Source of the DNA: Hydrolagus colliei
Lineage: Eukaryota
DNA length: 63,772 nt
Assembly (NCBI GenBank): GCA_035084275.1
Contig: CM068769.1
Location: 1,364,229 to 1,428,000 of the forward strand
Reading direction: 5' to 3'
Shown here: positions 1-63,772 of the stretch, one piece after another
How positions within the stretch are numbered: the first letter of the stretch is position 1
How the letters are laid out: each line of letters begins with the position of its first letter
Notes under the pieces: model-generated
Database searches by the model: none
What the model was told of the DNA's origin: nothing
The model's input: the letters and a program-made list of their open reading frames with translations, nothing else
Program-made: the position numbers and the translations under genes

Positions 1-436
1 AGCGACTGTGCGACTGAGCGAGTGCGTGTTTGTGTGCGTGAGTGACTGAGTGACTGAGTGCGTGACAGAGTGACAGAGTGACAGAGTGCGTGACTGCGTG
101 AGTGCGTGAGTGCGTAAATGAGTGTCTGAGTGAGTGAGTGACTGGGCGACTGAGCGACTGAGCGAGGGCGCATGTGAATGCGTGAGTGCGTGAGTGAGTG
201 AGTGAGTGAGTGACTGAGTGAGTGAGTGAGTGAGTGAGTGAACGACTGAGCGACAGAGCGACTGTGCGACTGAGCGAGTGCGTGTGTGAGTGCGTGAGTG
301 ACTGAGTGACTGAGTGACTGATTGCGTGACAGAGTGACTGAGTGCGTGACTGCCTGATTGCGTGAGTGCGTGACTGAGTGACTGAGTGACTGAGCGACTG
401 GGCGACTGAGCGACTGAGCGAGTGCGCGAGTGAGTG
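1..436. repeat. Compound (GAGT)n/(GAGTGACT)n-like microsatellite
   Basis: Tandem gagt/gact/gcgt units running into an N gap. Confidence 0.9.
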
Positions 437-1025
437 NNNNNNNNNNNNNNNNNNNNNNNNNNNNNNNNNNNNNNNNNNNNNNNNNNNNNNNNNNNNNNNN
501 NNNNNNNNNNNNNNNNNNNNNNNNNNNNNNNNNNNNNNNNNNNNNNNNNNNNNNNNNNNNNNNNNNNNNNNNNNNNNNNNNNNNNNNNNNNNNNNNNNNN
601 NNNNNNNNNNNNNNNNNNNNNNNNNNNNNNNNNNNNNNNNNNNNNNNNNNNNNNNNNNNNNNNNNNNNNNNNNNNNNNNNNNNNNNNNNNNNNNNNNNNN
701 NNNNNNNNNNNNNNNNNNNNNNNNNNNNNNNNNNNNNNNNNNNNNNNNNNNNNNNNNNNNNNNNNNNNNNNNNNNNNNNNNNNNNNNNNNNNNNNNNNNN
801 NNNNNNNNNNNNNNNNNNNNNNNNNNNNNNNNNNNNNNNNNNNNNNNNNNNNNNNNNNNNNNNNNNNNNNNNNNNNNNNNNNNNNNNNNNNNNNNNNNNN
901 NNNNNNNNNNNNNNNNNNNNNNNNNNNNNNNNNNNNNNNNNNNNNNNNNNNNNNNNNNNNNNNNNNNNNNNNNNNNNNNNNNNNNNNNNNNNNNNNNNNN
1001 NNNNNNNNNNNNNNNNNNNNNNNNN
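437..1025. other. Assembly gap
   Basis: N run. Confidence 1.
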
Positions 1026-1372
1026 GTGAGGGAGGCAGGGAGTGAGGGAGGGACGGAGGGACGGAGGGTGAGTGTAATGGAGGTATAGAGGGAGAGAGGG
1101 GAGACGGCGAGAAGGCGGGATGTAGGTAGAGTGGGAGTGGGAAGGATGGTGGAGGGAGGGAACGAGAGCTGGATGGAGGGATGGAGGGAGTGATGGAGGG
1201 AGGCAGTGAGAGAGGGAGGGAGGGTGGGAGGGAGGGAGGGATGTAGGGTGGGAGGAAGAGACGGAGTGAAGGAGAGAGGCAGGGATCGAGAGAGGGAGGG
1301 TTGGAGTGAGAGACGCAGGGATGAAGCGAGTGAGGGAGGTACGTAGGTAGTTAGGTAGAAAGGGAGGGATGG

Positions 1373-1647
1373 ANNNNNNNNNNNNNNNNNNNNNNNNNNN
1401 NNNNNNNNNNNNNNNNNNNNNNNNNNNNNNNNNNNNNNNNNNNNNNNNNNNNNNNNNNNNNNNNNNNNNNNNNNNNNNNNNNNNNNNNNNNNNNNNNNNN
1501 NNNNNNNNNNNNNNNNNNNNNNNNNNNNNNNNNNNNNNNNNNNNNNNNNNNNNNNNNNNNNNNNNNNNNNNNNNNNNNNNNNNNNNNNNNNNNNNNNNNN
1601 NNNNNNNNNNNNNNNNNNNNNNNNNNNNNNNNNNNNNNNNNNNNNNN
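1373..1647. other. Assembly gap within a purine-rich (GGGA)n-like low-complexity tract
   Basis: N run flanked by gagg/ggga repeats. Confidence 1.
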
Positions 1648-2315
1648 GAGGGAGGGAGGGAGCGAGTGTGGGAGGGAGAGAGGGAGTAAACATTAAAGGC
1701 AATGAGGGAGCGAGAGGGTAAGCCTGGCAGGGAGCGAGTGTGTGCTAGTGTCAGGTATGTTCTGCATTCGAGTGCCACGTAGGCAATCAGGGAAAATCAT
1801 TTTGGTTTGCACAATTGTTTGACGGAAAATATCCAAAAAATGCGAACTTCAAGTTTCCGATTCAATCTTATGGTGAAAATGCTTATTCGCTTAACGTTGT
1901 TTGCGCTTTTAAAGAAGCAATGAACTACGTTAAGCGGCGTCTGACTACATACTCCCAAACAAATTGACAGTAGATTTCTGTGAAAAACGCGGCTGCTAAT
2001 TACATGTAGTAGCATCCAACAACATATTGCTTTTCGCTTGTCCAATTTATTTGGGGAGGAATTTAGTTAAGTTTGTGGAGGAAGGAAATTTGCTTAAGGT
2101 ATCTTCCTGCCTGAAGTCGAGCCCAGGTCTCGCACGTAAGGCGAATGTTCTACGTGCTGAGCTACAAGGCTCCACAAGGAGAGATTGGTGAGTGGAAGGC
2201 GAGTTAGTGTGGAGCGAGTTGGGGCAATACCACTGAAGTCACAGTTGAAAATATAACTCTTGATCCAGGCATTGGAGTAGGAAAGGGGTCTTCTATGTTA
2301 CAATGTTGTCGAGTT

Positions 2316-2745
2316 TAAGACACTCGTCCTCACCTACACGGCCTTACACGGCCTTGCCCCATCCTACCTAACCGATCTACTCTCCCACTACACGCCCACC
2401 CGGACCCTCCGTTCAACAGGACTTGGCCTGCTCCAAGCCCCCCGCCCGAACCGCCCCACCATCGGAGGCCGGGCCTTCAGTTTCTCCGCTCCCACCTTAT
2501 GGAATGCCATCCATCAATCCCTCCGTTTCGCCTCTTCCGTTTCCTCTTTCAAGGCCGGTTTGAAGACTTTCCCCTTCGATCGTGCCTTTTGTTCCAACCC
2601 GAACCCTTTTACCTCCCCTTCGTGTTTCACCGCTTCTCAAACACGCCCCTCCCAGCGCAGGTCAAACGCATCTTGTTCAGCGCCTTGGGACGTCCTACCG
2701 ACGTGAAAGGCGCTCTATAAATGTAAATTGTTGTTGTTGTTGTCT
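2316..2745 (+). mobile_element. L2-like LINE 3' fragment
   Basis: Decayed FKTLVLTYTALHGLAPSYLTDLL...RTLRS motif, then the gggacgtcc...gacgtgaaaggcgctctataaatgtaa end and (ttg)n tail; recurs many times in the window. Confidence 0.75.
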
Positions 2746-3526
2746 GACAATCTAACTCAGCGATCTGCACATACGCTATCGACGTGGACATTCATTCCCT
2801 CTGTCAAAATCTCGATAATCGATTCGAATTGTTCAACTTTCTGTGCTCCAGCTGCTTAATGATAATCCCTCAAACAAAAATTGTCGTTTCAGTCCATAAC
2901 TATTTCTGTGACGCTACTGTGCGCAATTGGCTATCGTGTGTTGCCCATTAATGGTTGTTCAAGTCAAATAAATTGAAGATAGATTTTAGGGCGAATCGCG
3001 GCAGCCAATTGCGCACAACAGCCTCCCCAGCGACAGTCATGGATTGAAATGACTGATTTTTTATTGTGCGTTTGTTTGGAAGGATTACTACGAAGCTTTC
3101 TATGTGGCTGTGTGTGAATGTGTGTGTTTGTGTGTGCACATGTGTGTCTGTATGCGTGTGTTTGTGTAAGGAAATCAAGCAAGCAAATTTGACCAAGCGT
3201 TCACCTTACTGCCTGGAATCGAACATCGGAATCATGTTTGCAACGCGAGTGGTCTTAACACGGAGATACAGGAGTACGCAGTGGGAAAGATCTGTGCGAA
3301 GCTCATCAAGACTCTCGATTATGTGATACATCAAAAGCAAAGATGATTATTATTATTTTGATGACTTTCCCTCTTTCACTACACGAATGTACCCACCATT
3401 TTCTTCTGAGATATTGTCACGTGTATCCTTTGAGAGACGCAGCAGCAAAGTCAGTGATTGTCAACCAGGTCAATAGTCAGTGCTGACGTCTGTGCTGCGA
3501 TTAAACCATTTGTCTGCCATTGAGAG

Positions 3527-3564
3527 CTTTAATGTCAGTGTTATAGTCTGGCAGTAACACAGAG
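3527..3564 (-). pseudogene. Orphan decayed V RSS
   Basis: CTCTGTG-22-ACATTAAAG; spacer and downstream flank are homologous to those of the V at 16938-17244, with no V exon in front. Confidence 0.45.
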
Positions 3565-4609
3565 TATGTACGTATAATTGTAAAAAATCTTATTTATCAA
3601 ATGTATACAATGTAAAATTTATTGTTTTTAATTTAACTCTTTCCCCACATGAACCACTCTATCACTACTTCTGTTTGTGGTTGAAAATCAGTCACGAGTT
3701 TCCTCTGAGACACAGCGGCAGCTACAACAGATTGTCAAGCAGGTCAACAGTAATTCCAGGCATCTGTGCTGAGATTGATCCATTTCTCTCCTATTAGCAG
3801 ATTAATGTAAAGTGGGGCAGGCTGATAGCAGGCTGATTGTAACATGGCTTGTGTGATCGCATGGTAACAGTGGCTGTGTCAAATACAGCCACATTGACAG
3901 TCAATCACTTCAGTGGACCACCCGACGTGAGAGGCGCTCTGCACGTGTCATTGTGTTGTTGTTGATATTGGGTTCGATACCAAGGTCATTGCAACGCATT
4001 AGGCAGATATCCATACTCCACGGGCTTTACAACTCCATAATAATTTACAACATTCCCATTATGTACGAAATGTTCATAAGAGTGGATTCCACACACAGTG
4101 AGAAATGTGCTTGGAATCCACAAAGGGCCAAACCTTAGGCAAATTGCCTTCATCCACACGCCCAATAATAATCCGTCCCACACCAAAAAATCTATCACCA
4201 ATAATAAATTGGCCGTTTGCATCCACTACTGTGTTTGGGGACGTTGTTGTGCGCAATCGGCTGCCGGGTTTCTCTCTCCCATAAATACACAGTTAATTCA
4301 ATTCACAATGTATTTTGTGAAGCGCGTTGAGTCGCTGAGAGAAGACGTGAAAAACGATATAGCGAATGCAAGAATTATTAATATTAGTGCTGTTTTATCC
4401 ACATGTCTTAATTCTAACAAACATTTATCACAATCTTCTATCGGTTGATTAATCAACACATATAATACACAGCTATTGATGCATTTCTGTTTCTTTAGTT
4501 GACTTGATATGACGTCAATAAGGTGTAAGCTGTGGGGATAGTTAGCTGATAGTTTGTTACACGGTGTCTCACTGCTCTTTACTGTTTGCCAGCGTTTGGT
4601 TGTGATGAG

Positions 4610-4648
4610 GGTTATTGTACGAGGCTTCCTATGATGTATATCACTGTG
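4610..4648 (-). other. 23-RSS of supporting V-delta
   Basis: CACAGTG (4642-4648), 23 nt, ACAATAACC (4610-4618). Confidence 0.92.
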
Positions 4649-4941
4649 GTGCAGACTGACTGCACAGTGATACATAGCTGAGTCTGGCAGCTGTAGTCTG
4701 GCGATGGTTAACTGGCTGATGTTCTTGGCAGTGTCAAGAAAAGCTGAAATATGATCTCCAGTGGATTTTCCTCCCTCTCCAGTAGTGTTTCTGTGGATAA
4801 GGATTTTCGGTGCCTCGCCAGGGAACTGACGATACCAGGACACAACGAACTTCTGTCCACAGAATCCTAAGTATTGGCATTGTAGATCCACTCTCTCTCC
4901 AGCAACAGCCTTTGTTTCAGGCAGTGACTGATATATCGGTC
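4649..4941 (-). CDS. Leaderless NAR-TCR supporting TCR-delta V exon
   Basis: Acceptor tttcttccacgtag at 4942. Open frame (R)PIYQSLPETKAVAGERVDLQC-QYLGFCGQKFVVS-WYRQFPGEAPK...DSAMYHCAVSLH with Cys23, Trp41, Cys104 and an extra CDR1 Cys. No leader exon found; in phase with the J at 7215. Confidence 0.9.
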
Positions 4942-5579
4942 CTACGTGGAAGAAATCACAGGATAGTGAGCATTGCAATATGGTAGCGTTGTACAGCAAT
5001 TAAGGAGGATATTAGTAGAATTGTTTATTTGCCAGATGTTTCGGGCAACTGTCCAACCTATCCCACTCCCATTGTTGCCCTATATTCTTGACACATGTTA
5101 CTTCTGCATTACTCCACCTGTCCATTTCCACTTTAAAATTGATTGTTTATCATGCTTTAAAGCAGAATATCAGGCAGCGCGTTGAAGATTACAATAACTT
5201 TGGAATTTAAAACAAATTCTCTTTTTCTCCCTTTTGTTTCTTTTTTTGGGAAAAAATAATCCGCTTTTAACAGATAATATTTTAACAATCGTTGCGTTCA
5301 TGATAACATGATCTCTTTGTACATGACAATCGCCGCTACGCTGTAACCATTCTATTGAATCATCTTTCGACAATGTTCAAGAATTTAATATCCTTCTGAC
5401 CCTTTCAATAAAAGACACTTGAGAGCCGCATTTCACCTAAACCATACAGTTACTCTGTTAATAATACTTGCATTTGTTAAAGCACTTGTCATGTCTTCTC
5501 GTCGCCTAACAAACCTTCAAAATATATACTGTCAAGTGAATAGATTATATATGTGGACGAAACGTGGCATAATAATCCA

Positions 5580-5895
5580 ATTATTATCATTTTGATATAG
5601 CGCTTTTCACAACATATCGACGTCTTAAAGCGTTTCACAGAATATACTGTCAAGTGGATTGATTGTATATTTATGGGAGAAACACAGCAGCCAATTGCGC
5701 GTAGCAGCGTCCTACAAAAACTGTAGAGGATTGGAATGAAGAATGTTTATTATTGTAGGTTGCCTGCACGGATTATTATCAGGCATGTGGTTTTAGGTAA
5801 CTTCCCAAAGTTTCTCCCTAATCTTCCTGGATTCGAACACGGGTCTCACGCTTCATTGTGATTGCGATATCCACTGAGCTATAATCCACAATAAA
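5580..5895 (-). mobile_element. tRNA-derived SINE
   Basis: tagctcagtgg...ggttcgaatcc head, shared central body and L2-like tail. Confidence 0.7.
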
Positions 5896-6407
5896 ATAGC
5901 ATTTTTGAAGTCTTCCATGCATCTCAAATCACAGCGTGAAACACAATGTAAGTTGAGTTGACTTTATTTTTGATTAGACGTCATAGTGCGTTCCATGGTT
6001 TTCTTTGAGATGTCTCAAAAAGGCGAAAAGCAATACAGCAAATGGATATATTGTGATCAGTAGTATTATTATTGTCTCTGCCGAAAGAACAGTTTAGTTA
6101 TCATTTGTTTGCCTTATTCTGTATATGTTTTCTGTAGCAGATTGTCCACATTGAATCTTTGGTTGTCTGTGAACATGCGTATGTTTAGCAGAGAATCAGT
6201 TGTTAGTGTGTACAGTTAACCAAGTTGGTTTAAATTTGCGGCAAATGGAATTCCCCTCTGCAAATACTGTTACATTAAAGTCGCTGCTGGAGGAGGTGAA
6301 TGATGTCTCTGGCTTGTTTCCAACATGATTTATCTTTCCGTCTGTGAGCCACTCAAAGCTGTTTCACTTCTGTGACGAGAAAACAGCTTTCCTTATTCAT
6401 TTTTAAA

Positions 6408-6640
6408 NNNNNNNNNNNNNNNNNNNNNNNNNNNNNNNNNNNNNNNNNNNNNNNNNNNNNNNNNNNNNNNNNNNNNNNNNNNNNNNNNNNNNNNNNNNNN
6501 NNNNNNNNNNNNNNNNNNNNNNNNNNNNNNNNNNNNNNNNNNNNNNNNNNNNNNNNNNNNNNNNNNNNNNNNNNNNNNNNNNNNNNNNNNNNNNNNNNNN
6601 NNNNNNNNNNNNNNNNNNNNNNNNNNNNNNNNNNNNNNNN
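6408..6640. other. Assembly gap inside the NAR-TCR J to supporting-V intron
   Basis: N run. Confidence 1.
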
Positions 6641-7214
6641 ATGCTTCAATATCTACTTGCATGTTGATGTCCAAGAAAATAAGTTTCTGTGGGAAAACTC
6701 AACGTATATGGAGAGAGGAAAATTAGTGAACGTTTCAATTTATTGATCTATATTCAGACAAGGTGGGGTTTGAATGCAACTGTTTCTAGCACATTTCATA
6801 TTGGATCCAATTGATTTCCAAGAAAAGTTGGCTTGTCGAGACAAATTCGTGCAACAGGGATTGAAATACGCCATTGTAACTAACATATATAGCGCTAATT
6901 AGTTACCTAAACGTACACTCAACTTGTCCTCTCGTCAAATTGCTTTGGAAAATCTCTCCAGAAGAATTCAGCGACTTTAGAATATAATGAAATACACGTA
7001 GTTCAGCAAAGAAACCAGCCTCATATTGGGAGCTGTCCAATCTTTTGAAAATCGCAAACATATGTTTTAGTTTTCAAAAACTGATTGTTGAATTGACACA
7101 GTTTCAAAAAACTGGGAGCAATCTGTTAGAATATTGCACTTTAGAAATTCAACAAAATCAACAAATAAATGAATAGAGTTTTATTTTAATTTGATAGAAA
7201 TTATCCACACTTAC

Positions 7215-7270
7215 GTTTTATTACCGTGACTTTGGATCCTGATCCATCTAAGCTATATGGCTTATAATTA
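7215..7270 (-). CDS. NAR-TCR J segment
   Basis: Translates NYKPYSLDGSGSKVTVIK (G-x-G-[ST]-x-V-x-V motif, IgNAR-like DGxG) with phase-1 donor C|GTAAGT at 7214. Confidence 0.88.
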
Positions 7271-7309
7271 CACAGTCACACAGTTCTCGTAATACACGGT
7301 GCAAAAACT
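7271..7309 (-). other. 23-RSS of NAR-TCR J
   Basis: Plus strand reads CACAGTC (7271-7277), 23 nt, GCAAAAACT (7301-7309). Confidence 0.85.
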
Positions 7310-7620
7310 AGTGTATCTGATCATGATTGAATACTGCTACAAAAAAGATCTAAATGTTAGCAAGATGGTAATAGTTTCTACATCTCTACAACTGTCTCGT
7401 CACCCGACATTCATTTCGTCCAAATCTGGTTTAATTTATGTAGAATTTCTACCGAACACGAACAAATTCCCTCAACAAGAAAACATTTTTCGGTAAATAG
7501 TTAAAGAATTTTCTGCTTGAAATAACTAAATCAGTACGTAAACTGCCAAATTTAGCGTAATGAAAGAAGATACAGTACTTAGTGTTCATGTGCAATATAA
7601 TTCCATGTAAATAGCCGCAC

Positions 7621-7689
7621 GGTAGTTGTACTGATGGATTCCAATGTGTGTATCAAATCAACACAGTATTTGCTGTCAACACAATTACA
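7621..7689 (-). other. NAR-TCR D segment (7649-7661, TTGATTTGATACA) with 12/12 RSS
   Basis: Plus strand: GGTAGTTGT-12-CAATGTG | 13-nt D | CACAGTA-12-ACAATTACA. Lies exactly between the 22-RSS V and the 23-RSS J, satisfying the 12/23 rule. Nonamers are degenerate. Confidence 0.75.
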
Positions 7690-8015
7690 TTGTTTTGCAA
7701 AACAACTGTAACAGTGTCTGGTCATGTACAAATTACCAATCAATGATATCACGTGTACAATTATTTTGAAGATATTCCTATTCAGATATGATTTGTCGTC
7801 TAATATATATACGTAAATTGCGATATATGCCAATTGCACTCACATTCAACGTCCTTTAACACTACATAAATTTTCCTAAGTGTTCCCCAATAATGCTTGT
7901 TTGTCGAAGAGAATGTTACTAAACACCATTGCACATCACACAACAATGGATAATGTGCATTGAATTCATTGACAAAATCACATTGACTATGTGTTGTCTT
8001 TGAATTGATGAAGAG

Positions 8016-8053
8016 GCTTTTTGTATTGTTGGAAGCCTGGATGCAGCATTGTG
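8016..8053 (-). other. 22-bp-spacer RSS of NAR-TCR V
   Basis: CACAATG (8047-8053), 22 nt, ACAAAAAGC (8016-8024). Confidence 0.9.
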
Positions 8054-8342
8054 TCGTCCCACTGATATCGAGCTCTACATCTGTAGGTAGCGCTGTCGGC
8101 AAATTGCAAATCATTAATTTCCAGCAGAGATGTCTTTGTTCCCACTTTGATAACATCAAACCGACTTTCGCGAGGGATGGACATCCAAACTCCTCCATTT
8201 GGAAACTGCCTTTGAAATGCCAAGCTGATAGATCTGTAGCTCCCCGAATAACCTTCTGCAAAGACGCAGTTGATGGTCAGAGGATCGCATTCTTCTTTAG
8301 TAACAGAGTTTGGTGTCTGTGTTACGGTCTGACTGAAAACAT
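8054..8342 (-). CDS. NAR-TCR V exon (IgNAR-like V with short CDR2 region)
   Basis: Acceptor catgtttcag at 8343. Open frame HVFSQTVTQTPNSVTKEECDPLTINCVFAEGYSGSYRSISLAFQRQFPNGGVWMSIPRESRFDVIKVGTKTSLLEINDLQFADSATYRCRARYQWD. Short IgNAR-like spacing between FR2 and FR3 and an extra FR1 Cys. Confidence 0.88.
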
Positions 8343-8704
8343 CTGAAACATGTGAAACAGGACATCAGGTTAATACAGGCAAAACCCTGACCTGCACAAT
8401 CAGCAGCAAATCACGATGCTTGGCCTGAGTCGAATTGATTTCAATTTGGACAATAATGATATAATTATCATGGTGCATGAATAGAATATAAGCAGAACAG
8501 ATTAATCGATAGCAATCTGCTGCTGTGTTTCGCCCGCAAAAGAAAAAAAGAAAAACTACGGTCACAATATATTCTGTGAAGCGCTTCAATACGTTTCATC
8601 GACGTGAGAAGCCTCTGTTTCAAAGCGTGGAATTATGTAAATTATGATAAGGCAAAGTTGAACGATGGTATTCATTCGGGCCGAGTAATTGGAACAAAAC
8701 TCAC

Positions 8705-8747
8705 GTTGTAAGTAGTGGATGGCGATGGCGATAGAGATGAGAAGCAT
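8705..8747 (-). CDS. NAR-TCR leader exon
   Basis: ATG...MLLISIAIAIHYLQ with C|GTGAGT phase-1 donor; splices in frame to the V exon. Confidence 0.85.
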
Positions 8748-8837
8748 TCTCTCCTCGCTCGACAACAGAGTGACTGTGTGTTACACAGGGATGTTCTGTA
8801 GCAGCGCTAGAGACTAAATTACACTTGTACAGAGCCT

Positions 8838-8872
8838 TTCACGTCAGGAGAATCACATTAGCGTGTGACGTG
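8838..8872 (-). promoter_or_regulatory. CRE-like elements upstream of the NAR-TCR leader
   Basis: TGACGTG in both orientations (8840-8846, 8866-8872), about 100 bp upstream of the ATG; CRE motifs are typical of TCR V promoters. Confidence 0.45.
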
Positions 8873-11312
8873 ATGTCTGGTGACAGCGGATTTGGGAGTT
8901 GGAGGAGGGCGTGGCGAAAAGCCATTTGAGGAAAGGGAGTGACGAACTGTGTACGTGAGCAGGGGGCAGAAGTGGGCTGGTTATGCGGTGACTGTTGAAA
9001 AAATGGGCAATCGGCGAGGGCTGTGAGAGGAACGTAAATGATGACACTTCAAGTCGGAAACCGAGGGCGTGATGTAGAGAAGGACTCTGTTGTGAGTTGG
9101 TAAAGACAAATTATCAACGACAGCAAAACAAAATTGATTGATCGAGCGCCTTTCAGTTCGAAAGCAAGGTGCTGTACAGCGATGTCGGGACCAGAGAATT
9201 AGGGCACAGTATCATGGTAGGGTTTAGGGGAAGAGGAGTAGGAAAGAGGGTGTGTGAGGAGGTGGAGATGGAGAGAGTTGGGATTAGATGGGTGGAAATT
9301 AGGGAAGGAGAGAGTTGGGATGGGAGGGAGAGATTCGTGTGCCTTATGAGAGAGTTGGTGGGGGAGGGGGAGAGATTTTGGAGGGGAGGGAAAATGTTGG
9401 CAGCGGAGGGAGACATTTGGGAAAAAGAGACATTTGGAAATGTGGCGAGATTTTGGAGGACGCGAGAGATGGAAGGGGAGGGAGAAAGTTGGGAGGGGAA
9501 GCAGAGTGTTGTGAGGGATCTGAGAGAGGTGGCAGAGGAGAGCGAGAGAGTTGGAAAGGGATTTAAAGAGTTGGAAGAGGAGAGTTGGAGAGTTGCGAAG
9601 GTGGTGCGAGAGATATGGAAGTCAGAGGGAAAGATTTGGGAGGTGAGAGAGCAGGGATGGGAGGGAATTGGGAGGGGAGGCAGAGGATTGTAGAGAATGT
9701 AGAGAGTTGAGCATGGAGCAAGAGCGTTGGGTACGGAGATGACGATATTTGAGAGGGGAGCGAGAGTGTTATGAAGGAAGGGTGGAGAGTTGGGAGGGCA
9801 GATGATGGGTGAGGAGGTCAAACTAGAAACTAGGGTAAAGGCATTGTGTGTGGGTACAGAGGCTGGAGTATGTGGTAGAGAGAGTAACGGAGGGTTGCAA
9901 TGTGACACAGTGGGAGAAGATTTGGCAGCCAAGGGATCAGTTGAACCGTTTCAAAACTTCTCAGCTGCTGTACCAAGTTAGAGCGTCTGCAGCATTAATA
10001 TTTATGTTATATCTCGGCCAGTCCATCTCTCTGCCTAAGTCTCTGTCATTGAAGTTGAGGCCTGTTGTGAAGAAAATTATTTACCGATTTACAAAGCTGT
10101 GATTAGGAACCCGCGTATTTGTCGTTTGTCCAATGGCTTTGGACGGTAAAAATTGCCTTCAAAATAATGTTAATAATTGTGTGGTCGCTCATTCCACGAT
10201 TGAGTGTTGGATTTCACTGTTCATAATAGTCTGCAAACTCTGTCCACCAAACATACAACAACAACAACAACAGCTTGTATTTATGTAGCGTCCTCCACTC
10301 CGGACGGCTTCTCATTGCGCTTCAGATAAATGGTACAATCCAAGGACAGCGGGAGAAATGTGACCGAATGTGAAGCATTCAATACTCTTGAATCCTGTTA
10401 AGCGCTAGGAGCCCTCTCGATCACGTAATCAGGTGATTTATTCAATGTCAGCATTATCAACGTCCAATTGTCTATTCTGACAGAAAATAATCCAGTTTCC
10501 AGCTGACATTTGTATTAAGTATGAAGATGGTTTATGGAATGTGAGGCGGAGATGATCCATAGTGGACATAAACGTTTGAGATTATTTTTGATTCCATGAT
10601 GGAGAGTGAGGAGAATGCAGTTTGGGGCTTTGTGTTTGAAAGTGGTGACACTGCAGATCATTCTGGAGTTAATTTATTGCTGATAATCATATTAGTCATT
10701 GCAGTTCACATAGTGATTGATCACGTACTCGAGCCTCCTCCAAGTGCTTCACGGAATGCGCGGTAGAACGGAGTGACTTTGTGTTTTGGGGGTCAAACAT
10801 TATGCAGTTACGCACTGCAGCATCTCATGGACAGCAGTGTATTTAATGATAAAGTTCTTGTATATTATATATTTATTATATTTTTGGAGTAAATTATTAT
10901 TTTATTTATTTCCATTGACGTATCTATTTCTTTTTGTTAACGTCTTACTTAATTATTCAGAATTGTTTCTGTTATTTGGGTTCACTTACACTTACTATTT
11001 ATTATTTTATGTATTGTTACACGTATGTCATTCATTATGTTATGGTCTATTAGACAATGACTCGGTTTATCTATTTGTTTAAGGGATTATTGGCTGATTT
11101 ATTTTACTTTTCCAAGGATAATATCCAGTGGAACATGACTCGCCAATCGACTAACAACCGAGTTCCTATTTACTGTTTAGTAAAGAGAGGGATGTGTATA
11201 CTGAAACTGTCTCTAGGTTTCGTCCAGCCTGGGAATCGAACGCAGGATCTCTCGCTTGTGAGATAGAACCTCTCGCAATAAAATTGGAGGATTCCACATG
11301 ATTTGTTATATG

Positions 11313-11326
11313 GCGGCATCTAGTGG
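11313..11326 (-). promoter_or_regulatory. CTCF-like motif
   Basis: Minus strand CCACTAGATGCCGC, one mismatch to CCASYAGRKGGCRS. Confidence 0.45.
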
Positions 11327-11619
11327 TGGTTCAAGAGAAGGACAGCGTATGGTTTGAGTTGATTTACATAACATCCAAGTTGGTTTTCAGTTAATCGAGA
11401 TACTATTGAGTGCGGGATAAGTCGTACAACATTAATATTAATATTTCTCTCACATAAACACTCTCCTCCACAAACAAACCTTCTATACTGACTGATTCGC
11501 CGGAGCTATACTCCTACTCCCACACACTCCCATTCCGTGTCTCTCCCACGAATCCCCCCACCCCCACATGACTCTCCTCTCCCCGTAGCTCTCGCCTCCC
11601 CACATAGCTACCATACTTC

Positions 11620-12500
11620 CCATAGCGCCTAAACCCCCCCCCCCCACTCTCCCCCCCTCCACTCACCTCCACACACACTTCAATCTCGCAAAGGGTTTCA
11701 AACAATGACACTCTTGCAACAATGAAGATAGTTAAGACTTGCTCTCCGGCCTTAAGTTCGGAACATAAATACAAGTTGTTATATCTGTTCTTGTCATCAA
11801 GGGCGCAATATATCGCAACATATTTTGCTGTGAAGTGACTTAACTGTACATACATTGGGGAGCGTGACAGCCAGATAACACTGTTCAAGTGCGGATGGGT
11901 TCCAGATAATGTTGTGAATGGAACCAACCAGCAGAACACACTATATATTTTGCAGCTGGTTCGGGAGCCATACGCTATGGAAAGTAGTCCATGGGCGCTG
12001 GGCCTCCCACACCCACCCATCCCATGTCTCTCTTCAACGACAATCGCATCCTCCCACTCCCCCACCGCCACATAGCTCTCCTCTCCCCATAGTTCTCGCC
12101 TCCTCACATAGCTACCATACTTCACATAGCCACCCATCCCAAACCACCACTCCTACCCTCCACACACACCTCAAACTCGCAAAGAAGATCAAACAATGAC
12201 TCTCTTGCACCATTGAAGTCTCAAATGTGCTCTCCGGCCGAAAGGACGGAAAATGAATACAAGTTGTTGTAATTGTTCTTGTCATCAAAGGCGCAATGTA
12301 TCACAACAAATACTGCTGTGAAGTACCTTAACTGTGCTTACATTGGGGAGCGTGACAGCCAGATAAAACTGTTCAGGTGCGGATGGGTTCCAGATACAGT
12401 TCTGAATGGAACCAACCACCAGAACACACTGCATATTTTGCAGCTCCATACGCAATGGAAAGTAATCCAAGGGCGCTGGGCCATCAGGGATATTGGAGTC
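11620..12500 (+). mobile_element. Probable Penelope-like GIY-YIG remnant, tandemly duplicated
   Basis: Two similar copies (about 11680-12005 and 12175-12482). Copy 2 translates QCITTNTAVKYLNCAYIGERDSQIK, resembling the TC...C..YIGET motif. Confidence 0.45.
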
Positions 12501-12948
12501 CAGAAATAACTTGGTTGCTCAGGTGCGGTGGAGCGCTGGGGTGGTACGGATGGAATGGTGACACAAACTACGGTCAAAGAGGAGAATTACAACGAGAAAA
12601 TTAAATTTCTCTGGCGAACTGCATACTGGGCCGATGTCACATATTACTGGACAGTTAGTGTTTCGCACCAGAGTTTGGGCTCGGAATAGGGAAGGTTGAA
12701 TGGCAGTGGGAGTTGGAGATTGATTAGAAACACAGCCGATATAGAGTGTCTAGAGATGGGTATTGAGGGAATTGAAAGAGAGAGAGGGCGAGACAAACGG
12801 ACAGCAATATAGAGCTCCAGGTTGTGGGGGCGGAGAATCAGCCGACCTTCAATGATTTATTTAGTTTAATGGAACAATTAATCGAATCTCCGCAAGGCCT
12901 CAAAGCCAAGATTCCGCAAACTTTCCAAAAGATGTAGAAAATGAAGAT

Positions 12949-13300
12949 AGTTTCTGTTAGAGCCCTACAGTGCATTCAACCACTGTGGTGAGACTGAAGG
13001 CACAGTGATGCACTGCGTTGTCAGATACCAGCAGCTCAGAGATTGATTACTTAGTGATAGAACTAGATTCCTGCAGCTGAGCAGCGAAACGGTTTCCAAA
13101 TCCTGTTCGTTTCACTAGATCGCCATCACCCGAATATCTCCGGACTATAAACTCTGGGTGTTTGTCTGGGTAATGTCTGTACCAGAAGCGATAGTATTGC
13201 TTGCAGTAGTGGTGTAGGGACACACAAGATTGGAAGCTTCTCCTTCTTTCATAACCATCGTCGGCCGCTTTCTGACTGAAAGTATCGGCGTCAGAGAGTT
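12949..13300 (-). pseudogene. TCR V pseudogene (paralog of the V at 14754)
   Basis: Acceptor at 13301; frameshift before Cys23; WYRHYPDKHPEF; in-frame TAA in FR3; RSS CACAGTG-23-ACAGAAACT (12949-12987). Confidence 0.9.
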
Positions 13301-13714
13301 CTGGAATAAAACAGGAAAAGCACGGCGAAACACTAGTCACCAAACTCACAGCTCATTTGTAAGCAGTGAAACAATAGTGAGGAATACGTGTTACAGATCT
13401 ATTATTGAAACATACGTAAGGCATTATTACCATTGGAAAAGATATCTGCCTGTCTGGGAAACAAAGGTTAAAATCGAGAAATAACTTTTAGTTTGATTAT
13501 CAAGGCATGGGTTCAACCCAGTGATAAATCTATTGCATTCCTACATTCAAGATCCTGAGTGTAGGATCTTGAACGGTCCTCACATTTAAAGCCCTCCACA
13601 ACCTCGCACAAAACCTACATGTGTTACCTACTATCCCCTTACTAACCTGACCTCCACCTCACTCCGCTCAGCAGGCTCTGGCCTGCTCCACCTACTCCAA
13701 TCAAGGGACTGTTT

Positions 13715-14030
13715 CCCCTGGTAGGAGAATCTATAACCAAGGGTCAAAGTCTTAAAATTAACGGTCAGCCTTTTATAACAGAGTTGAGGGAATATTTCTT
13801 CACTCAGAGGGTTGTGAATTTATGGAAGGCTGTAGATGCTCAGTCCTTGAAAATTTGCAAGGCTTAGACTGACAGATTTTTGAAAAATAGAGTGATTGGG
13901 GTATATGGAGATAGTGCAGGTAATCAGAGTTAGGTGAGAAGATCAGCCATTATCTTATTGAATGGCGGAGTAGGCTCGAGGGGCTGAATGGCATTCACCT
14001 GCTCCTAATACCTATGTACTTATGATCTAA
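13715..14030 (+). mobile_element. CR1 LINE 3' fragment
   Basis: Decayed RT C-terminus (FFTQRVVNLW...) and CR1 3' UTR. Confidence 0.75.
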
Positions 14031-14310
14031 TCTATCCGCACTACCGTTGACGGGCGAAACTTCATCTACTCTGCCCACCACATCTGGAACTCCATCCTAG
14101 ACTCCAATACCTCGTCCCTTCCCTGGTCACATTGAAGTCCCGCCTCAAGTCTATTCCTCTTAGACACCAAATGATAAGCATCCCCTTCCAGCCTACCCCC
14201 CAGTCCTCAGCACAGGTTTGAAACTGTAACTGTCCAGCGACTAGGGACGCCCTGCTGACGGGAATGGAGCTATATAAATACAATTTTGTTATGGTTGCTG
14301 TTGTTTGTTG
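14030..14310 (+). mobile_element. L2-like 3' fragment
   Basis: gcgactagggacgccc...gagctatataaatac end with (gtt)n tail. Confidence 0.55.
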
Positions 14311-14753
14311 CACAGTTTCTATAATGCGGGATAGATGGCTGTTTCATTTTGGAAGACGGTTGAGCTAGAGGTGAAGCTTTGGAGGGGACTGCAGCACACT
14401 ACTGCAATTCTTGCTTGTTACAATATTGGCTATTTGTCTAACGAAATAATAAATGGAAAGAAACATTGCATTTCCAAACTGACTTGAGTGAATTGCATCT
14501 GGACTTGTAGCGCTCAACTCGTTCATGAATAGCTGTCTGCATTGATTGCAACGTATAATGACGTGAGAGATTAGCTGACAAGCTGATGAGAGGGGAATTT
14601 GGTTTCCTCTTCGTCTGGCTGCTGAAGTCTCTGCTTCCCGCATGGCCTCAAGGCCTGAACCATATTCCGCATACTTTTCAAACAGACGGATCGTTCCCAT
14701 GTTTTAAAAAAGACAGTTTTTGTACGAGCCCTGCAGTGTTGTCAACCACAGTG

Positions 14754-15066
14754 GAGAGACTAAAGGGACAGTAATATACTGCGCTGTCAGATACCAGCAG
14801 CTCAGAGATGGATAACCTGGTGGAAAAACTAAATGTCTGTAGATGAGCAGAAAAGCGGTTTCCAAATCCTGTTCCTTTGTCTTGATTGTTATCCAGAGAA
14901 TTTCTCCGGATTATAAATTCTGGGTGTTTGTCTGGGTAATGTCTGTACCAGAAGAGATAGTAGTAGCTGGCACTAGTGGAGTATGTGCAAACCGAATCGA
15001 CAGTATCTCCTTCTTCCTTCACCACCGTGTCAGCAATCTGACTGACAGAATCGGCGTCACAGAGTT
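14754..15066 (-). CDS. TCR alpha/delta V exon, apparently functional
   Basis: ELCDADSVSQIADTVVKEEGDTVDSVCTYSTSASYYYLFWYRHYPDKHPEF...SDSAVYYCPFSL is open, with Cys23, Trp41 and Cys104. RSS CACTGTG-23-ACAAAAACT at 14715-14753. Confidence 0.88.
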
Positions 15067-15102
15067 CTGTAATAAACGAGGGAAAGCATGGCTAAACATT
15101 CA

Positions 15103-15385
15103 TAAAATCATAGAGTCTTATGGCAAAAAGGGAGGCCAGGTGGCCCATCGAGTCTGTGCCGGCTCTTTGAAAAGAGGAACTCATTCCCACTCCCCAGCTG
15201 TCTCTCTCCACATAACCACGCAAACCTGTGCTCCCTAAATATACATCTAAATGTCTTCTAAAATTTCTTATCGAATCACACTCCACCAACTTTTCAGGCA
15301 ATGCATTGCAGATTCGAACAAGTCGCTGAGACAAAAATAATACTCCCCACCTCACCTTTGTTTCTTTTAGAAACGGTCTCAATTA
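15103..15385 (-). mobile_element. CR1 3' fragment in the V leader intron
   Basis: SQRLVRICNALPEKLVECDS...GYVER and 3' UTR match the CR1 at 40509. Confidence 0.8.
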
Positions 15386-16030
15386 AATCATCTCAATTGC
15401 GGACTGATTGCTCCATACACTGAGATTGGCCTTGAATGAAGAAAAGGAGGAAGCAAGGCGAAGGGATTGCGTGATGGAGTTACACGCATGGGGGACAGAG
15501 AGGCTGAAATCCCGACACTGATGTTAGGGCGGATCTGGCGTGGGACACGGAGCAGGCCAGAGCCAGCTGAACTGAAGCAGAAAGCAGTTCGGATTGTTAG
15601 CCGTGGGCGAGTTCTTGAATGCCCTTGAAATTGAGGACGAGGTTTTTGAATTGGAAAACAATAGTATTCAGTCGTTGCCTGAATTTATATTCCCGAGATT
15701 TGTCGCGCCCTCAGGACAGCAAATCCCTCACGGATATCTCATTTGTCATTAGCAAACAAATAATAATCAATAATGTTTTACTTGGCACCTGATGACATGG
15801 TTGAAAGCGTGTAAATGCGCTGCATAGAATGAGCTGCCAAATTCATGTCTATATATAGAGGACAGAACATTGTATGTAGTTATCCTGTCCCGCCCGAAAA
15901 TCTAACGTGTGTCCTATCACTTGTGAAGTTAATCCTATTTACACTCAGCTACAGGTCTCCCTCCAACAATTGTTGCTAAAATGCAGCTGACAATCCGCAG
16001 CGACCCAGAATTAGCTCAACACGATCTCAC

Positions 16031-16076
16031 CTGCCGTAAAGGTTCCCCGCACTAGACAGACAGCAAACAACCTCAT
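16031..16076 (-). CDS. Leader exon of the V at 14754
   Basis: MRLFAVCLVRGTFTA with G|GTGAGA phase-1 donor, in frame. TGACGC and TGACGTG motifs upstream at 16141-16171. The Arg in the hydrophobic core is atypical. Confidence 0.7.
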
Positions 16077-16898
16077 TGCTGCTCCTCAGCCTTCGCTGTT
16101 GTGTCTGCGACATCCGTTTGCTGGAAACCAACAGCAATAAGCGTCACTGCAGATCCCACAGTCGCACGTCACATCATTGCTATATCAATTGCTTTTACAT
16201 TGTGCGATACACCATTACTGTCTGTGTTAGTGTGGCGGCAGTGGATGGGGTGTAGGGCAGGTGTGACGTGGGGTGCAGGGAATCCTCCCCCTCAGCTCCT
16301 GGTAACCTTACAATCAAACCTTCCAAATATATAATCAATTCACTTAACACTATATGTTCCGTGAATCGCATTGAGACGTCGATAAATTGTGAGAAACGCC
16401 AGCTTTCCTTTATAATCAAATGCAAGTATTACTCATATTATTTTAATCCAATAAATGATGGTCATGAACATCGGATTAGTTTACGTACACAAAATTGTTA
16501 AAGCGTTTTTAATTTCACTCAAAGTAATGTTTTGTATTAATTCAAACACTTCCGCTATTTTGCAGCTCAATGGCGGTTAGCACTTTTATTTAGATTTCTA
16601 ACAGTTGTAAAATTACATTTTTTATCCGTTTGAATTCCTCCATGTATCTCCAGTGTTGATTCGTGAATTAATTCTTTCCTGAAAGATCTTTGTTATATTA
16701 ATAATAATTTCCTTTGTTATAGTGTGTTTAAATAATTCCCTACATGATGCCATGTGACTTGCTGTGGCCCCTGTTTTATTGCATGTGGTTGGGAATTGAT
16801 CACGTGATTCCTCTGAGAGACACAGCAGTAAAGTCAAAGAGGTCAACTGACCGGAAAGACATATGTGCTGTGATTAAACCCATTAACTCCTCTTTGTA

Positions 16899-17386
16899 GG
16901 TTTATGTACGGTGGTGTAGCCTGACAGTAACAATGTGTGAGTGATGCCACAATAGTATGTGGCTGCATCAGATAGAGCCACAGCCAGCACAGTTACAGCG
17001 GATGTCTTGCTGCTCGTGTCCAAACTAGTGGTGAAACGACCTTCAACAAATTCAGCTCTGAAATAGTCCCCATCATGATCATGTCTCAGTGTGTACAGAG
17101 GAGGCTGGCCTGGATACTGACGGTACCAGTACATGTAGACATTCGTGTAACGAGCAGAGTAGGTCCTACTCAAGGTCACAGTCTGGCCTTCAGTGACAGA
17201 AACTTCCATCTGCTTTGGTTTAAGTTTATCTCCATTCGCTGTCGCTGTAGCCAGAGAGAACACGTTATTCACTGTAACGCACACATCAGAGATAAATCTC
17301 CAAGTGGTCTTCAGAACGAGAGTAAATTGCTTACATAATAGGACCAATAACATTAAAATGTTCACAGCTGTGTGTTTACTCTCCAT
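16899..17386 (-). pseudogene. TCR V segment with open frame but Cys23 to Arg
   Basis: Leader 17335-17386 (MESKHTAVNILMLLVLL, T|GTAAGC). V exon 16938-17244 reads TLSRTY (CGT), WYRQYPGQPP, DAATYYCGIT. RSS CACATTG-23-ACATAAACC. Confidence 0.85.
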
Positions 17387-19539
17387 GTTTCCAAGCGAGT
17401 AAGGCATTCGATAGGAGGTTTTTGAGAAGAGAGATTGTGTCCTGAATTGTGACTAAAAGCAGAGTGAGGAGCAGCGTGGACCACAGCACTGATGGATGCG
17501 CCTCTGTGTCAGATTACTATAGTTTCAAACCCCACCACCGTATTTGTGAAACCTAACTGGTCAGATGACGCTCCAACGCCTTGAGACGTGGAAATAACAA
17601 TGGATATTTCTTCTTGTTGTTCTGATGCAATGCTGCGAGTTTACATTTATAATTTAAGTATATTTTTTCTACTTCATCCTTCAACCTTCCTCGACCCGTA
17701 CCCACATGTTCTTGTCTCTATCCAAATTTGCATCGCATTGGGACGTCCTCTCGACGTGAGAGGCGCTACATAAATGTAAGTTTCAATTGTTTGATTTACT
17801 AACTTGTGAAGTCCTATGGATCAGTTGTTAAAATAATCATATCACAAGCGCGACCCAAGGTAGTGAAATTAATTTATTTGATGTACACATTGTGGTAATA
17901 ATAAATATAATCCTTGCGTTTGACATACCTTTTTTCACATCTTGACGACGCACAAAAACGCTTCACACAATATACGGTTAATTGAATTGATTGTATGCTT
18001 GTGAGCGAAACGCGGCAGCCAATTGCGCACAACAGTGTCCCACACAAACAGTCGAGGATTGAAATGTATACTGTTATTATTGCATTATCTTTGGTGGGAT
18101 TACTATTAGCCGTCTGGATTAAATAGACTTGACCAATGTTTCGCCCTCACCTACCTGGATTCAACCAATCAATGAATCAATGAAAATTAAATCCTACAGC
18201 CCCTTTCACGTCAAGAGTACATCTCAAGGCGCTGTGCAGTAAGGTAGGGACAAGAGTATGGGGAGAGGACTCGGAGCAGGATGAAGAAGAGTGGGAAATT
18301 TGACTGTATTTTTGTGGGCGAAACGCATCAACCAAATTCCGCAAAGCAGTGTCCGATCAACAGTAATAGAATTCGTACTGAGCGAAAAGTGGAGGAAATA
18401 TGGCAAGACGATGTGTCGGGGCAGGGGTTTAGGGGGAAAGAGAGTAGGAAAGCCGCCTGCATACTTCTGGGCGATAAGCGGCAACAAATTGCGCACAGGA
18501 GTGTCCCACAAACATTCGCTGAAATGGGGCGAGGGTGGGAAAGGGGATGAAGAGGGAAAGGGGAGAGAGAATGAGAACTGGGCTGGGGAAAGGTCAGGTT
18601 GGAAGAGGGGGGACAGTAGAGCGTAACAGAGAGAGGGAGGGAATGGTGGATGGAGGGCAAGATCACGGAGAAAGGGGTGTCAGAGTGAACAGAGAGGGAA
18701 GCGCAAAAGAAGGGACAAGAGATCTCTCACACTTGCAATGCGAGTGCTACAAACATTGAGTTCGATCATGGTGTTTGTGAGTGAAAGGCAATGAAATACA
18801 TCAAGTGACATAGAAATAAAATTTTGATCAACATGGAATAGTTCCAAATGCACGATCATCACGAGGCAAATTATGTATTGTAAGAATAAAATAAGTAAAT
18901 TATTTTGATTGTATATTTCTATATCAATAGTACAGCTTGTGTTCTCTCTTTGTATCGCCTATAGGCAATGCGTGATTAGTGTGCACTTTAATTCAATGCG
19001 TTAATTGAACCAGTTATAGCTGGGCAACATGAATTCGGTTATTCAGCAATGCTTGCCTCGTTCGCAGAATGTTCTCAAAATAATGTTTTGGACAAATGAT
19101 GGAGCAGTGAACCTCAATGTATTTCCGAGTCACATTCATGTTACACCATTAGTTACAGTCAGTCATGTAGCAATGCATTTATTTTGTCATTGGGAATAAA
19201 ACTCGGCCCTAAGCTTTTCAAACTTTCGATTACTACCATCTCCATCTCCGTCTCCCCCTGCTCCCATTAGCTCTCTTCACATTTCCCGAAAATGTCTTTC
19301 TGTAGGATAGTTCCTTTTGTTACCAGACAATTGTGGAACAAGCTCTGTCACTGCTGTTCACTGTAGCACACTGTCCTTCAGGAAATGGGCTTAACGGGAA
19401 CAGGAAATGTCCATTGAACACCCCAGCAGACAGTTGGGAGATTCTCTTACATTCTGCGGACAGTTCAAAACTCCTCGTCCCTATTTACCCCATCGTCGAT
19501 CGACTCCATTGTCTCCCCATCATCCAGAGGATATAATTG

Positions 19540-19960
19540 AATACCCTGGTACTCACAATTAAAACGCTCTACAACCTCGCCCCACCCTACATCAGTGAAC
19601 TTATAACTTGTTACCAACATGCCTGCCCCCTCCCGATCAGCAGGCTCACGCCTGATCCACGTGTCCCGATCCAACTGCCCAACCCGTGGCGAAAGGGCAA
19701 GGCTTCAGTCACACAGCCGCGAGCCTCCATTCCGCAGTCCATCTGCTTCGCTCCCTTCCTGTCTTCCTTCAAGTCTCAACACAACGGTTTCCTCTTCAAT
19801 GGAAGACCATCGCAAAACTACGACTCCCACACTCCCCCACCCCTCATCCCACGCCCCCCTTCCCCACTCCAGGTTCCCAGCTCGGTATGACTATCCAGCG
19901 TATCGGGAGGACCTCGTTACGTGAAAGACGCAATACAAATATAATTTTGTTGTTGTTACA
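19540..19960 (+). mobile_element. L2-like 3' fragment
   Basis: TLVLTIKTLYNLAPPYISEL motif and gaggacctc...gtgaaagacgc tail. Confidence 0.65.
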
Positions 19961-21016
19961 CCGGGACTGAACTTCACTTCTACTTGAATTACGTTTCCTT
20001 GCATACATCGATGCCGCTCAGTTCTGTAAATCAAATCGATGCAGTATCCACATCATTTTGGGAAGAGAGCTCCAAATTTCAAATACCTTTTGCTTCAAGT
20101 AAACGACTCCCGATTTATCTACAAAAAGATCGATGTCATACCTTTAGTTATAAAATGAACCCCACTTCAGCGACTCTGCCCACAAACGCTGGAATTCCAT
20201 TCCAATGTTGCCTTGAATCGCCGCATCAAGAGCATCCTTCAAGACTTGACTCAAGACTCTCCACTTCGACGGAACCATCGGCAACTCCGTATCCCCCTTC
20301 CACTCCCCACCCCTGTCATCAGCTCGGGTCGGAAGCAGTAACAGTCCAGCGCTTTAGGACGTTCTCCTGGTGTGAAAGGCCTTATATAAATGCAATATTT
20401 TTGGTGTTGTTCTGTATTCCCTCCACTCACTGCTGGAAAGTTTCTCTGACACTGTAGGACTTGATTTATATTTAAACAACATAAACGTAGCTTACTGATT
20501 TTTAAGTTTTCCTACTTATTGATTTACCACAGAAAAGCACGTACACGTGTTAGCTCTCCTCATATACGAAATAGTTAGTAAGTATTCCGTGGCAATAACA
20601 TGATCGCATAAAGCAATATTTTTGGTGGTATTCTTGCAATTGATCAAATAATCAAGAAAGCTGAAAGTACTGAATGGAATGTATCGTAAATCAATTCACT
20701 ATTTATTGAGTGAAAAAAAGGTAGCCAATTCAGCTCACCAGTTTTCCATTGGTTTGAATGACCAGTTGGTTGTAGATTAGTCGTATTCTCAAACAGTTAT
20801 TATTATTTTAGTAAGCGATAATGATCGCTAACAACTAGTACACCAATCGACATCCAAGCGGGTCCCTAGTTACCGCGAGGCAGACAGAGGCGTGCGGGTA
20901 AAATAAAGGAGGTTTTTGTTGAGTACAGAATGTTTTGCTCTGCAATGAATGGAACCCAGGTGCTCTCGCTTGCAAAGTGAATGCTCTAACCACTGAGCTG
21001 CAGGCCTCAGCATGTG

Positions 21017-21757
21017 GGTTTTTGTACGGCAGGAACACTGAACTGTGCCTCCGTGGGGCTCAGCGCACAGTAATACACAACAGAGTCTGTCATTGTCACT
21101 TGGGATATATTCAATGGCACGGTTCTTCGCGTTTTATCCAAATTCGTTGAGAAATGTTTTCGTGCAAATTCTGCATGATTCCCCTTGTTGTTCCTTGTGT
21201 ATACGTAAAGGATATAATCTGGAGCTTTGTTGGTATAGTGACGGTACCAGAATATATATGGATCGCCGCCGCTTGTGGCTGTATAATTACACAGCAGATA
21301 GGCATATTTTCCTACATTCACTGGCACAGTAGATTGGAGCTGAGTCACAGAGTCTCCCCACTAAGCCCTGGAAACCAGAAACACATCATCATTCAATACA
21401 ACAGCAACAATTCCAATCGTCCTCTTGAGTTTCATACGGCACCTCATTAAATCGATGGTACGTCTCCAAACAATTCACAGAATAAAATTAGCGAATGTAG
21501 GTTGTGTAATGTTTCACCCTGTCCTGTCAGGGAATCCTCTCGGATTTTGAGATACAGCATGATCCTCTCGGCTGTGAAGCCAGTGTTACAAACTCTGAAA
21601 TAATGGACACTCCAACTCGTCAATCTCTTTCTGTATTATTATGCACTTTTTTCGATAAAACATTGGCGTTGGATAATACTTTCGGATAAAAACTACAAAT
21701 AGAATGCTTACCTAACAAGGCAGCGATGGCTACTGCGAGATGGATATACATTTTCAT
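21017..21757 (-). pseudogene. TCR V family A segment, 1-nt frameshift at the exon start
   Basis: Leader 21712-21757 (MKMYIHLAVAIAALL, G|GTAAGC). V exon 21056-21367 is otherwise intact (LLCNY...IFWYRH...DSVVYYCALSP), but GGGGAGAC replaces paralogous GGAGGAGAC, giving TGA in the spliced frame. RSS CACGGAG-23-ACAAAAACC. Confidence 0.85.
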
Positions 21758-21779
21758 TTGTATTTAATGACACTTTTTG

Positions 21780-22030
21780 TAGAGAGAACGTTGATAGTGT
21801 ATTTGGAGATTGTTCTCTGGGAGGCAGTAAGATACCGTGAGGAGGGCTGAAAAGTGAATGATATACAGAAGTTGCCATGTGAGAGAGCAGTTCTGAGGAT
21901 TATGTACAACAACGTTTGTCTATGTAATTCAGCGGCATTTGCTCTGCTTTGCACTCTCGCTCCTCCATTGGTTCTACTCCAAATCTGTCATGTCTTTGAT
22001 CTGTCTTACACATTCAGCAACTTACACCAA
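21780..22030 (-). promoter_or_regulatory. Family A V upstream promoter-like module, copy 1
   Basis: Homologous to 34830-35090 and 40040-40240. All copies carry CCAATGG; the other two also carry TGACGC. Each lies just upstream of a family A leader. Confidence 0.55.
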
Positions 22031-23074
22031 TTATTCTATTACAATTCGTTCAAACACATACATGATATTCACGCAAATGTACTATCTGCGGACTGCTAAA
22101 GCTTAGTGGTATAAACACTCACCCCACAAGGCTGTGTGAGAATCTTGGAGGGCGAAATCTTGGATAACCTTCCTTACTCTAACCCGCTCAATTCTGTTTG
22201 CCAAGCTATCAGTAGCAGTTCGATTATTTCTCGGTTGATCTGGTTGTGTTTCAGTGTTAATAATCATTCATAAAATAAGCGATTGAATCCACCACTGTTT
22301 GTGTGACATTGCTTTTCTCCATTGGAAGCATGGTTTCGACTGCAAATTGCCGAGTCACAATATTTTACAATGTAGTATGAAGCGATTAGTGAGGTCTCAA
22401 GTTGGACAATGTTTTCAGTGGAATCCACTGAGTAGGTACACATGGCTAGATAGTGAACTAATCTTGATGGATTCACATTCCCTGGGGCAGCTTGCAATTT
22501 GTTAAAGAGGTGATACAAACCTTTGGGTGGGAGTTGGGTGGTGGGTGGAAGGGGGATTCAAAGCCAACGGGTATGAGCCATGTGGGGTCAGTAGTTTCTC
22601 AGATATCGTTGCGTTAGTTTAAATTACCCTTCCTGCCCCGTTTCAGCTCCAAGCTTCTGGGTTTGTGCAATAAACACAAATTTTTCTAGAATAACTCGTG
22701 TGTGCATGATACGTGCTGCGCATTTTATTTCGCTGACTTCAGCTTCATGTATTCATATAACCATTTGCAAACAGTGGGTCCGAAGCTTTGGGTAAGCCAT
22801 GCAGATGCTTGTGAGTATCCAGATCAAACTGTGTACTGTATTTGTGATTGTATTTGCTAAAGAAGCTTATTATGGAAGAGTCACTAAGCGTTCGATTTGA
22901 TGTAACGTAAAGTCTACCGATGGTTTATTGTGCACCGGAGAATTCCACACTACATCGTCTTGCAAACATTAATGGATGGAAGGCCATCCAACAATCGATT
23001 ATCAACCAGAATCCAGCTTACTTCTCGGCAGAGAAACCCCAATACTGGTAGTCATTGCTTTTGATATAGTGCGT

Positions 23075-23485
23075 TTGACATCATGTTAACGTCCCAATGC
23101 GCTTCTCAGTGTATATCGTGAAGTGAAACGGAACTAAAATTTGCTGGGAAAACGCAGTAGGTCAGTCGCATCAATGGAAATAGCGAAATGAGTCGCCCTT
23201 TCGGGTCCACGACCCTTCGGCTGAATGTTGCTGGGGTTTTTTTAATTTGTATACAGTAAAGCGAATTGACTGTAGATTTGTGTGCGAAACCCGGCAGCTG
23301 ATTGCGCACAGACGTGTCCGACGAAGCATCCTGTGTTGAAAATGACCAATAGTTATTATTGTGGTTTATTTTTCGGCCGGATTATTATTGGGCAATTCAG
23401 ATAAGGAAGCTTGCCCAATGTTTCACCCTGATCATCCTGGTCTCACGCTTGTAAGATGACTGCTCTAACAACAGGGCTAAATGAG
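23075..23485 (-). mobile_element. tRNA-derived SINE
   Basis: Head, body and tail shared with other copies. Confidence 0.6.
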
Positions 23486-23841
23486 TATTTGGAACTAATC
23501 GCGTCTTCTAGATGCTACTAAATCTCTACTGGTTGTACAGTGATGTTGAATGACTGTGTATGTTTCCCGCTAAATGTGGCAGTCACACGTGCACAGCAGT
23601 GTACCACAAACAGTCATCGACTGCAACGGAGCATTTTTATTAATGAATAATTATCCCAACGAAAGCGATCCGCCAATCGACGAAAAACTGTATTCCTACA
23701 TAATGCTATGTAAATATGTGTGTGTGTGTGTGTGTGTGTATGTGTGGAATAAGGCAGCACGTCTATTATGTCGCCATCAAACTCAGGTCAGCTCGTTTAC
23801 GAGGCGTGTGATCTGAACGTTGAGCTACAGTAACCTCAGCA

Positions 23842-24332
23842 TGTTTTTGTACAGGCTCCTCTTAGACACGCAGCACTGTGCTCTCTGCTGCACAGAAGTA
23901 AGTGGCGATGTCTGTCACCCTCACGTCTCTGATTGTCAGTGTGCTGTTCTTCTCTTTTCCATTAGCCAAAGCACTTATCCTCTCCTCCGCCTTTACCTCG
24001 CTTTTTCCCAACACCAATAAACCTATGGAGCCGTTTCCATACTGTTTGTACCATTGGAAGGCTGGGCTGAGCAACGCCGTGTTGCAATCCATGGAGACAT
24101 TTCCATTTTCATTCCATGTAATGACCTTCTCTGTGACACTTCTCGTTCAGCCAAGACAACTGGGGAATAGAATGAACATTTTTGCAAAGAAATACGGAAA
24201 ATGTCTGCCACAAAACCTGTCGTTATTTAGCTTTAAAATAAGTATGTTTTCGTCCAAACTCACACTCTACTTACAGAAGAGCGAACTAATGGAATTAAAA
24301 ATAATACATTTTGCTTGGTAAATTGGCTTCAT
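23842..24332 (-). pseudogene. TCR V family B pseudogene
   Basis: Leader 24275-24332 (MKPIYQAKCIIFNSISSLF, T|GTAAGT). V exon 23881-24159 is 4 nt shorter in FR1 than the paralog at 51267 (frameshift). QWYKQ...TYFCAAE; RSS CACAGTG-23-ACAAAAACA. Confidence 0.88.
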
Positions 24333-25829
24333 TCTCAATCCTCGTCGATTCATGTTAGAATCTCCGGGTGAAATACAAGTAGACACCAGCTAACTGCTGA
24401 TAAACGTTCATGAATATTTGTATAGTGCCGCTAACGGTGTAGGTTATAAATATATTCTCGGTGACGCCTACACTGAATTCGCATTCCCTGTAGGTTCCTG
24501 GTGTGACACTCATTATCCAATCGACTGCCAGCAGCGTTCGTTCAGCCAACAAGATAGTTCCAGCATATTTCAATATAGTCTTTCAAGCCCTTTGTATCAT
24601 CTGAGTGACGTAATCTTGTGCTACTTCTAATGCAACCAAATGTAGCTATTACTGTTATTCATATTATTATAGGTTACAATGAGTTATTTAGATTTACAAA
24701 TAGCTTGCATACATCATTATCAACTAAATTCGTGTACGATTCTCACAGATCCACACAGGTTTTTCTCTCGAGGGTAGAGATTGTGTGTTTGACAATATCA
24801 GTCAACTCGTTTAAAACAATGTTCACTCAATCATCTGTGAAGTAAGCAATCAATTGAGCTGATTGAATGTCTGTCCAATCAACAGGGAAACACTTGATCT
24901 TACTCGAGCAGAGACATGGCATCACCATCGACAATTGTTACAAACCGACTCGACCTCTGATTGATGGTTCAACAGGAGGACAGCTTCTCTGACATTCTAG
25001 ACACCCCCCAGGCCTGCAGTGGAGTTTAAACCCAGTGCATCATTCCAGAATCAAGTATATCATTCACAGTGCGCAGGTACGCCGCTTTAGAATGCAGTCA
25101 GTGATAGACGAACTAAAATTTACTTTGATGATTATATCTGCGAGCAACAATAATAATAAATGTTCCTTGCATTTTATAAAGTGAAGAGCTTTTAGACGTG
25201 TAGAAGATTTGAAAATGTACTACATCATATAGGTGGATTACTATTGTTTTATGCATGCAATTATGTTATTGTTGAATCCTTGAACTGCGCAGCCCAGTCT
25301 AAAGCAGTAAATATTTACTTTGTATACTAAAGGCTTCACTATCTTTTTCAAAAGCGAAATCTGCAACATCCAAGACAGTTATCGTTACCAGTGTTATCAC
25401 CAGAGCTGTACCGTTCCTTCGTTGGAATTGCATCCAAGGACATAAGCTGCTATCTATGATTTCTAAAATTAGATAAAGTAAGACAGTTTTAAACGCTTTC
25501 CAGAATTAAAACAATAAAAAAAACTGATTTTTGTTATCGATACCTAACACCTTGATCGAACCAATATGATCTAATGAAGGGCAGATGCTTCTTTGCGCGA
25601 AGCACAACAATATAGAAACAATCATAGAAAAATTGCTCCTTGGTCAATCACATGCGTTAATCGGGCTTTAGACAAACTTTTGTACATTTCAACTGAGCCA
25701 GCGACAGTGCAAAGGGGGGAAACTGTCAACTGTAACAGGAAGCACCTGCTGTGGCTGCCAAGTAAGTTGTTACAGAAAGCAACGTGGGAAGTTATGTCAG
25801 TTGCTCCTGATGTTATAGGTGTACTTAGA

Positions 25830-25843
25830 GCGCCATCTGTTGG
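25830..25843 (-). promoter_or_regulatory. CTCF-like motif
   Basis: Minus strand CCAACAGATGGCGC. Confidence 0.6.
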
Positions 25844-26293
25844 TAGGTTGCAAATATAACAAGTGTCCAAATGATTCCCAATTGTTTTCGACCCACCCTA
25901 TCTTACCTGTTCATATTCTATCCGTTGCATATTTACAACTCATTCTCATTTCCCTGCTCGTTTCTCATACTACCTATGATTAACTGGGATATTCGACTCG
26001 AACTTCACCTCTTATTGCGACGTGTCTCTGCTTATACGTGTTTCCGCTCTTTATTTTTGTTCCTTGCACTTAATTTCTACTTGTTATTGTTGCATTTCCT
26101 AACATGTTCATTCAGCAGTTATATTACAACACCACAAGTATTGCAACAATTTAGATTTGTATTACAGTGACATAGCGCATCGTGTTATGATGCCTCGGTG
26201 TGGTATATTAACCTGGATGTAAATTGACTCTGTTATAATTTTTGCTCACGCAGTGACTCCCCCTGGCGTTTTACCAACAAAACAACCAGTTGA

Positions 26294-26635
26294 AGTTTTT
26301 GTATGGAGCCGCCATAGCCTAGCAGCAGTGTGGGTTCCTTGGCAGAGTAATACACGGCACTGTCGCTGACCAGGGCGCTGCCAATGCTCAGTTCAAAAAC
26401 TTGGCTCGTTTTATCGACGTTGGAGGAAAATCTAGCTGGGAATTCAGTGCTCCTGTGATCCTTCACTTCGGTAGGGCGAAGAATATAGACGGCAGCGTTG
26501 CTGGAAGACTGTCTGTACCAGCAGAGATAGCAGTTGTCACTGATTGTCTTTAAGGTGCAGGATAACTTCACATCCTCTCCTTCTTCAACCGATCTCTCAG
26601 AAATCGATTGTTTTCCGGTGTCTTGTTACTGTTAC
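26294..26635 (-). pseudogene. TCR V pseudogene
   Basis: Acceptor at 26636; frameshift near the exon start; VKLSC...CWYRQ...DSAVYYSAKEP (Cys104 to Ser); RSS CACACTG-23-ACAAAAACT. Confidence 0.85.
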
Positions 26636-27112
26636 CTGTGATCAAAATGCCTGCTAATAATCCGTCCAAAACATCCCACAACACAATAATAAGATTGTTC
26701 GTTTCAATCCACGACTGTTTGTGGGACACTGCTGAGCACAATTTTCTGCCTCGTTTCACACACAAATGTATAGTCAATCCACTTTACTATGTACTCTGTC
26801 TAGTGCATTGAGAAGTCTAGAGGACGTAAAAAGCGCTATATCAAATGGAAGGATTATTATTGTTTACTTATTATTTATAAAATGACCATATTTGTAGAAA
26901 AGCAAATTCGTGTCAAGCGAAATTGTGTCGAGTATTGATCAGATGACTTGTATTGTAAGTCAGAGGACCGATGTGACAGTATATTGGTATCTTGAGTTTT
27001 CTGACATTTGCTATAAGGCGCTAGAACAAACTCTAGGCTGAATGATATCGTAATTTTGTTCAAAGAAATCAAAAAGTGGTTAAAAGAGGCAGTTAATTAA
27101 AAAAAGCATTAC

Positions 27113-27165
27113 TTAGGGCCATGTAAGCTAAGAGTTACTGAGAGCACAGTACACGTCCACCACAT
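27113..27165 (-). pseudogene. Probable leader exon of the V at 26333, with aberrant splice donor
   Basis: MWWTCTVLSVTLSLH is signal-peptide-like; no GT at the phase-1 position. Confidence 0.5.
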
Positions 27166-27254
27166 GGGCACTGTGATCCAGTGACTGACATTCACTCTCC
27201 AACTTGTGGCTGTTTATTGAGAATGTTGAAGAAATGTGGAGACACACAGTGACT

Positions 27255-27470
27255 ATACCGCCCAGATACAGAGCCCCGCCTACACCGTTATAGCGCCGCC
27301 CACACGGAACCCCACCCACACAGCCACAACCCCGCCCACACAGCCTCAGCCCTGCCCACACATTGGCTCGCCTGAAACTCAAAACCCCGCCCAAAACGCC
27401 ACAGCTCCCGCCCACACCGCCAAAGTCCCGCCCACTCAGTGACAGGTTCACAGAGTGACCCGCCCTTATT
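27255..27470 (-). promoter_or_regulatory. GC-box cluster with CCAAT box
   Basis: Seven perfect CCGCCC hexamers and ATTGG (27362-27366), about 90-300 bp upstream of the putative leader ATG. Confidence 0.55.
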
Positions 27471-28443
27471 CACTGCCAGCACACATTGCCACCAATACCC
27501 AGTCACTGCCCTGACCACATAGAGGCAATTCACCCTATCACTTCCACGCTTACTAATTAATTGCCCTGCACACACAGAATGCTACCTACGCAGATACTAT
27601 CCCGACCAAATGATGTCCTTGAGAGAGTCAAGTAACAGAGTCCCTCCCTGTCCACACAGAGCACGACCATACGGAACCCCAATCACCCAGACATACACAG
27701 CTACGTCTACAGATGGTAGAAGGCAGTAGCTGATCTGACGTGTGGAATAGATTAATGTCGACATATTTAGGGAAAGTTGAACTAGGGGATTTTGAACTTC
27801 AAGTGCCTTGGTTTGACGACTGTCAATTCGGGAACAGTGGGAGGACAGACTCGTGTTTCTCCCACAAACAATTTGTTGTTCAATGTGCTCTGTGAAGCGA
27901 AACCAGAATTTATCTCTGAAGAATATAAATATGATTTGTCGTTTGTGTTTATGGTTTCCTACTTCGTGAATAACCACATAACAAAGAACTCTACGTGCCA
28001 GTATTCCCCAGACAACAGTCTATGCATTAATCTTTGTTACAATAATAGTATAAGCATTTAAATATGTTTTTTTATAAGCCTTGCCTTTGGTGAAGCGCCT
28101 TATCACGTTTCCAACACATCCCAACGCCCTGTATGGAAACTACTGTAAGTTAATACGCTACATATTATATGGGCGAAACACGGCTGCCAGTTGCAAACGT
28201 TACAGTTTTATTAGCTTAAGTGACAATGTCAACCAATTATGATTATTACTGAAAGGATAATTATCGTTGAAAATATATCTTTCATGGTAATAAATGAGAT
28301 CCTATTTACTTGTGGTATAACATGTAAACGAATAAACGTTTTGCTGTGCCATGACTCAACCCAGGTGCTCTAACTGCAGGCCTAAATATGTGTGTGTGTG
28401 TGTTTGTGGGGGGGGGGGGGGGGGTGTTATGGCAGGATCAGTA

Positions 28444-28764
28444 ATCTGTGGGGCCCAGTGCACAGTAATATGCAGCGGAGTTTGGAAATCTCACTTTGGA
28501 TGTTGTTTATGGCTCATTTCCCCATTGTATCGACTTTTCTTGAGAACCATTCGTTAGCAAATTCTGCAAGGTCCGGTTTGCTGCTCCTGGAGAGAATGCT
28601 AAGGATATACCCTATAGCTTTGTTGGGATAGTGACGGTACCAGAACAGATACAGTGTGCATGTGCAGCAGCTTCCAACTGTATAATTACACTGCAGATAC
28701 ACATCCTCCCATTCATTCACTGTCACAGTTGACTGGAGTGTCATAGTGCCTCCAAAATGTTTTC
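28444..28764 (-). pseudogene. TCR V family A pseudogene
   Basis: YLQCNY...LFWYRHYPNK; TGA and a deletion in FR3; AYYCALGP; heptamer CACAGAT with the nonamer lost into a poly-C/(CA)n tract. Confidence 0.85.
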
Positions 28765-29467
28765 CTGGAAAACAGACACACAGCAGGGTTCAGTAGAATA
28801 ATAGCAACAATGATAATACAATACAGCAGCATCTCGCGTCTTGTAGACGAATTAAGTTGTATCATACACTGCATAATGTAAATCGAATAGCGCACAAATG
28901 TTTCCCACAATCGGTCGTGCAATGATTGTCCAAATTGTTATTAGTATCTGAAATTTGTAGGTATAACTACTCCCACGAAGCAATTCATCAAAACGCCATC
29001 TATTGCATTCCGAATTCGTTATATGTAAAAACCATGACTAGTGCGGAGAAAATAATCGTTGAAAATGTTTCGACCTGTTCAGTTGTGTGTTGCAATTTGT
29101 CATGTCAACAATGTTCAGTTCTAAACAGCCATGTCCCACAAACAGTCCTGAATTTATCGATCAAACTACTATCATTTAAAAATTATTCTTAGAAAACGAT
29201 TCGTTAATTGAAGAACAATAACAACAATAACATTAGTATCGCGCCTTTTCACTCCAGGAGAACATCCCAAGGGGCTCATAACAACAAGTGGTTTCCTGCG
29301 TATGGTTTACACACAGCGACTTGAGGTGATAGAATGCGTGTTCGAATTTTCTCCCCCGTTCCAGGGAATTGAACCCTGGCTCTCGCGCTTGAGAGGGGAT
29401 CATTCTAAACTCTATCCATCTGATAGTATATAATGTGCGCATCATGCATTGGTCATGTCCAAACATA

Positions 29468-29517
29468 CTTATTGGTTATAGTGAGAATTGCTATCAGTAA
29501 TAGGCAGTGGGCTCCCA
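29468..29517 (-). pseudogene. Leader-like exon
   Basis: MGAHCLLLIAILTITN followed by GTATGT; phase 2, not matching the phase-1 acceptor of the V at 28451. Confidence 0.4.
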
Positions 29518-31949
29518 TGCTGGCTGCTGAGGTGTGGACAGATAATTGAGTCTCTTGATTTATAAGTGTCTGCTTTGCTGCTTCAGTTGAATGTTGTGAG
29601 GCAGCGGCGGGTCTGACCTGTGCAATGGGCTATTGTCTACATGTGTAGGCGTTGCCCACTAACCAGTGGATCTAGAACTTGTTCTACCGCAACTTGGGAC
29701 GTCCTCTCCACCTGGATCTTTTGTTTTTCAGTGATTTGAGCACTCGCTTTACAGGCGTGAGACTTGATTTCGAATCCAGGCACATCAGGGCGAAACCTTC
29801 GGCAAGTTTCCTTAAACCAGACACACGCCTAATAATAATCAAAACGCACAATAATAAGACTGGTCTTTTCAATCCATGACTGTTTGTGGGTACGCTGCTG
29901 TGTGCAATTGCCTGCCGCGTTTTGCTCGCAAATACACAATCAATTCGCTTGACAGTATATTCTGTGAAACGTTTTGAGACGTCAAGTAAATGTGAAAATC
30001 GCTAAATGAAATGCAAGTATTAATACTTCATATATTTAATGTTGTTTTTTTGTTGCTGTAACGGTAATTGGCAGCTGGTGTATCTGGGAAAATAATGAAA
30101 TGTAGACTAGCAATAAGCCCACAAAGAAACAGATATAGGTGAACGCAACTCACAAGTGAGCCGACTTGGGTTTGATTTCCAGACAGGGCGATACTTGGGC
30201 AAATGTTCTTAATCTATACACGCAGCTACATGTGGTGAATAATGAGTCGGATCCTGTAACTCTGTCTATTGGTGGATCCCGTTGCTGCCATAATCAATCC
30301 TTCTCATATAAATAATAATAATAATAACGATTTGTTCCTTTCGTCTCCAGCTGTTTTGGGAAAATGTTCTGGGCAATTCACTGCCACGTTGCACAAACGA
30401 AATATACAATCATTATTTTATACAGTAGATCGTCTGTGGTACTTTTATGGGAAAGGTGATGAAACACTATATCGAAATAAAAAACAACAATTCTTATAAC
30501 TCGCACAACAGTATATTCCGTGAAGTACTTTGAGGCATCTTGAAGATTCGAAATCGGACTGCATGAATTATATGGATTGCTTTTGTTGTTGTGAATGCAT
30601 TCATTTGTGTGATGAATGCTTTAATTGTGCAGCCTAGTCTAGTGCAGTAAACATTTACTTTGTGCCTTCAGGGGTTTACTATCTTTTTCAAAAGTGAAAG
30701 TTGCGACAGCAAAGGCAGTTACTGTTGCTAGTATTATTAACAATGTCGTTCGTTCTTTTGTTGGCAATGTATCCACGGGAAGAAGCTGTTAACTATGTCT
30801 TCTAAAATGAGATAACGTAGGCCAGTATTAAAAGTTCTCCCAAAATTATACCAGCAAAAAAACTATTATAGAAATCTAACACTTTGATCAAAGCACTAAG
30901 ATCCATGGAAGGGCGGATGCTTGCTTGTGAGAATTACAACAATAAACAAACCGTGATAGAAAAATTGCTCCTTAGTTAACGGAAGCTTTGTGTTATTCAG
31001 GATTGAGACAAACTTTCTACATGACCGCTGAGCCAGCGATAGTGTATAGCAGGGAAACATTGTCAGCTGTAACAGGAAGCACCTTCTGTGGCTGCCAAGT
31101 CAGTTGTTACAGAAAGCAACGTGGGAAGTTATGTCAGTGGCTGCTGATCTTATAGGTGTGTTTAGAGCGATAAGTGTTGGTTGATTGCAGCTATAACACG
31201 TGTACTGCAGAGACAAATGATTGCAAATTAATGTCGATTGAATCTTTCCTGTTCCTATCCTAATCGTTGAATATTTACGCATTATTCTCATTTCCCTGTT
31301 CGTTTCTCATAATGCCTGTGCTTCACTGGGAAATTCGACTCCAACCTCATTGCGACTTGTCTCTCCGTATACTTGTCATCCCCAATTTAACTTTATTCCT
31401 TGTACTGTTCTTGTACTTGGTAAAGTTACATTTCGTTTCATTGACATTAAGAATTTACATTATAGGTGCATAAGATTTTCATCGATGTACATTTATATTA
31501 CATTGATACAGCGCTAATCACAGTGATGTCTCAAGGTGCTGTATTGCCTTGAACAAAATTGACAAATAACCTGGATAAATGTTACCTCTCTTCTCACTCC
31601 ATGGACCAACATTTATGGTGGTTGAAAGTGTGGTTTGCTTCGAAGCGATGATTTAGTTTGTTCTACCTGCACTACCAGAAATGGGATCAGCTGTAGTTTC
31701 GGTCGGATACGTCGGTGTTCTAACTACTGAGCTACAGGAGCTTACTATATTCACAAAAGTAGCGGGTTCACGCTTATAGCAAGTTAATCAGAGATGTGCG
31801 GAGAAAGGAAACTTGCATAACCAGCACACTTGTAATTACATAGCGCCTTCTACGCAGCTTAGAGACTTTCTCCTTCAATCAGAATCGAACCCAGGTCCTG
31901 CCGCTGTCGAGTTGATTGCTCTAACCAATATGGCACATAACGCCACAAG

Positions 31950-32282
31950 GGTTTTTGTACGGGTGTCTCGGGGATGCCTTCGCTGTGGGCCTCAGTGCAC
32001 AAACATAGGCAGCGGTGTCGCTGAGCTGGAGGTTGTCGATCTTGAGCTGGAAATGTTTCTTAGAGGAATCCATCAGGGCAGAGAAGCGTTCCTGACTGAT
32101 ATGCTTCCCGTAGGAATGCCTTCGGATGAGGAAAGCGGGCCCTTCACTGCGGCGCAGGCTGTACAGCAGCACTGATATGCTGTCGGTAGTCGTGGAGACA
32201 TTAGAGCTGATAGTCAGTGAGGCGCCTTCGAAACGCCAGGCTGCTTTCGGGCTCTGCCTCACCGAATCTCCATCGCTGATTC
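31950..32282 (-). pseudogene. TCR V segment, open frame but Cys23 to Ser and Trp41 to Leu
   Basis: GISDGDSVRQSP...LTISSN...VLLYS...DTAAYVCALRP; RSS CACAGCG-22-ACAAAAACC; leader not confidently found. Confidence 0.8.
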
Positions 32283-32375
32283 CTACAGGACACAATTGTG
32301 TAATTAAGTGATGAAACTATCAATAATATGTTAGAAAACAAACGCTATTGTGTGCCACATTTCATAGAGCATATG

Positions 32376-32710
32376 TAGCTCCTGTAGCTCAGAGGTTGGA
32401 GCACTCGCCTTACAAACGTGTGTCCTTTGCTCATATGCATGCAGATCAGGAAGATACTTTGTGCGAGTTTCCTTCGTCCACATGCGCGACTAATAATAAT
32501 CCCTCCGAAAAAACACAATATTGTGCTAAAAACTGGTCATTTTCAACGCACGACTGTTTGTGGCAACTTTGCTGTGTGCAATTGGCTGCCGCGTTTCACC
32601 CACAACTATACAGTCAGTTCACTTTAATGTTTAATCTGTGTAGCGCTTCGAGATGTCGATAAGACGTGAAAAGCGCTACATCGAATCAACGGTTATAATT
32701 ACAGTATAAT
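32376..32710 (+). mobile_element. tRNA-derived SINE
   Basis: gtagctcagaggttggagcactcgcc head, body and aagcgct tail. Confidence 0.7.
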
Positions 32711-33830
32711 ATGACACAATTTGAGACGCTTTTAGAATGTATTCACCTACGCGGATATTTTGTTCTACAAGATGAATGTCTGTAAGAATTTGTCAGTCAT
32801 TTGAAAATTAAATTGCATCGTCCTTGAAATGAAAACTTGTAATAATAATCATCCTTAAATCTTGTATAGTGCTTTGCACGTTTTCTAGACGTTAATATGC
32901 GCTTCACATAATATACTTTAAAGTGAATTAATTGCAGATTTGTGGGTGAAACGTGACAGCGAATTCTGCACAGCAATGTAAAAGTAAACAGGGTTAATGG
33001 AGACTCTGTTTAGAGATGACCCGTGGTACTAGCATTGACTGGATGGCTGTCGGTAATGATATCTAGATTAACTAACCATGTAGTGAGAATGCGATGGCTG
33101 CGGAGAGCAAATATCCCAACTGCATTGCTTTCAGACACCACAAACAGCGTTTATATCTCTGCTGCTCTTGACACCGTGTGACACTGAGGCCATAGATATA
33201 GCTGAGAGTCCATTGTGATGTTATCTCTTATCTGTGCGTCACTATCTCGTACCTCGAGCTGCTGTGGGCGTGTAGGACTGCACCAACCAGATTGAGGCTT
33301 ACACGTGTACATTTGATCCTGAGTATACACACCCATAGATTACACAGTCAATTCACTTAACAGTAAAGTCATTGAGAAATATTAATGGTAATGCGATTGA
33401 TCAGATGGAAGCATCAATATAATAACGACTTCTTTCCTCAGCAAACGCTCTCGTTTTCAGTCTTCATTACAAACTTGAAAATGTATTTGATCTTATACTT
33501 GTTGTAATACCAATGTATCCGACCCACCTTTATGGTTCAACAATACATATAAAAGTTGCATACATACAAGCAACTTTGTTTACAAACCTCAGTGTTTCTT
33601 TGAATTCAGTCAGTAATTAATACGAAACTTATTTTGATGGAATTTTATCTACTATAGATGAATTAATTCACCAGTTACCGAAAAGCGGGTTGCTACAGAC
33701 TCCTGTCTAAATAGAGGTATACACATACAAATGAAACTTGTCCAAATTGTCAAGCAGCACGTAGTCGAACACAGGTACTATCGCTTCCGAAGCGACTGCT
33801 CTCACTTCTGAGCTAGCGGACACGGCATGA

Positions 33831-34820
33831 TAGTTTTGTAGGGCGGAATCGCTGGGCTGTGACTCTGTGGGGCTCAGTGCACAGTAGTTCACCGCCGAGT
33901 CTGTGACTCTCACTTGGGATATATTTAATAGGACGGTTCTCGCCGCTTTATCCACTGTTGTTGAGCAACACTCTTCTGTAAAGTCTGTGTATTTCTGCTT
34001 GTAGCTGGTTGATGTGCTGATCGTGTATTCTGGTGGTTTGGCGGGGTATTGTCGATACCAAAATATGGATCGTCGCTGATTGTCGCTGTATAATTGCACT
34101 GCAGATACACACTCTCCACTTCATTCAGTGTCACAGTCGCTGGGAGCTGTGTCACCGAGTCTCCTCCACAATGCCCTGGACAACACAAACACATCAACGT
34201 TTAATGCAATAATAACATAAACATACTTTTGTTTGATACAGCATCGTATACAGTGATCGAGCCATCTCCAAGCGTTTCACTGACTATATATTGACTCAAT
34301 TTGTGGGGGAAAGTGGCAGGCAGTTGAGTGCATCTTTCCAGTACAAACGGTCATGGAATAATAATGATAAACCTTGCATTTAATATAGCGCTTTTCACGT
34401 CTTTGAGTCGTCTCAAAGCGTTTCCCAGTGTATACTGTGAAGCGAGTTGACTATATTTTCATCAGTACCTGCATTTTGCAAGAGATCAATAGCGTAGTAA
34501 AGCGATCTGCCAATCGACTAAAATATCGGGTACCTACTCACTGCTAGGTAAGCAGATATATATGGGTGTCTGTGGAAAATATATACTTGTAGTTTCGCCC
34601 AGTCTCACCGGGAATCGAACTCAGATCCTTCAGCATGCGAGGCGAGTGTTCTAACCACTAGCTGTGGGACACCACGTATCCACAAGTGGTATAGTATGTT
34701 GGTTATTCCATGCAATAAAACTTTGGCTTTGAAGAACATGTAAAGGAATTGCATCCATATGGAGTAGGTATTTGGCTTACCTGCGAAGGTAATGATGGCG
34801 GCTGCCACATATATGTACAT
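33831..34820 (-). pseudogene. TCR V family A pseudogene
   Basis: Leader 34781-34820 (MYIYVAAAIITFA, G|GTAAGC). V exon 33870-34175 has a frameshift just before WYRQ. RSS CACAGAG-23-ACAAAACTA. Confidence 0.88.
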
Positions 34821-35934
34821 CGTTATCTGTGATAATGGCACACTGTGTTGAGGGAGCGCTGGTGGTTTAGTGGGAGATTGTTGGCTGGGAAGCAGTAAGA
34901 TACCGTGAGGAGGACTGAACAGGCAATGGCAAAAACAGGTTGCCATAAACTGTGAGTGAGCTGTTCTGATGTTTATGTACAATCTTTGTGTCTCTGTCAC
35001 TGGGCGTCATCTTCTCTGCTCTGCCATCTCGCTCCTCCATTGGTTCTCCTCCAATACTGACATGCCTTTGATCAACTGGATGGAAGACACCTGCAGCAAG
35101 ATAGATCGAAAGATGCATTACGTGTCGTCCAAACACATACATGAGTTCCACAAATCTATACAATCTGTGGACTCGTGTAGTTTACTGGTATCAACACTCG
35201 CCTTACAAGCACACTGCGTGCGTTTGAAGCCCGCCAGAGCGACACTTTGGTCTAGTTTACTTACTCCACACACCGACCTAGGTTTACCGAGAGTAAATAG
35301 GATTACGTTTGATAATCAATAAAAGAGCAACTTTCCAGGGAAACAATCTCTGCTAGCATAGGGAACTCGATCGGCGTCTGTTTATAGGACAATGCTCTGC
35401 CGAACTGAATGCCTCGTTTCGCCTGCGAAACGAAAAGTAACTACATTTTACATTGTACACTATGAAATTATTTACATCTTTATATATACATATATATATA
35501 CATCTATATATATAATATATATATACATAATCTATATGTATATTACAAAATAGGTAGGAGGAGGTGCTCAGAGGAACTCCCACAGTGTGTGTGTATGGGG
35601 TTAGATAGTTCCTCTATTTGTGTTGATCCCGGTCCTCACATCAAAAGCACTCAAGAATCTCGCACCACCCTACATTCGTGACTTCCTATCTCTCCTTTCT
35701 CTTTACCAACCTGCCCGCACCCTTCTTTCGGCTGGATCTGACCTGCTCTACCAGTGGCGGGCGAAACTTCAACCACTCTGCCCCCAACCTCTGGAAATCC
35801 ATCCCGAATTCATTTCGCTACAGTTTGTACTGAGAAGTGAATTGACTGTATGCGCCACTGTATAAATGTGGCAAGCCACTTCCTCTACTTTGCAACCATA
35901 GTACTCTACCCATTGAACTGCAGTCACCTTAGCA

Positions 35935-36413
35935 TGTTTTTGTACAGGTCCTTCGTAAACACACATTACTGTGCTCTCCGCACGGAAGTAAGTGGCGGAG
36001 TCAGACACTCGCAATTCTCGAATCGATAAGGTGCTGTTTTTTCCAACAGTCAAAGCATTTATCCTCTGCTTCTCCTTCATTTCTCTCGATCCCAACAACA
36101 ATTAAGTGATGGAGCCGTTTCCATGCTGTTTGTACCATTGAAACCTTGGGCTGGACACTGTGGTGCTTCACACCATAATTACATTCCCATTTTCATTCTC
36201 TGTCAGAGCCTGGGGTCGCTGTGACACTTCGCTTTCAGCCAAGACACCTGGGGACATAGAACATTCTTGGATATTATTTCATAAAATGTCTGCAATAAAA
36301 ATTTTAATTATGTACCAGGAAAACCAGGATGTGTCCAATCTGATACTCTACTTACACAAGATTGTTGCGATTAAATAAAAAATAATATATGGTGCATTAA
36401 AATCCTGCTTCAT
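35935..36413 (-). pseudogene. TCR V family B pseudogene
   Basis: Leader 36356-36413 intact (MKQDFNAPYIIFYLIATIL). V exon 35974-36247 has Cys23 to TGA, an internal TAA, and Cys104 to Arg. RSS CACAGTA-23-ACAAAAACA. Confidence 0.88.
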
Positions 36414-37351
36414 TCTCACGTCTTTTCTATTCGCGTTAAAATGTCTTATTGATGTACAGCGGGAAATCAGCTACAGGCTGATAAATGTTTGCATTTTTTG
36501 TGGAACACAGTGAGCCACGCAGATTAAAAGTAGATTCTTGGTGACAACTTCACACACTTCTCACTTCCTGTATGTTTGCTTCTGCAGAATTCATTCGCCA
36601 ATTGGCTAGCCACTTGCTGCTGTTTAGCGGAGGTTTGCATGTGTGTGAAGTTAGGAAACATGAGTTATGTTTCTCCCAGCCTAATTGCTTCCCAATCAGG
36701 CGATATTTTGGGCAAATATACTTAATCCATACACACACACCTCTGTTTAGTTTCGAATAAGGAGGAAACCGCAGCTTAGTCCATTGGCGGTTCACTTTGC
36801 TGGGGATAATATTCCCCATCTCCAAAATGATCTACATCAAAGGCAAGCAACACTAAATTAATCATTATTATTGATAGTATAAGTACTACCATGATTGCTA
36901 ATATCGCTGTCCAGTCATCTATGTAATTAAATGTACGCCTTGACGCGTGTAAACAATATAATTCTTCTGCAACTAAGTTTAATTAATTGTTGTCAGTTTT
37001 ATCGTGTTCCGAATCCACACTAAAACAAACTACCTTACTGTAGTTAGCAACATCTAATGCAATTGTTAACACAGTGAGATCCGCTAGAATGCGCATGCTT
37101 ATGTTGGATAAAGACAATAACATGAATATATAACATCCCCATTACTTTTCGAGCAAACTGTGTCTTACGATTGTCATGGTTACGGTTTCGACAATCCTTT
37201 GAACATTTCAGCAGAAGCAGCAATATTACGTAGGATTTAACCAATGTGGACTGCACCAGGAAGCACCTTTTATAACTGTCAAGGTAGATTGACACAGAAT
37301 GGAACGTGGCAAGCTGCGTCAATTGTAGATGTTGTTATATATGTGTTTTGT

Positions 37352-37365
37352 CTGCCATCTGCTGG
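37352..37365 (-). promoter_or_regulatory. CTCF motif (consensus match)
   Basis: Minus strand CCAGCAGATGGCAG fits CCASYAGRKGGCRS. Confidence 0.7.
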
Positions 37366-37565
37366 TGGACAGTAGCTACTGCACGAAAATAATTTAAAAG
37401 CAAGTGTTTTTTTTGGGCCCTACATAACGTTCCTGGTCCTATTGTCTCCAAATTGATAGCTTAGTCCCATTTACTTGCTTTTTCCTCGTAGTGTCTGTGC
37501 TTCAATGGGACACTCGAATTCATTCTCATTCACAGTCTCTAACTGTGACATATCCCTGATCATTG

Positions 37566-37915
37566 TCATAGAATCATAGAATCATAGAATTTTACGGCAC
37601 AAAAGGAGGCCATTCGGCCCATCTAGTCTGTGCCGGCTCTTTGAAAAGAGCGATTCAATCCCATTGCCCTGCCCGCTCCCCATAGCCTAATAGACCCGTT
37701 CTTCCTAAATAAAGATCTAATTCCCTTTTAAAAGTTGTTATCGAATCAGCCTCCACCACCTTTTCAGGCAATGCATTCCAGATTCGAACAACTCGCTGAG
37801 TGAAAAAAATTCTCCTCAGCTCCCCTCTACTGCGCCTTGAAACTATTTTAAATCTGTGACCACGAGTCACAGATTCACCCACGAGTGGAAATAGTTTTTC
37901 TCTATTTGCCCTCCA
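37566..37915 (-). mobile_element. CR1 3' fragment
   Basis: Very similar to the 3' end of the CR1 at 40509; (ATTCTATG)n tail. Confidence 0.85.
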
Positions 37916-38049
37916 CTTGTTTCTCCACTTTAATTCTATTCCTTGCTCTGATCCTGTAAACGTTGATTATATCACCTTGAGCTGGCATTCACCGTTTACA
38001 TGACAGCAACACATTAGTTACATGTGTGTGGCACTATTCATTTCGCGAT

Positions 38050-38600
38050 GATGTCACAATGCAGTGTATTTAATACTACACCAACAAAAGAGTCACATTT
38101 GGGACGTCCTCCCGACGTAACAGGCGATATGTAAGTACAATTGTGTTGCTGTTGTTCACGTTGGATGTACGTGCGAAGCCGCTGACCAGTCAGCTCGGGA
38201 ACTGAGCAATCGAGAGGGCAGGGTAGTGGGGAGGGACGTGAGAGAGGTGAGACTGGAGCGCGAGAGTCAGCAGCGAATGGACAGTCTGAGCAGGGCAGGA
38301 GAAGGCACGGTCGAAGAGTAGCGTCATGAGACCGACATTGAAGAAGGCTAGGGAGGTGAGGGAGGTAGTCTGTCGACGGGACTGTGGGAAGGTGATCCAG
38401 AGTGCAGCGAAAGAAAATCCGTCCACCGATAATAGGGCGTGTCAGGCGGGGGACATGGAGCAGATAGGAGACCGCTGAATGGAGGGGGAGTGGAGGTTTA
38501 TAGGAGTACAGCAGGTGGGAGAGTGGGGTGGTAGGGGTGGCGAGAGTGTGGTTCTCGGGCGTGGCATGGCCGTGAATTGCCTTGAAGGTGTGGACGAGGA
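38050..38600 (-). mobile_element. L2-like 3' fragment
   Basis: FEIKILVHTFKAIHGHA motif and gggaggacgtcccaa tail. Confidence 0.65.
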
Positions 38601-39138
38601 TCTTGATTTCGAAAACTGGTTGTGAAATGATAAAAATTATGCATTCTAATTTTTGTTGCATAAATAATAAACGATGCCCTCAATTCGTATTACCTCATGG
38701 GCCAACACAATCATGTCTTCAGTGTCTGCTCTTTTTCGAACCATTGATTGTATCTGCACATCCAGACCTGTTGTCACCTCTAATCCAAAGATGTCAAGCA
38801 GAGCATTGTGAACGATGTGTATTAACTGACGTGCCCATTGAACAGCCTAAGAAAGCAAGACCTTTGAAGTTATGTCAGTAACAGTAACATGATTATATTT
38901 TATCCTCATATTAATCTTGCATTCGACACAGCGTCTTATCATATATTTTGAAGTAATTAATACCAATGGAAAAGCAATTCACCAATTAACTAACAAACGG
39001 GTTTGAACTTACTGCTGGGTAAAAAGGGTGTTGCTTAAGAAAACTTCACCAAAGATTCGTCCTACATGGAATTGAACCCATGTTTCTCGCTGGCGATATG
39101 AGTGATCTAAACACTGAGCTACAGGACTAACACTTGAC

Positions 39139-40019
39139 AGTTTTTGTAGGGCGGAAGCACTGATCTGTGTCTCTGTGGGGCTCAGTGCACAGTAATACAC
39201 CGCCGAGTCAGTAACTCTCACTTGGGTTATATTTAACGGGACAATTCTTCCCACTTTATTCACTATCGTTGAGAATCGATTGTTGGTAAAGTCGGCATAT
39301 TGTGGTCTGTTGCGAGTGGACGTCCAACGGATATATTCTGGAGCTGTGTTTGGATAATGGCGGTACAAGAACAGATAGGGAGCGCTACTTGTACTTGTAT
39401 AATTACACCTCAGATACACATCCTCCACTTCCTTCATTGTCACAGTAGATTGGAGCTGTGTCACAGAGTCTCCTCCACAATGTCCTGGAAAACAGACTCA
39501 TATCAGCGTTCAGTAGAATAACAACAATTACAATAGTAATGTAGGCATATGACAAAACTACATATTGCGTCTTCGCGATGACTAAACGTCTACTATACTG
39601 AATATAGTGGAATGTATAGTATCTGTTTAATTTGCGGTCGTAACGTAGTAGACATTTTTACACAAAAGTTTTCCACAAACAGTCGTGGATTGAGCGTCTG
39701 TATTATCATTAGCAGTATTACTTACTGACAGATAATTACCCCCCAATGAAGGAACTGGCCAATGGGCCATGTTCAAAATTACTTCTCAGTTTTCACAGCA
39801 ATGAGTGATGAGTGACTAAACTTGCCCAATGTTTCGTCCTGTCCCGGCTGTGAAGAACCCAGATATTCTCGATTGTGACAACTCTATAAGGCTTGTTGTG
39901 TATTCTTTATGTTATGCCATCAACAACGAGCTGGATCATAAGTGCAGTTGGCTGACTATAGAATTAATTAATATCTTACCTGAGAAGGCAATGATGGCTG
40001 CTGCCACATATATATAAAT
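39139..40019 (-). pseudogene. TCR V family A segment, start codon lost and Trp41 to Leu
   Basis: Leader 39980-40019 begins ATT where the paralog has ATG, with an upstream in-frame TAA. V exon 39178-39484 is open (YLRCNY...YLFLYRH...DSAVYYCALSP). RSS CACAGAG-23-ACAAAAACT. Confidence 0.85.
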
Positions 40020-40508
40020 TGCCGTGTATATGTAAAGGGCGCTGATGGTTTAGTTGGATAACTTAGGCGGCGAAGCGGTAAGATAACGTGAGGACAGCTG
40101 AACACTGAATGACATAGAATGAGCTGGTCTGAAATCTATGTACAATCGTTGTGTCTTTGTCAATTTGCGTCATCTTCTCTGCTCACCCATCTCCCTATTC
40201 CATTGGATCTCTGCCATCACTGACATGTTTTTGATCCACCGGGTGGCTGACACGCAGGAATATGGTTAGTAGTCGACCGGTGAGTACGAGAGGTTTTAAC
40301 TCCGTGCTGTAACTCGGTGTTCAGAGCACTCGCCTTTCAAGTGTGTGTTCGTATCTAGGCAGATCAGGGAGAAAGCTTGCACAAGTTTCCTTACACCACA
40401 CACACTCCTAAAGATAATCCGTGCAAATAAAACCACCACAATAATTATATTGGTGATTTCAATCCACGATTGTTCGTGGGTCTGGCAGCCGCGTTTCGCC
40501 CACAAATA

Positions 40509-42710
40509 TAGAATAGATTAATAGATTCATAGATTCATAGATTCATAGACTTTTACGGCACAAAAGGAGGCCATTCAGCCCATCTAGTCTGTGCCGGCTC
40601 TTTGAAAAGAGCGATTCAATCCCACTGCCCTACCCGCTCCCCATAGCCTAATAGACCTGTTCTCCCTAAATAAAAATCTAATTCCCTTTTCAAAGTTGTT
40701 ATCGAATCAGCCTCCACCACCTTTTCAGGCAATGTATTACAGATTCGAACAACTCGCTGAGTGAAAAAAATTCTCCTCAGCTCCGCTCTACTTCGCCTTG
40801 AAACTATTTTAAATCTGTGACCACGAGTCACAGATTCACCCACGAGTGGAAATAGTTTTTCTCTATTTGCCCTGTCGAAACCCCTCATGATCTTATAAAC
40901 CTCTATTAGGTCTCCCCTCAATCTTCTCTGCTCCAGAGAGAATAACCCTAGCCTATCCAGCCTCTCCTCATAGCTGAAGTCCCTCAATCCTGGCACCATC
41001 CTAGTAAATCTTCGCTGCACCCTTTCCAATGCCTTCACATCCATTCTGTAGTGCGGTGACCAGAATTGAACACAGTATTCCAGCTGAGGCCACACCAAAT
41101 TCCTATAGAGGTTAGTCAGCACTTCCTGACTTTTGTACTCTATACCCCTATTTATAAAGCCTAGTATCCCATATGCCTTCTTAACAGCCTTGTCTACCTG
41201 TCCTGCCACCTTCAACGAGTCACTAACACAAATCCCCAGGTCTCTCTGTTCCTTCACACCATTTAAAATTGTACTACCTAGCCTATATTGCCTCCCTTCA
41301 TTTATTCTCCCAAAATGCATCACCTCACACTTCTCTGCATTAAACTTCATCTGCCATGTGTCTGCCCACTTTACCAATTTGTCTATATCTTCTTGCAGTT
41401 GGCTACTATCCTCCTCACTATTTACTATTCTCCCTAACTTAGTGTCATCTGCAAACTTGGAAACTGTGCTCCGTACACCCAAGTCCAGATCATTGATGTA
41501 GATTACAAACAGCAATGGTCCCAAAACTGATCCCTGTGGCACACCAATCCCTCCAATCTGAAAAACAGCCGCCCACTACAACTCTCTGCTTTCTGTCTCG
41601 CAGCCAGTTGTGGATCCACGCTGCCACTGTCCCTTTTACGCCATGGGCCTTTAATTTCATAATAAGTCTCTCATGTGGCACTTTGTCAAATGCCTTTTGA
41701 AAGTCCATGTAAACTACATCAACTGCGCTGCCATTATCCACCCATTCCGTTACCTCATCAAAAAAATTCTATCAGATTTGTAAGGCAAGATTTGCCTTTA
41801 ACAAATCCATGTTGACTGTCCTTTATTAGCCTATATCTTTCTAAGTGAAGATCTACCTTGTCCCTGATTATGGACGCTAGAAGTTTACCCACTACCGACG
41901 TTAGACTGACTGGTCTGTAGTTACCAGGCTTGTCCTTCTGCCCCCTTTTTATAAACGGGAGTATCATTAGCTATTCTCCAGTCCTCTGGCACGACCCCTG
42001 TGTCGAAGGAAGATTGATAGATCGTGGCCAGAGTCCCTGCTATTTGCTCCCGTGCCTCACTTAGTAACCTAGGGTGCATCCCATCCGGACCAGGTGACTT
42101 ATCCACCTTGAGCGACGTCAACCTTCTTAGAACTTCCTCTCTGGTTATAATTATTCTATCCATTTCTCCTACCCTCTCCTCTAATACCATGGCATTGGCT
42201 GTATCCTTTTCTTTTGTGAAGACAGAGGCGAAGTACTCATTCAGTACATCAGCCATGCCCTCTGCCTCCACAATGAGATTTCCTCCTTGGTCCCTAATTG
42301 GCCCCACCCTATCCTTGACCAACCTTTTACTCTTAATATGTTGGTAAAAAACCTTAGGTTTCCCCTTAGTCTTACTCGCTAATTGTTTTTCATGCAGTCT
42401 CTTTGCCCCTCTAACTTCCTTTTTTAGTTCTATCCTACACTTCCTATATTCTGCTTGATTCCCTTCTGAATTTTGAGCCTGACACTTATCATAAGCCTCT
42501 TTTATTTGTTTTATTTTGGCCCCGATTTCCTTAGTCATCCAGGGAGGTTTGCATGCCTTACATTTCACATTTGTGAGGAAGCTTTTGACCTGTGCCTGAA
42601 CTATCTCCTCTTTGAACGCTGCCCACTGCTCGTTAGTTGTCTTACCTGCCAATTTTTCTTTCCAATCCACCTTGGCTAGGTCCCACCTCATCTCATTGAA
42701 ATTAGCCCTG
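40509..42710 (-). mobile_element. 5'-truncated CR1 LINE with frameshifted ORF2/RT
   Basis: Consecutive ORFs 41921-42691, 41758-41967, 41490-41741 and 40616-41542 (PQGSVLGPLLF, FADDTKL); (ATGAATCT)n tail; interrupts a SINE. Confidence 0.93.
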
Positions 42711-43019
42711 AAACATACATTCAGTTCACTTTACAGTATATTATTTGAAGCACTTTAAGACCTCGATAAGATTCGAAAAGCGCTGTTTCATTTGCAAGAA
42801 TTACTATTATTAATGAATTACTGTTTCCTTTCCAGGGGCATCATTTGCTTGTCAAATATGTAACTCAAAATACGTCTGTCTTTGGGACAATTCTGCTTTG
42901 TATGATTGGTGGACAATCGAGTGATAATGTTTCTTGAATGGATTAAAATCCTGGTAAAGGCGACATGCTAATTAACAATTAAATGGGGCCCTACTCACAC
43001 TTCCGCAAACAGCCAGTAA

Positions 43020-43607
43020 TGAGAAGTCAGCTCGTCTGACTTGTACGCATACTAGTTATCTGCAAATCTGCACTATGCTTTCCTTAACCTTTGGTCAGCA
43101 CTCATGAGCCTGTTTAGCAATAAGAGGAAAACAGGAGCGATGTTATGATTTTTAGGACATACCATTGTTCGGTTGTTTGACCAAACTGACGCCTATACTG
43201 CCTTGTTGTTGCATAGAAAGCTCTAGGCTTGTTTATCATATTTCACTACAAGGCTATGATATTATTGTTAGCTCCAGGCTTCGAGGCTCCGAGGCCTATC
43301 TTGTTATTAGAAAGCTCTAGGCATATCTTATTATTGTACGCTATAGCTGGCTTATGTCTCATTGACTTTTATGATGCAATTGCAAGACCATGTTGTTTGT
43401 AGCCCGGCATGAGTCATGTGGCGGAAAATGTATAACTACCCATGTAAAGGTTGCTCTATGTGTACACTTGGAGTAGACAGACGAGAGTCTGTACCTAAGG
43501 TGTACACCGCTTTGCAAATGCTGAATAAACTTGTTGAACTACACACCCGAGTCACATATTTGTGAACAGAACCAGCAACCAAGGTACCGAGTCGAACCAG
43601 TTTCTCA
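43020..43607 (+). repeat. 5' LTR
   Basis: Direct repeat of 50277-50864, about 6 substitutions by eye; AATAAA present. Confidence 0.95.
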
Positions 43608-43609
43608 TT

Positions 43610-43627
43610 TGGCGAAGAGGATGGGAT
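43610..43627 (+). promoter_or_regulatory. Primer binding site, tRNA-Ser(GCU)-like
   Basis: TGGCGAAGAGGATGGGAT, one mismatch to the complement of the vertebrate tRNA-Ser(GCU) 3' end as recalled (ATCCCATCCTCGTCGCCA). Confidence 0.75.
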
Positions 43628-43832
43628 CTCGTGATGACTGAAGCAGTGTGTCGACGGCGGAACAATCCCTGAGTTTTTACCTAAGTGAAATTGGCCACCA
43701 CAGTGAGTATATCATATATGAATACTCTCAGTGTTTTTCACCTACGTAATTAAACTCTGTGGATGCCTCAACTGTAAACATAACTGACAGTCGTTAATGA
43801 GATCAAAATAGTAAAAGGTTGGCGGGTGTGTA

Positions 43833-44187
43833 CTTGCGGTGTGCATTGATTAAAAAGCACAGGTAATATTGGTTGAAAAAAAAAGGTTAAAGCGCAGATA
43901 AAACTTACGGTGTGCATTGGTTAAAAAGCACAGGTAATGTTGGTTAAAAAAAAGGTTAAAGCGCAGATAAAACTTACGGTGTGCATTGGTTAAAAGGCAC
44001 AGGTAATGTTGGTTGAAAAAAAAGGTTAAAGCGCAGATAAAACTTACGGTGTGCATTGGTTAAAAAGCACAGGTAATGTTGGTTGAAAAAAAAGGTTAAA
44101 GCGCAGATAAAACTTACGGTGTGCATTGGTTAAAAAGCACAGGTAATGTTGGTTGAAAAAAAAGGTTAAAGCGCAGGTAAAACTTAC
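43833..44187 (+). repeat. About 70-bp tandem repeat, about 5 copies, in the ERV 5' leader
   Basis: cttacggtgtgcattgg...gcgcagataaaa recurs at 43904, 43973, 44043, 44113 and (partial) 44183. Confidence 0.92.
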
Positions 44188-44252
44188 TTGATTGTAAGGA
44201 CCGTTGACGGAATATAAAAGCATATATATAAAAAAACTGGTTAAGAAAAAGT

Positions 44253-44900
44253 ATGGGTAATATAGTGGATAAAACTGAGGGGCCGTGTCCCCTAACGTCT
44301 ATGTGTAAAGTGTTGCCAGAAAATCAGAAAGAGTTGCGATTAGTTTCGGGTCTGTTAAATAAACAATTGGGAGAGACAGTATGGCCTCTGGGAGGTTCAA
44401 ATGATGTGACTGTACTAAAAAAAAGTGCAAGAATTGGTATGGAATAAAGATAAATATAAGCCATGTAGAAAACTGGTGAGAGTATGGTTAGAGGAAGCTA
44501 TGAGAAAACAGGCAAAAGAAACGTTGTCCAGTTGGCAAAACACTGCTGAAAGACACGGTATATGTGTGACGCGCGATGGAGTGTGTAAACCGCTGGACAA
44601 ATTTGGAATGTAAAGAGTTAAGCGCAAAATTAACGCAGCTAGGAGGATTAACATCCAGTGAAGACTCACTAACAGAATGGGGCGCACGCCCCATATATCC
44701 CTAAATACCTCCTTCACCACCGCCCTATTTGGCTCCCCCTCCCTCTGTTCATCCTACCCCATCAGCCCTGGCTTCAGGACAAGTGCAGGAGGCAACTAGG
44801 TTTTCAGGGGAACCAGCCGAAAACACACGGTTTCGGACGCGAGTGAAAATGCGCCAGAAACCTGTACCCGTTTCCTCCCCTGAGGATGGTCCCAATTGTT
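44253..44900 (+). pseudogene. gag: ERV gag N-terminal remnant
   Basis: MGNIVDK (myristoylation Gly), WPLGGS matrix-like motif, later Pro-rich segment; frameshifted. Confidence 0.6.
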
Positions 44901-46399
44901 TATTTAAAAGTAGAATAAGAACATTAAAGTTTAAGGTTGTAAAGAATAAGATTTCAAGTATAAGAATTTGTGAAGTACTACACATGAAACTAAAGTATAA
45001 GGTTTTAGAGTATGTATTGATAAAAAAATATATTATTTAATACAATTGTTTTATATGTTTAATTATGTTATGCTACAACAGATAATTGAAAGTCACAGAC
45101 CAGACAGTCGAAAACCAAATGTATATTGATAAAAAAATTGATTAAAAAATTAAATGTAGAGACTTACGTTCGAAAATTCAAACAAGTCAGGCATTTTTTT
45201 TAAATTAACCTGACTGAGAATCCGTTTTATTTAATACGTAAAAACACATAAAATTGAAATGAAAACAATTTGGATTTGATGTTCCAATAACACCACTTGT
45301 TCTGATTAAAAAGAAAGTGTGATGACAAAATGTCAGGTGAAAAAAAAACAAATTTTAAGCAATTGCTACCTGAATTTACGGTCTCTATGGGGTATGTTGC
45401 GACCCTTTGAATGAGTATTTGGGGAAGCCCAAAAGTCACAACATGAGTTTGAGGCCACTCTGCATATTATTGATAGACTTGTGCCTCCCTAACTATTCTT
45501 TACAAAGAGTAATCCGAACAGTCACAATACTCCTAATTGAAAGATTTTCCCCGAAGGAAGTTGTGAGTGTACAGTCCTTAAGAAAACTTGAGCTCAATGT
45601 GTTACCTTTTTTTGTGTGTAAAAGATGTGTAAAAAAATGTTTGTACCTGTATATGGTTTAGCTTGAATGAGCAGTAATTAAAAAAGAAAGCAAATTGAAG
45701 AGAAGCTTTTGTTGTATGGTTTATGTAATGTATGCATTTAAAGAGGACAATGGTTGGTCTGACTTTGCTCTGGACGCAGAGTACAGCCAGATTTCATCCA
45801 TGTTCCATAGGTTTGGATTATTTAAAAAGTACCGGACCGTGATAGGTCTGACTTTTCTCTGGACGCGGAGTATAAGCCAGATACTACCCACGTTCCATAT
45901 GTACTGAGTAATAGCACAGTAAAAATACAACCAATAATTTGGAATATTTGACGCAAGAATGAAGCGATAAAGTAGAGTAAACTTTGAAGATATAAGATTT
46001 TTTTTAAAAAAAGCCTGATATATTTTATGTATCATTTATTTTGTGTATTCCAGCATTTACTTAAAATGTTTGTAGAAATTAAATATGGATAAATATAGCT
46101 TGTGGCTGTTAACTTGCAGCAATTAGAATTTACTGCAGCCATTGACTGTGGGCAGTTTAAATTCACTGACTGCAGGCACTCTGGTTTATGTGGACAAAAT
46201 GACTTTACGTAACCCTTTGGTTTCCACATCAGCTGAAAGTGTTTCTGTAGGTAATGATAATGTCATGTTAACAACTGAAAATGTTTAAAGAAACGTGAGA
46301 TTTCACCTTGTAATTTAGTTCTTACAGATACTGGCAAGAATGGCATTCCATGCAGCCACTTCTTCTGGGATAATTTGTACTTTTCGCTCCAACTCCTTA

Positions 46400-47970
46400 C
46401 AGGATGGAACCCCAGTCTGTATGAAGAAACTGGTTCCTCCTAAATCTGCCCAAGCCTGTCAACTAATTGCCCTTGCTGAGGCTTGTAAACACGCTGTGGG
46501 AAAACCGGTTACCATATATACTGACTCTCGCTATGCCTTTGGCGTAGTTCATGATTTGGTAGGTTGTGGGAGAACCGTGGATTTCTAACTTCATCCGGTC
46601 ATCCCATTTCTAACGGTACTGAGGTTGTCGACCTCCTACAATCTGCTCTGCAACCTGCTCAGTTAGCGGTTGTGAAATGTTCTGCCCACACGTTGGCCGA
46701 GGATCCGGTCTCACTTGGAAATGGACATGCGGATAGATGTGCCAAACTAGTGGCTGAGGCCCCACATGGTACCTATCCCGTTAAAACTGTGGTTCCCGTT
46801 ATTCTAAAAGACCGTACTAACATGCCTTCTGTTTATGATATTGTGTTACTCCAGGAGGACGCTCCGGTGGCAACTCGTCAGTCAAGGGTTGACGAAGGCT
46901 GTGCCCTATCCGAGGAAGGGGTCTGGATGACCCCTGTCGGTCAGACCTGCATGACTGATGAGCTGGCAGGATGGGTAGTCGCCTGCGGTCACCAACAGAC
47001 TCATTCGGGGGGTAAACAACTCTCTGAGTGGCTCCTTCAGACCTGGTGGCACCCACGCATGTTGCAGCTGTCTGAGAAGGCTGTCCTCCGGTGCCTGTTG
47101 CGCTCTGAGCACAATCCTGGGAAAGGGTTCCCAGTGGTCACCGGTGCTACCCCTGTTCCTCAGCTCCCTTTTGAGGTTCTCCAGATGGATTTTATTCAAC
47201 TGCCTAAATGTCAGAATTTCAACTATGTATTGGTTATTATTGATGTATTTTCCCGTTGGGTGGAAGCATTTCCAACGGTAAACAATAATGCAGAAACGGT
47301 TGTGCGATTGTTGTTAAGGAAAATAATTCCTCGATTTGGGGTGCCTGGCAGATTGGTTTCTGATAATGGTCCCCATTTTATTGCATCAGTCAATCGCTCA
47401 TTGTGTTCCCATTTAGACAATAAGCAGTCATTTCATTGTGTGTATCATCCAAAGGCGGCAGGAATGGTGGAAAGAGTTAATCAGACAATTAACACTAAAC
47501 TGACAAAAATCACCAGGGGCCAGGGATCCTTCTGGGTCCGCATTTTGCCTCTCGTGCTGTTTCAGATACGATCCGCCCCCACTGGGACTGGTCGTTTATC
47601 ACCCGCAGAAATTATATATGGACGCTCATTGATAGGCCCTTGGTCTGCTCCCGCCTCCTCTCCACTTACTCATATGTCTGCTGACATGGTTCAATACATA
47701 AAATCTCTCTCCACCATTCTCCGTATCAATCAAACTACTGTTCCCCCGACGTCCACCTCTGTCATCGTCCCCGATCCCCCCTTGCGCCCAGGTGATTATG
47801 TCATGACTCGAAACTGGGTCAGGAAATCCCTTGACTCCCGGTGGATCGGTCCCTTTCAGGTTCTCCTCTCTACTCCGACTGCGGTAAAATTAGAGGGGAG
47901 AGATAACTGGGTTCACATACATGATTGTAAAAGACATGATGCTACTGCCCTCACCACTGTCCCGTCCTAG
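46400..47970 (+). pseudogene. pol: ERV pol RNase H C-terminus and integrase
   Basis: SAQACQLIAL, IYTDSRYAFG; integrase HQQTH...CLLR, QMDF / SDNG / GMVER catalytic triad, and WIGPFQVLLSTPTAVK. Confidence 0.9.
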
Positions 47971-48139
47971 GGCACAATTTTGTTCCTACAGAGGCCTTGA
48001 AGAAGGAGTGGAAATTGCATCAGTCTCAAAATGGCAGCCCGTGGAGTGTTCGTTGAAACGAAGAAACCTTTGCAGCCCCAGGGTGACTATCGACCCTTGC
48101 TCCCGACGGAGAAGGGAGGAACAACAGGATCAGGAGCAG

Positions 48140-48572
48140 AAATGAAGGGACCACAACGAGGATTTCGGGGTCCTAAGACATTCCAAGGCTATGTCATGTT
48201 CAGTGTCATTTTATTTGTCCAAGTGACAGGGGAGAAGTCAGCTCCCCTTCCTTTCCAACCTGGTCATTGGGCTAATGTCATTGGGCTAATGTCATAAAGT
48301 CATATCTAATGACTTCTCACAAGATAGCCAGATTATTGGATAAAGAGGATTGTTGGGTTTGTTGTCAGTTCCCCCACAGTTCCACTTCAGGCACTCCGAT
48401 GCATGCCATTCCCTTTACCATGTCACAAAATATTGAATGGTTGAAACGAATGGCTGGCTGGGATGGACGCAGCAAGAGTAGGAACGCCCCAAACGATTTA
48501 TGGATAGAACTTAACGGCCAGATTAACCGCTGCAATCATAATCATTCCCTGAGCAGCTTTACACATTGGTAA
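48140..48572 (+). pseudogene. env: ERV env SU N-terminal remnant
   Basis: Hydrophobic signal-like segment and DCWVCCQFPHSS...PMHAIPF; interrupted. Confidence 0.65.
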
Positions 48573-48689
48573 CTGTATGTGTTTTGTATGTGTCGGGTAT
48601 TGTAGAGTGTGAGGTGATGGGGTCGATAGGTTGAATAAACACCATACAGTTCAAGAACTGATAGTATTCAGAATGTCAATATACTGTAA

Positions 48690-49040
48690 TTTTACTAATC
48701 CAAGAGACACCTGAAATAGACCACACCCTATTACGAGAAATGCAAGGTGAAGCAAAATCACCAGAGGTATATACGCATATGGGAAAACCATAAATGCACC
48801 AAAACAGCTGAGGGGTTGTGGATAGGGCCGGATGAATTACCAGTATTACCAAAAGCATTGTTTCCCATAGCGGCTGAATTGAGCCATGGTAAATGTCATG
48901 TCTCAAAAGGAGGGATGGTATCTATGGTAAACAGCAGATATATAAACTTCTTATACAAAAAATGTTTTTTTGTAAGAAGTGTCTCACATGTTTACAGAAC
49001 AACCCGCAGGGAGGGATGACATGTCCAAAAGGGAAAATTG
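48690..49040 (+). pseudogene. Second, divergent integrase HHCC fragment inside env
   Basis: GLWIGPDELPVLPK...SHGKCH...CKKCLTCLQNNP (H-x3-H, C-x2-C); sequence unlike the integrase at 46564. Confidence 0.7.
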
Positions 49041-49719
49041 TTGTGGCTGTACTGTTTATGTTAATAATGATATCATTGATAATGATGTGCTGTAATTACA
49101 GATGCTAAAATAAGTTGCAACAATTGATGTGGTGGCTGAGGTAAAAGGGAATTGTGAAGATTTTGATAACGATGATGGTAATCAGTTTGACTCACTCGAG
49201 GTGGGAACTGGACATTCTGGTCTTGTCTTACATTGACCAAAAAAGGAAATTCTAAAGATTCATGGACTTGTTTGCTGAAACAAAACGGACTCTATGGACT
49301 TTCGAGGACATTTTACCAGTGAATGGTCAAAACGAGCTGTTGAATTTCTCACTACAGATTTGGATGCGTGACCAAAAAGGTCTCAGTTGGAGAACAAAGA
49401 AGACAAGTCTAACCGATCTTGGAAAAAAAAAAGGAGATATTCTACAATCAACACAAACTGTACTATGTTTTTTAAAAAAGTCGATTCCTAATCACAGCCA
49501 CTGTATCAATCTGCTTAATTAATTGTACTGAACTGTACTTCTCATGTCTTATGTTTTTGTGATTTTATAATGTCTTATGGTTTTATACTTTTCTGCTTAC
49601 ATGCTATTTACACCGAGGGCTGCGCAGGAATGATGCAAAAGGGATTTACAACTTGCTAAATTAATACAGGCGTAGTTCAGTTGTGAGAGATCAAAAAATG
49701 TATTTTCTCACTCTCAAGA

Positions 49720-50244
49720 TGGGGTCTGTTGGGATATGGGTTGTACCGTAATAATCACGAATTGGAAGCATTGGAAGCTGTGCTCGAATCTGGTGCAAAT
49801 GACACTGCTGACGCATTAGATGCTCAAACCGCAGAAATGGTGGCCATCCGTAAGGTTGCGTTACAGAATCGTATGGCCTTGGATATGATGCTAGCTGAAA
49901 AAGGTGGTACATGCACCCTCATTGGGTCCGAATGCTGCACCTATATTCCGGACAGTTCCCACAATATAACCCAGCTAACTAAACATATTCGGGACAAAGT
50001 TTCCGAATTGTCCCGTAACAACGGAAATCCGGGAATATGGGGTTGGTTGACCGATTGGTCAATTAGCGGTTGGATGACAAAAATTTTTACATTTATTATC
50101 ATAATTGTCCTAATCCTGGTAGTCGTATTGTGCTGTTGCCTACCCTTACTAAAGAAAATTGTACTATCTATGATGACAGGCTGGGAAGCCCCGGCAGCAA
50201 TGCTGTACATGGCTCCTCGCGATGATTGCTCTGCATTTGAGTAG
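49720..50244 (+). pseudogene. env: ERV env TM subunit (gamma-type)
   Basis: Immunosuppressive domain LQNRMALDMMLAEKGGT, CX6CC (CTLIGSECC), transmembrane helix and stop before the PPT. Confidence 0.9.
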
Positions 50245-50263
50245 CAAGTTGTCATGGAATGAC

Positions 50264-50276
50264 AAAAAGGAAGGAA
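50264..50276 (+). promoter_or_regulatory. Polypurine tract
   Basis: AAAAAGGAAGGAA abuts the 3' LTR. Confidence 0.85.
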
Positions 50277-50864
50277 TGAGAAGTCAGCTCGTCTGACTTG
50301 TACGCATACTAGTTATCTGCAAATCTGCACTATGCTTTCCTTAACCTTTGGTCAGCACTCATGAGCCTGTTTAGCAATAAGAGGAAAACAGGAGCGATGT
50401 TATGATTTTTAGGACATACCATTGTTCGGTTGTTTGACCAAACTGACGCCTATACTGCCTTGGTGTTGCATAGAAAGCTCTAGGCTTGTTTATCATATTT
50501 CACTACAAGGCTATGATATTATTGTTAGCTCCAGGCTTCGAGGCTCCGAGGCCTATCTTGTTATTAGAAAGCTCTAGGCATATCTTATTATTGTACGCTA
50601 TAGCTGGCTTATGTCTCATTGACTTTTATGATGCAGTTGCAAGACCATGTTGTTTGTAGCCCGGCATGAGTCATGTGGCGGAAAATGTATAACTACCCAT
50701 GTAAAGGATGCTCTATGTGTACACTTGGAGTAGACGGACGAGAGTCTGTACCTAAGGTGTACACCGCTTTGCAAATGCTGAATAAACTTGTTGAACTACA
50801 CACCCGAGTCACATATTTGTGAACAGAACCACCAACCAAGGTACCGAGACGAACCAGTTTCTCA
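50277..50864 (+). repeat. 3' LTR
   Basis: Direct repeat of the 5' LTR. Confidence 0.95.
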
Positions 50865-50879
50865 GTAATACTAGTAATC

Positions 50880-51233
50880 TATCCGTTTGATATAGTGCCT
50901 TACCACGTCATAGATACGTCGAGGAGCGCTTCCCCATTTATACAGGTTTTGCGTTTACTGTCTATGTTGTGGGATAAATGCGGCACATTACTGCGAACGG
51001 CAGTGATTCACAAAAAGTCGTGGATTGAAGTGATCACTTTAAGTAGGAATTATCACACGCGGAAAAGTCATCCACTGTTAGATTAATAATCGGATTCCTA
51101 TTTACTCCTGTGTACGCAGAAGCATGTCGTGCTAGAAAACAATGGCCGAGTTTTTGGCCTGCTGGGATACGAACCAGCGATCTTATCGTTTCTGAAACGA
51201 GTGCTCTAATCATTGAGCTCCAGCAAACTCAGC
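50880..51233 (-). mobile_element. tRNA-derived SINE abutting a V RSS nonamer
   Basis: gagctcaatgattagagc...ggttcgtatccc head followed by full body and tail. Confidence 0.75.
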
Positions 51234-51234
51234 A

Positions 51235-51729
51235 TGATTTTGTACGGGCTCCTCTTAGACACGCAGGTCTCTGCTGCACAGAAGTAAGTGACGGTGCCTG
51301 TCACCCTCACGTCTCTGATTGACAATGTGCTGTTCTTCTCTTTTCCATTAGCCAAAGCACTTATCCTCTCCTCCGACTTTACCTCTCTTTGTCTCAACAC
51401 TAATAACCCTACGGAGCCGTTTGCATTCTGTTTGTACCACTGGAGGAACCGAACTTCTCCATTGGTCCTGCACTCTATAGATGCATTTCCATTTTCGTTC
51501 TCTACCATGGACAGAGGTATGTGTGTCACGTCGCTTTCAGCCAAAACACCTGGAAAATAGAAATGAATAATCTTGGAGCGAAATTTGGTGAAAACAAGCA
51601 CTTCCATCGACAAGTTTTATGATTTCACAGTAACGCCATGCAGTGATTCTCCAACTAAATATCTGACTTACATAACAATGTTTACACTAAATTTACAAAG
51701 ATATATAATCGGTTGAAATTCGGCTTAAT
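51235..51729 (-). pseudogene. TCR V family B pseudogene (V exon open, heptamer deleted, leader dead)
   Basis: V exon 51267-51549 is open (SIEC...LQWYKQ...TYFCAAE). Spacer and nonamer ACAAAATCA are retained but the heptamer is absent. Leader 51672-51729 starts ATT and contains TAA. Confidence 0.88.
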
Positions 51730-52534
51730 TCTCTGGTTGAAATACAACGAACGTTCGGCAGAACGCTGTTGAACGTTTATACAAGGTTGTCTGGATTGTT
51801 TAGCTGTGCAGGTGATAATTATATTCTCGGTGACGCCTTCACCCACAGCTCACTTCCGGCATGTTTGCTTGTGGTAAACTGTGCATTCGTTAGGAGACTA
51901 TCATCAGTGTCCATGCTTACTGCTCGGTAAACAGAGCCATGTGCGTGGATGAAAATCAACATGACTAGTCTTTCTGCCTACCCCAGAAGGAAAACAAGTC
52001 CACATATGCTTTTAAAACGCCAATACTTTGGTGAATGGCCTACCTCGTATTGCTAAAACCATCATAATCGTCAGGATTTTGGCTTGCAGGATTAATAGGA
52101 GAGTGTAATGAATCCCCGTTCCCAATGAGATATCCACTCTTCTGGGTCCTACTGATGAACCAGCCTGGCCTACCCTGTCACCAGCGATTCGTGAAATGCT
52201 GCGAACTTTTCTACCTACAGAGACATGTGTACCTCTTTAGCTGGACTAGAGACCGTCACAGATGATTGGATGGATTCTGACATTTCGTTGCAAAATTCCA
52301 GATCATCTGCCGTGAGAACTGCTTCCTTCCACAAGGAGGAGAAGTGATTTTACTCAGAAAATTGTGGACATTTACACAGTACGACGGCATCCGCTGTCGG
52401 CAGAGAAGCGGTACTGCAGATTTTCAGTTTTTAATTGAGTACACAGTAAATTACATTTAATTACTACATTCCTTCACGACACAGAACCGTGGAAAGATAA
52501 AGACGACGGGAATTTGCTTCTCTGTTTAACGCAT

Positions 52535-53600
52535 CTCTAGTGGCTGTCGGGTAGAAAGCAGGGAGTAGAGATGAACGGGTCATTCGCAAATTGGCAGGAT
52601 GCGATTAGCGTAGTGCCACAAGGATCAGTGTATGTGCCTCAGCTATTTACTATTTACATCAATGAAATGGACGAGGACATTGAATGTAATGTATCTCAAT
52701 TCGCGGATGATACTAAACCACGTTGCAGAGTGAGATCTGATGGTGATGCAACAATATATAGATAGTATAGGGGAGTGTGCAAGTAGATGGCACATGGGAT
52801 TCAATATTAGCACGTGTGAAATATTTCACCTAGTTAGCAAGTATAAAAAATAGATTACTTTCTAGAGTAGGAGAAGTTAGTTGGTGTTAGTTTTCAAAGT
52901 GATTTCGGTGTCTTTGTACACCAGTCCCAAAAAGTTAGTTTGCAGCTGTAGAAAGCAAATAAGAAAGCGAACGGCATGCATGCGTTCATTTCAAAAGGTT
53001 TAGAGTACAAGAGTAGTGAAGTCTTGCGCAACTATATAGGGCTTTGATGAGACCGCACCTCGAGTATTGTATGCAGTTTTGGTCTCCTTATTTTAAAAAG
53101 GACATACTTGTCTTAGAGGTGGTGCAATGTAGATTCACTAGGTTAGTTCATGGGATGAGCGGACTTACCTATGTGGATAGGGTGAATAAATTACGGCTGC
53201 ATTCTGTAGAGTACAGAAGAATTAGGGGGCATCTTATTAAAACGTATAAGATTTTTAAAGGGCTACAATAAGTAGACACTGAGGGACTGCTTCCCCTGAT
53301 TGGATAATATATAACCAGCGGTCACAGTCTTAACATTAAGACCTTTTAGAACAGAGTTGAGGAAACATTTCTTCACTCAGATTGTAGTGAATTTATGGAA
53401 TTCACTACCCCAGAAGCTGGCAGATGCTCAGTCCCTGAAGCCTTTTCAAGGCTGAGACTGATAGATTTTTAAAAATAGAGGTATTAGGGGATATGGGGAT
53501 ACGGCAGGTAATTAGAATTAGGTCAGAAGGTCAGCCATGAACTTATTGAATGGCGGGGCAGGTTCGAAGGACCGAATGGCCCACTTCTGCTCCCAATTAT
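52535..53600 (+). mobile_element. Decayed CR1 LINE 3' portion
   Basis: VPQGSVYVPQLF, FADDTK, RPHLEYCMQFWSP and CR1 3' UTR. Confidence 0.85.
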
Positions 53601-53829
53601 TAATGTACTATGGTTACCGAATGGGCCTCCACCAGTTTCTCAGGCAATGCATTCCAGTATCGCTGAGTGAAAAAACTTCTCCTCCCCTCCCCTCTGCTTC
53701 TTTCAGAAATTGTCTCAATTTGATCATCTTAACTGCAAACCGTTGACTCCGTTCACATAGACGTGATTGAGGAGCAGGGAATCCTCCCACTGTACTCATA
53801 CAGCAACAAATTCGCATATGGGATGTTGA

Positions 53830-54275
53830 TAATAATAATCCTTCCATTTGATATAGTGTCTTTATTGCATCTTCTAGAGGTCTCGAATCACTTCTCGAAA
53901 TGTACCAATAAGTGTATACTGACTGCGTATTTTGTGGGTGGAACGCAGCAGCAAATTGCCCGTATCAAATCTCTTTTCCCATCTTCTCGATAGCTCAACT
54001 GCTTCACACAATATACTGTTTAGCGAACTGACTCTACATTTGTGATTTAAACGCGGCAGCCACTTGCGCACAGCATCGTCCCCCATATATCCACATTCGT
54101 GGATTTAAATGACCAATTTTATTATTGTTTTTTTTTGTGGGTTTATTATCAGGCGTGTATAAAATTTAGTATTACTGTGTTACTTTATGGAAACTTGCCC
54201 AAAGTTCCGCCTTTGCCTGCTTGGATTTGAACTTGTAAGGTGAGTGTTCTAACAACTGAGCTACAGGAGCTAAAC
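53830..54275 (-). mobile_element. tRNA-derived SINE
   Basis: ctgtagctcagttgttagaacactc...gttcaaatcc head with body. Confidence 0.7.
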
Positions 54276-54517
54276 AATAGTGCATGTGAGTGATAGGCAA
54301 TGAAATGCATCAAGTGACTTGGAGATTGCATTTCGATCAACAAAAGCCTTGTGATAATTAGCTTATTGATGAAGCTTTGTACAATTCGGATCAAGCAGCA
54401 ATAGTGTATGTGAGGGAAGCAATGTCAACGGCAACATGACACACCTGTGAGAGCTGCCAATGACGTTAGTTGCAGAGAAGCACACGGCAAGTTATATCCG
54501 TTGCAGTTGTGTTCAGT

Positions 54518-54531
54518 GCGCCACCTGGTGG
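54518..54531 (-). promoter_or_regulatory. CTCF motif (consensus match)
   Basis: Minus strand CCACCAGGTGGCGC. Confidence 0.75.
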
Positions 54532-56239
54532 TGGTTTGCAGCTACAGCAGGTTTACGATTGTGTACAATTTGAAAGCAAATTGTTTTATGACTGTATTGA
54601 ATTCTCTCGTCCTTTCTCCATCCGTGGAAGAATATACCTTCGTCTCGTATCCCGGATTGTTCCTCATTTTCTCCAAGCTTTATTAGAAAATTGGACGCGA
54701 ATTTAATCCAAAATTGCTTGGCGTATTCATGTTTATAATTGCGCCCCACCCCCATCCTTCGGCCTACCACACCCAATCATTTAAGTTAATTATTTGATTA
54801 TTTATTGTACCTGTTTATATTATTTGACAGAACATTGAGTTGACATTGGTCATGCTACAGTATCGCAACAATAAATATACATCTATAAAGCGTGATTCAC
54901 ATTGGGAGGAGTTCCAAGTTCACTACATTCAGGTTACTTATTGGAATAATAAAATTAAGCATGTTGTTTTCATTATGCATTGCTGTTTTGCATCAATAAT
55001 ACAATTTGTATTCTTTCTTTGGCGCATTGCCGATAGGTATCATAGTATGTTTAGTGTGCACTTTGATTCCAGGCGTTAATTGAACCAGTTATACGTGGTC
55101 AACGTGACTGAGTTAATCAGTAATCCACGCCTCGGAAGCAGAATATTGTGAATATTGTTAACGTCATATTTTTGACAGAAGACAGAGCAGTGAAGCTCAA
55201 TGTGCTTTCGTGTCACATTCATGTTACAGAATTAGTTATGGCCCGTCTTGAAACGATGGATGTGTTTTGTCACTGTGACAAACCTGACCCTAAGCTTTGC
55301 ACATTTCCGACGAAATCTATCTGCCTTGTAACCCCCAACCCCCCACTCCTGCCTGCCACTAGTGTCCAGAACCAGACTTGTTTGGTTTGCTGACACAGTA
55401 GGGCCAGTTAGAGAAGCACAGTTAGTAGGAGTGTGTATGTTGAGAAGTCTGAAGCTGATTTATGGTGTAGCAGCCGGAATCCAGCATTGTATTCTACATA
55501 GAACTGGGAGTACGATACTTTTATTCTATTACATATTGTATGTGAAACTATCATTTATGAATTTACTATTACGTAATAATATTTAATCAATTGCTTATCT
55601 CTTAAACCATACTTATTGTAATAAAATCATTCACAACTTTACAAAGGCTTGTTGGGTCCTGACTCTCGAGATTTGAAATCACAACACTTCTCCCTCCCCG
55701 TAGCATGACATTGGACTCCCAGTTTGATAAGTGCTATGAGATGACTACTGTCATGAAGGGTACTGTAAAATGCAGGTTGATGTTGCTAAATCCCATCTGC
55801 ATGTTCAGACAGATACCAAAGATTCTACCGCATTATTCGAAAAGAGAATCAAGTTCTCTAAGCCCCCGATAAGATTGGTCACGCATTGAATGGCAGCCTG
55901 AGCTGTTGCTATATACAGGTTAACTGCCATGTTCCTGCATATAAAACGCAGTAATTAATGGCCATCTGAACAGGCACAGGTGATGCATAAAATTTATGGT
56001 GTACATCAGGAATTTGTATTTATTTTGGTCGAGTCTATTACCCCAAACCTGATGTACTCTTCAGCGTAAAGTTATACTGAGGTCCACACTCCCACTACAG
56101 TTGGAGATTATGGATACATCGACAACATTTGGAAGCACATCAACAAAATAACATTTGTATAACGCCTTTCACGACAGGAGGAGAACACCAACAATAGCTT
56201 CGATTTATATAGTACCCTCCATGTCGAACGGCGTCACAG

Positions 56240-56560
56240 AGCGTATCAGAATAGCGGTTCGCGGGACCGAGTCAGGTGCAGGGATAGAAAGGTGACCAAA
56301 GATGCAGTCGAAATGAAGAGGGAGGACGTCCCAAGTCGCTGGATATTTATTGATTCAGATGCACGTTGAGGACATTGGGGATGGAAGGAATGCCGATGGG
56401 TCCATCGAAGAGGAAAGTCTTGAGATTGGAATGAATTACGTAGTGGTGAGGATTTCGGGATCAAATTCCAGATGTTGGGCGCAGCGTGGCTAAAGGCACT
56501 CCCATCGATGAGTGGGCGGATGGATCGGGGAACGGGGAGCAGGCCAGAGGCTACAATAGA
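56240..56560 (-). mobile_element. L2-like 3' fragment
   Basis: AFSHAAPNIWN motif and ttgggacgtcctcc tail. Confidence 0.6.
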
Positions 56561-57464
56561 GAATCCCCCTATGACTGAGCGAACCACCACACAGAATATA
56601 TTGGATGTACACATTTGCGATCTTTGCCTGCCACGTTTCGCCCATAAAATATACAGGCAATTCAGTTCACAGTGTGTTCTGCGAAACGCTTTGCGACTTC
56701 GATTAGACGTTAAAAATGCTATATCGAATGCAAGGATTACATTACAATTCTTATCTAGTAGTGTACAAATTTACTGCTGTCTCTATAGTTAATAATAGGT
56801 GACATCATTCTCCAGTGGAAAGGATAAATACAAGTGTTAATCGGTGTATTTAGTAAAGCACTTTGCACGTTTTTCAGATTACGAGAAGTAGTTGACAAGA
56901 AGCGTAATGTGAATTGAATGTACATTTTTTGTTGGAAATCGCCAGTAACGTGCAAGCGAAAGTTTCCCACTAAAAGTCTTGAAATCACCAATTCGTTATT
57001 TGTTTCTCTTGAGGGATTATTAACAGCTTTATGGAGCAAGGAATCTTGTTGAAGGGTCACACTGATGTTCGTGAATCAAACAAAGGTCTCTTGCTTGTGA
57101 ACTGGTGATGAGCAAGATACATGCAGAATATCTGAGTCAGCCAAAAATAATAATAATAATAATAATCCTTGGATTTGATGTAGCGCTTTTCACATCTTAT
57201 AATCGTCTAAAGAGCTTCGCAGAATATACTGTGAAATTAATGGAATATATTTGAGGGCGAATTGTTGAAATCAGTGTCCCACAACAGTCGTGGATTGAAA
57301 TGACCAATTTGAGTCAAGCATTAGCTACAGATATACGAGAGGGTGTGAGTGACCATGTTGGAAAGGAAGGAATGTGCTGGGCATACCAATATTGTTTGTG
57401 TGATCAATTCTTCATAGTTTGGTGTACATTACCCCTGAAAAGTGATCTGCCAATTCACTATTAT

Positions 57465-57745
57465 TACGATTAATAAATGCATGTAGTGTAACGCTTTTCA
57501 TGTCTTCTGTACATCTCAAAGTACATCACGGAATATTCTCCAAAAGTTAATTGACTAGTTATTTGTAGGAGAAACACCGCAACCAATTGCACACTCACAA
57601 TTGAATTGACCAATTTGATATTTTCTTCCCGAGGGATTTTATCAGGTATGTGGGTGAAGGAAACTTGGCCATGGTTTTGCCATTCCTGGAATTGAATCCA
57701 GTTTCCTCGCTTGCAAAGCGAGTGCTCTAACCAGGATTCCAGAAC
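57465..57745 (-). mobile_element. tRNA-derived SINE
   Basis: ggttagagcactcgctttgcaagcgagg...ggattcaattcc head. Confidence 0.7.
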
Positions 57746-58959
57746 TGCACAACTGATGAACAATGAAGTTTCTACTCGGTGCTTGATAAACAGAGGTTTG
57801 CGGAGGAAGGACTAAATGCTCGGGAGTCAAATATGGATCCCATTGCTTGTGAGGTAAGTGGTACAAACGACACAGTATAGAACTCTTCATGAAGCGAATT
57901 GTAGATTACTTGAAGGATTGTAAAATGGATCCGTTTTAAAATGGAGACAGTGGAGACCCTCTTTATCAAGGATATTTGATGCCTAATGCAGTTACGGCAA
58001 CTGTTCCACTTCTCAACGATGAAAACTCTGAATATATAGAACACCAACCAGCCCCCCATTACCCACCCAACCACTCCACAACACACTATATTTAATTACC
58101 AGCGTGGACTCCTAATGTGACCTGAATTGGCGATTGGACCTCTGGATGTCTGACTGACACATACAATACCAGGTTGATAAATCAATCAGAAAGTCACAGT
58201 TGCTAACATGGGTGTTATACATGCCTCTACGAAATGTTCTATTCCCTGATGTAGATTAAGTGCGGTTGTTCACTCGCCTGTAACTGAAACACTTTATTGT
58301 GCAATTTAGCTGGTCTCGGTGGAGGATCTTCTTCCATTATATGTTAGAATGTCTTTCAAAACGCAGAAGTCACTGATGTTGTACGACTCATTGGCTCACT
58401 GTATTGAAGAACATGGCTTCCCCACTAATAGTACAGATAGGTTTCAGTTTTTTTCAATTTTCTGGTAGGGATAGGTATTCACGGTAAGAAACGTTGTATA
58501 TTTGAAATGTTCTAAATGTGGTTTCCAAGCATTTGTAGTTATTCAACAGAAACAGTTTACCTATAGGTCTCCCTGCCCTTTTTGTCCATCTATCATTATT
58601 TGGATGCGACGCTATTTGCTCTGAGGTGGATCGGGACGGAGTCAGAGATATTGTCCTATCGCTCACTTTATTCAATGTCCATCTCAATATTTGCCATTTT
58701 TTTCACACTTTTGGTCATCTTTCCCAGTCCGGTCTGCTGCGTTTATCCACCGACCTTGGCTGCCAAGTCAGGACTGTTCAGTAGCTTGGGTCTTCCTCCC
58801 AGCTTTCTGCATACAAAGGAGTTGAGTAAATTTAAAATTGTATTGTCTTGTTTTTTCTCCTGTCGATTTCCAAACAAATCCGTGCTACGATTTCCTAATT
58901 GGGATACTAATTGACTTACAACCTCAACTTTTCATTCCTATGTTAATGTAACCATCTGT

Positions 58960-59273
58960 TGTGGAGTTATGTAGCTGAGTAGTTAGAGCACTCGCCTTGC
59001 TAACTGGATATTTGGGTTCAATTCCAGGCAGAGCGAAGCCTTGGGTGTGTTTTCTTACTCCAAATACCAATAATAATCCCTCAATTAAAAAGCGATAATA
59101 AGTTTGTCATTTGAATCCTCGACAGTTTGTTGGATCCTGTTGTGCGCAATTCGTTGCCGCGATTTGCCCATTTCTATGCAGTCAATTGTCTTTACAGTGC
59201 TGCTTGGGAAGCACTATAAAATGTCCTGAAGACATGAAAGTTCAATACCAAACGCAAGGATAACAATTATTAT
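58960..59273 (+). mobile_element. tRNA-derived SINE (full length)
   Basis: tgtggagttatgtagctgag...gggttcaattcc head, body and tail. Confidence 0.75.
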
Positions 59274-60099
59274 CTTTTAGTCTTTGACTTTCTTGAATTA
59301 CAAGGCACTACAAGTTACACTTATGTTGCATCTGCATCGTCAGGAGGACATTTCACATCACTTGACGCTGATGGCTGAGCAGATGTTCATGAAGGCCGTC
59401 GGTGGAAGTCGAAGGGGGGGAGATGTGCATAAAGGACAATACAGTATATTTTGTGACAGGCATTGGACATGGGAATTGTGTAACTGGCTAAGGATGGCAA
59501 TACTTATGGTGGAGTTTCAGAGAAATGGAAGTGGGTGGCGAATGATTGTTTGGTGCCCAGATATTTCATGGGGACATGAAGTAGACAACTGTCTGCTGCA
59601 CGAAGAGAGTATCCGGGTCTATAAGAATACATGGTATCACAGTGAGAAGGTGAAACTGCGGGAAGTCGATTTGAAGCTATGCACAAGCATTTTCAATCCG
59701 AGGCTCAGCTCTCTTGAGTTTGCGTGTTGAATGTGGCAACATTACCATTGATCCCAATTTGCTGCCACACAACATTGCCATGCAAGGGTCGTTAAATGTC
59801 AAGAGATCAGGGGTTACTTTATTTACAACCTCCACACATTGTAGACCCCAACTGATAAAATTTTAACTATTTTAGCATGAAATCTAGAAAAGTGTGATAA
59901 GATCTATGATGTAATGTGAAGGCAATTCTTTCAGTCTCATTTTCGATTGATAATAATATTAACCAACGCAGCAAACACCTTGTGATACAGCATTGCATTG
60001 CAGTCACATTTAGAAGAATTGAAAAGTATAAATTTTAAAGACTGTTGAATATATTTGGTTGGTGAATGCACATCCAATTTTACACATCAATCTCCAACA

Positions 60100-61100
60100 A
60101 ACCTCAAACAACAGTTGGAACATGCATTGAGGTGAAGTTTGGAAGTGTCTGTGGAAAAGGAAAGGTTGAAGGAGTAAAAAAGTAGAGGAACAAATTCGTG
60201 GAGCGTAGCCGGAGGGTGAGTGGACATAATGGAATCGACCGAGTAGACATAGTGGATTTTCTGTCGACTATGATGATGATTAGCGAGGAGTGTGAGAGTC
60301 GAACGAAAGGAAGGATGGAGGTGTAGATAAGGCTCCGAGATTGAGGTGGAGAAGAGTGATGGTAAGCAAATCGAAGTGGCTGAACAGATTACCTCATTTG
60401 TGGTCTTGGTTTGTGCTGGTGAATTCGATAGCCGTCTTATCCTTGCTTTATTAAGTTACCTTGGAAAAAATATGAAGATTTAGCAACGTCAAGCGTAGCC
60501 TAATAAATTATGATGGGTTCCAGCCAGGTATTTCAATGGACAGTTGAATTAAGTTTGAGCCAGGCGCCTTTGTCAGCAAACAGATCTATCTTACGCAAGC
60601 AGACATGTATTGGGTACCAGATTAATTTTCCGAGGAGACCATTGCTTGGGTCTTCAGGTAGTGTGCAGGGAGAGTTCTGTGTGGAGGGGAGCGGGGTGCA
60701 GGCAACGTGATCCAAATTGCCAAAGAGATAGCTCTCGTAGAGTGAGATCATGGAGGACAAGTTATTGTTGGAGGAAGCCCACAGTTAGTTGAGTTCAGTT
60801 TCAGTGCAGCAGAGAAGCTATGAAGGGGCGATTATTTATACAGTTGTGATAGAAGGTGCAGCTGGGACGAGTCGCACTCCATGATGGATTGAATAGTGAA
60901 AGAAAATGAAGTAGTTGTCTAAGAAGGCAATAGCACTAATAGTTCAGGTAGAAATGTTGAGGCAACAGGTGCTAACTTGATCAAACAGATGGCCAACTAT
61001 GTGGAGGGAAAGTTGTTGAGAACAAAGGATAAGTCGGAGGAGAAAAAGTAAGATGGTGTTAGGGGGAAGTGAAGTGTACGTCCAAATTACCGAGGATAAG
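60100..61100 (-). mobile_element. Probable decayed LINE (L2/CR1) ORF2 endonuclease region
   Basis: Pyrimidine-rich coding-like remnant with an NLHLN-like motif; weak. Confidence 0.35.
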
Positions 61101-61310
61101 GAGGCATTCCGTGCAGATCGACTTATACGACTGGGCCTTCAATGAAATTAAAGCCACCGTTTCAGTTAGCAAAATACTGTTGGCTGGAGAACCAACATCT
61201 AGGTCGAAGACAACAACATTTGCTCATTCAAATACCAGCCTTAGGAATGCTCTGTTGGGTGTTCTGAGCACTTTTCAACAGGAAAAGATTAAACATTCAA
61301 ATCAGTAACT

Positions 61311-61600
61311 TGTGGAATCCTGTAGTTCAGCAGGTAGAGCACTTGTATTAGAAGAGAGAGACCTGGATCCAATTCCAAGCAGCTTATGGTGAAACTTTGG
61401 GCATTTTTCCTTACACAACACACTGCGATAATAATCCGACCAAAACAATTGTCATTTCAACTGTGTATTGACTGTGATGTGTGTAATTTGTTGTCATGTT
61501 TCTTCCACAAATACACAGTCAATTCACTCATCATTATATTCTATACAGCGTTTTGAGACGTCGATGTGAGAATCGCTATATCAAATGCATGGATTACTAC
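61311..61600 (+). mobile_element. tRNA-derived SINE
   Basis: tgtggaatcctgtagttcagc head, body and tail. Confidence 0.7.
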
Positions 61601-62319
61601 TTCGGTCCTCTTGGTGCTGGTAACACAATTTCACGTTCCAGAATGTTATCTTGCAGATGCTGCAGCAAACCGTCCCTCTCCTTAATCTATCTATGATTAT
61701 GTTGCGATCATTTAATTCGCCTATTGTTACTATTCTAATGGTTTTTTATATTTCGGAAATCTGCTTGCCGATTTGCTTGTCTATCGTGGTTCCACTATTC
61801 GATTTTCTATAGTGTACAAACAGAGAACATGTCCCTTTCGCCCCTAAATTTTAACCAAATAAGTTCTGTATTTTAACTCTCTTTCATATCGACCCTTTTC
61901 CGGGGCGGACTCTGTGTCTTTAAACAACTAAATTCATTGTCAACAGAATGTTCATTCCTGCCGTTGTTTGATAATGTTCTACATATTGCCACTACAGAAT
62001 GTGTATCTGTCTATAGATCTGTAAATGTATGGTTCTGTATTATGCACATTGATACATAAATGGTGTAAAATTAATATTCATCTCTCTGTGTGGGATGAAT
62101 TGTCTCCACATTCCGAATCACACAAATACTCAAGTCATGTCAACAGTTTTATTTAAATTCAACACATTAACCCATTGCAGTCACAAGTAATGAATCCATA
62201 AGAATCAGTTACAAACCAGGCTTAATTGTCGTTTTTCCCATTACTCAAACCATTTGATCCCTCTTCAGGTCTACACGATTGACAAACACGCATATCAAGA
62301 ACAACAAGAGCATCAACAT

Positions 62320-63060
62320 TGCACTTGCATAGCGCCTTTCACGTCGGGAGGACGTCCCAAAGTAAAGAAGTCTAGTCGGGAAACGACAGGTTGGTGTGTG
62401 TGTGTTTGGGGTGGGTGGTTGGTGGTCTAGAGAGACGAAGTAGGGGAAAGGGGAAGGAGCGTGGGAGAGAGGGAAGAGTTAGTGCGGCAGCCAAAGGCGC
62501 GGTCGAAGAGGAAGGACTTGAGACCGGCCTTGAAGGAGGAAATTGAGGAAACGAGTGGAGTGGCTGCGGGATGAAGCTCCACAGTGTGGGAGCAGAGAGG
62601 CGGAAAGCCGATGATTAGGCGGTTAGGGCGGTGGACGCGGAGCAGGTTTGATTCTGCTGAACGGAGGGAGCGGGCAGGCTGGTACGGAGGCAGCATGTCA
62701 GAGAGATAGACGGGGGCAAGGCCGTGAGTGGCTTTGAAATTGAGGAAGAGGATATTGAATTCGATCCTCCGGGTGATGGGGAGCCATTGGAGATGGGCAA
62801 GGGGGGGAGTGATGTGGTCGTGAAGCCTGGTACGGGAGAGTACAAGAGCTGCAGAATTCTTAATGTTAGGCAGCCTGTGAAGGGAGGGGCTGGGGAGGTT
62901 AACGAGGAGATAGTTCCCGTAATTGAGCCTGGAAGTGATGAAGTCGTGGATGAGGGTGTCGCGGGATAATGTAGTGGCGGTGTCTGGCGATATTGCGGAT
63001 GTGACTAAAGGCTGTGCCGGTCATGGAGCGGATGTGGGGGAGGAAGCATAGTTCAGGGTC
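62320..63060 (-). mobile_element. L2-like RT 3' portion
   Basis: LPPYQPARSLRSAESNLL and ISSFKAGLKSFLFDRAF motifs with ttgggacgtcctcccgacgtgaaaggcgc tail. Confidence 0.75.
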
Positions 63061-63269
63061 GAACAAGACGCTCAGATTCCTGATTGGCTTCGACGGGTGG
63101 AGCGAGTAGCCTTGACACTGATATTTTCAGCGCCTGAGATGCCCAGGCGCTGACGTGATCCCATCGGGAGTTTTTCCGTTTTGTAGACGGTGAGCTGTAG
63201 GAAATTTGTTACATTTGATATAAAGCTTTTTCCGACTTCCAGGCGTCTTCAAGCGCCAAAACGTTTAAT

Positions 63270-63495
63270 TTACCGTTTATTTGTTGGCGAAATGCAGCAG
63301 CCCATTGCTCACAGCAGTGTCCTTCAAAAAGTCGCAGATTAAAATGTCCAATTTATTATAAGTATTGATTGAGGGATTATTATTCTGCGTGTGGAGTAAG
63401 GAAACTTGTTGATGGTTTCGCTCCGACATGCCTGGATATGCAACGCAGGAATACGATTGTAAGGCGAGTGCTCAAAACACTGAGCTACATGATTC
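63270..63495 (-). mobile_element. tRNA-derived SINE
   Basis: gtagctcagtgttttgagcactcgcc head. Confidence 0.65.
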
Positions 63496-63772
63496 CAAAC
63501 GCTGTGATTGACTAATATGTATAAATATTTGGAGAGATGTTGATAATATGACAGGAAGAATAATGAGAACGGACGGAGGTTAATCACGAAATTACTAATT
63601 TCTGATCAAAGTAATGCATTGGAATCGCTTTAAAACTGTTTGCTTTCAACAATACATTGAAACCAATAACTTGCTTTCCCCACTTCGAATTTAAGGAGAC
63701 AGATGTGGTGGAGTTAAGTTGCATTTTGGTGCTGGCTTTCAAATGTGGAAGGTCATTGCCTATTTTGATTGC

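What the first reader, a model, noticed from the sequence alone, without database searches (positions are those of the whole stretch)
4610..8747. Complete, apparently functional NAR-TCR (double-V TCR-delta) cassette
Seen: leader, V(22-RSS), D(12/12), J(23-RSS), intron and leaderless V(23-RSS), with all splice phases in register. The J donor C plus the acceptor GA CCG ATA gives KVTVIK-R-PIYQ. Established: cartilaginous fish make TCR-delta chains with an IgNAR-like V on top of a leaderless supporting V-delta, requiring two separate V(D)J reactions. This is a known system rather than a new one, but standard annotation would miss it, and it is the intact core among mostly dead V genes.
Basis: partly seen in the sequence, partly recalled or inferred. 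Interest (0 to 1): 0.7.

Follow-up and report, generated by a model that had tools for sequence, protein, structure and literature searches.

The report
Germline NAR-TcR double-V cassette, chimaera-type

Summary
On the minus strand lie a 43-nt leader exon, an IgNAR-type V exon with a 22-nt-spacer RSS, one D flanked by two 12-RSS, a J with a 23-RSS and a phase-1 splice donor, a 2.27-kb intron, and a leaderless TCR-delta-type V exon with a 23-RSS. All reading frames are open and both splice phases match.

The N gap (6408-6640) lies wholly inside the J-to-supporting-V intron, so frame is not an issue. Continuity across it is supported only indirectly.

The distal V matches about 30 solved IgNAR V domains ahead of any TCR or Ig V. 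In a tree it sits in the NAR clade (99/96). The supporting V sits in the NAR-TcR supporting-V clade (100/99), next to Callorhinchus milii sequences.

All four published sequence hallmarks are present: leader, a-b loop Cys, Phe in place of Trp41, and a CDR1 Cys in a leaderless V-delta. Six elasmobranch germline cassettes fetched here have the same layout.

Verdict: a recombination-competent-looking NAR-TcR cassette from a holocephalan. It is a new member of a known kind. Expression, linkage to D/J/C-delta and the interdomain disulfide remain untested. A side result is that the V-D and D-J spacer lengths are nearly fixed across all seven cassettes.

The parts
8705..8747 (-). Leader exon of the NAR-type V: ATG at 8747, 14 codons plus 1 nt, donor GTGAGT, phase 1.
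   Evidence: best hydrophobic mini-exon in phase. It is the same 43-nt, phase-1 leader exon as in the five elasmobranch cassettes where it was measured and is homologous to the C. milii leaders MSLLGVSISFLFLQ.
8343..8704 (-). Leader intron, 362 nt, GT...AG.
8054..8342 (-). NAR-type (IgNAR-like) V exon, 289 nt, open frame. It has Cys23/Cys104, an a-b loop Cys (KEEC) and Phe in place of Trp41.
8016..8053 (-). V RSS: heptamer CACAATG, 22-nt spacer, nonamer ACAAAAAGC.
   Evidence: A 22-nt spacer is also found in all six elasmobranch NAR-TcR V segments examined.
7662..7689 (-). D 5' RSS: nonamer TGTAATTGT, 12-nt spacer, heptamer TACTGTG.
   Evidence: (0 of 2000 shuffles).
7649..7661 (-). D coding segment TTGATTTGATACA (13 nt). 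Only one of its three frames is free of stop codons (DLI).
7621..7648 (-). D 3' RSS: heptamer CACATTG, 12-nt spacer, nonamer ACAACTACC.
7271..7309 (-). J RSS: nonamer AGTTTTTGC, 23-nt spacer, heptamer GACTGTG.
7215..7270 (-). J coding segment (56 nt; NYKPYSLDGSGSKVTVIK plus 1 nt), donor GTAAGT, phase 1. It carries the DGSG motif typical of NAR and NAR-TcR J segments.
4942..7214 (-). Intron between the J and the supporting V, 2273 nt as written. It contains the assembly gap 6408-6640 (233 N) and a tRNA-like SINE fragment at about 5825-5890.
4649..4941 (-). Leaderless supporting V-delta exon, 293 nt, acceptor ACGTAG, phase 1. It has Cys23, Trp41, Cys104 and an extra CDR1 Cys (YLGFCGQ).
4610..4648 (-). 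Supporting V RSS: heptamer CACAGTG, 23-nt spacer, nonamer ACAATAACC.
   Evidence: The Mustelus cassette has the identical nonamer.

Best explanation
This is one germline NAR-TcR unit of a TCR alpha/delta V array in a holocephalan (chimaera-type) genome.

Inferred mechanism, from the established NAR-TcR model:
1. In a developing gamma-delta-lineage thymocyte, RAG joins the NAR-type V (22/23-RSS) to the single D (12-RSS) and the D (12-RSS) to the J (23-RSS). This deletes spacers of 392 and 378 nt. The 12/23 rule forbids a direct V-J join, so the D is always included.
2. Independently, the leaderless supporting V (23-RSS) joins D-delta and J-delta segments lying beyond coordinate 1.
3. Transcription starts upstream of the only leader (8747).
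4. Splicing joins the leader to the NAR VDJ exon, the J donor to the supporting V(D)J exon (both phase 1), and that exon to C-delta.
5. The product is a three-domain delta chain. The NAR V sits unpaired on top as a single-domain binding site. It is probably tied to the supporting V by a disulfide between its a-b loop Cys and the supporting V's CDR1 Cys.

Shown here: all sequence elements, their integrity and phases, the family relationships of both V domains, and identity of layout with shark, skate and ray cassettes.

Inferred: the rearrangement itself, transcription, splicing, the disulfide, and pairing with TCR-gamma.
For: - Anatomy and phases.
- D element beyond chance: 0 of 2000 shuffles.
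- Distal V: about 30 IgNAR V chains (E 4e-10 to 1e-5) precede any TCR or Ig V in the PDB search. An exhaustive HMMER search of 1.84 billion representatives returns C. milii and elasmobranch two-V models and IgNAR heavy chains.
- Maximum-likelihood tree: the NAR clade is split from TCR V at 99/96. The supporting V falls in the supporting-V clade at 100/99 and groups with C. milii at 100/99.
- Hallmarks named in PMC1845163 are all present. They are nearly invariant in 57 homologues: Cys33, Phe57 and Cys156 of the conceptual product.
- Cys-Cys span is 63 residues, like NAR-type V (61-65) and unlike TCR V (71-74).
- Six elasmobranch germline cassettes share the layout: a 43-nt phase-1 leader exon (measured in five of them; the script failed on L006), a 22-nt V spacer, one 12/12 D, a 22-23-nt-spacer J RSS (23 nt in five, 22 nt in L002) with a DG-G motif, and a supporting V with a 23-RSS. 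A phase-1 J donor and a leaderless acceptor were checked directly in L001.
- In Mustelus the gene model continues to C-delta about 17 kb downstream.
- C. milii has NAR-TCR but no IgNAR (PMC3964593).
Against: - There is no expression or rearrangement evidence for this cassette.
- D/J/C-delta are not in the window.
- The J-to-supporting-V join crosses an assembly gap whose continuity is unverified.
- The D is open in only one of three frames, and its 5' nonamer is weak (4 mismatches over heptamer plus nonamer).
- The J heptamer is GACTGTG rather than CACTGTG, although the coding-proximal GTG is kept.
- Pfam V-set scores the distal V below its gathering threshold (22.4 versus 26 bits).
- A hydrophobic mini-ORF with a weak donor lies 588 nt upstream of the supporting V (5590-5530). 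A cryptic leader therefore cannot be strictly excluded.
Confidence: 0.87

Rival explanations
1. It is a genuine NAR-TcR cassette, but silent or rarely used (a cryptic pseudogene). It looks intact, yet a weak D or J signal, a D that is stop-prone in two frames, or a lesion hidden in the gap keeps it out of the expressed repertoire.
For: The D is open in only one of three frames, whereas the D in L001 is open in all three. The D 5' RSS has 4 mismatches and the J heptamer starts with G. Most neighbouring V segments are damaged. No protein from this cassette is in the public collection. One C. milii paralogue (P0001) has lost the CDR1 Cys, so decay does occur in the family.
Against: All exons are open and all four splice sites are canonical. 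The coding-proximal three bases of every heptamer are intact. All structurally conserved residues are kept, and most departures from the elasmobranch consensus are shared with other chimaera sequences. The spacer lengths still fit the family constraint.
Confidence: 0.1
2. It is an assembly chimera. The L-V-D-J half and the supporting-V half come from two different places or cassettes and were placed side by side by scaffolding across the 6408-6640 gap.
For: The gap sits exactly between the two halves. Its length is only estimated. Nothing in the window bridges it. The family is multi-copy in related genomes.
Against: Order, orientation and splice phase are exactly as in six independent cassettes. 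The resulting intron length is within their range. The window holds only one NAR V, one NAR J and one supporting V. Even a mis-join between paralogous cassettes would leave the interpretation of each half unchanged.
Confidence: 0.03
3. It is the V region of an IgNAR heavy-chain cluster, that is, an antibody gene and not a T-cell receptor gene.
For: The best solved-structure matches are IgNAR V domains.
Against: There is one D, not three. The J is followed by a leaderless TCR-type V with its own RSS, not by IgNAR C exons. The a-b loop has Cys where IgNAR has Gly, and Phe where IgNAR has Trp41. In the tree the window's V lies outside the IgNAR clade, which has 100/99 support. The nearest relatives are from C. 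milii, which lacks IgNAR.
Confidence: 0.01

Closest known systems
Elephant shark (Callorhinchus milii) NAR-TcR genes (Venkatesh et al. 2007, PMC1845163; 2014, PMC3964593)
   Same: These are the nearest sequences found. The supporting V is 68-70% identical to C. milii models. The distal V is 44-52% identical. The leader is homologous. The J ends in KVTVxK and is followed by R. Even the translated supporting-V RSS is nearly the same (HHSDIHHRKPRTITLITTK here, HHSDTHHRKPRTITLITTK in P0001). All published hallmarks are shared.
   Different: No C. milii protein in the collection is identical or close to this cassette's products. It is either an unannotated divergent paralogue in C. milii or comes from another chimaera. 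The species was not resolved.
Elasmobranch NAR-TcR (first described in nurse shark, Criscitiello et al. 2006, cited); germline cassettes L001-L006 examined here
   Same: The element order, RSS spacer classes (22 / 12-12 / 23 / 23, with a 22-nt J spacer in L002), single D and DG-G J motif are identical in all six. The 43-nt phase-1 leader exon was seen in the five measured. The phase-1 J donor and leaderless acceptor were checked in L001. The a-b loop Cys, Phe for Trp41 and CDR1 Cys are shared. V-to-D spacing is 381-392 nt and D-to-J spacing 376-381 nt.
   Different: Protein identity is only about 35-44%. The leader intron is 362 nt here against about 150 nt. The window has a single supporting-V RSS, whereas several elasmobranch cassettes carry tandem arrays of it. 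The window's V branches outside the elasmobranch NAR-TcR plus IgNAR group.
IgNAR V domains (VNAR), for example PDB 1sq2
   Same: The short single-domain V fold type is shared. They are the best structural-database matches (E about 4e-10). The Cys-Cys span is similarly short, and the J has the DGxG motif.
   Different: IgNAR has Trp41, Gly in the a-b loop, three D segments and its own C exons. It is secreted or B-cell bound, and is absent from chimaeras.
TCR-mu of marsupials and monotremes
   Same: It is a three-domain TCR chain with an N-terminal antibody-like V on a supporting V. The working model, an unpaired single-domain binder, is analogous (PMC3457774).
   Different: It is convergent, not homologous. 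The V is VH-derived, the locus is separate, and in marsupials the supporting V is germline-joined.

Membership tests
NAR-TcR (doubly rearranging TCR-delta) | The membrane-distal V is related to IgNAR V and not to TRAV/TRDV. | tested here: met
   About 30 VNAR chains rank first in the PDB phmmer search. The NAR clade is separated from TCR V at 99/96. The Cys-Cys span is 63 residues, against 71-74 for TCR V.
NAR-TcR (doubly rearranging TCR-delta) | The distal V has its own typical leader peptide. | tested here: met
   A 43-nt phase-1 leader exon encodes MLLISIAIAIHYLQ. The exon has the same length and phase in the five elasmobranch cassettes measured. The feature is named in PMC1845163.
NAR-TcR (doubly rearranging TCR-delta) | A Cys in the a-b loop of the distal V. 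| tested here: met
   KEEC-DP in the window. The column is Cys in 98% of 57 homologues and Gly in IgNAR.
NAR-TcR (doubly rearranging TCR-delta) | The distal V lacks the canonical Trp of WYRK. | tested here: met
   The window has AFQRQ. The column is Phe in 98% of homologues and Trp in IgNAR.
NAR-TcR (doubly rearranging TCR-delta) | The distal V has its own D and J with compatible RSS, so it can undergo a V(D)J reaction separate from that of the supporting V. | tested here: met
   V 22-RSS, D 12/12, J 23-RSS. The D pair was matched by 0 of 2000 shuffles. Six elasmobranch cassettes have the same set.
NAR-TcR (doubly rearranging TCR-delta) | The J carries a splice donor in phase with a downstream leaderless TCR-delta V exon. 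| tested here: met
   Donor GTAAGT and acceptor ACGTAG are both phase 1, and the read-through is KVTVIK-R-PIYQ. L001 has the same phase. No homologous leader was found upstream; only one weak cryptic mini-ORF was found.
NAR-TcR (doubly rearranging TCR-delta) | The supporting V belongs to the dedicated supporting-V lineage and has a Cys in CDR1. | tested here: met
   Supporting-V clade at 100/99. The window has YLGFCGQ. The column is Cys in 96% of homologues and is absent from the conventional V segments of the window.
NAR-TcR (doubly rearranging TCR-delta) | The supporting V has a 23-RSS for joining to D-delta. | tested here: met
   CACAGTG / 23 / ACAATAACC, one mismatch to consensus.
NAR-TcR (doubly rearranging TCR-delta) | The cassette lies in the TCR-delta locus, upstream of D-delta, J-delta and C-delta. 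| tested here: inconclusive
   The window is a one-strand array of TRA/TRD-type V segments. It holds no C-delta and no D-delta-like RSS in 1-4609, and two gaps lie there. In Mustelus (L002) D-like 12-RSS and C-delta follow the cassette within 18 kb.
NAR-TcR (doubly rearranging TCR-delta) | It is expressed as a three-domain delta chain after two rearrangements. | not testable with these tools
   No transcript or thymocyte DNA data are available for the source species. A full-length homologous model exists in Mustelus (P0010, 385 aa).
NAR-TcR (doubly rearranging TCR-delta) | An interdomain disulfide links the a-b loop Cys to the CDR1 Cys. | not testable with these tools
   Both cysteines are present.
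IgNAR heavy-chain cluster | V, three D segments and J, followed by IgNAR constant exons. | tested here: not met
   There is a single D. The J splices to a leaderless TCR-type V that has its own RSS.
IgNAR heavy-chain cluster | Canonical Trp41, and no Cys in the a-b loop. | tested here: not met
   The window has Phe and Cys respectively.

The most novel reading that the evidence does not exclude
Beyond being one more NAR-TcR cassette, this chimaera copy shows that the geometry of the unit, and not its spacer sequence, has been held fixed since holocephalans and elasmobranchs split.

- In all seven cassettes the V RSS spacer is 22 nt.
- The V-to-D interval is 381-392 nt and the D-to-J interval 376-381 nt.
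- The spacer sequences of the window are not alignable above shuffles to the elasmobranch ones.
- The two introns of the same units vary about 2.4- to 2.7-fold.

This would mean that RAG-mediated joining within such miniloci needs a precise RSS-to-RSS distance, for example a fixed nucleosome or synapsis geometry. An approximately 400-bp spacing in shark IgH miniloci is already known. The precision and evolutionary depth would be the new part.
Probability: 0.4. Interest if true: 0.45.

Novelty: new member of a known kind. Interest (0 to 1): 0.3.

Why it matters
NAR-TcR is central to the question of whether the single-domain antigen-binding V began in a T-cell receptor or in an antibody. Chimaeras have NAR-TcR but no IgNAR, so chimaera cassettes are the key outgroup (PMC3964593).

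A fully delimited germline unit is directly useful for three things:
- annotating TRA/TRD loci that automatic pipelines currently mislabel;
- designing primers for repertoire work;
- recombination-substrate experiments.

It does not change what is known about how the system works.

Tried and rejected
- Word-indexed protein search with the conceptual 226-aa product found nothing. The index needs shared exact 5-mers. A profile of distant hits (A3) then found 114 proteins.
- Exact look-ups of the C. milii models P0001 and P0007 and of the IgNAR chain P0035 found no contigs. I could therefore not compare a chimaera paralogue or an IgNAR cluster at the DNA level.
I did not try another route.
- ARAGORN and Rfam found nothing in the intron's tRNA-like stretch.
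- Searches for C-delta, J-delta and D-delta signals in the window were negative.
- BLAST of the gap flanks against the rest of the window found no bridging repeat.
- Promoter comparison with L001 and L002 showed no shared motif. The two CRE-like octamers upstream of the leader are not conserved in sharks.
- The original NAR-TcR paper (PMC1458790) and the 2021 review (PMC7909615) are not held. The hallmarks were taken from PMC1845163 instead.
- Rejected readings: an IgNAR cluster, an ordinary TRAV/TRDV pair, and a chance arrangement. See the rivals.


Full report
**1. What is in the sequence**

Everything lies on the minus strand.

| Element | Coordinates | Details |
|---|---|---|
| Leader exon | 8747-8705 | 43 nt, MLLISIAIAIHYLQ plus 1 nt, donor GTGAGT |
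| Leader intron | 8704-8343 | 362 nt, ends TTTCAG |
| Distal V exon | 8342-8054 | 289 nt, open frame |
| V RSS | 8053-8016 | CACAATG / 22 nt / ACAAAAAGC |
| D 5' RSS | 7689-7662 | TGTAATTGT / 12 / TACTGTG |
| D coding | 7661-7649 | TTGATTTGATACA, 392 nt after the V coding end |
| D 3' RSS | 7648-7621 | CACATTG / 12 / ACAACTACC |
| J RSS | 7309-7271 | AGTTTTTGC / 23 / GACTGTG |
| J coding | 7270-7215 | starts 378 nt after the D end; NYKPYSLDGSGSKVTVIK plus 1 nt, donor GTAAGT |
| J-to-supporting-V intron | 7214-4942 | ends ACGTAG |
| Supporting V exon | 4941-4649 | 293 nt, no leader of its own |
| Supporting V RSS | 4648-4610 | CACAGTG / 23 / ACAATAACC |

- The distal V translates as (H)VFSQTVTQTPNSVTKEECDPLTINCVFAEGYSGSYRSISLAFQRQFPNGGVWMSIPRESRFDVIKVGTKTSLLEINDLQFADSATYRCRARYQWD.
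- Both splices are phase 1.
- The supporting V keeps Cys23, Trp41 (SWYRQ) and Cys104 (YHC).

**2. The gap (tested first, as asked)**

- The 233 N at 6408-6640 lie inside the J-to-supporting-V intron, 574 nt from the donor and 1466 nt from the acceptor.
- No exon, V-like hit or real ORF touches the gap. Frame across it therefore does not matter.
- Continuity cannot be shown from the window, because the flanks match nothing else in it.
- Indirect support: the order, orientation and phase are right. The intron length as written (2273 nt) falls inside the roughly 1.4-3.8 kb range of six elasmobranch cassettes.
- I did not look up the missing letters anywhere.

**3. More than chance**

- No dinucleotide shuffle of the 706-nt V-J interval (0 of 2000) produced a D-like pair of 12-RSS as good as the real one.
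- The supporting V scores 52 bits on Pfam V-set. The distal V scores only 22 bits, below the gathering threshold of 26.
- In the PDB sequence search, however, about 30 IgNAR V domains (E from 4e-10 to 1e-5) come before any TCR or Ig V.

**4. Context**

- The window is a one-strand array of about a dozen V segments with 22-23-nt-spacer RSS.
- It holds only one NAR-type V, one NAR-type J and one supporting V.
- Of the ten conventional V segments, about three or four look intact: the ones whose heptamers start at 21055, 14753 and 23880, and possibly 39177.
- The others lack a canonical Cys or Trp, or carry stops.
- There is no C-delta and no D-delta-like signal between the supporting V and coordinate 1. 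Two gaps lie in that stretch.

**5. Relatives**

- The word-indexed search with the conceptual product found nothing.
- An exhaustive HMMER scan of 1.84 billion cluster representatives with the distal V exon gave 43 hits. By name the best ones are:
  - Callorhinchus milii models: P0001 (XP_007909367) and P0012. P0007 looks chimaera-type but carries no species name.
  - Elasmobranch two-V models: P0010 from Mustelus asterias (385 aa, running into C-delta) and P0016 from Hemiscyllium ocellatum.
- By length and sequence, P0035 (678 aa) looks like an IgNAR heavy chain.
- A profile search (A3) then found about 75 two-V models of around 230 aa from about 20 shark, skate and ray species.
- Nearly all are labelled 'uncharacterized', 'T cell receptor alpha chain MC.7.G5-like', 'immunoglobulin kappa light chain-like', 'lachesin-like' and the like.
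- The supporting V alone finds a single protein, a C. milii Ig-like domain protein at 70% identity.
- So this cassette's own products are not in the collection. The nearest relatives are from the elephant shark.

**6. Family placement**

In a maximum-likelihood tree:
- NAR-type V domains are split from TCR V domains at 99/96.
- The window's distal V sits in an unresolved group with the chimaera NAR-TcR V domains.
- That group lies outside the elasmobranch NAR-TcR V clade (96/95) and the IgNAR V clade (100/99).
- The window's supporting V is inside the supporting-V clade (100/99). It groups with the two C. milii supporting V domains (100/99, 68% identity).

The hallmarks listed for nurse shark and elephant shark NAR-TcR in PMC1845163 are all present:
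- a leader on the distal V;
- a Cys in its a-b loop (KEEC);
- loss of the canonical Trp (Phe here);
- no leader on the supporting V;
- a Cys in its CDR1 (YLGFCGQ).

In an alignment with 57 homologues these three residues are conserved in 96-98% of sequences. IgNAR has Gly and Trp at the two distal-V positions.

Most of the window's departures from the elasmobranch consensus are shared with the chimaera sequences. This points to a holocephalan origin.

The Cys-Cys span of the distal V is 63 residues. NAR-type V domains span 61-65 and TCR V domains 71-74.

**7. Germline comparison**

I fetched six elasmobranch cassettes:

| Locus | Species |
|---|---|
| L001 | Hemiscyllium ocellatum |
| L002 | Mustelus asterias |
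| L003 | Amblyraja radiata |
| L004 | Pristis pectinata |
| L005 | Scyliorhinus canicula |
| L006 | Carcharodon carcharias |

What they share with the window:
- a 22-nt V spacer, a single D with 12/12 RSS, a J motif DG-G-(V)TV and a supporting V with a 23-RSS, in all six;
- a J RSS spacer of 23 nt in five and 22 nt in L002;
- a 43-nt phase-1 leader exon in the five measured (the script failed on L006);
- a phase-1 J donor and a leaderless acceptor, checked directly in L001.

In Mustelus, D-like 12-RSS and the C-delta exons follow within 18 kb.

**8. Mechanism**

The 12/23 rule allows V (22/23) to D (12) and D (12) to J (23), but not V to J. The D is therefore obligatory.

The supporting V (23) must find a 12-RSS on a D-delta further downstream. 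Two independent V(D)J reactions are thus needed.

A single promoter and leader then yield leader-NAR VDJ-supporting VDJ-C-delta by splicing. This is the published NAR-TcR model.

For this locus, the rearrangement, the expression and the Cys-Cys bridge are inference.

**9. Weak points**

- The D is open in one frame only.
- Its 5' nonamer is poor.
- The J heptamer begins with G.
- A cryptic hydrophobic mini-ORF with a weak donor lies 588 nt upstream of the supporting V.
- The gap is unbridged.
- The species is unresolved.

**10. Side results**

(a) Spacer lengths. V-to-D (381-392 nt) and D-to-J (376-381 nt) distances are almost fixed in all seven cassettes.
- The window's spacer sequences are not alignable to the elasmobranch ones above shuffles (z up to 2.1).
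- The introns of the same units vary: the leader intron is 362 nt here against 147-154 nt, and the J-to-supporting-V intron is about 1.4-3.8 kb.
- A spacing of about 400 bp with non-conserved spacers is already described for shark IgH miniloci (PMC2435157).

(b) Tandem RSS arrays. In several elasmobranch cassettes the supporting V's RSS is repeated in tandem with a 61-62-nt period.
- There are 10.9 copies in the catshark and 3.4 in the white shark.
- The window has one good RSS and, 61 nt further on, a possible decayed copy.

**11. Verdict**

This is a known system, long reported in chimaeras as well as sharks, so it is a new member of a known kind.

Its value is as a clean, fully delimited germline unit from the lineage that has NAR-TcR but no IgNAR.

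Noticed in passing
window 4610-8053 compared with L001-L006: In the window and all six elasmobranch cassettes the NAR V RSS spacer is 22 nt, the V-to-D distance is 381-392 nt and the D-to-J distance is 376-381 nt. The window's spacer sequences are not alignable above shuffles. The introns of the same units vary about 2.4- to 2.7-fold. An approximately 400-bp spacing is known for shark IgH miniloci.
   Followed up: partly
L005 6837-7500; L006 6043-6254; L001 7080-7300; L004 9647-9770; window about 4549-4587: After the supporting V, several elasmobranch cassettes carry a tandem array of 61-62-nt units. Each unit holds a complete 23-RSS. The catshark has 10.9 copies at 94% identity and the white shark 3.4. 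The window has one good RSS plus a possible decayed second unit 61 nt downstream: its match to the white-shark unit was equalled by 1 of 500 shuffles, and its match to the catshark unit by 15 of 500. I found no description of this in the paper library.
   Followed up: partly
window 12987-39497, minus strand: Ten conventional TRA/TRD-type V segments with 22-23-nt-spacer RSS have heptamers starting at 39177, 35973, 33869, 31987, 26332, 23880, 21055, 16937, 14753 and 12987. The ones at 21055, 14753 and 23880 look intact. The one at 39177 has Leu for Trp41. The one at 16937 has Arg for Cys23. The one at 26332 has Ser for Cys104. The one at 31987 lacks both Cys23 and Trp41. The ones at 35973, 33869 and 12987 are truncated or carry stops.
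   Followed up: partly
homologues: About 75 two-V NAR-TcR-type gene models from about 20 elasmobranch species carry unrelated automatic names, such as 'Down syndrome cell adhesion molecule-like', 'lachesin-like', 'immunoglobulin gamma-1 heavy chain-like', 'TCR alpha chain MC.7.G5-like' or 'uncharacterized'. At least one model (P0016, checked against L001) reads through the V RSS heptamer before splicing into the J.
   Followed up: partly
window about 5825-5890, minus strand (inside the J-to-supporting-V intron): A tRNA-like stretch (..GGATTATAGCTCAGTGGATATCGC...GTTCGAATCC..) looks like the head of a tRNA-derived SINE. ARAGORN and Rfam report nothing.
   Followed up: partly
window 8839-8873, minus strand: Two CRE-like octamers, TCACGTCA at -126 and TGACGTGA at -99 from the leader ATG, sit in inverted orientation. 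They are not conserved upstream of the L001 and L002 leaders.
   Followed up: partly
window 5530-5590, minus strand: A hydrophobic mini-ORF, MIIIGLLCHVSSTYIIYSLD, with a weak phase-1 GT donor lies 588 nt upstream of the supporting V. It is probably a chance feature of AT-rich DNA, but it is the only conceivable cryptic leader.
   Followed up: no
window 39-436, 1028-1339, 1648-1687, 9230-9700: Microsatellites flank the two other assembly gaps: (TGAGTGAC)n and (GAGG)n. A CT-rich low-complexity block of about 470 nt lies about 500 nt upstream of the NAR V leader. These explain the GC-skew spikes in the composition profile.
   Followed up: no
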